Shown: positions 1 to 64,000, numbered from the stretch's first letter. The stretch: DNA of 64,000 nt from Eledone cirrhosa (GCA_964016885.1 OZ024741.1:59644001-59708000); one strand, 5' to 3'. Program-made: numbers and translations. The notes: generated from the letters alone by a model not told the origin.

Positions 1-1190
1 TCCCCTTCATTCTCACTTGGAGATCTAGAGGTTCCCGTGTCTGAGACTTCTGAATCAGGGGTAGATGGGAGGGGTATGTTGTGTGGTGGAGTATTTGTGC
101 ATGTGTTTGTGGAAGTATTTGACAAGGAGGGAGGAGGCAATGGATGGTGTTTCAGTAGGATTTTGTGTGTGGTTGTCTCTGGTCTGTGGTGTTGTGGGAG
201 TGGATGTTGCAGGTTTTTGCGTTGAGTTTGGTTTGGAGTGTTGATGTTGGGGTTTTGGTGTTGGTAATAACACCTCGGTTTGTTTAAGAGAGAGCAAAAG
301 GCCTTTAAGTGTGTGGTTTTTCCCACACTTATGGCACTTAGGTCTTTTCCCCTCCACTAAAATTGAGATGACATCTTCCCCAAGGACGACCCTGTCCGGT
401 ATTTGCTCAACTCTCTCTGGCCTCATTTGTACCAGAACCTCGCTGCAGGTTCCAAACCAGTTATGCCGGTCTGTCCTGTCTACAGATAGGAAGGTGTCCT
501 CATCCTTCTTCAGGATGCAGCGTAAGATCCACCATATGTTGACCTCTGCTGGGATCCTGGTTATTTTTATTTTGTAGGATCTTCTTCCCATGTATGTGGG
601 GGAAGAAGATGTGTTGATCCGTTTTTATTGGGTGAACCGAGTGTTTTGTGCCAGAGTTTCGCTCTTAAAGAGCATTGACACACTTCCATACTGTTTACCT
701 CTTTGGAGATATGCCATGTCTGGCTTGATATCTGTTAGTGCAGCTTCAATATTGCTTGTTGGGAGCGTTATGGGTTTTTGGTAATAATGTCAACTGTTCT
801 ATGAATTAGTTTCTTTTTTCTTTGTCATTTCTCTTACTTGTGGGGGCTATGTGTATGTGTGGGGTGTCTCCCTCAAACGTCACATATTTGGAAGCTTCTT
901 CCAAATATTGGGATTTTTGGGAAATGTCCATGGAGTAGTATTTAAAATCCTGTTGCTTAGCAACTGTTGCTGCAAATGAAATTTTGTTATTGTTGTTGTC
1001 GGTGGTGATGATGGTCTCATTCGTTTTGTTGCCACTGATTCCTTTTGTTGTGTTGTTGTTGTTCTCATTTATTGTGTTGTTGTTGTTGTTGATATTGCTT
1101 GTGGTGGTGTTAGTATTTGCTACATATACTTCCTTCTGTGTGTGGATACATGTGAGGTTTGTGACGTCAGGCGTGTTCATACTATTCAGG
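1..1190 (-). mobile_element. Frameshifted LINE ORF1-like (gag-like) remnant
   Basis: ORFs 806-1180 and 55-591 on the minus strand. An N/T-rich N-terminus with SFAATVAK is followed by a zinc-knuckle-like RPKCHKCGKNH and a P/T-rich tail, a layout typical of L1/Tx1-type ORF1. Family assignment is inference. Confidence 0.45.
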
Positions 1191-1744
1191 TCACGTCATA
1201 TGTACTATGTAAACGGAGATTTGATACCTGATCATTTTCTTTGTTTTCCATTCTTTTCATTTTATTATAAATTGTTATATTTTTGGATTATCTTCTATCG
1301 CTATTGCCTCATGATTGATCATGATTCTGGTAGATTAACATTAACATTACCATTTATCGGCACATAAGAATAGATTTTGCTTATTGACATCTTTATTTGG
1401 GTAACATTTCCGTGACTTTACTATGTGTTGAAACATCTATATTGTTGTATAGATCTTAGTTCATCAAATGTTATTCCGACATCAGACTAGTATTTATTTG
1501 AAATAACTTTTGGATTTTATCGTTATTGCTAGCAACCGTATATATTATAGATTATTCAACTTTCCTTTTTATGAACCAATAAAGGTACATTATGTTGTGT
1601 AGAAAAAATATCCTACACACGCTAAATATGATTGTGTTTAAGTATAAAATAGCATGTGTCCTTTTCTTTTTACTTTCATTTTTAGTTGATAAGTAAGAAT
1701 ATATGATTTATATTTCATATATATATATTTCATTTATATATATA

Positions 1745-2110
<366 letters not shown>

Positions 2111-3990
2111 CATACATTTTTGTGTGTATATTTCTATCACCTAGCTGGTATTATTATATTAGACGAAAGAAGTACAAAAAATTAAAAAGGAATGAGACAA
2201 AAATATAAAGAACTTCAAATATAAATAAATGTTGGTGACAGAAAAAACGGAGAAAAATAGGAGAAAAAAAACGATTTTGGAGGTAACGAATTTTATGAGT
2301 GAACTAGAGAATATTCAAATGAATAGATATATGCAGTCTTATATTTTATTTTATTTTGTATGTGATTTCCTGTGAAACCTTGACAGCTTTAATAAAAAAA
2401 AATCTTTCATATTTACCGTGTCAAAGAGGTTATACTCATCATTAAGGTGAAATCAATCATAAAGAGTAGGTATGAGTAGTATGAAGCCGATTGGCTACTT
2501 TGACTATACCAGTCTGCGCATGTCACCGACGCTTCTTATCATCACACTTAACTCCCTTTTTTGAAGAAACAAAACGGCGTCCTAGACTCACGATATAAAG
2601 AGATATCAGGTAAAAATCGTAAACTGTTGTATTACATTTTTAACTTACTGTGTTGCATCTTAGCTTTTACTCTTGCTTTGCTAATATACATTGTACTGAG
2701 TTTCTAAAAGGATCCTATCTACATATCAAACAATGCTTCATATGAACTATTCTACTTTGTTAAGCTGTTAATTTTTATATATATTTATATTCTTTTAGAA
2801 ATTATAGGAATGCCAAAAGTAGAAAATATTTTTAACTGAATGTGTGTTAATTTCATGTGTTGGCCGTTCCGTTGTTTGTACCTCAGGAGTAGTATTCGCC
2901 AGAAGCAACCGACATCCAACATGGCACATGCCATATCAAGTGGTCTTCACCATAATTTGTAATCTTTCAATGCATAATAAACTATTATTTTTATTTCTAT
3001 ATATATCTCAAACTGTAAGAAATCATTATTTACAATTTCGATATGCTGAATTAGAAATACATTTAGTTTATAAAATAGCCTTATATATCTTATACTTCAT
3101 TAGTTGAAGAAAAGTGTTTTGCTATTTTTATTCGGCAATGGTGTATGCAGAAATATACCCTGTCTCTGCATTACATTTAATTCTCAGGGATGAATATTTC
3201 CATAATTACAATAAGCTCTATTGGCACGGCATGGACACCAGCACATCTCATTCACCTATAACGGAATTTCACATGCTTATCACCCACTGATGGATATTCT
3301 AATCCCAGTATTATAAACAAAATATATATATTATCGGTCCGTCTGATAATTTCTAATTTTAGGAACGTTTAGAAAATAAATTAGGCATATCTATATTTCT
3401 TATTAAGCTCGGGTTAATGTTATGAGAGGAATAATTCCGTTTTTATAATTATTGAAAATCATTATTATATAAAGATTGTCAGCTTAAAAGACTGAAATAA
3501 ACCAAATGGATCACCTTGGTGATACAATGGAAACAATGATTGCTCTATCTTAATATCACTATTGTTTCCTTAGGAGCCATGTTTGACATTAAATCACGCT
3601 TGTTTTCACTTTACTTTCATGATATATTAAATTATATTATCAATAATATTCATAAATTCTTTACCATTTTCAAACACTTCTCTGTCTGTTAGATGCATAT
3701 CCACTCATACTTACGCATGTATAACTACAAACGCACACATAATCGCATCATATACAGTTTACACACGTACATACATATAACAACACAACACACACACACA
3801 TACACGCACACGCAGACGCACACACCCACACCCACCCACGCACACACACCCCCCACACACACACACATATATATATATATGCGCGTGTGTGTGTGTATGT
3901 ATTTGCAAATTAATAAAATCTTCAAAAAGATATGAAATCTGTCTGTAAGACAATAAAAATATCGAATAGTTATAATTTATAAACATAGTG

Positions 3991-4131
<141 letters not shown>

Positions 4132-4151
4132 ATAATACACATATACACATA

Positions 4152-4226
<75 letters not shown>

Positions 4227-4357
4227 GCAAAAGTTCTATTTAAAATTGTTGGGATACAACAAGTAAATATTTTTATAACTGATATAAAGCACTCGACAAG
4301 TATTTGGAGTAGATATACGATATTAATAAATGGAAACTATATTTATAAAACCATATT

Positions 4358-4422
4358 TATTTCATTATATATATTTCAGGGATACCAAATTAAATTATGG
4401 TATGCCTTCATCAGACAAAATA
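4358..4422 (-). ncRNA. Type I hammerhead ribozyme (family A), mirror copy
   Basis: Exact reverse complement of 4571-4635 within the palindrome. Confidence 0.85.
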
Positions 4423-4570
4423 CAATATATAACAGTTTTACAAATAAGCTTTGACGTACCCTATTAAAATGCAACCATTGTTTTTGGAAGTCATCCGGAT
4501 GACTTCCAAAAACAATGGTTGCATTTTAATAGGGTACGTCAAAGCTTATTTGTAAAACTGTTATATATTG

Positions 4571-4635
4571 TATTTTGTCTGATGAAGGCATACCATAATT
4601 TAATTTGGTATCCCTGAAATATATATAATGAAATA
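4571..4635 (+). ncRNA. Type I hammerhead ribozyme (family A)
   Basis: Helix I TATTTTGT/ATGAAATA, core CTGATGA (4579-4585), helix II AGGCATACCA/TGGTATCCCT, GAAA (4616-4619), short palindromic helix III TATATA, AUA cleavage triplet ending at 4627. Confidence 0.85.
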
Positions 4636-6189
4636 AATATGGTTTTATAAATATAGTTTCCATTTATTAATATCGTATATATATATATATATTTATTATA
4701 TATATATATATATACAGAGACAAAGAGTGAGAGGGAGAAATAGAGAGAGAGAGAGAGAGAAACATAATCTTAAACATATTCAAACGATCAGGCGGTAATA
4801 TTTATACAACAAAACATTCTAGGAAATCACATCACAAGTAGTTATATATAAAAGTACAATTTATCTAGGCTGGTAAACCACCAAGTTTTCAAGTTTTCTG
4901 GAACTGGAAAAACCAAGGAAAGCTAATATGGAATTAAGTTTTGTTAATTGACGGCCAATTATGTTGCTCAATAACAGTGGGAACCGTTTAAAGAATATAT
5001 TTGAAATATTTCCCAAGCGAAATCTTAATGCGTATAAAGCCAAATTACCTCACATTTTCCAATATATATATGTGTGGAGTAACTCGTCCTCAGGCAATTT
5101 AAATATCTTCCCTAGGGAAATCACACATTTTCAAACAATACATATTTCCTGAGATAATTGATTCTGTGTAGTAACTGGTAAAAAAAAAACTTCTATTTAT
5201 TTACGGATTATGAAACTGCAAGTTAAATAACAGAAAAACAAACAACATACATATTGTAAAGACGTGGTTCTTAACCATTTGTCCCTATGACCCACCCAGA
5301 GAACTCAACTAAATTCAACCCCCACACCCTCAAAGACTGTTATAGCATTTTAATAACAATGTTATGTTTTATGATTTCTCATACTTCAAAGGTATCTCAC
5401 ATATATAACATAATCAAAACCGACACACAAAGAATATGAGTCCTTTCTAGAGACATTGTAGCCCCTCGAAGATCCCGGAAATGTACAAAACTCTCATATT
5501 GCAATGTTACTCACATGTATGTAACTAATATGTGTTTAACTACACCGAATACAGAAGCTATAAGCCGTTGGACAAGCTGAAGTAAATAACTTTGCTCTAA
5601 AACTCTTACGAATATCATCCATTAAACTACACACAAACCTTCCAACATTTGTGCATGTGTGTATGTGGAATGTAACAAAATCAAATCAGACATATGACAG
5701 TACTAATTATGGACGTTAACGTTAGCGGTACAAAGACTGAAGGGCACGTCATTTGAAGAGGGATATAGTCGTTTACATCTCACAAGTATTTGATTAGCAT
5801 TTTATTTCATCAAACTCTGAAGGATCTAAAAGGAAGAAATATACGACTGAGGCGTGACTACATACTAAATCTCAGGGTTTAAATTCCAATGTATTATTGA
5901 GAAGCAACCACAAATCTTTTCACTACATTCATCGCAGATCTACCGCATTTCTAATGAAATATACTATATTTCAATTAATGAAGAATGTCTTGAGAATTCC
6001 AAATGAACAATTACGCTGTAATCATTGCTTTAAAGGCAAAACCTAGTGATTAAGAGATTGCTGTCTTTCTCAAAGTTGCATGCTCATTTGCTGTCTATAG
6101 TTGCAAAGAGCTGGAAGCCACTGGTGGCGATTCTACAGCAGTAGCCAAATGCAAGACACTTTCTAAGGGTCTTAATACCATAACAACGC

Positions 6190-6990
6190 CTAAATTCATA
6201 AAAAGGGGTGCAGAAAATTATCGATACGAACCAAATAAAGTCAATTAAGGCCATTGCTAAAGAGCACAAGGTTTCAAAGCACACTATTGGAAGAATTGCG
6301 GGTGAAGACCTTCAAGATAAGCCATGCGTGATCCGAAGCGGCCAATTGCTGTCTGCAAAATGAAAAATAACTGCCTGTTCCCCGTAAAGCGTTTGTTGAG
6401 TAAGTAACATCAAAAGCTTAGAATGCTTTGTTTTCTTTTTTTCTGATGAGGACCAGGACAAAAATCATCAATTGAAGGAATGACAGATGGTTATACAGAG
6501 ACCCTAAAGACATTTCAACAGTCATACACTCAACGTTTCCGGAAACCGTGATGGTTCTGGGAGCCGTGAACAACGAAGGAAATGTCACGTCTCCTCACGT
6601 CTTTCTTCAGAGCTTAAGCGTCAATTCTTCTGAGTATAAGTAAGTGTTCGATAGACATCGTGACCAATGAAATATTGTACACCTATCAACAAGACTCTGT
6701 GCCGTCTCATAAGGCGACGACGACCTATGATTAGATGAATTAGAATCTCCACGCGTCACCCAAACATATGACCCTCCTAGCTTACCAGACCTGAATCCAC
6801 CGGACTACATTTACGGGGTGTAGTCGACAAGGATGTCAATCAATACCTCCCCATAAAACTATAAAATCTCTGAAGTCCACGATAACTAATACAATGTTTA
6901 GCTTAGATAAGGTACACTTTATTTGGGCTTGTCACCGTTTCAGACATCGTAGTGAGTCATCGACGCTAATGGCGGGTTCATTACATAGAT
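6190..6990 (+). mobile_element. Degenerate Tc1/mariner transposase, maT/DD37D-like
   Basis: Interrupted translation gives SIKAIAKEHKVSKHTI, FFSDE, VMVLGAV, YQQDSVPSH, PPSLPDLNPPDY and DANGGFI, with many stops. Confidence 0.7.
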
Positions 6991-7019
6991 ACATTTAGAA
7001 GAGTGACAATATTATCAGC

Positions 7020-7215
7020 AGAACGTCGGGCACCATGCTTTACAACATAGAGTTACGCCCCCTTATGATCTGAGTTCAAATCCGCTAAGGTTAGCTTTGC
7101 CTTTCATCCTTACGCGGTCGATAAAATAAAGCACCAGTAATGCAATCCGGTCGATTTAATCGACGTTCCCCTTCTCCAAAATTGCTGGCCTTGTGTCTCC
7201 AGGGGAATCAATATT
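7020..7215 (+). mobile_element. tRNA-derived SINE (family 1)
   Basis: B-box-like GAGTTCAAATCC at 7072-7083 followed by TTTGCCTTTCATCC...GTCGATAAAATAAAG. Homologous to 13315-13400 (+) and 27720-27895 (-). Confidence 0.65.
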
Positions 7216-7531
7216 ATTTATGCCAATTTGTCTTCAAATAAATCATATTTTATCTTAGGTGGTGTTGTGGCAGATTGATATCGAAAGGATCGAATATCTT
7301 AAAAATACAAAACACTCATCGAGAAAAAAGCCTCTGTCATACTCAAATTTTAAAATGTGAAGAAAGCTATCTAGTGAAAAGGTAACATGAAGAGGGAAAA
7401 TGGAAAGGGTTCTTAACTACTGAAGGAAGTCTTGACACACGGCATGGTCTGGGCATTTTAAATCAAGTGGAGCCTATAGCTCTCCATGCCTGAACACAAC
7501 CATTTTCTGCTATAGAAAGAAAGTATATGAC

Positions 7532-7581
<50 letters not shown>

Positions 7582-8068
7582 CGAATGATGGAGAGAATCA
7601 ATACAGTATTAGACTGGTACTTTAATTATCGATCTCAAAAAGCTGTATGTAGACTCAGAGCAGAGATAACCCGAAGGAAAATACAAAAACAGACGCATTT
7701 AATCTGACTCTGAAAATTCTCCGCCTTGTTAACAGTGTAGAACAGATAAGTGGAAATAAATAGACCGGGTTAATATTCTACAAATCCCATATTAATCTCG
7801 ACATATTTCATTTTGACATCACCGTATAATTTCCACAAGCTATCGATCTTTTAAGTAGGTTGAAACACTTATGTGAGTGCAACATTAATATAACATATTT
7901 CAGCTGATTATCTCCTAATAAAGTGTTACACTGAAGAGTCAAGATACGCTCGTAAAGACGCTTGTAAGCATTAGCAACAGACGTTTGACGTCAACTTAAC
8001 CGGAGAGATATGATTATTAGGGCATCTATATTCATTTGTATAACTGTGCAAAATTTTTCACTCTCACT

Positions 8069-8192
<124 letters not shown>

Positions 8193-8351
8193 GAATGATT
8201 AGGTATCAAGAGAGTGAAGAAAATGGAAAGATGAGCGATACATATATTTAGTTGCTAATAGTTTATGCTTGTGTGCTCAATACTTGTGCCTACAGGGTTA
8301 AATATTAGAAGCGTCAATATTTAGTAGGCAAGAAAAAATATGCAGAGCGAT

Positions 8352-9175
8352 TATAAAGGAAATGAATACAAAGAGTTTAAAACCGTTAAAACATGTTTAT
8401 ATAATAGTACGCCTACGTACGTTACGCCCTGAATGGGCTTATCAAGGGCATGGAAAGCAAAATAATGATCAATATAGGACCCAGGAGGGAATTCACGGTT
8501 AAATTAACATCATCATTCATTTTTCCCCTCTGTGCATGTGTTTTTAGTATCACAGAGTAGAGGGAGTAACTCTGATCGGTGTTCAAGCAATCAGTCCCAT
8601 GTGAATTTTTATGCCTGTTCATATGCTGGTGTTTAGCATCTTTATATTATGTGTGTTGTTTCACTAGTGCCAGTACAAATCGGGCCTGGGGTGTACATTT
8701 ATTATTTAGTGGATGTTGCTTCACTAATGTTTGTTCGAGTATGGTCTGCGGTGTACATTTGGTTCACAGATGTTTGTTCATACTGCCTGCCACCCGGGGT
8801 GTTATGGTTCGGGCAGGGGGACCCAGTTCGTAGTTTTCATGTCACAGTCGCCTCCCAGGCAAAATACGACGCCTGTACCCGGTGTTTACAATTAATAACT
8901 GATTCTGCTCGGCTGTTTATGAGCTCGTGGGGTGTTCTTATGATGTAGTACAGCTCCATGAGTCAGAGCTGGCATTTCCCCCTTGAAGTTCTAGGGTGCA
9001 GCCCTACTGACAATATCCCAGTGTGTGGAGAAGCTTATGTTGGCGTCTTTCAATATGGTAACGTAGTTGGCAAGTGATGTGGAGTGCCTCACATTCAGGG
9101 CGATACGTACATAGGCGTACTATTATATAAACATGTTTTAACGGTTTTAAACTCTTTGTATTCATTTCCTTTATA
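8352..9175 (-). mobile_element. 5'-truncated PLE (GIY-YIG C-terminus plus pLTR) with inverted pLTR end
   Basis: Minus strand 9091-8837 reads STSLANYV..WDIVSRA..CQL..LINSRAESVINCKHR. 8352-8435 and 9092-9175 are inverted repeats. Degenerate HHR at 8409-8451 (-). Confidence 0.8.
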
Positions 9176-9255
9176 TATATATATATACATATGTCCCAAG
9201 GCTCTGATACCATCAACACTATAAACACAGAGCTGGCATATCTAAGAATTGACTA

Positions 9256-9311
9256 ACTGCCTGATGAAGTCATAGCCATTCAATGGCTATCATCGAAATA
9301 TATATAGCAGT
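9256..9311 (+). ncRNA. Type I hammerhead ribozyme in a ~170-bp solo pLTR fragment (9188-9357) between TA tracts
   Basis: Helix I ACTGC/GCAGT, CTGATGA (9261-9267), helix II ATAGCCATT/AATGGCTAT, GAAA (9295-9298), TATATA helix III, AUA site, then AATAAA. Confidence 0.85.
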
Positions 9312-9352
9312 AAATAAAGGATTATGAGTTCATGCAATTGACTTATGTTTCG

Positions 9353-9485
<133 letters not shown>

Positions 9486-9729
9486 TAAAACATGTCTATA
9501 GAATCACCAGATAAAATATATACCATTTCCTCTCCCAATTAGCATATTCAACTATATAAAAAATCGAATAGACCAGGCTATAAGAATAAGGCTTCTATGA
9601 AGAAATACCCAACAAATAACCGAAACTAGCCCTTCGCGTCGGCTGCGACGGAATATTTATCGAATATTTCGACAGCGTAATCCGTTGCAAAACACGTATG
9701 TATGTATATATATATATATATATGTAAGC

Positions 9730-9789
<60 letters not shown>

Positions 9790-9795
<6 letters not shown>

Positions 9796-11335
9796 AATGA
9801 TAAATTTGAAGACTAAAATCCAAAGAGGACTGGCTCGATAAGGATAAATATATATCAAATATATAAGAACCGTAGAGTAAATATTTATTAAAATAACAGA
9901 TTAAAGTTTAAGCAAAGAATCGCTGCTTTCACCCTTAACGGGATCTTCTGAAACTAACAAAGTCAATCTGTAAACGCATAAGTGGATATTTCAAAAAACG
10001 TTGCAACCGGAGGAAGACAGGAAGACGATACTTTGGTTCGTAGAAACGTTCCCTGGCAAAGAACGGAAAAAAACGAATATAATACATCATTAATAGGAGC
10101 GGTGAAAAACAATTACGCGCAAAGACAGAACCACGTTTATGGTATGAAAGAAGTCGTAGACTAATGTTCTCTTAGGTGGTGCATAGAGACGTTCTCTGGC
10201 AATGAACAGAAAAAACGAAGATAAAACGTCATATGTGGAGCATGGAGAATAATAGCACGCAAAGACAAAACCACGTAAATGGTATAGCTGAATTCGTAGA
10301 TTAAAATTCTAACTAGAAAACCGAATGATTCTCCGCTTCGGAGTTAAGAATAAAGTAAATAAAATACAATACATAGGTAATTGAAATGAACTAAATACAT
10401 ACACGCGTCCATATACGTACATACACAAGCATACGCGAAAACGATCGCCATAGGTATACAAAACCACGCACATATAAATATGTGTGTGTGTGTGCGTGTA
10501 TACAAATAAGTAAATAATTAAATAAACGTATATAAATAAATAAATACGTAAATAACAAGCGCACACACACATACCTACATGTAAATACACAAATGTTGGG
10601 AGCCGTATGTCAACCAAAACATGAAGTAAACATATACATACACCCAACATACGTACGTACCCGCATACTCACACAGACGCAAAACTCCCGTATACACATA
10701 ACCAAAAGCATACGTACCAGAATATATAAAAATATACACCATAACATATACAATCAAGTATACGTACGAGAAAGTATACGTACCTTCACAAAACATACAG
10801 GAAATATATACTCACCTATGCAAATAAGTAATCGTATAAACATAACATATACTTAGCAACCTCACCAAGACGTAAAATATCCACGTATAGATCGTACTAT
10901 CCGTTAGGGTATAATGTAGGGCTGTAATACAGGAAGGTTTTGTGAAATTTATGTTTACAAGCAGAAATTGCCTCAGATTATTTGTTTAAGATGTGGTCGG
11001 TGGTGTAGAGTATTTCCAGGGCCTCAGCGGCGCAGAGGTCACATGGTCTTTTATTTCCGTTATACGATCTAGTCCTAGCTAGAATCTCCCAGTGTAACTT
11101 ATATTGGGTGTGGTTGTCTTTTAGACTCCAGATATAAGCTGCAAGTGACGTCATATTCCCTTTTAGAGGATAACGAAAAGAATGGGTATGCATGTAAAGA
11201 CGCTGCTTGAATCTATTGGCGGTTAACCCTATGTATCCCTACGGGACGTGGGTGTTTCAACCTTACATTTGTAGACAATGTTACGTTAAGGGTGAAAGCA
11301 GCGATTCTTTGCTTACACTTTAATCTGTTATTTTA

Positions 11336-11342
<7 letters not shown>
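9790..11342 (-). mobile_element. 5'-truncated PLE (family B) with inverted terminal pLTR piece
   Basis: GIY-YIG remnant 11280-10940 (IVYKC..YIGLTANRFKQR..SLAAYIWSLK..CDLC). The long 3' UTR/pLTR is repeated at 17575-18478. 11286-11342 is an inverted copy of ~9882-9939. TA tracts on both sides. Confidence 0.85.
9905..9955 (-). ncRNA. Hammerhead-like ribozyme with CAGAAGA core (family B)
   Basis: Helix I AGTTT/AAACT, CAGAAGA, helix II CCC-GTTAA-GGG, GAAA, helix III GCA/TGC, CUU triplet. Confidence 0.6.
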
Positions 11343-11383
<41 letters not shown>

Positions 11384-11468
11384 GTTAAGTGTTAATTGAA
11401 CAAGTACTTTCATGCTTTCGCAATCTTCAGGTTCATATTCTGTGATGAGAGTCAAGTTTGCAATTTTC

Positions 11469-11545
<77 letters not shown>

Positions 11546-11600
11546 TATTTATCTATTTATTAATCTATTCATCTCTATGTATCTTACTCAATCACACACA

Positions 11601-11696
<96 letters not shown>

Positions 11697-11698
<2 letters not shown>

Positions 11699-11968
11699 TT
11701 TCCCGTTCTTTGCCAGGAAACGTTTCCCCGAACCAAAGTATCGTCTTCCTGTCTTCCTCCGGTTGCAACGCTTTTTGAAATATTCACTTCTGCGTTCACA
11801 GATTGACTTTGTTAGTTTCAGAAGATCCCGTTAAGGGTGAAAGCAGCGATTCTTTGCTTAAACTTTAATCTGTTATTTTATGCTCTACGGTTCTTATATA
11901 TTTGATATATATTTATCCCTATCGAGCCCTCTTTGGATTTTAGTCTTCAAATCTATTATTATTACTAT
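11697..11968 (+). mobile_element. Solo family-B pLTR fragment with hammerhead-like motif at 11814-11864
   Basis: Reverse complement of ~9795-10070, flanked by microsatellites. Confidence 0.85.
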
Positions 11969-12959
11969 CATATATGTATATATATATATAATATAGAAAT
12001 GGCTTCTACACGACTAGAACTGTTTCATTCGGGAGAAATCAGTTTCTATATTAAATATTTATTCTCTGGTATGTATTGAGTACCTTACTTACTCTGGTTA
12101 CCCCCGATTGAACACGGGATAAACTTATATATATATATACACATATCTATGTATGTGTGTGTGTGTATGTATGTATATGGTTGTTTAAGGGACTGATTAC
12201 CTGTGCGTGGGTGTACGCTGAAATTAAAACATTCGATCCATTTCAAACGAGTTATATGTATATCAATTGTAGTTTTATATTCAATAGATATAAATTGTCA
12301 TTCTGCAATGTTGAATTAATGAGTGCTTTCTGTGTATGAGACTGAGCATTGCACAGACACGAGTTCTCTTAATGCAGTTTTCAGGGTGATTAAGTGCGAC
12401 ATAGTGTGTAACAAGGGGCTGCTCATTTAAATTACATGTGCAGATCTACTTGTAATTACAGAATATTTTCGGATACACAGATCTACTTCCGAAAATATTC
12501 TATCTACGCAATGTCACTCACAAAACTTGGGCCGACCCAAACATATTTTAAATAACACTTGCTAAAGATGCATTAGTATCGAACCCGTAATCTAGTGATT
12601 ACAAGGGAAATTTCCTTACTATTTTACCATTATGCATCAAAGGCTACTTCATAGAATTTTGAAGAATGATTGATGAAGGTGAATTAGTTGTAGCCACAGG
12701 AAATGAAGAGTGAGATATAAAAATTTCAATTTAAAATCACGTTCTTGGTGGTAAATATTACTGACACTTTTTACACTATTTTTACGTAAGTGTGTGAAAT
12801 ATATTCAAGTTAATCGCAAATTCTATATACTGCAGTGACAATCACTCGCAGACATATGCATACACACACACACACGTACACACACACACATATATATATA
12901 TTATAGATAATTTATCATTCATCATTCGTTAAGATTAAAACTAACTAGTATATATATAT

Positions 12960-13004
<45 letters not shown>

Positions 13005-15907
13005 CATATACATATACGAAAGTACTACACTCCAGTTTCCTTTCTTCATTTTACATTCTGATAGTATTTTGATGAATTAGCAATGGTGGAAAGATCAACT
13101 ATTCTTAGATTACTTACTGAAGAATTTGAAGAATAACTATTTTTTTTTTTTATTTATTTACCAACATAGAATGGAATATCCCTAATTTGAATAACTTTAG
13201 GCATGTTTTATTGAAACTTTCCCATCTCAACATTTTTTTATTTTATACTTATTTATTCGTATTTATGAATCACCACAGTTATTATTCCGTTTGTGTTTAT
13301 TCCAGCTCACTGCGCGCTGAGTTCGGGTCCCACCGAGGTCAACTTCGTCTTTCATCTTTTCGAGATTGACAATGAAAATATCAGCCCACTACACTGTCCA
13401 ATTGTTCCCCTGTCTATTTTTATCAATTTCTGTCAATCTCCCGCCATCTCTGGGAGAATTCAGTTATATTCAGACATGAAGATGGATGGGCTTCGCCAGG
13501 TGTGAAAATGTTCTCAAATGCAAATATATGTCAAAACAGTACCCCTAAGATTCGTTCAAGCATTTAGGGTCCTTGAGCAAGACATTTTATTTGTCGTTGC
13601 TCCTACCCACGGAGCTGGCGAAACGTGTTATGCCTGTAATTCATACAATGTTTCAGGCAGAATATTTCTGAATTTCATGTTCAGGATGCTCGTATAGTTG
13701 AATGTTGAGCGACGTACACGTTAAGTTCACGTACATGCTATTTCGTTGTTGGAACAACTGGGACACTCTTCGTGGGAATATACGGAGGTCCAACACAAAC
13801 GTGGCTGCCTTTAAAACCATGGAAAATAGTGAATCGTCACATTTTCGCAAATTTCAAATTGCTATTGTGAAAGCTATACATGGACAATTTTATTTTACAG
13901 AATAATGATTAACTTTAAATTGTAAGAATGTCTGCAAACATTAAAAGCTCTTCGTGACAATTCTATATTATCGGATATTATACGAAGACACACAGTTGGT
14001 GATCATGATCGTTATATATCATTAGCGATTTGAGAAGCACGAACTCCCAGTTTTGTTTAAAATCTCAATTTCTTTTTCGTGTCCAATTCTTTTCATTTAT
14101 TTAACACTTAACATCCTATATCACATGAACACGCATTAAAAAGAGATCATGGAAAAGTACAAAACAACAAGATTATTGGATAACATGAAAAATTGAAGTT
14201 TCTGTCTCAAATAACACACATTTTCACAATGATCTACATAAGAGTAACGATATTACAAACATTTGGATTAACAAATCACATGAACCCATATAGCAATAAA
14301 AACTACAAAACGGCACTATGAATTCATCACATTAAAACAAAGCCGTTATTCTAATGATACACATTTTCACAATGATTTGTATAATAGTAAAGATGCTATA
14401 GATATTGGAATTAACCAGATTCAAAATCATTAAAGAATGTTAAGAATGTTAAGAGTAAGTAAAGTATAATTTATTTTCATAATCTTTCAATCAGTTTAGC
14501 TTGTCTTAGTCAGCAATATTCTGAGTTGTGTGGATGTTTCTTTCGTGTTATTGATCAATCAAGTATAATTATCACTGATTCATTTCTCTCTTTTTATTAT
14601 TAAGAAATAGAACAAGACGGTCAATTTGGCAGAACCATTATATCGAATAAAATAAAGGATCAGTGAAATACCGGAGACCATCGAATGACCCTCCCCGCCC
14701 CAATTGCTGATTTTGTGCTAAACTTTGAATCCATTTCGCGTCAGTGTATTGGCTGAATTGTTAGAGCATCACACACAATTCGTCACGTAATGTAGTTACA
14801 GATTTTTACCCTGTGAGATCAAATTCTTCCGAAACCCGGTTTATCTTTCATATTTCGAGGTCGATGAACAAATTGCTTCGAGGTCGTTTTTGAACAGAAT
14901 CTGCTCCATTGAAGACAACGCATACCCAGTATTAAATGAGAGGGAAGAAAAGAAAATATAAATATACCAATAAAATCCTAGGCTGGCGCTCCCAATAAGG
15001 TGAACTCGGCAGCCGCCTTGGGAGCAAACCTCAGACAAGCACATTACTCAGAATTAAAGGATCACAGTTGTCCACAGAATTGTATAAATTCATCTTAAGT
15101 ATATAAATAATTTCTTGCAATCTATGAATAAATCTCTAAATATATATTCTGCATAACAACGTTGCTACGACGGCCATGTTGTGCTACGACTAGTCACGTG
15201 ATTTAGCAGAGGAGTTTGTGGTAAATGGAAAATGTAGGCTTAGTAATGTTTTTAGTTCAATCAGAAAAAGAAGTGTCGAAAACTAGGTTCGCCGGCTTAG
15301 CAGACTATAAGTTTAAAATATTTTATTTGGAAGAATAGGACGCATACTGTAGAGATAACCTTGTGCGATAAATATCCAGGTGTCGGTTCTTATCTCTGGT
15401 CACAAGATTAGTTCCATATTGTTAACGTGTTTTGGTCTGAAATAAAATGTATTTCCTTTCTAATAACTTTAAATATCAAAGTGTTCCGTGTAGTTGAAAA
15501 TTACAATTCTCATTTGAGTGTTTCCCCAAGCGTTTCATACATTTTATATTTGAAAGCTTATTAGAATGTGTTAGAATTTTGAAAATGGGGTTATATGTGG
15601 AAGAGATTCGCCATTATACATATGGAAAATTGAAACTAAATATACACATACAAACAATGATTCTTTTAAATAGAAGCATCACATTCTTTTCTTTACCACA
15701 TTTGCTGTTGATTTTGTTGGATATTAAAGTAATAAAACAGCCTGAGAAATGTTATTTATAAGTTGGTGTACTAAGAAATATAGAAAATAAATGTAATGCA
15801 ATAATTATATTTCCTAGACTTGTTTAGCCATAAGGAACAACTTCAAAACCAGAACATATAATGTAAAGAAACTCAATTTATTTTATAATTTATATATATA
15901 TACACAG

Positions 15908-16013
<106 letters not shown>

Positions 16014-16112
16014 ACACACACTCGCACACACACACATATATATATATATATTAGAAAAGGGAAGTGAGGTTCTGTACAAAACAGTGGATATAGAGAAAAG
16101 ATGAAGTTGGAA

Positions 16113-16174
<62 letters not shown>

Positions 16175-16276
16175 GGAAAGAGTGAGAGAGAGAGAAAAAG
16201 TGAGAGAGAGAGAGCTAGATATCTTTAAGATAGATAGATGGATATCTTTAAGATAGATACATGTATATATGTATGC

Positions 16277-16359
<83 letters not shown>

Positions 16360-16445
16360 CGTGCGCGTGTGTGTGTGTGTGTGTATATATATATACATGC
16401 ATATAGGTACACACACATATATATATATACATATATATATACATA

Positions 16446-17314
16446 CGAAGTGAGTCTAAAAAGTAACAGGACGTAGTGTACTGTGTGAGCAATGCGTGGG
16501 GTAGGTATTAGCGGTTTGTCTCGCTCTGTAGAGTAATATCCGGGGAGTATAATACTGCGATCTAAGCTCTCCGCAGGCATTGTATGCTTTTTGTCGAAAT
16601 TTTGTTAATGTTATGTTGTTAAGTGATGGGGGAGAGAGTAACAAACTAGCTTGAAGTTTCTGATCCGGCAGGGGAACATCTGTCAAAAGCACGCGGAATA
16701 ATGCAGCCAGTGTATGGAGTTGAGATGATGTCACGCTCACGGATTTTCGAGTGGCACAAAAGGTTTGAAGGCACAGGAGAACGTGGAAGACGATCCCAAG
16801 AGCGGGAGGCATTCAATGAGCAGGACTGAGGCCAACGTTGAGCGCATGAGGCAGGTGGTGCATGGCGATCGTTGGCTGACTGTTTGATTGATCGCAAGTG
16901 AGCTGGGCATGAATCGTGTCAGCCTTTGGTAAATTATCACCACAGATGTGGGTATGCGGAAGATCGCTGGCTAACAGCGCCCTGAGCATCCAGCAGTTCC
17001 TGGCCGAGAAAAATATCACCGTACTGGAACAACTTCTTTATTCACCTGATCTTGCTCCCTGTGATGTTTTACTTTTCCCCAAGCTGCAGGCTTTCATCAA
17101 GTGGACCCGTTTTGAAAGCGAGGAGGCCAAGAAGAGGGCCATAACGAAGGATCTGAGGTACATGCCAGAAGAATCCTTCCAGAAGTGCATAAACGCATCG
17201 TAGAGAAGGATGGAAAATATATCAGAATCTAAGTGGATTACATATATTTTTTTTGGTTTGGAATTGAAATAAATTGTTTGTGACAGCAGTCCGTTACTTT
17301 TCAGACAGATCTAG
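16446..17314 (+). mobile_element. Internally deleted mariner element
   Basis: Imperfect TIRs CGAAGTGAGTCTAAAAAGTAACAGGAC / GTCCGTTACTTTTCAGACAGATCTAG with TA flanks. Transposase pieces IFEWHKRF, DDPKSGR, IASELG and YSPDLAPCD. Confidence 0.85.
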
Positions 17315-17346
<32 letters not shown>

Positions 17347-17574
17347 ACCAAACGTGCACATATAAACAATATAAAAGTCTCACAGACAAGCAAGTGAACA
17401 CACAGACAGACAAGCACTAACACAGGTCAGATTAGTTGAAAATACAAGAAAAACCTTAAATATTATCAATTATATTTAGTGTTATTAGCGTATTAGCGGT
17501 CAACATCTTTTTTTTAAAGTATATATATATATATAGTAATAATAATAATAATAATAATAATAGTAATAATAATA

Positions 17575-18478
17575 AATTTGTATACTAAAATCCAAAGAGG
17601 ACTCGATAAGGATAAATATATATCAAATATATAAGAACCGTAGAGCAAATATTTATTAAAATAACAGATTAAAATTTAAGCAAAGAATCGCTGCTTTCAC
17701 CCTTAACAGGATCTTCTGAAACTAACAAAGTCAATCTGTAAACGCAGAACTGGATATTTCAAAAAACGTTGCAACCGGAGGAAGACAGGAAGACGATACT
17801 TTGGTTCGTGGAAACGTTCCCTGGCAAAGAACGGAAAAAAACGAATATAATACGTCATTAATAGGTGCGGTGAAAAACAATTACGCGCAAAGACAGAACC
17901 ACGTTTATGGTATAAAAGAGGTCGTTTGACTAATTTTCTCTTAGATGGTTCATAGAGATGTTCTCTGGCAATGAACGAAAAAAACGAAGATAATACGTCA
18001 TATGTGGAGCGTGGAGAACAATTGCACGCAAAGACAAAACCACGTAAATGGTATAGCAGAAGTTGTAGACTAAAATTCTAACTAGGAGACCGAATGAATC
18101 TCCGCTTCAGAGTTATGAACAAAGTAAATAAATACAAAACAGAAGTAATAGAAATTAAATAAATACATACACGCATACAAATACGTACATACACAAGCAT
18201 ACGCGAAAACACTTACCATAGGTATACAAAACCACGCACATATAAATATGTGTGTGTGTGTATGCGTGTATACAAATATATAAATAATTAAATAAACGTA
18301 TATAAATAAATAAATACGTATATAACAAGCGCACACACATACCTACATGTAAATACACAAATGTTCGGAGACGTAAGTCAACCAAAACATGAAGTACACA
18401 TATACACACACCCTATATACGTACGAACCTGCGTACTCACACAGACGCAAAACTCCCGTATACACATAACCAAAACCA
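17575..18478 (-). mobile_element. Solo family-B 3' UTR/pLTR with hammerhead-like motif at 17673-17723
   Basis: About 900 bp collinear with 9800-10710. Confidence 0.85.
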
Positions 18479-18492
18479 TATATATATATATA

Positions 18493-20406
18493 CATCTTAG
18501 ATAGGATTATACCTGTCTTAACATCAAGATCACATATTAAACTATGGAATGGAACTAATGAAGTGATTGACTGGTTTGTAAACCTTAAATCTAAAGGAAA
18601 CACTAAATTCATCCAAATGGATATAGCAAATTACTATTCTTCTATTACTCCAACTTTACTTAACAAAGTCTTAATTTAGGCATTAAAACACGCGGCTCTA
18701 TCAAGTGATGGAATAAACATCATCTTGAAGGCGAGGAAAAACCCTTATCGACTTTAATGGCGATCTTTGGACGAGAGCTGATAGACCTGGAAATCTTGAT
18801 ATTACCATGGGGTCATCAGCCTCAGCTCAAGTTACGGACCTCATTAGTATTTTCATCCGTAACACTAAACATAGAAAACTGCCGGAAATTGCCGGAAATA
18901 GATCTTACATTTAGCCTCTACTACCCATTCCATAAGTTAAACGAAAACCTAAATTATGTTAATAGTGGTCATCTTAGAATTTCTAGACTCTCTTCTAATA
19001 AAGATATATTTGACAATACGGCAGAATACTATAATGAAGCCCCATCTAGGACTGGCTACTCTAATAAAATTAAATACATAAATAAAAATAATTATACCCT
19101 CTATTATAAAGAAAATAATTCATCTAATATTAATAACATAAATCAACCTTATAATCAGCATGCCTTACATATAAACAAAAATAACAAATCGAATAGAAAA
19201 ACCAGATCTCGTTCTATATTATGGTACTCTCCAGCAATATCTTTAGGAATTAAAACTAGTTTAGCCCAACAGTTCTTTTGCGTTCTCGATAAATGTTTCC
19301 CTAGAACCCATACATATTACCAGATTTTTAACAGACATACTATCAAACTATCATACTCTACAACTATGAACATGGGCCAAAATATAGCAAAAATTAATAA
19401 TAGGAATCTTAAAATGAATGAAATCGAAATATCTCCCAACTCTAACAATAGTAATATTTATAGTAGCTTAAGCAAAAATAATAGCATACACCTTAATAGC
19501 AGAGCTGCATCATCAAATAGTAACATAAAGAATTGTAATTGTAAGAACAGTCTTTCTTGTCTGTTAAATAATAATTGCCTTGACCGTATAAATGCATTGT
19601 TAAAACTAATGATAAATCCTATAACTATATAGGTGCTACTTCAGCTAAATTAAAGGAAAGGTCGTATAACCATATGCATACATTTAAAAGAATGGAAAAG
19701 AAATTCTCAACTTCCTTATCTCAGTTAATATGGTCTCTTAAAAACAAAAAAAAAACATATATTACTCATTATATTGGCATAAGCCTTACCATATATATAT
19801 TCCTCTATTTCAAAAAATTGTAATCCCTGTGATACTGAATTTCTTCATATTATTATTAATACAAAATCTATTATTAATGAAAAAAAAAATCAACAGAAAT
19901 ATTTAGCGGCTGTTTGCACCGTTTTTCTAAATCTTTTCACAGAATATTTATCAAAATCTACATATTTGTATGGTTGACTTAATTGTTATCTCTCTCTCTC
20001 TCCCTCTCTCTCTCCCCTTCTCTCTCCCCGCTCTCTCTCTCTTTCTCTCTCTCTATATATATAGATATAGATATAGATATATATATATAATTGTATGTTT
20101 TCTATTTTATAACGAAATAATAAGTGACATAATATATTCTATATGTTATGCTTACGTTATAAGCCCCAATAATAAATTCTTACCCCCCCCCAAATATTCC
20201 TAAAACCTTATAATATAATTTTTTTAATTATAAATAATCAAATTTCTTCCCCTTTGTTTGTTTATTTACTTATGCAAATATATCTAATATATACCTTTAT
20301 TTTTTCATAACATTAGAATATAAAATATATATATATCGATTACCTATATACATATATATAAGCATATGTATATGTGTGTGTATCTACCTATCTATCTATC
20401 TAACTA

Positions 20407-20474
<68 letters not shown>

Positions 20475-20484
20475 TCTCTCTCTA

Positions 20485-20522
<38 letters not shown>

Positions 20523-20720
20523 GAGAGAGAGATGTGAGAAAAATCACAAACCCTCCATCTCAATTCTACTTTTGAAAAGCATAAGAACTCCGAAACCGGT
20601 AAAGGAACCAAAGAAATATGTATTTTCTTTTTTAAATAAGTCTCCAGTTACATTTTCGATTTTATCTTTTTTCCTTATACTTTCACTCGTGTAAGACACA
20701 TCGTCTTCTTTCAGTTTGTA
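18493..20720 (+). mobile_element. Degenerate PLE (RT, GIY-YIG and 3' region)
   Basis: ILDRIIP..LWNGTNEVIDWF..FIQMDIANYYSSI, RISRLSSNKDIF, ILWYSP, HTIKLSYS, CNC..C..CL and STSLSQLIWSLK. A degenerate HHR remnant (GAAACCGGTA) lies near 20570-20605. Confidence 0.85.
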
Positions 20721-20732
20721 AAAAAAACTCGC

Positions 20733-20763
<31 letters not shown>

Positions 20764-21029
20764 CCCTTAATAATAAGATATAAGCATTTAATGGTTTTTA
20801 TCTGACCAATCTAATCACGCTGTCTTTTTTTGTTTTTTTTTTCTTTAAAAACATATGAAGCGTTTAAATTTACTATCCTTATTATTTATTTATTTGTTTA
20901 TTTGTATATTTTCTAATAAATTTATATCCCAGGAAATTTTGAGGTTTTGAATCACATGTCCGTTTAAAATTGATCGTATACGGTCTTTTTTAAGAGTATG
21001 TCATATAACATTTTATACATCTAATATTG

Positions 21030-21085
21030 TATTTTGTCTGAAGAAGGCATACTATAATTTAGTGTCCCTGAAATAAAATAAATAA
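21030..21085 (+). ncRNA. Degenerate family-A hammerhead in a solo pLTR (~20765-21200)
   Basis: TATTTTGT-CTGAAGA-AGGCATACTA..TAGTGTCCCT-GAAA is homologous to 4571-4635, but helix III is damaged. Confidence 0.55.
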
Positions 21086-21287
21086 TGATGCTATAGTGTT
21101 ATATATTCCGTTTATTACTATCATTATCATAATACTCCGGATACATTTATCTGTCGAGTGCTTCGTATCTGTTATGAATATAAATCTGTTGATTACATAT
21201 CAACAAAGTCTCTAACTCATTGTTTATATATTTTAATGGCGGTGCCCCAGCATGGCCTAGGCCAGACGGCTGGAACAGGTAAAAGAG

Positions 21288-22218
<931 letters not shown>

Positions 22219-22316
22219 TTTATATATATATATATATATATATATATGAACAAGAAGTTTATGAAACGGAAATGCGGTATAAAGAATTTATTAGGTAACA
22301 ATTGTTTCTATAGTGT

Positions 22317-24016
22317 ATGGGTTACCGATTAATATGTCCTTCAAAGTCTGATATAGGTAGAATCAGTAAATACATATTAGATCGTATAATCCCCCAAGTT
22401 AAGGCTAAGGTAGATATTAAATTATGGGGTAATACTCAACAGGCAATAAGATGGTTCAATAACATTAGTGACAAAAACAAATCTTCTTTTATTCAATTCG
22501 ATATAGATGAATACTATTCCTCTATTTCACCTGAAACCCTGCATAAGGCCCTCTCATTCGCTAAGGCTAACTCGGACCTCACAAACGAGGAAATTAATAT
22601 TATACTTGAAGCTGGACGCACAGTAGTTCATTTTGAAAATAGTTATTGGGTCCTCAGAGATAGACCCTCGGAATTTGACATTACGATGGGTTTTAATGAT
22701 TCGGCGGAGGTCACGAATCTGGTTGGAATCTATATAGCCCATAGACTCCAGAGCGAATTTACTGACCTCCACAGTGGAATCTACCGCGATGATACACTTC
22801 TATTAGTCAAGAATATGAACAAACAAAACCTAGAAACGCGACGTAAAAACATTAGGAAACTTTTCTTAGAACTAGGGCTTAATATTACCTTCGAACACAA
22901 TCTTAAGGTGGCCAACTTCTTGGATGTCACCTTCAACCTTAATAACGGTAATATAGGACCATTTCACAAATTTAATGAAAATCTCAAGTACGTTAATGTA
23001 AAATCGAACCATCCCCATTCCATTATTAAATCTATCCCTAAAAATATATCCATAAGGATCTCCCGACTGTCGTCTAATTTGCAGACCTTCAACGAGCATG
23101 CTGAATATTATAATGACGCACTTAGAAAAGCTGGTTACTGCGAGAAAATAGAATATCTAGATGATAACCGCATAGGTACTATGAATAAACCACATCTAAG
23201 TCGAACTAGTATTGCACCACACACACACATCAATAGGCATACTAATAGGTGCAAACCAACAAATAGAGTCAGACGTAGAGAGTACATATGGTATAACCCC
23301 GTGTACAATATTTCTATTAGCACTAAGATTATCTCACAATTCTATACACTGATCAATAAACACTTTACAACTTCACATAAATACTATAAAATCTTAAACT
23401 CGCACACCATTAGACTCTCATACTCCACTGCACCTAACATAGAACAACTAATTAAAAACTCAACTCAACAATACTAAATAAGTACATCCCTAATGAAACA
23501 GCGCACCAGCATGGCGACATACAACGCACTAACACGCAACTACAACTCCACCAAACTATCCAGGATACTACTGCAAAACATAAAAATAACTGTAAGTGCA
23601 CCAAACCAGGTACGTGCCCACTGAATAACCAGTGCCTAGCACGCAATATTGTCTACCGATGTACAATAAATTCCGGAACCAACAAATAGTATTACGTCGG
23701 ATGTACCGCAACATCTTTCAAAGCTCGCCTATACCAACATCGATCTTCGATCAGGCATGAGAAAATGCGCTCTGTAACAACCCTCGCCGATAAAGCCTGG
23801 CAGCTTCAGAGGAACAATCAAGCATTCTCCCTTGATTGGCAAATTATAGCAGTTACGCCTGCATATAAGCAAAATCATCGATTCTGTAAATTATGCAATA
23901 TGGAAATATACTGCATTTTAACGTCGGAAAACAAACTTTTGAACAGCAAAATTGAACGTTCACTTTACTGTAACCATCGTTTGAAAACGACTTTTTCTTT
24001 TTTTAAATGCATGTAA
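22317..24016 (+). pseudogene. PLE reverse transcriptase plus GIY-YIG endonuclease, YRDD type (Nematis-like by inference), disrupted
   Basis: FIQFDIDEYYSSI, FDITMG..DSAEVTNLVG, GIYRDD, ANFLDVTF, IWYNP, CKC..CPL..CL, IVYRC..YYVGCT and CKLCNME. Frameshift near 23460 and a stop near 23688. Confidence 0.9.
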
Positions 24017-24429
24017 TGTTACCTTTTTACACCACCGTTTGCACATTTCTGTTTTATATGTTTATACACACGATATGGCTTTCTATAATAATAGTACTAA
24101 ACACTGTTTTTTGGACCCCTTTAGAAATAACCTGCTACTATAATAGCCCCAATAACTTGTCTGTAATTCTGTACTACTTTGACCCCTTTAACTAAATTTT
24201 GTCCAAACAACACCACTAGAAGAATTTACTTCCCCCGCCAACCCTAACACGCCTCATTAAGCTAACTGCTGCCAAAACATTTTCTCCTTACAATCTCTAC
24301 TATTCTGACAGTCTTAAATCCTAAGAACCCCCCCCCCCCCTTACTCGCTTCCCTCTTCTTCTTCCCTTTCTACCTCCTTATTTCTCTTATATCTAGTGTA
24401 TAAAATATTTTCATATCATTCTACTACAA

Positions 24430-24546
24430 AGGTCTGACGACATGGTGTGTTTTCTTACAGTGTACATACGATTTATGATAATATTTTTATATTATACAAA
24501 TAGCGAGGTATAGGTAACCCATACACTATAGAAACAATTGTTACCT
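24430..24546 (+). ncRNA. Type I hammerhead ribozyme with a long loop II, in the PLE pLTR
   Basis: Helix I AGGT/ACCT, CTGACGA (24434-24440), helix II ATGGTGTGT/ATACACTAT enclosing ~70 nt, GAAA (24531-24534), palindromic CAATTG, GUU site, then AATAAA. Confidence 0.75.
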
Positions 24547-24692
24547 AATAAATTCTTTATACCCGCAAACTTCTTCTTCATATTTTCTCCGGATTTTAAA
24601 ACACACTTTATTATACGTTGAGCAATCTCCGACGTCAGTTGACTTCATCCAATGCGACTACTTAGTAACATTGGAATACAGATTTATTAATT

Positions 24693-24723
<31 letters not shown>

Positions 24724-25029
24724 CGTGTGTGTGTGTGTGTATATATGTGTGTGTGTGTGTTGTTTAAGTGAATAACTTGTGGTTACTAGCGGTCATGCTG
24801 TTCAAATCATTCATTGCTGCTACGGGGTCCCTCTCTCGTTTGCGCTCCAGGTTTAAAGCGGTTGTAGTTTGCAGAGTGTTTATATTGAGTGACAATAAGA
24901 TTTGCATTTTATTATGAAACCTTATTGCATATTCAAACTGTTTCGATAGCGATCAGCTCGGGTTTGGTCAAACGATCGGATGCCGATGTTTAATCGACAC
25001 GTCATAGAAAGCTGCATATAAACATATTC

Positions 25030-25060
<31 letters not shown>

Positions 25061-26341
25061 ACTAAATCGCAGATACGCAAAATAGAATCGAAACCTCTAT
25101 ATTTCTTTCACTCTTATAAGTGTTTCAGCCGATAAACTGAGGCCAGGCTGAGAACTGCCATTGAAGCTACTGTATATACATCAAAAGAATTCACCAATAT
25201 ATTGTATATCTTTACTGGAGAGAGTCATATTTCTGGTAATCTAGTGTTGAGAATGGCATATGCACGCATAATACTTCACCAACAGGATACATTACTGTTC
25301 ATACTCACTATGGTATTACACGGAAGATATACGGAAACATAAATATCAACAACAGAAACTATCAACAGCAGAAATATATATGTAATGGAATGTCTTTTCG
25401 TGTGAATGTCGCTGTGGTTTGTTTTGATTCAACATCTGTCATTCTACGTGCTCCCTTGTTAATAACTCTCACTGCACCTTGGTTCAAGATTTATTCAGTC
25501 TTTACGTAAACGTTAACAAGAAATGTTACACAACAAAAACAGATTATTGGGGGAGATGTGTCGTTTTTATTAATCCACTGCATGAAAAATAATTCAAAAT
25601 GAATAAGAACTTCATCCAGATTATAACATAGGGAACCATTTATATAATAATGCTTGGGTTTGAATAAGGGTTTTTACCAATTTTATTTCTCCCTTGAATG
25701 TTTATGCAATGTATACTCTGAGAAGAGATATGTCTATTTGGCGTGTGACCACATAATTTAGATCCTGAAGAATATACTGCAACATTTTGGAAGTAATTTA
25801 TATTCATATAGAATTGAATTCTGAAGGCATTACACTATTGATTGGATCAGAACTTTGTCTTCAACTGAAAATGTATTTTGTTATATTCTTCTCTTGCTTA
25901 CAGTAATCAAACCCCCATGAAAGTTTGTGAGTTGAGGTTAAAATGTCATTGTAACTTCCAAAGAACGTCAACTAGATCCATTACAGATTAGGAGTAAAAG
26001 CTAGATGCTAAAATCTTCATTTTTAAATTATTATCTTAGACTTGTGAAAATGGTTTTCTATTTGCTGTTTAATATAATGCAAGAAAAACAATTTTAGATT
26101 TTGATTTCATCAAATTCTGTATACAGTCAAACGCTTGATATGAAAATGAAAACAAAATAAATTTGATTTAGCTTGCAATCAATTCAGAAAAGTAAGAACA
26201 CTTTAAATAGAAAGTTCTCCACTATATTTCTAATACCAGTTTGATTTATGTAAAACATCTAAGGATGAGTCAAACAGCTTCAGATGCGTTTAAAGTAGAA
26301 ATAAGAAATTAGACATTGCCGTAAAATGTCATGTTATACAG

Positions 26342-26543
26342 CAGGCATGTCAAACATGCGGCCCTTTGCAAGCACACATGCGGCCCGCACAAAGGTTTTC
26401 ATAGCGCGAGCATGTTTTATCTTCGTAATATAAAATAAAACAAATTTAGTTGTAATGTACGCAATTAGTTCTCGTGTGTGGCTCTCAGACAACACATATG
26501 TGACACATGTGGCTCTCGGGGTACCCTCAGTTTGACATGCCTG
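26342..26543. mobile_element. hAT (Charlie-like) MITE, 202 bp
   Basis: Perfect 14-bp TIRs CAGGCATGTCAAAC/GTTTGACATGCCTG and an 8-bp TSD TTATACAG (26334-26341 and 26544-26551). Confidence 0.92.
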
Positions 26544-27719
26544 TTATACAGGATCTATCTCCATAGTTAAGTTTACATTATATGGAGGTATGCAGTACGT
26601 CTTTCCAGCTATATGTAGATATGGATGGATCCCCTACATGGAGACAAGGCGGAGCAGCAAGGCTGTTTTCACAATGTGTAGGGCAATCCACGACTGTACA
26701 ATCCACGACTTACAAATTGAGGCTACTATATACATGAATCAAACTCAAACACTTAGCTAGTAGTTCTTAAAATACATATCCTTGATCACGATTACATGAA
26801 CACGCTAATAACTTTTTGTGGGGAATATGTTATGCTGTTATAGATTTTATATGATCCATTATGTACAGAGCTCGATCCCACTGCGAGTCATATAACAGAG
26901 CCTTGAGAGGGAGAGATATTGTGGGTGAAAGCCAATCGAATATACTATCTATAATATAATAAAGGGGGAGACAGCGTCGGTTTTATATGTTTTCATCCCG
27001 TATGTAAAATAAGTTGATTACTTTGAATAATCATGAATAAATATTATGTAATTTATCTACTAAATTTTGTATCTCTTGATTAAACATAAATATTCTTATG
27101 TATAAAGTATAGCTCATTTTAAGATTCACCTTCTTAAAAATGTTCAAATGTCAACACTTCCGATTAGAGTCCGTTATATTTATTACATCGCTTATATAAA
27201 CGTTCATATATTTCCATCGTTATATAAGGTTTATATTTCTGTCGCTACTTTTCTTCTTTTTCATTTTCATTACATTTTAGTTTAATATATATGCTGTTTA
27301 TATATAATATCGTCTTTTTTAATGTATCATGGATTACCTTATTGATTAAAGAAGAGAGAATAACACAGACTTCGTTCGATTTCTGTGCATATTTTCAATT
27401 ACGATTTCATTTGACGTATTATATCTACACGCATATATATTTGCGTATAATATCAATATGCACACTGCACATGCTAGCAGAAAGCCACTCGAAGGAGCCA
27501 GCCTTGTAACAAACTGTGTCATTTTAAATCTCACACAGAATTACATTAAGGATGCACGTATTGTAGAATACTCAGCTACTTACACGACAATGTCATGAGT
27601 AGACTGTTCAGTTGATAGAAACAGTGGAACGTTCACCTTGGAAACCGATGGAGGTTCATTCCATATTCTATTTGAAATAGCACAATATTTCTTTTTCGAT
27701 ATACTTAATAATTGTTTCT

Positions 27720-27895
27720 ACTTTTGACACAAGGCCAGCAATTATCCCAGTGTATTGCTGGTACTTTGTTTTATCGACCCCGTAAGGATGAAAAGGAAAG
27801 TTAACCTCGGTGGGGTTTGAACTCAGACCGTACAGGGGCGTAACTCTATGCTACAAAGCATGGCGCCAATCCTCTACCGATACTGCCAATCCCTC
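27720..27895 (-). mobile_element. tRNA-derived SINE (family 1)
   Basis: Reverse-complement homolog of 7020-7215, with B-box-like GAGTTCAAACCC. Confidence 0.65.
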
Positions 27896-28564
27896 TAATA
27901 ATATTGAACTACTATTATATAGCTTCATATATATTTGTAAGTATCTATGTGCTTATGTAGGCAACATATGTATTGAGTTAGACATTGATCAGGCTCAAAG
28001 GCAAGGAATTAAATATTATTCCCTACTCTCTCTTTGGTGCGAACATATTAGTTGATAGAAAGATACACAGACGCATGCACGCACACACACCCATACACAA
28101 ACATAGACACACACGCACGCACACATTCACACACAAACATACAAACTTACTAACAAACAAACATACACACATATATACATTGTAAAATTATACACCAACT
28201 CTAGTGGTTTTGGTGGTTTTAGTGGTTTCTATTCAATGAATTATCATTATAGAACGGTGTGAGAACGTAAACGCAATTCCCTACAAAGGCAGTGATACTA
28301 TAGAATACAAGTGATATTTATGCTTTGAAAAGGAAGCAAATAATCTATTGAATATATGAAATATTTACATCGATAACATTATTATGCTTCCGGAGTTTGC
28401 AATAGCAGATTGTCCTTCAATTTTTGTCGAAGCAATAGTCGTTATATAGCGTTATCTAGCCTTCAGTTAATATTAGTCGTATTACAATACTACATTTGTA
28501 AGTGAAATCTTAAGAAACATAACTTGTACATATCTTAAGAAACATAACGTGTATATATATATAC

Positions 28565-28597
<33 letters not shown>

Positions 28598-28904
28598 TTC
28601 ATATAAATGTATTTTTACATATATTCCTTTATAGAAAACATTATGCATACTTTCAAATTCTATATCATCTACTTCTTCCACTCACTCTCATACACACATA
28701 CACACACCCTCTCTCTGTGTAGATATATAGTAGGAGAGAGGGAGAGAGATAAAAGAATGAGATAAAAGAGAGAGAGGGAGAGAGAGAGTGAGACAGTGTT
28801 GCTTAGTTCTTTAAGGAATTTAATATAAGATGCATAAGTCATGAGAGAAGAGTGATATTTGAAAGCAAATTGCCGTGGACAATCCTGGGAATCGTTTTGA
28901 CACA

Positions 28905-29345
28905 TCTACTTGATGAATCCGCAGTTAGCTTCGATGAATACTTAAAAGAAAAACGGTGTGAAATTTTAGCATGCCCGAATCATATAATGTCAATCTATTT
29001 TGGACATTGCGCTAGTTTTAGGGCACTTCAGTTATTTATAATATTGTAGAGGACTTGAGTGACTTGTCTCACGACAACGCTTCATAGCAGTAATCCAACG
29101 GATTCATGTCTGGAGAGCTAGGTTGTCATATGTTTGGGGTAACGAGATAGTGGAGATTGTAACCCATCCGTTATGGGTCGTTTTAGTCTTATGAAACGGC
29201 GCAGAATCGTGTTGATAGATGTACAGCTTTCCTTTGTTCACGCCCTACATCCAATGTCTCAAAACTCTCTCCAGTACTTCCAGAAAGTCAGCAATATTGA
29301 CCCTTAAGGCCTGAGAAAAGAAGTGAACAGGAATGCTGAGGTTGA
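28905..29345 (-). mobile_element. Second maT/DD37D-like Tc1/mariner transposase remnant
   Basis: Minus strand reads YIYQHDSAPFHK, PSSPDMNPLDY and IEANCGFIK. Related to 6190-6990. Confidence 0.7.
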
Positions 29346-29705
29346 AGTGCACATGTCACCACCGAGATTGGCGTCGGCTAGCCACATGTAACATAAGATT
29401 TTAACTGATATGATATTAATATTAGCTAGCACTGCATAGATAACATTGCTTCCAATACGACACATTGCCGTGAAGTGTAGAGGAGGCTTAACGGCAACAA
29501 TCTCGATGATGTTATGAAAAACTTAACCTCAGGAACAGTTAAAATCTACAGATGCTACATTTATGGTCGCGAATACAGAACCCAACTAGGTCTGATCTCA
29601 CACATGCACTCGCATATCTGAAGAAGTTAACAGGGGAATTGCATAGATAATTCAGCCGGCTAAGGTGTGGTCAACATGATATATATATATATATATGTAT
29701 TATAC

Positions 29706-29789
<84 letters not shown>

Positions 29790-29802
29790 TATATTATATA
29801 TA

Positions 29803-29843
<41 letters not shown>

Positions 29844-29851
29844 TATTATAT

Positions 29852-29899
<48 letters not shown>

Positions 29900-29945
29900 A
29901 TAGTATATATATTATATATATATATAATATATATATATATATTAT

Positions 29946-30014
<69 letters not shown>

Positions 30015-30032
30015 TATATATTTATATATATA

Positions 30033-30063
<31 letters not shown>

Positions 30064-30130
30064 AATATATATATATATATATTATATATATATAATATAT
30101 ATATGTATAATATATATATATATATATATA

Positions 30131-32488
30131 GTTTTGCGAGGTTTTTTATATGAACTCGTGTGTCGAAACAAATATTGTTATACTTGGGGAGGGTCATATT
30201 TGTGTAATATTGCCAGAATTAAAAACAGAACACACACACTGTTTGGTTGGTTTTCGCTTTTCGCTTCTGTGTCTTTTATATCAGTAATCAAATTTATGCG
30301 GTCCTCAATCTTGCCATTGACTGACCAACGGTCAAAAATAATACAGATACAATATAGACACAAACACATATATATAGTTTATCAAAGTTCTTTCGTTGCA
30401 CATCTGCAACATCGTCAGTGGTGCTATAGATTCCTCCCGTTGCATTGTATTTCTACGCCATCTTTATTTAGTCTGTTTAAATATTTGTTTATTTATTTGT
30501 TTGTTTGTTTATTTTATTTTGTCTTCTTTGCGCATGCGTTTGCGTGTGTGTATAGTGTTTTGTTTGATGTGTTCATGATTGGGTGACTGTGTATTGGTTA
30601 ATGTGTTCTATGTTTACTAGTGTGTGTTTATATGTGTTTGTTGTTATTGTGCTTGTGTATGTATTTATTTATTTATTTATCTATTTATTTATACTTCTCT
30701 TAGGTCAGTGTTGTTTGTTTGGGTGTTGTTATTCCATTCATTCTTTTTGTTTAGTCTTTGCCTTCTAAGTTCTATTCCACTGGCCTCTCTGATTTGCCTA
30801 TCTGCTGGGTCATTTCTATGTTTAGATATTATTCTAATTTCTATGTTGTCTATGTTACCGTCGTGTTGTTGTCTGGCATGTTCGTATAGTACTGACCCGT
30901 TTTTTCGTCCCTTTAGTTCCCCCCAGTGTTGGTCTATCCTTTCACCTATGCTACGAGCTGTTTCGCCTATGTATGTTGTTGTCATGTTTCTGCAAGTACC
31001 CTCTGTACATCTTATGCTATAGACTACGTTTCTAGTTTTACAGTTTATCCGGCGGTTTACCTTACATATGATACAAATACCTGATACTCAAAAACTCAGC
31101 AATGTCCAGTAGTGCTAAGTTTAATATTCTGATCCCAGACGTGGTAAGAGTGATGAAGAATGTGTCCCGCATGTGCGACCCAACAGAAATGGAAAGACAC
31201 ATCCAACACTTCATCAACCGCATGCAGTTCTCTGGCTACAACCAAAGAGACAAAGTCAGAGTATACGAAGGAGCCATGGAGAAGTATAAGAACCTCATAG
31301 AACTGAACATGAAAGGAATTTGCCCATTATACAGGAGCAAATCCTGGAATAGCTTAGATAGGGCTAGACATAAGATAGGGAAAGCCACCTCATGGTACGA
31401 CAACCAGAGATACCAGAGTGTCATGTTTGTGGATACTACCCCTGGAGGAAAATTAGCTAACCAGTGTAGAAAGGCCCTGAGAAAGACCCACTTAAAGATT
31501 AAGGTGGTAGAAAAGCCAGGAACCACCATAAAATCCCTGATCAGCAAAACCTACCCTTTTAAGAAAACCCACTGTACTAATAGGAAGTGTATCATATGTA
31601 AGGTAAACCCCCGGATAAACTGTAAAACTAGAAACGTAGTCTATAGCATAAAATGTACAGAGGGTACTTGTAGAAACATGACAACAACATAGGCGAAACA
31701 GCTCGTAGCATAGGTGAAAGGATAGACCAACACTGGGGGGAACTAAAAGGACGAAAAAACGGGTCAGTACTATACGAACATGCCAGACAACAACACGACG
31801 GTAACATAGACAACATAGAAATTAGAATAATATCTAAACATAGAAATGACCCAGCAGATAGGCAGATCAGAGAGGCCAGTGAAATAGAACTTAGAAGGCC
31901 AAGACTAAACAGAAAGAATGAATGGAATAACAACAACACCCAAACAAACAACACTGACCTAAGAGAAGTATAAATAAATAGATAGATAAATAAATAAATA
32001 AATACATACACAAGCACAATAACAACAAACACATATAAACACACACTAGTAAACATAGAACACATTAACCAATACACAGTCACCCAATCACGAACACACA
32101 TCAAACAAAACACTATCCACACACGCAAACGCATGCGCAAAGAAGACAAAATAAAATAAACAAACAAATAAATAAATAAATATATAAACAGAATAAATAA
32201 AGATGACGTAGAAATACAATACAGCGGGAGGAATGTATAGCACCACTGACGATGTTGCAGATGTGTAACGAAAGAAATTTGATAAACTATATATATGTGT
32301 TTGTGTCTATATTGTATCTGTATTATTTTTGACCGTTGGTCAGTCAATGGCAACATTGAGGACCGCATAAATTTGATTACCGATATGAAAGACATAGAAG
32401 CGAAAAGCGAAAACCAACCAAATAGTGAGTGTGTTCTGTTATCAATTCTGGCAATATTACACAAATATGTCCCTCCCCAAGTATAACA

Positions 32489-32491
<3 letters not shown>
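30131..32491 (+). mobile_element. 5'-truncated PLE (family C) with a ~0.9-kb inverted duplication
   Basis: The plus strand carries the thumb and GIY-YIG (MQFSGY, MFVDTTPGG, C..C..CKTRNVVYSIKC, GETARSIGERIDQH). 30171-31075 and 31588-32491 are inverted repeats around a 512-bp spacer. TA tracts on both sides. Confidence 0.9.
32241..32285 (+). ncRNA. Hammerhead-like motif (family C), with copies at 30380-30423 (-) and 48097-48137 (+)
   Basis: CTGACGA-T-GTTGCA-GATG-TG(C/T)AAC-GAAA is conserved in three copies. Helices I and III are weak. Confidence 0.55.
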
Positions 32492-32522
<31 letters not shown>

Positions 32523-32638
32523 TGAGATGGATAAATAGATAAATATGTATACGTACACACATGCATACATACAAACATTCATACATACATAAATACACAC
32601 ATACATGTACACTTATATATGTGTTTGTGTGTGCTTCT

Positions 32639-32671
<33 letters not shown>

Positions 32672-32950
32672 TACAAATAAATGATTATGTATTATTGTGA
32701 AACATACGTCAAAGCTCTATAGTAAAAATGATACATGGCGTTAGCTGTCGTATCTTCTCGTAATTTTCTATTATATTTTAGTCCATTGTATATATATTTT
32801 TAGATATATAGTGTATATTCTTTAAATATGTACTGTATGTTTTTCAGCTAAATTCACCAACGCAGAGGGGAGGAACGGCATTGTTTGATGTTTTTCCATG
32901 TTTATATTTCTAATACTGAGAATTTATGATTTATGCTTCGAGCACCTTTC

Positions 32951-32951
<1 letters not shown>

Positions 32952-32981
<30 letters not shown>

Positions 32982-33008
32982 CTTCTTCTTCTTCTTCTTC
33001 CCCCTACT

Positions 33009-33055
<47 letters not shown>

Positions 33056-33080
33056 TTGCTGCTGTTGCTGCTACTACTTA
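32952..33080. repeat. (CTT)n and (CTA)n trinucleotide repeats
   Basis: Directly visible. Confidence 0.95.
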
Positions 33081-33663
33081 ATTCGGGAAGTATATTTCTT
33101 TTCAATAATTTCATTTCTGAATATTTATTGTTTTATTTAATTGTTTTATATATATATATATATATTCTTTTTAACCTACTTGAAGATATTTGTATCATCA
33201 TGTTTAGACATAATAAACGAAAATGAGAGAGTATTTCTCGATAAATCATGTAATATTTTTCTAGATGTATAGTGCACGGAAAGTGTATGTAAAGTGCACA
33301 TAAATTTCACTAGGATTTGTAAAATCTATTATTTTGCGTTCTTTTATAACGTATCGCTGTATATTGGACTATATCCAGAAGTAGGAAGAACTTAAAGAAA
33401 TATTTATTTTGATAGTTAAATCATTTTTTGTTTGAATGTTCATTATATATTTGCTCTAATCTGTGAGGATGTCATACAAAATTATTGGCTCTTTATATTT
33501 TATCTGTTTATTTCACATGAAACAATTTTTTGTTTACTAGGAAAGTTATGTGTACTTGTGTACTTGAGTGTTTAACTGTAGCTATAATTACACACACACA
33601 CACACACAAACACACACTCACACACAAACACAACACACAGAGCCATACACACATCTCTTTCTT

Positions 33664-33725
<62 letters not shown>

Positions 33726-33732
33726 CGCACAA

Positions 33733-33775
<43 letters not shown>

Positions 33776-33884
33776 GGCCGGCCGTCGCGGAAACATCAGG
33801 AAAAGAAAATCTTTTTCGGGGAAATTATTGGATTTTTCCATATTTAAAGGTTTAATAGGAACTCTCAATGTTGGTTATAGGTTT

Positions 33885-33945
33885 TGCTACCTAAAGAGCT
33901 CAGGCTATCTAAACTGATAGTCCTCAGTGAAATGTGTATAACGAA
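33885..33945 (+). ncRNA. Degenerate hammerhead in a probable solo pLTR
   Basis: CTAAAGA, a paired helix II GCTCAGGCTATC/GATAGTCCTCAGT, GAAATGTGTATA and a downstream AATAAA. The core is mutated. Confidence 0.4.
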
Positions 33946-34109
33946 TTTTAAATAAACCTGAATTAACTGAATATGGCTTCCAATCTTTTATTACTATATA
34001 ATGCTCCGTCTTATACCATTTACACAGGTCATTGAGAGCTTCTTTTTATCTGCTTCACAACCGACGATAATGTGATCAGCTCACCCCTGTTCTGTTAACC
34101 CTATACTTT

Positions 34110-35860
34110 AATAAGCACAAAAACATCCCAAAAGTGCAATTTGGGAGACTGCAGCAGTCCTACATACCAGGAAAAAATGTCGCAATGCTGAACGGGAATA
34201 GAAATTGCATAAATCAGCTATCAACAGAAAAAGAAAGCGCAAGAAATCATCCAACCATCTCAAGCAGGTGACAAAGAAGGCAGTGCTAGAATTTGAGCAG
34301 CGCATAGCAACCAGCCCTAACAGTAAGGTGTTCTAGAAATACGTACATTCAAAGCAGAGACCTCACTCTCCAGTTGGTCCTCTTCTCAATCCCCACACAA
34401 GCCAGATTACTGACGATCCTAATGAATGCGCAGAACTCATTGCTGAATGCTATGCAGACATTTTCACTGTTGAAAACCAAAATGTACCATCTCCACCATC
34501 TCTGACATCAAATTATATAACAACTATGGCATTTACACCTGCAATGCTTCGACGTCACATTAAGAATAAGCGCAACTATTCCTCTCCTAGTCTTGATGGC
34601 GTTACGTACCTGCTTCTCAAACGTGGTGGGTACTTTCTTCTGCACCAGCCTTCACTTGCCTTTCAATTATGTCTTAACAACGGTGCTACTCTGGAGTAGT
34701 AGAAAACTGCCAGTGTTATTCCTCTGTTCAAAAAGGGTGACCGCACGTCGCCTGTCAACTATCGTCCAGTCAGTCTTACTAGCTACATTGGAATCCTGTG
34801 TCAGAGAAACACTCTGGAACTTCTGGAATTCTGACTGCCTTATTCGGCCCTCGCAATTTGGATTTATCCCTAACTCCAGCTTCTGTGATCAACTTATCGA
34901 GTCTCTTGAAGACATTATCCGGATCACTGATGGCGGTTCATGGGTGAATGTTCTTTACCTTGACTTTGCTAAAGCTTTTAATTCTGTGCCACCCAAAAGA
35001 CTTATGGCAAAACTCTCTGCATTGGGTGTGAGGGATGGTCTTTTTAACTGGTTGAAGTCCTCCATTCTCAGTCGGAAAGAAATAGGTTCTAGGACAGCAT
35101 TCCTCACCTTATGAGATGTAATCTGGTGTACCGCAGGGATCTGTTCTTGGTCCACTCTAAAATTGTCAAGAAGGCTGAGGGTGTCTTGGCATCACTCAGC
35201 AAAACCTTTGTCAGTCGCTCTCCAGCTAACTATTTAAATCTGTAACAATGAAGGTGTGGTAAAATACCAGGAGGACCATAACGCACCAGAGTACTCAATA
35301 CTTAGGGTAGTAGAGTGGGTAATAAACCCCGATGGCTGATACGATCTAGCTTTCGAAACGGCCGTTGGGGTCCTGACTCTTTTCCTATTTAAATCTGTAT
35401 ATAACTATCGTGCAACCACCCTTGGAATTTGCATCACCAGTCTGTAACCCCTATCTTGCTCAGAACATTGACCTCCTGGAAATTGTTCAGAGACATGCAA
35501 CCAAGCGAATACCCTCCCTCAGGCATCTACCATACTCTGAACGGAATGCTTCCCTGGGCATGGATACATTGAAGCTCCGACGTGTGGCAACTGACTTTGC
35601 AAGCACTTACAGAATTATTAACCATCTTGCCAAAAACAACCTTGGGCACCTTTTTGAATTACATGTGTCTAACACACGTGGGCATGCCTACAAATTCAGA
35701 AAACAGCACAGCTCCCATCACTTTCGGAAACAATTTTTTCCCGCTCAGAGTTGCTGAAGCATAGAACAAACTACCTGCATCAATTGTTAGATGCTGAGAC
35801 ACTACATCCTTTAAAACTTCCATGCTTCCCGAAATTCGCCAACACTACACCTAATATCCT
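34110..35860 (+). mobile_element. Degenerate CR1/L2-type LINE ORF2 (RT)
   Basis: PLFKKGDR..NYRPVSLTS, QFGF, VLYLDFAKAFNSVP, SGVPQGSVLGPL, LEFASPVCNP, LEIVQRHATK and TRGHAYK, with stops and deletions. Confidence 0.9.
35245..35384. mobile_element. 140-bp head-to-head pLTR mini-element (family D) inserted in the LINE with a 15-bp TSD
   Basis: CTATTTAAATCTGTA occurs at 35230-35244 and 35385-35399. The body is homologous to 48454-48593 and 54105-54313 and contains GAAACGGCCGTT-GGGGT. Confidence 0.85.
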
Positions 35861-36078
35861 TTGGGAGGGTCATGATGCCAATATGAAATACATGCACCTG
35901 TTGCGTTTCGCTTCAATTTGTTATTTTAATTTCCCGGTCGACTAGTTTAATAACTGTATGGTTGTTTAATTTTTAATTTTCAAAGCATTTTCCTCACACA
36001 TACTGTGACCTCCTCAGTGACTACTACTATTGCTATTTGTGTATATATAATTGTCTGGATATCGATATTAGTTGATTA

Positions 36079-37824
36079 CACCGTGTAATATATTATATGT
36101 TCCCCAGTTCTAAATCTCAATTCCTGGTTTGTTATATCCCATTATTATAAAATAACACTATTATTTAATTAGAAGTTTGGGTTTGTGGTTAGGAGTTTGA
36201 TATTTCGAAATTTTCATATTTAAAAAAAAAAAAGCATTATTTTTAAATTTATCAGTTCATATAATTAAATCAACAGAGTATATATTTATTTTATTACACA
36301 AGCTTATCAAAAGCAAACAAGTAAAAACAAATAACACTTATAAAGCAACTTATACACGTCAGAAATGATTGGATTTTCTGGATTTGCGGTTGTAGTCCAG
36401 GTCGCATTCCCGCACTAGCCCCCAGATATAGTCCCCCATCGTTTTTTCATTGTAGTGGCCCTGGTACCTCCGCTCTATCTCTTTCACATCTTGGTGGAAT
36501 CGTTCGCCTTGTTCTTCTGAGTAGGCACCCATATTGTCCTTGAAATGTTCCAGATGAGCGTCCAGCATATGGAGTTTAAGCGACATCCTGCATCCCATGG
36601 CACCACAAGCCTCTATCAGATCCTGCACCAGTTGCTGGTAGTTTTCAGCTCTGTAGTTGCCCAAGAAGCCCTTAACAACTGCCTTGAAACAGTTCCATGC
36701 TGTTCTCTCAATCCTATTGGGCTTATTGGGGAACTCGGTAGACTCAAAATCCTTCTTTATCTGAGGTCCAACAAAAATTCCACCTTTGATTTTGGCCTCA
36801 GATAACTTGGGGAAGAACTCAAGAAGGTACTTAAAAGCGGCTGATTCTTGGTTGAGAGCCTTCACAAACTGCTTCATCAACCCCAACTTAAAGTGCAGTG
36901 GCGGCATAAGCACAATCCTGGGATGAACCAGTGGCTCCCACATGACGTTCTGGGTCCCAACTACAAATTCTGTTCGCTGCTCCCAGTTCTTTCTTCTGTA
37001 ATGGCCAGAGGTGGCTCTGCTGTCTCAAAGGCAGAGGAAGCATTTGAATTTTTTTTTGATAAAGCCTCCTTGGAGTCCAAGCAGGAAAGCACCATTTTGA
37101 AGTATCCAATGATTTCCCAATTGTACAGGTTGTAATGCAGAGCTTCCAAGAGGACTTTCACACTGTAGTAATCTTCCTTCAGGCAGACTGAATGAGCTAG
37201 GGGCAGTGTCGAGAACTTGTTTCCATTGTAGAGGAGGACAGCCTTCAAACTTGTGGTGGAGCTGTCTATAAATAGCCGCCACTCCTTGGGCACAAACAGC
37301 ACACCAATAACGTCAAACAGTCCTGGTACGTCATGGCAGAAGCAGAGGCCATCCCTAAGAGTCTAAAAGCCTGAGAAAGGTTCGTGTCGACTTCTCTGAC
37401 TTGTCACCTGCACTTCCTCCTTGACCAAGTTCCACTGCTTCATCCTGGAGACGAATGCTTAAAACACAACTTACCCTTTATTCAGGGTGCGAAAATCCAG
37501 TATCAATAAATCTCTTTAATCCACTTTTTAACAATTTTATACTTTATTGCACTTTTATAATTTTCTTTAGGTATTACTCTTTACTTTATAATTTTAATTT
37601 AACCTGAAACATATATAAAAAAATCATTTAACATAAGCAAATTAAACTTACATACAACGTAAAATCCAGCATACAAATAATTCTAGTGAATAGCTTAGAA
37701 TTTTACAAACCCAAACTTTTAACTGTTTAATAGCACTTTTTTTTAATTTATTTTGGACCTAAGTAACACAAAAAAGTGATTACAAGCCAGGAACAGAGAA
37801 AAAAATTGTTTTTGTTACACGGTG
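36079..37824 (-). mobile_element. Chapaev3-like (CMC) DNA transposon, internally deleted
   Basis: TIRs CACCGTGTAA/TTACACGGTG with a 3-bp TTA TSD. Transposase pieces WRLFIDSS..SLKAVLL, PPLHFKLGLMKQFVKAL and MSLKLHML..SEEQGERFHQD (ORFs 36961-37302 and 36359-36943). Confidence 0.85.
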
Positions 37825-37924
37825 TTATCAGTGTTGAATTTTATAATCATCGACGAACTCTGGTATAACCAAGCTTATAGTTTCCGCATCAGTTGTACCT
37901 CTCTAAGCAAGATCTGAGATTACG

Positions 37925-37953
<29 letters not shown>

Positions 37954-37955
<2 letters not shown>

Positions 37956-40167
37956 GATAACAAATTATCGTTATAGGTAATCAAGTTAGAGGTTGTGAGT
38001 ACTCTGTATTGTGGATAGTTTTAATGTACGGCGTTATTTGACTCAACAAGAGGTTTCCTTAGTTAGGTGGCAAGTTCACGGGAAATCCGATGCAGGTTAT
38101 TCTTGGAGTAATGATAGTGAAAGGGTGAAGAATAACATGGTCAACAGTACAAAAAGGGTTTTATTTACAGTATAACAATTGTTTCATTGATTAGGATGTC
38201 TAAAGGTTGATAATCACTCGAAGTTGTGTCACTCAACCGTAAATACAATGTATGCCCCATCAAATCATCGGAATAACTGACAAGATTACACTCGGTGTTT
38301 GTATTTATACAAACATATATATAGTATTTATACAAACATACATATAGTATTTATACAAACATATATATAGCGCATAACTTACATAAGGAATTTAATAACC
38401 TCCAAGGACGAATTTATAGAGAGACGATACACACCTTTTAGCTAAAAACTTAAATAATCAAAACTTGGAAAGATTACAAAAAAACTTTAGAATCTTCTTC
38501 AATAAACTAAGCCTAGGCATTACTTTCGAACTTACCTCTAAACAAATATAACTTCTTAGATGTAACACTCAACCTAAAGACAGGACTAATAGAGCCCTTC
38601 CATAAAAATAACGAAAATTTAGCATACATTAGTTAAAACTAAAACCACCCTCGCTCCATAATGAACTTCATAGCACATAGTGTATCCCTCAGAATTTCAC
38701 GCTTATCTTCTCACCCAGAGATTTTTAATGAACACGCGAACTACTATAACATAGCTTTACCTAAGGCAGGCCACAAGGAGAGGCCCAAATACATACCAGA
38801 TACAGACAACAACAATACACCTAACAACAATAACACCACCCACACCTATAGAAATAGCAAATATAGGACTAAACATAGAAATAGACAACGAGCAACAGAA
38901 ATAACTGAACCGAATACTAATATAAGGATCCCTAGGAACTATAGAAAATCCAGAGGTAGGAAATACTTGTGGTTCAATCCAATACTCAACTCCTCTATAA
39001 AAACTAACCTACCTTCTGCATTCTTTAAACTAATTGACATGCACCTGCCTAAACTTCACAAATACCATAAAATCATTAACAGAAAAACTATCAAACTATC
39101 TTACTCTACTGCAGTCAACATAGAATCACACATATATAAAATTAACTATAGAAGAATCTCTAATGAAAATAACGTACACACATACACCATAACACCAAAT
39201 ACAAAACACAAACACATAACTACATCACAACCACACACACGTCAGAACGCATCGCAACAAAACATCAACAAACCTAAATCTCAACCCATACATAACAACA
39301 TACAAAACCGCAACGGAGAACCTGCAAACTGGAAGGCCTCCAAATATAACTGCCACTTACCGGATAAGTGCCCACTACAAAATAGATGCCTGGAAGCAAA
39401 TATCGTGTACCTGTGTACTATTAATTCGGGCAACTTAGCATGGCACTAAATTTGGTTCGACGGCTGGGGAATTAAAAATAAGATGGTATGTTCACAGACA
39501 TTCTATGAAGAACCGTAGACTAGAGAACACGACAACGCTGGCCAATAACATCTGGCAGCTTAAGGATACAAACCAAGAATACAGGATTAGCTGGTCGAAA
39601 TTATCAGAAGCAAAGGCCTACAGAAATGGAATGTCCCACTGCGGACTTTGCAATATGGAGCTGTTCCATATTTTAAAGTATGACAAAATGCTGCTTAACA
39701 GCAAAATAGAACGATCAATTTTCTGTTGGCACGAAGCAGCTACTAAATTCGTAAATTTCAAACCAACATGATTCGATCCAACAATCCCATAATCCAAGCT
39801 GAACCACTCAAAGTCTATCATAATAATACATACCAACCCACTATTATTAGCTATCAACAGACCAACTAATCACTAAATCAATATCATAAATCACCTAACC
39901 TTTCTTTCACTCTCACTCCCTAAAGCCATTTCACCCCCTCCCTTGTATGCTATCCTGTATCTCTTCACCTCTCACCTAACTTCTAATTTATTAATTTATC
40001 TTTTATATGTTATTTATCATTATATTCTTTCTTCCTACTCTAACCCTCTGTGATTTAACCAATACATATGTATATATTTAATATTTATTTTCATATTAAT
40101 AGTATTTATACCCTCATCACATCTTTATACTTACACACCACTATAACTTCAAAAAACGGTTAATTTA

Positions 40168-40170
<3 letters not shown>
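37954..40170 (+). mobile_element. 5'-truncated PLE preceded by an inverted HHR-bearing pLTR
   Basis: RT from ~38410 (YRDD-like, NFLDVTLNL), ORF 38661-39449 (RISRLSS, LWFNP, KTIKLSYS, CPLQNRCL) and GIY-YIG end 39505-39771. HHR-like CCGATGA..GAAACAATTGTT at 38168-38279 (-). Confidence 0.85.
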
Positions 40171-40206
<36 letters not shown>

Positions 40207-40260
40207 ATATATATATATCAATGATATTAATAAATGGAAACTATATTTATAAAACCAAAT

Positions 40261-40323
40261 TTATTCTATTATATATATTTAAAGGGTACCAAAACTTTGG
40301 TACGCGCTCATCAGATAAAATAC
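40261..40323 (-). ncRNA. Family-A hammerhead remnant (GAAA mutated to TAAA)
   Basis: CTGATGA-GCGCGTACCA..TGGTACCCT-TTAAATATATATA-ATAGAATA. The flanks are homologous to 4320-4430. Confidence 0.6.
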
Positions 40324-40402
40324 AGTTTGTTTTATAAATATTGACATATGCAGGAAGGAGATCTTAACGGTTCAAGTTTTTCCTGGAGAGTCAGGTAAAA
40401 TT

Positions 40403-40434
40403 TGATGATGATGTTGATGACGACGATGATGATA

Positions 40435-40483
<49 letters not shown>
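40403..40483. repeat. (GAT)n repeat
   Basis: Directly visible. Confidence 0.95.
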
Positions 40484-40484
<1 letters not shown>

Positions 40485-40587
40485 ATATATATATATAAAG
40501 AATCACACTAGCAAACGAAGTGTATGATAAAGTTGTATCGATATAAATACAGTGTGAACGGGTATGAATATATATACATAGCAAATA

Positions 40588-41347
40588 CTAGCAGATTTAC
40601 CCGGCGTTGCCCGGGGTTTGAAATTATGCTAAGAATATACAGCTAGGAAGTAAAAGAAGAAAATTATTTATCCCCAACTTGTCAAAATAAGCAGAAGTCT
40701 TCAATAATTAATGCAAACGAAAATTTACTGCAATCTTTGTACACATAAAACTATGCTGATAATGAAGGAAAATTTTTTTAAAACTGATTTCTTCATTGTA
40801 ATAATAGTTTTTTTTTATAAATTCACAATATCTTAGAAGCATAGATAATGTCTGCCTCAAATGTGGACGAAATTATTTTAAAAATGTAAAAGTTGTAGGT
40901 CCCAACGGTTTCAATGGAAAGTTCCATAAGGATTGTTTTTAGATTTATTTCTCCCTTACAGCATACACTTTAGAAAAAATAATCTTCTTGTATTACCTCG
41001 ACGGCATAGGCAATGCCTGCCTCACATTTGGTAAAAAAGGCTCGAAAAATGTAAAAGTAATTGCAACTTTTAATTTGCATGGAAAATCCCATAAGGATTT
41101 TGTCTTCATTGTTATCTCCCTTACACCATACACTTTAAAAAAAATAATTTGGCAATCGATAATCTTGCTATTGATTTTTTATTGCTCAACGTGGGTCGAT
41201 TTGAAAAAAGATTTGTGATGTGACCATCTTAGCGACAGGTGCAACGTGCACATAAAATTTGGTCAAATTCGGTTGGGAATTGTAAAAGCCTTAGGTGTCC
41301 AAATTTGTACACAGACACACACACATCCTCGCTTTTATATATATAGA
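40588..41347 (-). mobile_element. Non-autonomous Helitron, 760 bp
   Basis: The minus strand begins TCTATATATATAAAA and ends CTAG. A subterminal GC hairpin CCCGG-N6-CCGGG lies at 40600-40615. Inserted between A and T with no TSD. Confidence 0.85.
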
Positions 41348-57419: not shown

Positions 57420-57759
57420 AACCAATAAAGGTAAGGAAGGAGTAACCAATCGTCCTTGCCGTTTTATATCACTATATGTATATATATATATATATATGTA
57501 AGTATATATATACACGTAGTAACTCAACAGTTAGTTTTCACCTTGCGGATCTTCACCTTGGGCCTTCATATTCTTAGCGCAGAAATACCCTAGTTTTACT
57601 CTGCGTCTGTTAAAGATTGACCGGTATTTATGAACTATGGGAAAGTGTCTGTCTAAGAGGACGAAACAAATTTTTCTACATTAGTTTTAAAGTTGAGTGA
57701 GAAGAGGAGAGAGAACCAGATAGGCCTACATCACCAACAGCCCTAAGAGCAGTACCCCA

Positions 57760-58146
57760 CCAGGATGCTTTTGCCGAAAGCCCGAAGCTTTTCCCCTTCA
57801 ACAACAATGCAACACACCCGATGTAGTTTATGAAGCTGTGGTCACTTCCAACCGATCAAATCAAAAACAGGGTTAAATGCTTTGTAGGTATGGCGGAGTG
57901 CCGGTTTAAGAAACGATTCCTGAACCATCAGTGGACCTTTAGCTACTCAGACAAACGATCGTCCACGAAACTCGCGAGCCACGTATGGTCCCTCAAACTC
58001 TCACGTGTAGACTACTCCATCCAATGGAAAGCTATAACTAAGTCCAAGCAATACGCAAGGGGTAATCCGTCTTATGGACTGTGAATTGAAGAAAGGATCA
58101 ATAATCTGAGGAGATTACGCAATAGCGATTGCCTAAACTTAAGAAA

Positions 58147-58148
<2 letters not shown>
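57760..58148 (+). mobile_element. PLE GIY-YIG fragment
   Basis: CFCRK..VVYEAVV..FVGMAECRFKKRFLNH..STKLASHVWSLK..IQWK. Confidence 0.75.
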
Positions 58149-58202
<54 letters not shown>

Positions 58203-58204
<2 letters not shown>

Positions 58205-61200
58205 AGGAGGTTATAGTTAACTTGAAGCATTGTGTAATGAGGTATAAACGTTTGTATATGTATAATAAAGCTAAAACAATGCAGGTATGGACATAGAATA
58301 TAGAAAGCAAATGCAAAAGATATTGTTGACAATTAGTCTTTTACCTTAGATTTATTTAAATGTCCTAAATTTTCGAGATAATATTTCTTCTTCAGAAGGA
58401 ATAAAGTTGTCAAACCAGTGTTCTAAAAAGCTTGCCAAGTCATGCTGACAGGAAATGGTATAGAGTATATGTTCTATCTCTAATTTCAAAGAGTTAGGAT
58501 TAGTTGGATAAAGAGTAGTCTCCCTTTAAGAGGGGTTTGTTTATGTTTTTTTTGTTTTTTTGGTTTATTTGTACATGCCTGTTTAATTGTGTGGGAGAAT
58601 GCATGAAGGTGTAAGTATGTGAGTGTGTGTGAGTGTGAGAAGATATGTCTATACGTAAATGTGGGGGATAGATGTTATCTCGTGTTAGAACAGGTTTAGT
58701 GTGTGTATGTGTGAGAGAGAATAAGTGGAGGTGTAAGCGTGTGTGTGTGTGTGTGCGTGTGGGGTGTGTGTAAATATGGGGCTAGGAGCTCTATCAAGTT
58801 ATAAATTGGGTGTTGAGTTCTAGTCTATTATTAATTGGTGGTTGTGTTTTGTCTATAATTAGTGCTTCCTTAATTCTAAGATTGCCGAGGTTTCTTTCCT
58901 TAGTTTCTATCCTAACTGTTATGGTTTTGTCGGTGTTTTTGCATTTAACTAGGTGTTTCTTAAATGAGGAAGCGTTAGTATTGAGGTGTTCTTTTATTCT
59001 TATGTGAAGTGGTCTGGTGGTGCTACCTACGTAGAAGTTGTTGCATTTGTCACACTCTAGTCTGTATACGACGTAAGCCTGGTGGCATAGGTCTGTGTCG
59101 TTCATGGGGCAGTTGGCTAGTCTGCAGCAGTTGTCATGTCCGGTGGAGTGTCTTTTGGTTAGCTGACCGCGTAGTGAAGGACCTGAGTGGGCCAGTTGGA
59201 TATCTAGTCCTTCTCGTCCGATAGCTCTGCGGATGGCTGTTGTTTTTTCTTCACTGAAGTGTGGGAGCTTCAGGAAGCAAGTGTTAGTGCCTCGGGTGTG
59301 GTGTCCTCTGTTCTTTCTGGCACGGTTTGTGGTGGATGTCGTGTATCCGTTCAGTTTGAGTACTTCCAGGAAATGTGTGGTGTGTGTGTCTCGGTCTCTA
59401 GTGTCGGTGCATTTGTTCCGGATACGTGCCAGTTCGTTCCTTATGTATCTGAACTTGGCACCGAGTGGGAGGGCCGATCTGAAATGTACGAACAGGTCCC
59501 TGCTGGCGGCTTTTTTATAGAAGCAGGTGTGGATGTTGCCTTCCTCTGTTACCCTGAGTTTGAAGTCCAGCAGGGATAGGGATCCGCGGTCATCGGGGTG
59601 TTCCATGCTGAACTTTATACTGGCGTCCATGCTGGAGAATGTTGTGTATATTTTATCTGCCTACTCACGGGATGATGTAAGGATGAGTATGTCATCTACA
59701 TATCAGGTGAAGAAGGTATGGGAATGGCTGGTGTTGAGGGCTCGGCATTCTAGCTGGTTCATATAGGTGATGGCCAGCAGGCCCGATAGGCTGGATCCCA
59801 TGGGTAATCCTGTTGTCTGTCTGTATGTGTGGTGGTGGAAGGTGAAGTACGTGTTGTCTACTGTGAAGGACAAAAGCTGGTGTATGTCCGTCGGGTGGAG
59901 GCCGTAGCAGTGGATGTCCTCTGCGACCACGCAGTCCGTCAATAAATCGACAGCTGGATGAGCGGGGACTGTAGTGTAGAGGGAGACAACGTCGAGGCTA
60001 AAGGCTTAACTATTTAGTTTAAGTTGTTCTGGCTGGAGTTGGTGTAGTCTACGTATAACTTCGTCGGAGCTACTGACATGCCCGGGAAAGGTGGAGAGTA
60101 GAGGCTTGAGGACCTGGGAGAGGAGCCAGGAAATTTTGTATAGGGGTCCTTCTATGCTAGAGACGATGGGTCTTATTTGCGTATTAGTGCTATTCTTGTG
60201 GGTCTTGATGAGGTGGTAGAAAGTGGGCAGTCTGCTATTTCTAGTGGTGTAGTTGAGCTTAACTTTATTAGGGAGTTATCTTCTCCTACATATATCGAAC
60301 CAGATCTGGGCTGCGGTCATGTCCGGGATTTCTGTGTATAATTCATTGTCGTTTAGGTGTTCAAAGGCTAGGTTGTTGTATGTGGCTTGAGAGATGACGC
60401 AAAACTCTTTACCTTTGTCGGATGGTAATTATATAAGTTCCCTATTCCGTAGGTTCTTCAGGGCGAGTTGTTGTGTCCTGGAGAGGTTTGGGGCTATCTT
60501 CTTCTGTTTCCGTAAGATGTTAAATACGGAATGTTTTAGCCTCGAGAGGTTTTCTTCAAGCTCGCGGTTGGCAGGCGGTGGACAGAGTGGGCGATCCAGT
60601 TGGTATATCGGGAATCTGGGTTTGATAGATTCCGTGGTGTTGTTGCCGAGAGTCGATATCCATTTTAGTTGGTAGGCAGCCCGACAGAAATTCGTTTCTA
60701 TGTCGAGCCATAATTTGTCGTCCAGTCTCTGTTTCAATATGAACTTGGGGCCCAGGCTGAGGAGGTCTAAATCCTCTCGGGAGAGGGATCCTGTCAAGTC
60801 TGTGACGTGGTGTTTTGCGTCAGGTGTGTTGTTGGTCGGGGCGCCGCTAGGTTCGGTGTTGGTACCGTCTTGTTCGCCTCTGTTGGTGTTTAGAGTTGGG
60901 ATGTTGTTAAGACAGTTGGCCGTTCTGAGTTTGAGAAATGATTGCGTTAGACGTATTTTCTCGTAGTCTCGGCGATGATGGTATGACCTGTCTATAGCGG
61001 CGGAGATGACTCTGGACATAGGTTCTGGGGTTTCAGCGAGTTGTGGTACAAGGCTGGAAATAGTCCGTATGTGCGGTGTAGGTGTTGTATGAGTTTTCAT
61101 AGGCAGAATTTTTGTATGTAACTAAGTGATCGTTTGAGGCCTGGTGATTTGAAGCATGTTGGTAAGGTGGACATTTTTGATAGTTTTGGGGATGATGTTG

Positions 61201-61820
61201 TCATTCAGGCATCGTTTTAGGAAGTTTATTTGGCAGCCGGCTTTGGCGCGCTTTTTAGATAGCTGGAAGAGTTTCTTTACAGTTGTGAACTGGGCCTGGC
61301 TCAGGCATAAGGAAAGGAGGAGGTTTTAGTTCACTTGAAGCATTGTGTAATGAGGTATAAAAAGCTTGCCTCGTCATGCTGACAGGAAATGGTATAGAGT
61401 ATCTGTTCTATCTCTAATTTCAAAGAGTTAGGATTAGGTGGATAAAGAGTAGTCTCCCTTTAAGAGGGGTTTGTTTATGTTTTTTTTTGTTTTTTTTTTG
61501 GGGGGGGGGGGGGGGGTTATTTGTACATGCCTGTTTAAGTGTGTGGGAGAATGCATGAAGGTGTAAGTATGTGAGTGTGTGTGTGTGTGAGTGTGAGAAG
61601 ATATGTCTATACGTAAATGTGGGGGATAGATGTTTTTTAGAACACTGGTTTGACAACTTTATTCCCTCTGAAGAAGAGATATTATCTCGATAATTTAGGA
61701 CATTTAAATAAATCTAAGGTAAAAGACTAATTGTCAACAATATCTTTTGCATTTGCATTCTTTATTCTATGTCCATACCTGCATTGTTTTAGCTTTATTA
61801 TACATACACAAACGTTTATA
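58203..61820 (-). mobile_element. Near full-length PLE (YVDD type, Poseidon-like by inference) with direct and inverted pLTR parts
   Basis: 3' pLTR 58203-58676, direct 5' copy 61316-61634 and inverted segment 61634-61820. TA tracts on both sides. HHR-like motif at 58362-58401 (-) and 61662-61702 (+). Confidence 0.92.
58794..61343 (-). pseudogene. PLE polyprotein (RT plus GIY-YIG), disrupted by stops and frameshifts
   Basis: ATG at 61343. FLKRCLNDNIIPK, LLSLGPKF, PSDKG, FYHLIKTHK, RPIVS, FSLDVVSLYT, GLPMGSSLS, YVDD, SIKFSME, LLDF and VVYRLECDKCNNFYVGSTTRPLHIRIKEH. Confidence 0.92.
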
Positions 61821-62214
61821 TATATATATATATATATATATCAACAATCAGAGCAATATATAAGATTATGGTGATCGGGAGAAGAAATACTGTATATATT
61901 TTATCAAATGATTCTATAAACTTACTTTCTTATATATTGCTTTGATTGTTGATTATTTAATTAATTAATTCGTCATTAAGTGAATGGTTGCCAAAAACAC
62001 ACACATATATATGCATAAACTATACAGAGCCATATATATATATATATATATGTATATGGCTCTGTATGTATATGTAAATCTCTATATTTTATATACTCCC
62101 GTAAGGTTGAGTAAAACTTTAGGCAGTATTCGGCTGCGCTTTCTAGCAACCAGCCTATTCGCCGTCAGGCACCAATCACAAGCTTTCTGATTTGACCACT
62201 GGCCATGTGACAAT

Positions 62215-62445
62215 TCTTAGCCATTTTGAATTCGTTTCTGGCGGGGATCATTATAGAAAAATCTTTGTCCAATTGAGTTTGTTTCCTGATGATTTTGAAA
62301 CTCGTTGATTTATCCATGATTGGATATTTCCAAAAAGAGAATGAACTCTCCGGGGGTAGAAACATAGTTTTGATATGTTTATGTACATTTTTTCTTCTAA
62401 CTTTGATTTTGTACCTAATTGTGTAAGGTTAACTATATATCTAGT
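62215..62445 (-). mobile_element. Possible degenerate PLE pre-RT fragment
   Basis: KLEEKM..IPARNE weakly resembles the RLICPSKSDIG region at 22326. A 70-bp repeat nearby occurs at both 61864 and 62589. Confidence 0.3.
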
Positions 62446-62653
62446 CAATTTCTACGGTCTATTAGAATTACTGGGTAAATCTTCTGTGGCTGTGGATCGC
62501 GGATAAAATAGCTGTCATTTATTTATCTATTGTTTCTTCATAGGTACATTTTAAACTTATAGCCTCGTTTAACTGATTTTATGTGGTTGATTATGCTGAT
62601 CGGGAGAAGAAATACTGTATATATTTTATCAAATGATTCTATGGACTACCTTT

Positions 62654-62724
<71 letters not shown>

Positions 62725-62782
62725 GTGTGCGTGTGTGCATGAGTGTGTGTCTATAGATACACACACACTTATATATATGAAG

Positions 62783-62848
<66 letters not shown>

Positions 62849-63390
62849 AGAGGCAGGGAATAATGGATAGATACATGTATACATAGATATATACATACAT
62901 ACGTGCATACATACGTACATACATGCGTATATTCTCTACGTCTGTATGCATGTGCATAAATAATTAGCTATAAAAAAAAGTATAAGATTTAACGCGTGCA
63001 AAAGGTTGATATATTTGATATATATACAGCTACCATTGTCGCTAAAATCTCATAGAACATCTGTCTGTCATTTCATATGGAGATTTCTATTTGAAAATTA
63101 ATCTCGAAGAAAATTAATTGCTGCAAATAATTGAATAGAGATTCTTGTATTGGCTCTACTCCTATCAGGACATTTACAAATTATTGGAAGCCTTTAATTT
63201 TGGATTAAAATATCACAAAATATCACATCTATTTGGATTACAAGACAAATCTATTTATTCTTAAGGAAGCAAAGCTAAACATGCAAAGCAATACATAAGA
63301 CTTAATGGAAAATTGGAAGAAATATATATATATATATATACACAGGCTGCATTAAACATCGAAAGGAATATATATATATATATATATATA

Positions 63391-63452
63391 TATTTATTAA
63401 AATAACAGATTAAAGTTTAAGCAAATTAGTCTTCAAATTTATTATTATTACT
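63391..63452. mobile_element. 62-bp head-to-head family-B mini-insert
   Basis: 63391-63425 matches 9882-9916. 63426-63452 is the reverse complement of ~9789-9816. TA flanks. Confidence 0.75.
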
Positions 63453-63500
63453 ATATATATATATATATATATATATACAGGCTGAATTAAACTTTGGAAG

Positions 63501-63545
<45 letters not shown>

Positions 63546-63566
63546 CTGAATTAAACTTTGAAAGAA

Positions 63567-63609
<43 letters not shown>

Positions 63610-63668
63610 CAAGGTTTAGCAAATAGAGAAAAAGTTTTAAAATAAATTTTAAAAAGTTTACTGTACCT

Positions 63669-63754
63669 AACCCTTAGCGCGCGGTTTCAAGTCTCAAAAT
63701 AAACGGATAATCCATGCGGAAATCCATTGAGAAGAAGACCTTCGCCAGAGGGTT
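63669..63754 (-). ncRNA. Type I hammerhead remnant (core CTGGCGA) in a solo pLTR fragment (63607-63780)
   Basis: Helix I AACCCT/AGGGTT, helix II AGGTCTT/GAGACTT and GAAA-CCGCGCGC-TA. Confidence 0.7.
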
Positions 63755-63799
63755 CTTCTCACTCTGAGAATATAAATATAAATATATGTGTGTGTGTGT

Positions 63800-63928
<129 letters not shown>

Positions 63929-64000
63929 GGCTGAATTAAACAATTAAAGAAGCCCTCTTAATCAAACAATTTAAACCTATAATCAATAATCAAATGGAAA

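What the first reader, a model, noticed from the sequence alone, without database searches (positions are those of the whole stretch)
58203..61820. Reciprocal deletion and inversion: the ribozyme/intron segment missing from the 5' pLTR reappears inverted at the element end
Seen: the 3' pLTR is A(58676-58430)-B(58429-58243)-C(58242-58203) in element sense. The 5' direct copy (61634-61316) is A-C, with B removed at a TAAA microhomology. That same B segment sits inverted at 61634-61820 and ends GTTTATA against (TA)n. The order invB-A-C-ORF cannot arise from one simple inversion. Inference: a second cDNA primed from the opposite target strand copied B on the same RNA, the main cDNA skipped the occupied segment and continued into A, and the two were joined. 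This would be a fossil of twin priming in a PLE.
Basis: partly seen in the sequence, partly recalled or inferred. Interest (0 to 1): 0.75.

Follow-up and report, generated by a model that had tools for sequence, protein, structure and literature searches.

The report
Penelope insertion with swapped ribozyme segment
This dead jumping gene has the two back-to-back arms that are common in its family, plus one rare extra: the stretch that forms the short arm is missing from the long arm, likely because the long DNA copy hopped over RNA that its partner was already copying, though chance or later DNA slippage could also explain it.

Summary
The deletion junction occurs once in the genome. But inverted B is the family's ordinary second arm. 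Its (TA)n end is a fixed terminus with 1,373 matches, and 96 of 124 two-armed insertions pair one tailed with one tailless arm. Arms share a donor, and 37 of 93 tailless arms stop near B's start. Only the matching deletion is unusual. In 93 of those 96 insertions both arms copy the same RNA stretch. The second priming site is no general barrier: 49 breaks per 2,212 intact crossings, against 63 per 2,902 at a control site. One of six hops leaving that site lands at the partner's end; chance is about 1% per hop. My odds: RT skip during insertion 0.40, chance 0.31, DNA hairpin slippage 0.25. The scan noted a similar hop in another genome (e1-9039794); L1 has a printed precedent.

The parts
58203..58248 (-). 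C, the 46-nt tail (+1 to +46): 3' end of the long, tailed arm against (TA)n
   Evidence: the +46 end is shared by most of the 30 copies fetched
58243..58429 (-). B in the intact 3' pLTR (element 2933 to +6)
58364..58398 (-). minimal hammerhead motif in the 3' pLTR (CUGAAGA core, extra base before G10.1-C11.1, palindromic AAUU helix III)
   Evidence: core and pairs kept in 149-156 of 156 copies, except U4 at 118; features as described in PMC4209133 passages; no Rfam hit
58430..58676 (-). A in the 3' pLTR (part of the 3' UTR)
58794..61340 (-). decayed ORF, broken by stops: RT followed by a C-terminal GIY-YIG endonuclease
   Evidence: frames; PF01541 E=1.5e-6 (above cutoff), PF00078 E=1.1e-4 (partial, below cutoff); the 5' limit is approximate
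61316..61361 (-). C', 5' copy of the tail sequence, running on into the ORF
   Evidence: 96% to C
61358..61361 (-). TAAA microhomology at the A'-C' deletion joint (B removed)
   Evidence: 1 match in the genome
61358..61634 (-). A', 5' copy of A (element 2686-2938): last piece of the long arm
   Evidence: shares rare allele 2865C with the 3' A
61634..61820 (+). inverted B: the short, tailless second arm (element 2933 to +6), joined head to head to A' and ending GTTTATA against (TA)n
   Evidence: shares rare allele 3090A with the 3' B
61665..61699 (+). minimal hammerhead motif inside inverted B
58149..58202 (.). (TA)n target at the tailed end
61817..61841 (.). (TA)n target at the tailless end; a target-site duplication cannot be defined inside TA runs

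Best explanation
This is a decayed two-armed Penelope-like insertion whose short inverted arm (B) is the family's ordinary tailless arm, and whose long arm lacks exactly that stretch at its 5' pLTR, likely because the long cDNA hopped over the partner's RNA:cDNA hybrid at a TAAA microhomology during the same insertion. Steps. (1) Both strands of a (TA)n target are cut and each 3' end primes reverse transcription, one at +46 (tailed) and one at +6 (tailless). The fixed ends are shown; priming is inferred, in line with the two in-vitro start sites in PMC11167929. (2) Both arms come from one donor (shown by shared alleles). (3) The tailless cDNA copied B and stopped at 2933, inside the family's main stopping zone (shown as a distribution; the cause is inferred to be an RNA 5' end or a pause). 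(4) The tailed cDNA copied a full monomer, reached +4 to +1 at the upstream junction, and re-annealed its TAAA end at 2935-2938, where the partner's own TAAAAA end lay. This step is inferred; a swap of the two 3' ends is one way it could happen. (5) It copied A' to 2686 and the two cDNAs were joined head to head in an A/T run (joint shown, order inferred).
For: Both breakpoints match within 1-6 nt. The junction is unique: 1 match for the A-C pattern. Under independence a hop from +1 to +4 lands within 3-5 nt of the partner's 5' end in 0.8-1.3% of trials, or in 7-8% if only TTTA sites are allowed and the partner end is fixed. Same donor: overlapping inverted pairs within a locus differ by 2.1% against 4.7% between loci, with 95% against 56% agreement at polymorphic sites (65 pairs against 3,000 random pairs). 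The window's inverted B and 3' B share allele 3090A, seen in 1 of 177 other copies. Arm types are coordinated: 96 of 124 two-armed insertions are tailed plus tailless, 3 are tailed plus tailed, 1 is tailless plus tailless. Non-overlapping, L1-like cases exist in which the tailed arm stops at the partner's start: 3 of 96 in the sample and 5 of the 49 rows of the genome scan (L326, L327, L341-L343). One half-reciprocal case: in L298 the main arm hops 2204 to 177, and an inverted piece 2003-2213 lies almost wholly inside the deleted part, starting 4-10 nt from the take-off point. L1 precedent: a three-piece, non-overlapping twin-primed GREM1 insertion with a template switch (PMC11702581, passages).
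Against: In 93 of 96 tailed-plus-tailless insertions both arms copy the same stretch, so an occupied segment is normally no obstacle. Of 9 tailed arms that cross a second junction and have a partner, only this one skips B. No barrier signal: 49 non-collinear rows per 2,212 intact crossings at +1 to +8 (27 real by eye) against 63 per 2,902 at a control site in B (about 45-50 real by eye). Of 6 forward hops of 25 nt or more that leave near the tailless site (window, L195, L289, L314, L320, L337), only the window's lands at the partner's end. Both ends of inverted B are hot spots. With 6-20 such hops in the genome, the chance of at least one match is 5-23%, and this locus was picked because it matches. 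If 2933 is the RNA's own 5' end, A' cannot lie upstream on the same molecule. L298 has 44 nt of unexplained filler at its inverted end.
Confidence: 0.4

Rival explanations
1. Coincidence: an ordinary two-armed insertion plus an independent microhomology deletion (RT slip or later repair) whose ends happen to fall at two family hot spots.
For: Internal hops are common: 32 curated forward deletions of 24 nt or more among 223 parsed insertions. 37 of 93 tailless arms end in 2886-2946, and 4 of 93 in 2929-2940. Other deletions land nearby regardless of the partner (L219 at 2910, L201 at 2914, L340 at 2933). In a predicted fold of B the TTTA at 2935 is 29 steps from +4 against 179 linearly (prediction only). 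The chance of at least one match genome-wide is 5-23%, before allowing for selection across the scan.
Against: Per hop the double match is about 1%. L298 shows one-sided coupling at a non-canonical site.
Confidence: 0.31
2. DNA-level hairpin slippage. The insertion first had invB-A-B-C; inverted B and direct B paired as a 187-bp stem with A as the loop during gap filling or later replication, and a polymerase skipped the paired direct arm through TAAA.
For: It predicts the same two breakpoints, since the stem is exactly as long as inverted B (geometry). The precursor layout, with an inverted arm overlapping an intact 5' pLTR, is common (for example L067, L075, L095).
Against: No other one-arm deletion spanning a whole stem was seen among 124 two-armed insertions. 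Hairpin slippage usually removes the whole stem-loop (recalled; the search gave listings only).
Confidence: 0.25
3. Assembly error at a repeat-rich locus.
For: No read or contig spanning the junctions was obtained; the four runs were short contigs of a high-copy repeat.
Against: The locus lies in a 416-Mb contig. Each piece carries its own private substitutions and shares rare alleles with the 3' pLTR. Both joints have microhomology, and both outer ends are canonical.
Confidence: 0.04

Closest known systems
Endonuclease-positive Penelope-like element insertions with partial-tandem pLTRs, an adjacent inverted 5'-truncated copy and a one-sided 30-40 bp tail (PMC8557442 passages; PMC3846280 passages)
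   Same: RT plus C-terminal GIY-YIG ORF, direct pLTRs, head-to-head inverted arm, tail on one end only, hammerhead in the pLTR, (TA)n target.
   Different: The direct 5' pLTR here lacks exactly the stretch carried by the inverted arm. The passages read explain the inverted arm by self-priming or resolution of an intermediate, not by two primed cDNAs.
Poseidon element of Anolis (PAc) in vitro (PMC11167929; parts 1-2 of 4 of the text read)
   Same: Both target strands are cut and extended, reverse transcription starts internally at two adjacent sites whose spacing is the tail, and the protein is a predicted dimer. The +6 and +46 ends here fit this.
   Different: In the parts read, that work does not examine head-to-head joins, hops or whether both starts use one RNA.
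L1 twin priming (Ostertag and Kazazian 2001, not held, known from the reference list and recall; PMC12016303 section 8 and passages; PMC11702581 passages)
   Same: A second cDNA primed from the opposite target end gives a 5' inverted piece joined head to head with microhomology. One L1-made GREM1 insertion has three adjacent non-overlapping pieces with a template switch.
   Different: In L1 the second primer lands at variable internal sites and arms overlap little (median 12 bp where they overlap). Here it uses a fixed site and arms usually overlap over hundreds of bases. In GREM1 the secondary cDNA switched; here it would be the main one.

Membership tests
EN+ Penelope-like element | single ORF with RT and C-terminal GIY-YIG endonuclease | tested here: met
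   GIY-YIG above cutoff in the last frame, RVT_1 partial and below cutoff upstream; ORF broken by stops
EN+ Penelope-like element | pLTRs from partial-tandem organisation | tested here: met
EN+ Penelope-like element | 30-40 bp tail on one end only | tested here: met
   40 nt between +6 and +46; 96 of 124 two-armed insertions are tailed plus tailless
EN+ Penelope-like element | minimal hammerhead motif in the pLTR | tested here: met
   against the features in PMC4209133; no Rfam hit; cleavage not tested
EN+ Penelope-like element | retained 5' intron | tested here: inconclusive
   GT at 3018 is kept in 162 of 166 copies, but the window's acceptor AG is a rare allele; no RNA data
EN+ Penelope-like element | RT phylogeny and clade (Penelope/Poseidon, Neptune, Nematis, Hydra) | not tested
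   No tree built. By eye the EN frame has a CxxC inside the GIY-YIG core and two later histidines, which argues against Hydra as described in PMC8557442.
L1-type twin priming | inverted piece is a second cDNA primed from the opposite target end | tested here: met
   Fixed terminus against (TA)n and shared donor. Arms that cannot be copies of each other exist, such as L107 and L065. Inferred from structure.
L1-type twin priming | both cDNAs made on one RNA molecule | tested here: inconclusive
   Same donor shown; three pLTR copies per insertion are equidistant (74 single changes against 6 shared pairs in 11 insertions). Sibling RNAs are not excluded.
L1-type twin priming | main cDNA stops at or near the second primer (arms barely overlap) | tested here: not met
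   As a family rule: 93 of 96 overlap, and there is no excess of breaks at the site. Met in this copy's 5' pLTR and in a few others.
L1-type twin priming | target-site duplication | not testable with these tools
   both flanks are (TA)n runs and no empty allele was available

The most novel reading that the evidence does not exclude
A dimeric Penelope reverse transcriptase copies one RNA from both target ends at once, and the two nascent cDNAs can trade places: the long cDNA's TAAA end replaces the partner's TAAAAA end at the partner's stalled position. This locus and L298 would be genomic records of such a hand-over.
Probability: 0.3. Interest if true: 0.65.

Novelty: new variant of a known kind. 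Interest (0 to 1): 0.4.

Why it matters
How Penelope-like elements build inverted pLTRs and one-sided tails is still open (PMC8557442 passages call for mechanistic work). A deletion that mirrors the partner arm is the kind of rare event that would tie both cDNAs to one RNA molecule at one moment, and it suggests a direct assay in the existing in-vitro system. The more solid result is family-wide. The two arms are separately primed at two fixed sites from one donor, usually overlap, and the second site does not block the first enzyme, which constrains models toward strand displacement, sequential priming or sibling RNAs. As one case chosen for its match, this locus alone does not settle the question.

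Tried and rejected
One inversion: gives invB-invA-C, not the observed order. Two nested inversions: would have to recreate the family's canonical tailless end by accident. Family variant lacking B: 1 match for the A-C pattern (exact, so mutated siblings could be missed) and no second TAAA-to-A landing among 49 rows. Splicing of B: none of the 5 possible registers gives GT-AG on either strand. Fold-back as the origin of canonical tailless arms: rejected because in copies such as L107 and L065 each arm holds sequence the other lacks. Barrier at the second priming site: looked enriched in my 223-insertion sample but vanished against a genome-wide control. The control site holds a short palindrome that attracts head-to-head joints, and rows were classed by eye. 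One search was a mis-designed control and is not used; one search failed on a private variant. Which pLTR the inverted arm came from: no signal. Reads: four contig runs (three from one sample) held no listed piece across either joint; depth fell at both joints, but short contigs of a repeat cannot show absence. Rfam found no hammerhead in B. The bioRxiv retrozyme preprint (10.64898/2026.07.22.740005, passages) had nothing on inverted arms; its supplements are closed and no supplements of any paper were read.

Full report
Observation. The window holds a Penelope-like element on the minus strand, 58203-61820, between two (TA)n runs. Element coordinates: position 1 = window 61361, monomer 3113 nt. 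From the 5' flank the element reads inverted B (+6 back to 2933), A' (2686-2938), C' and the ORF (1-3113), then the tail (+1 to +46). The A'-C' joint removes 179 nt at a 4-nt TTTA microhomology. Inverted B covers that gap plus 1-6 nt on one side and 2-6 nt on the other. The ORF is broken by stops but keeps a GIY-YIG domain above the Pfam cutoff and a partial RT match. B holds a minimal hammerhead whose core and eight tested pairs are kept in 149-156 of 156 copies, with U4 the exception at 118. It has the extra base before G10.1-C11.1 and the palindromic helix III described for PLE ribozymes (PMC4209133, passages). An intron in B is not supported: the obvious acceptor depends on a rare allele.

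The family. The genome (G000, 3.0 Gb) gave 1,513 candidates for the pLTR and 351 for the ORF start, of which 40 each were scored. I fetched copies selected three ways: by 3' tail, by ORF start, and by the tailless end, using most of the first 100 listed of 1,373 tailless matches. From these I parsed 223 insertions. The sample is not random; duplicates of the same place were dropped by hand. The end of inverted B against (TA)n is the family's second fixed terminus, with 1,373 exact matches against 1 for the reversed control. Of 124 two-armed insertions, 96 pair a tailed with a tailless arm, 3 are tailed plus tailed, 1 is tailless plus tailless, and 24 have another or a cut end. Overlapping inverted pairs within a locus differ by 2.1% (65 pairs) against 4.7% between loci, and agree at 95% against 56% of polymorphic sites. 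In the window, inverted B shares allele 3090A with the 3' B (1 of 177 other copies) and A' shares 2865C with the 3' A (3 of 136), so all pieces come from one donor. In copies such as L107 and L065 each arm holds sequence the other lacks, so canonical arms are separately primed rather than folded back (inference). This agrees with the two internal start sites and two-strand extension shown in vitro for the Anolis element (PMC11167929, parts 1-2 of 4 read). It also matches the described layout of an inverted 5'-truncated copy with a one-sided tail (PMC8557442 and PMC3846280, passages). The inner end of inverted B is also typical: 37 of 93 tailless arms shorter than a monomer end in 2886-2946, and 4 of 93 in 2929-2940.

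What is special. Only the deletion. Its junction pattern matches once in the genome. Internal hops are common, with 32 curated forward deletions of 24 nt or more besides this one. I asked whether they are tied to the partner arm.

For coupling. A hop from +1 to +4 drawn from the observed sizes lands within 3-5 nt of a partner end drawn from the observed ends in 0.8-1.3% of trials. In L298 the main arm hops 2204 to 177, and an inverted piece 2003-2213 begins 4-10 nt from the take-off point and lies almost wholly inside the deleted part. That is a one-sided match at a non-canonical site, with 44 nt of unexplained filler. Some insertions have the L1-like non-overlapping form, in which the tailed arm stops at the partner's start: 3 of 96 in the sample and 5 of 49 rows in a genome scan.

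Against coupling. In 93 of 96 tailed-plus-tailless insertions both arms copy the same stretch, and this is the only one of 9 partnered tailed arms crossing a second junction that skips B. A genome-wide pattern for breaks at +1 to +8 gave 49 rows against 2,212 intact crossings, of which 27 rows (21 insertions) are real stops, joints or hops. I fetched or already held 41 of the 49 and judged the other 8 from the printed match. The same design at a control site in B gave 63 rows against 2,902, about 45-50 real by eye and none fetched. So the second priming site is not a general barrier. Of six forward hops of 25 nt or more leaving near it (window, L195, L289, L314, L320, L337), only the window's lands at the partner's end. 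With 6-20 such hops in the genome, at least one chance match has probability 5-23%, and the locus was chosen for its match.

Mechanism. The second-arm origin of inverted B is well supported; I put it at about 0.9. For the deletion I rank a skip by the main reverse transcriptase over the partner's RNA:cDNA hybrid at 0.40. Both cDNA ends read TAAA at the landing site, so a swap of 3' ends is a simple route (inference). An independent deletion at two hot spots gets 0.31. Slippage across a DNA hairpin formed by inverted and direct B, which predicts the same breakpoints, gets 0.25, and misassembly 0.04. One difficulty for the skip: if the stop cluster at 2886-2946 marks the RNA's 5' end, A' must come from another template. 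Many long arms do run past that zone into A, so longer RNAs or template jumps exist. Public runs did not help: short contigs, none listed across a joint.

Comparison. The element works like, and by the tested features belongs to, the EN+ Penelope-like elements; its clade was not determined. It resembles L1 twin priming in having a second target-primed cDNA but differs in the fixed second site and the usual overlap of arms (PMC12016303, section 8 and passages). A three-piece, non-overlapping twin-primed insertion with a template switch is printed for L1 acting on GREM1 mRNA (PMC11702581, passages). Two searches for twin priming with Penelope terms (listings only) showed no paper applying it to PLEs; most subscription journals are not covered. 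The original twin-priming paper was not held and is recalled. The scan itself has several unchecked notes on twin-primed PLE arms and one on a base-precise hop in another genome; these are leads, not support.

Verdict. A real and precisely described structure. The inverted arm is ordinary for the family. The matching deletion is a rare variant that more likely than not is coupled to it, but one selected case cannot separate an RNA-level skip from DNA slippage or chance. Interest 0.4.

Noticed in passing
L206 (3932-4211), L208 (3596-3735), L224 (4275-4662), L225 (3935-4320), L320 (1477-1875): Tiny insertions built from repeated hops between about 3063-3068 or +3 and +80 to +103; L224 holds four full copies and one partial copy of an 82-nt unit (+3 to +84). 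They hint at a short RNA species or a third start near +84.
   Followed up: partly
element positions 2886-2946 (window 58416-58476): Strong stopping zone for both arm types (37 of 93 tailless, 20 of 55 tailed), just upstream of the hammerhead; a candidate transcription start region.
   Followed up: partly
element positions +11 to +37 at the upstream junction (L109, L186, L190, L194, L203, L205, L214, L291, L295): Near-full-length arms often stop 9-35 nt past +46, as if meeting something at the tailed start site after one lap. No control was run.
   Followed up: no
element position 2995/2996; L069, L229: A few arms end at 2996-2998, right after the predicted ribozyme cut; too few to test.
   Followed up: no
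L191 around 4437-4480: A long arm ends with two short re-copies of +3 to +12 before joining (TA)n, a stutter at the tailless site.
   Followed up: no
11 insertions with three pLTR copies (L065, L067, L074-L076, L079, L087, L091, L093, L095, L097): The three copies are equidistant (28, 24 and 22 single changes; 3, 2 and 1 shared), consistent with one template sequence for all three, as from a very young donor or a circular monomer.
   Followed up: partly
L119 2374-2400 and 3982-4008: A 27-nt micro-inversion (1548-1574) is present in both arms, so it was inherited from the donor or mirrored.
   Followed up: no
window 57336-57422 (+): Hammerhead-like sequence of another repeat; weak Rfam Hammerhead_1 match at 57387-57422 (E=0.033, below gathering).
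   Followed up: partly
window 57827-58148 (+): Decayed frame that by eye resembles the endonuclease end of another retroelement and stops at the (TA)n run into which this element's tail is joined; no Pfam match.
   Followed up: partly
L086 minus strand: An uninterrupted 1,156-aa frame that looks like a non-LTR retrotransposon ORF2 lies next to a family copy (label by eye).
   Followed up: no
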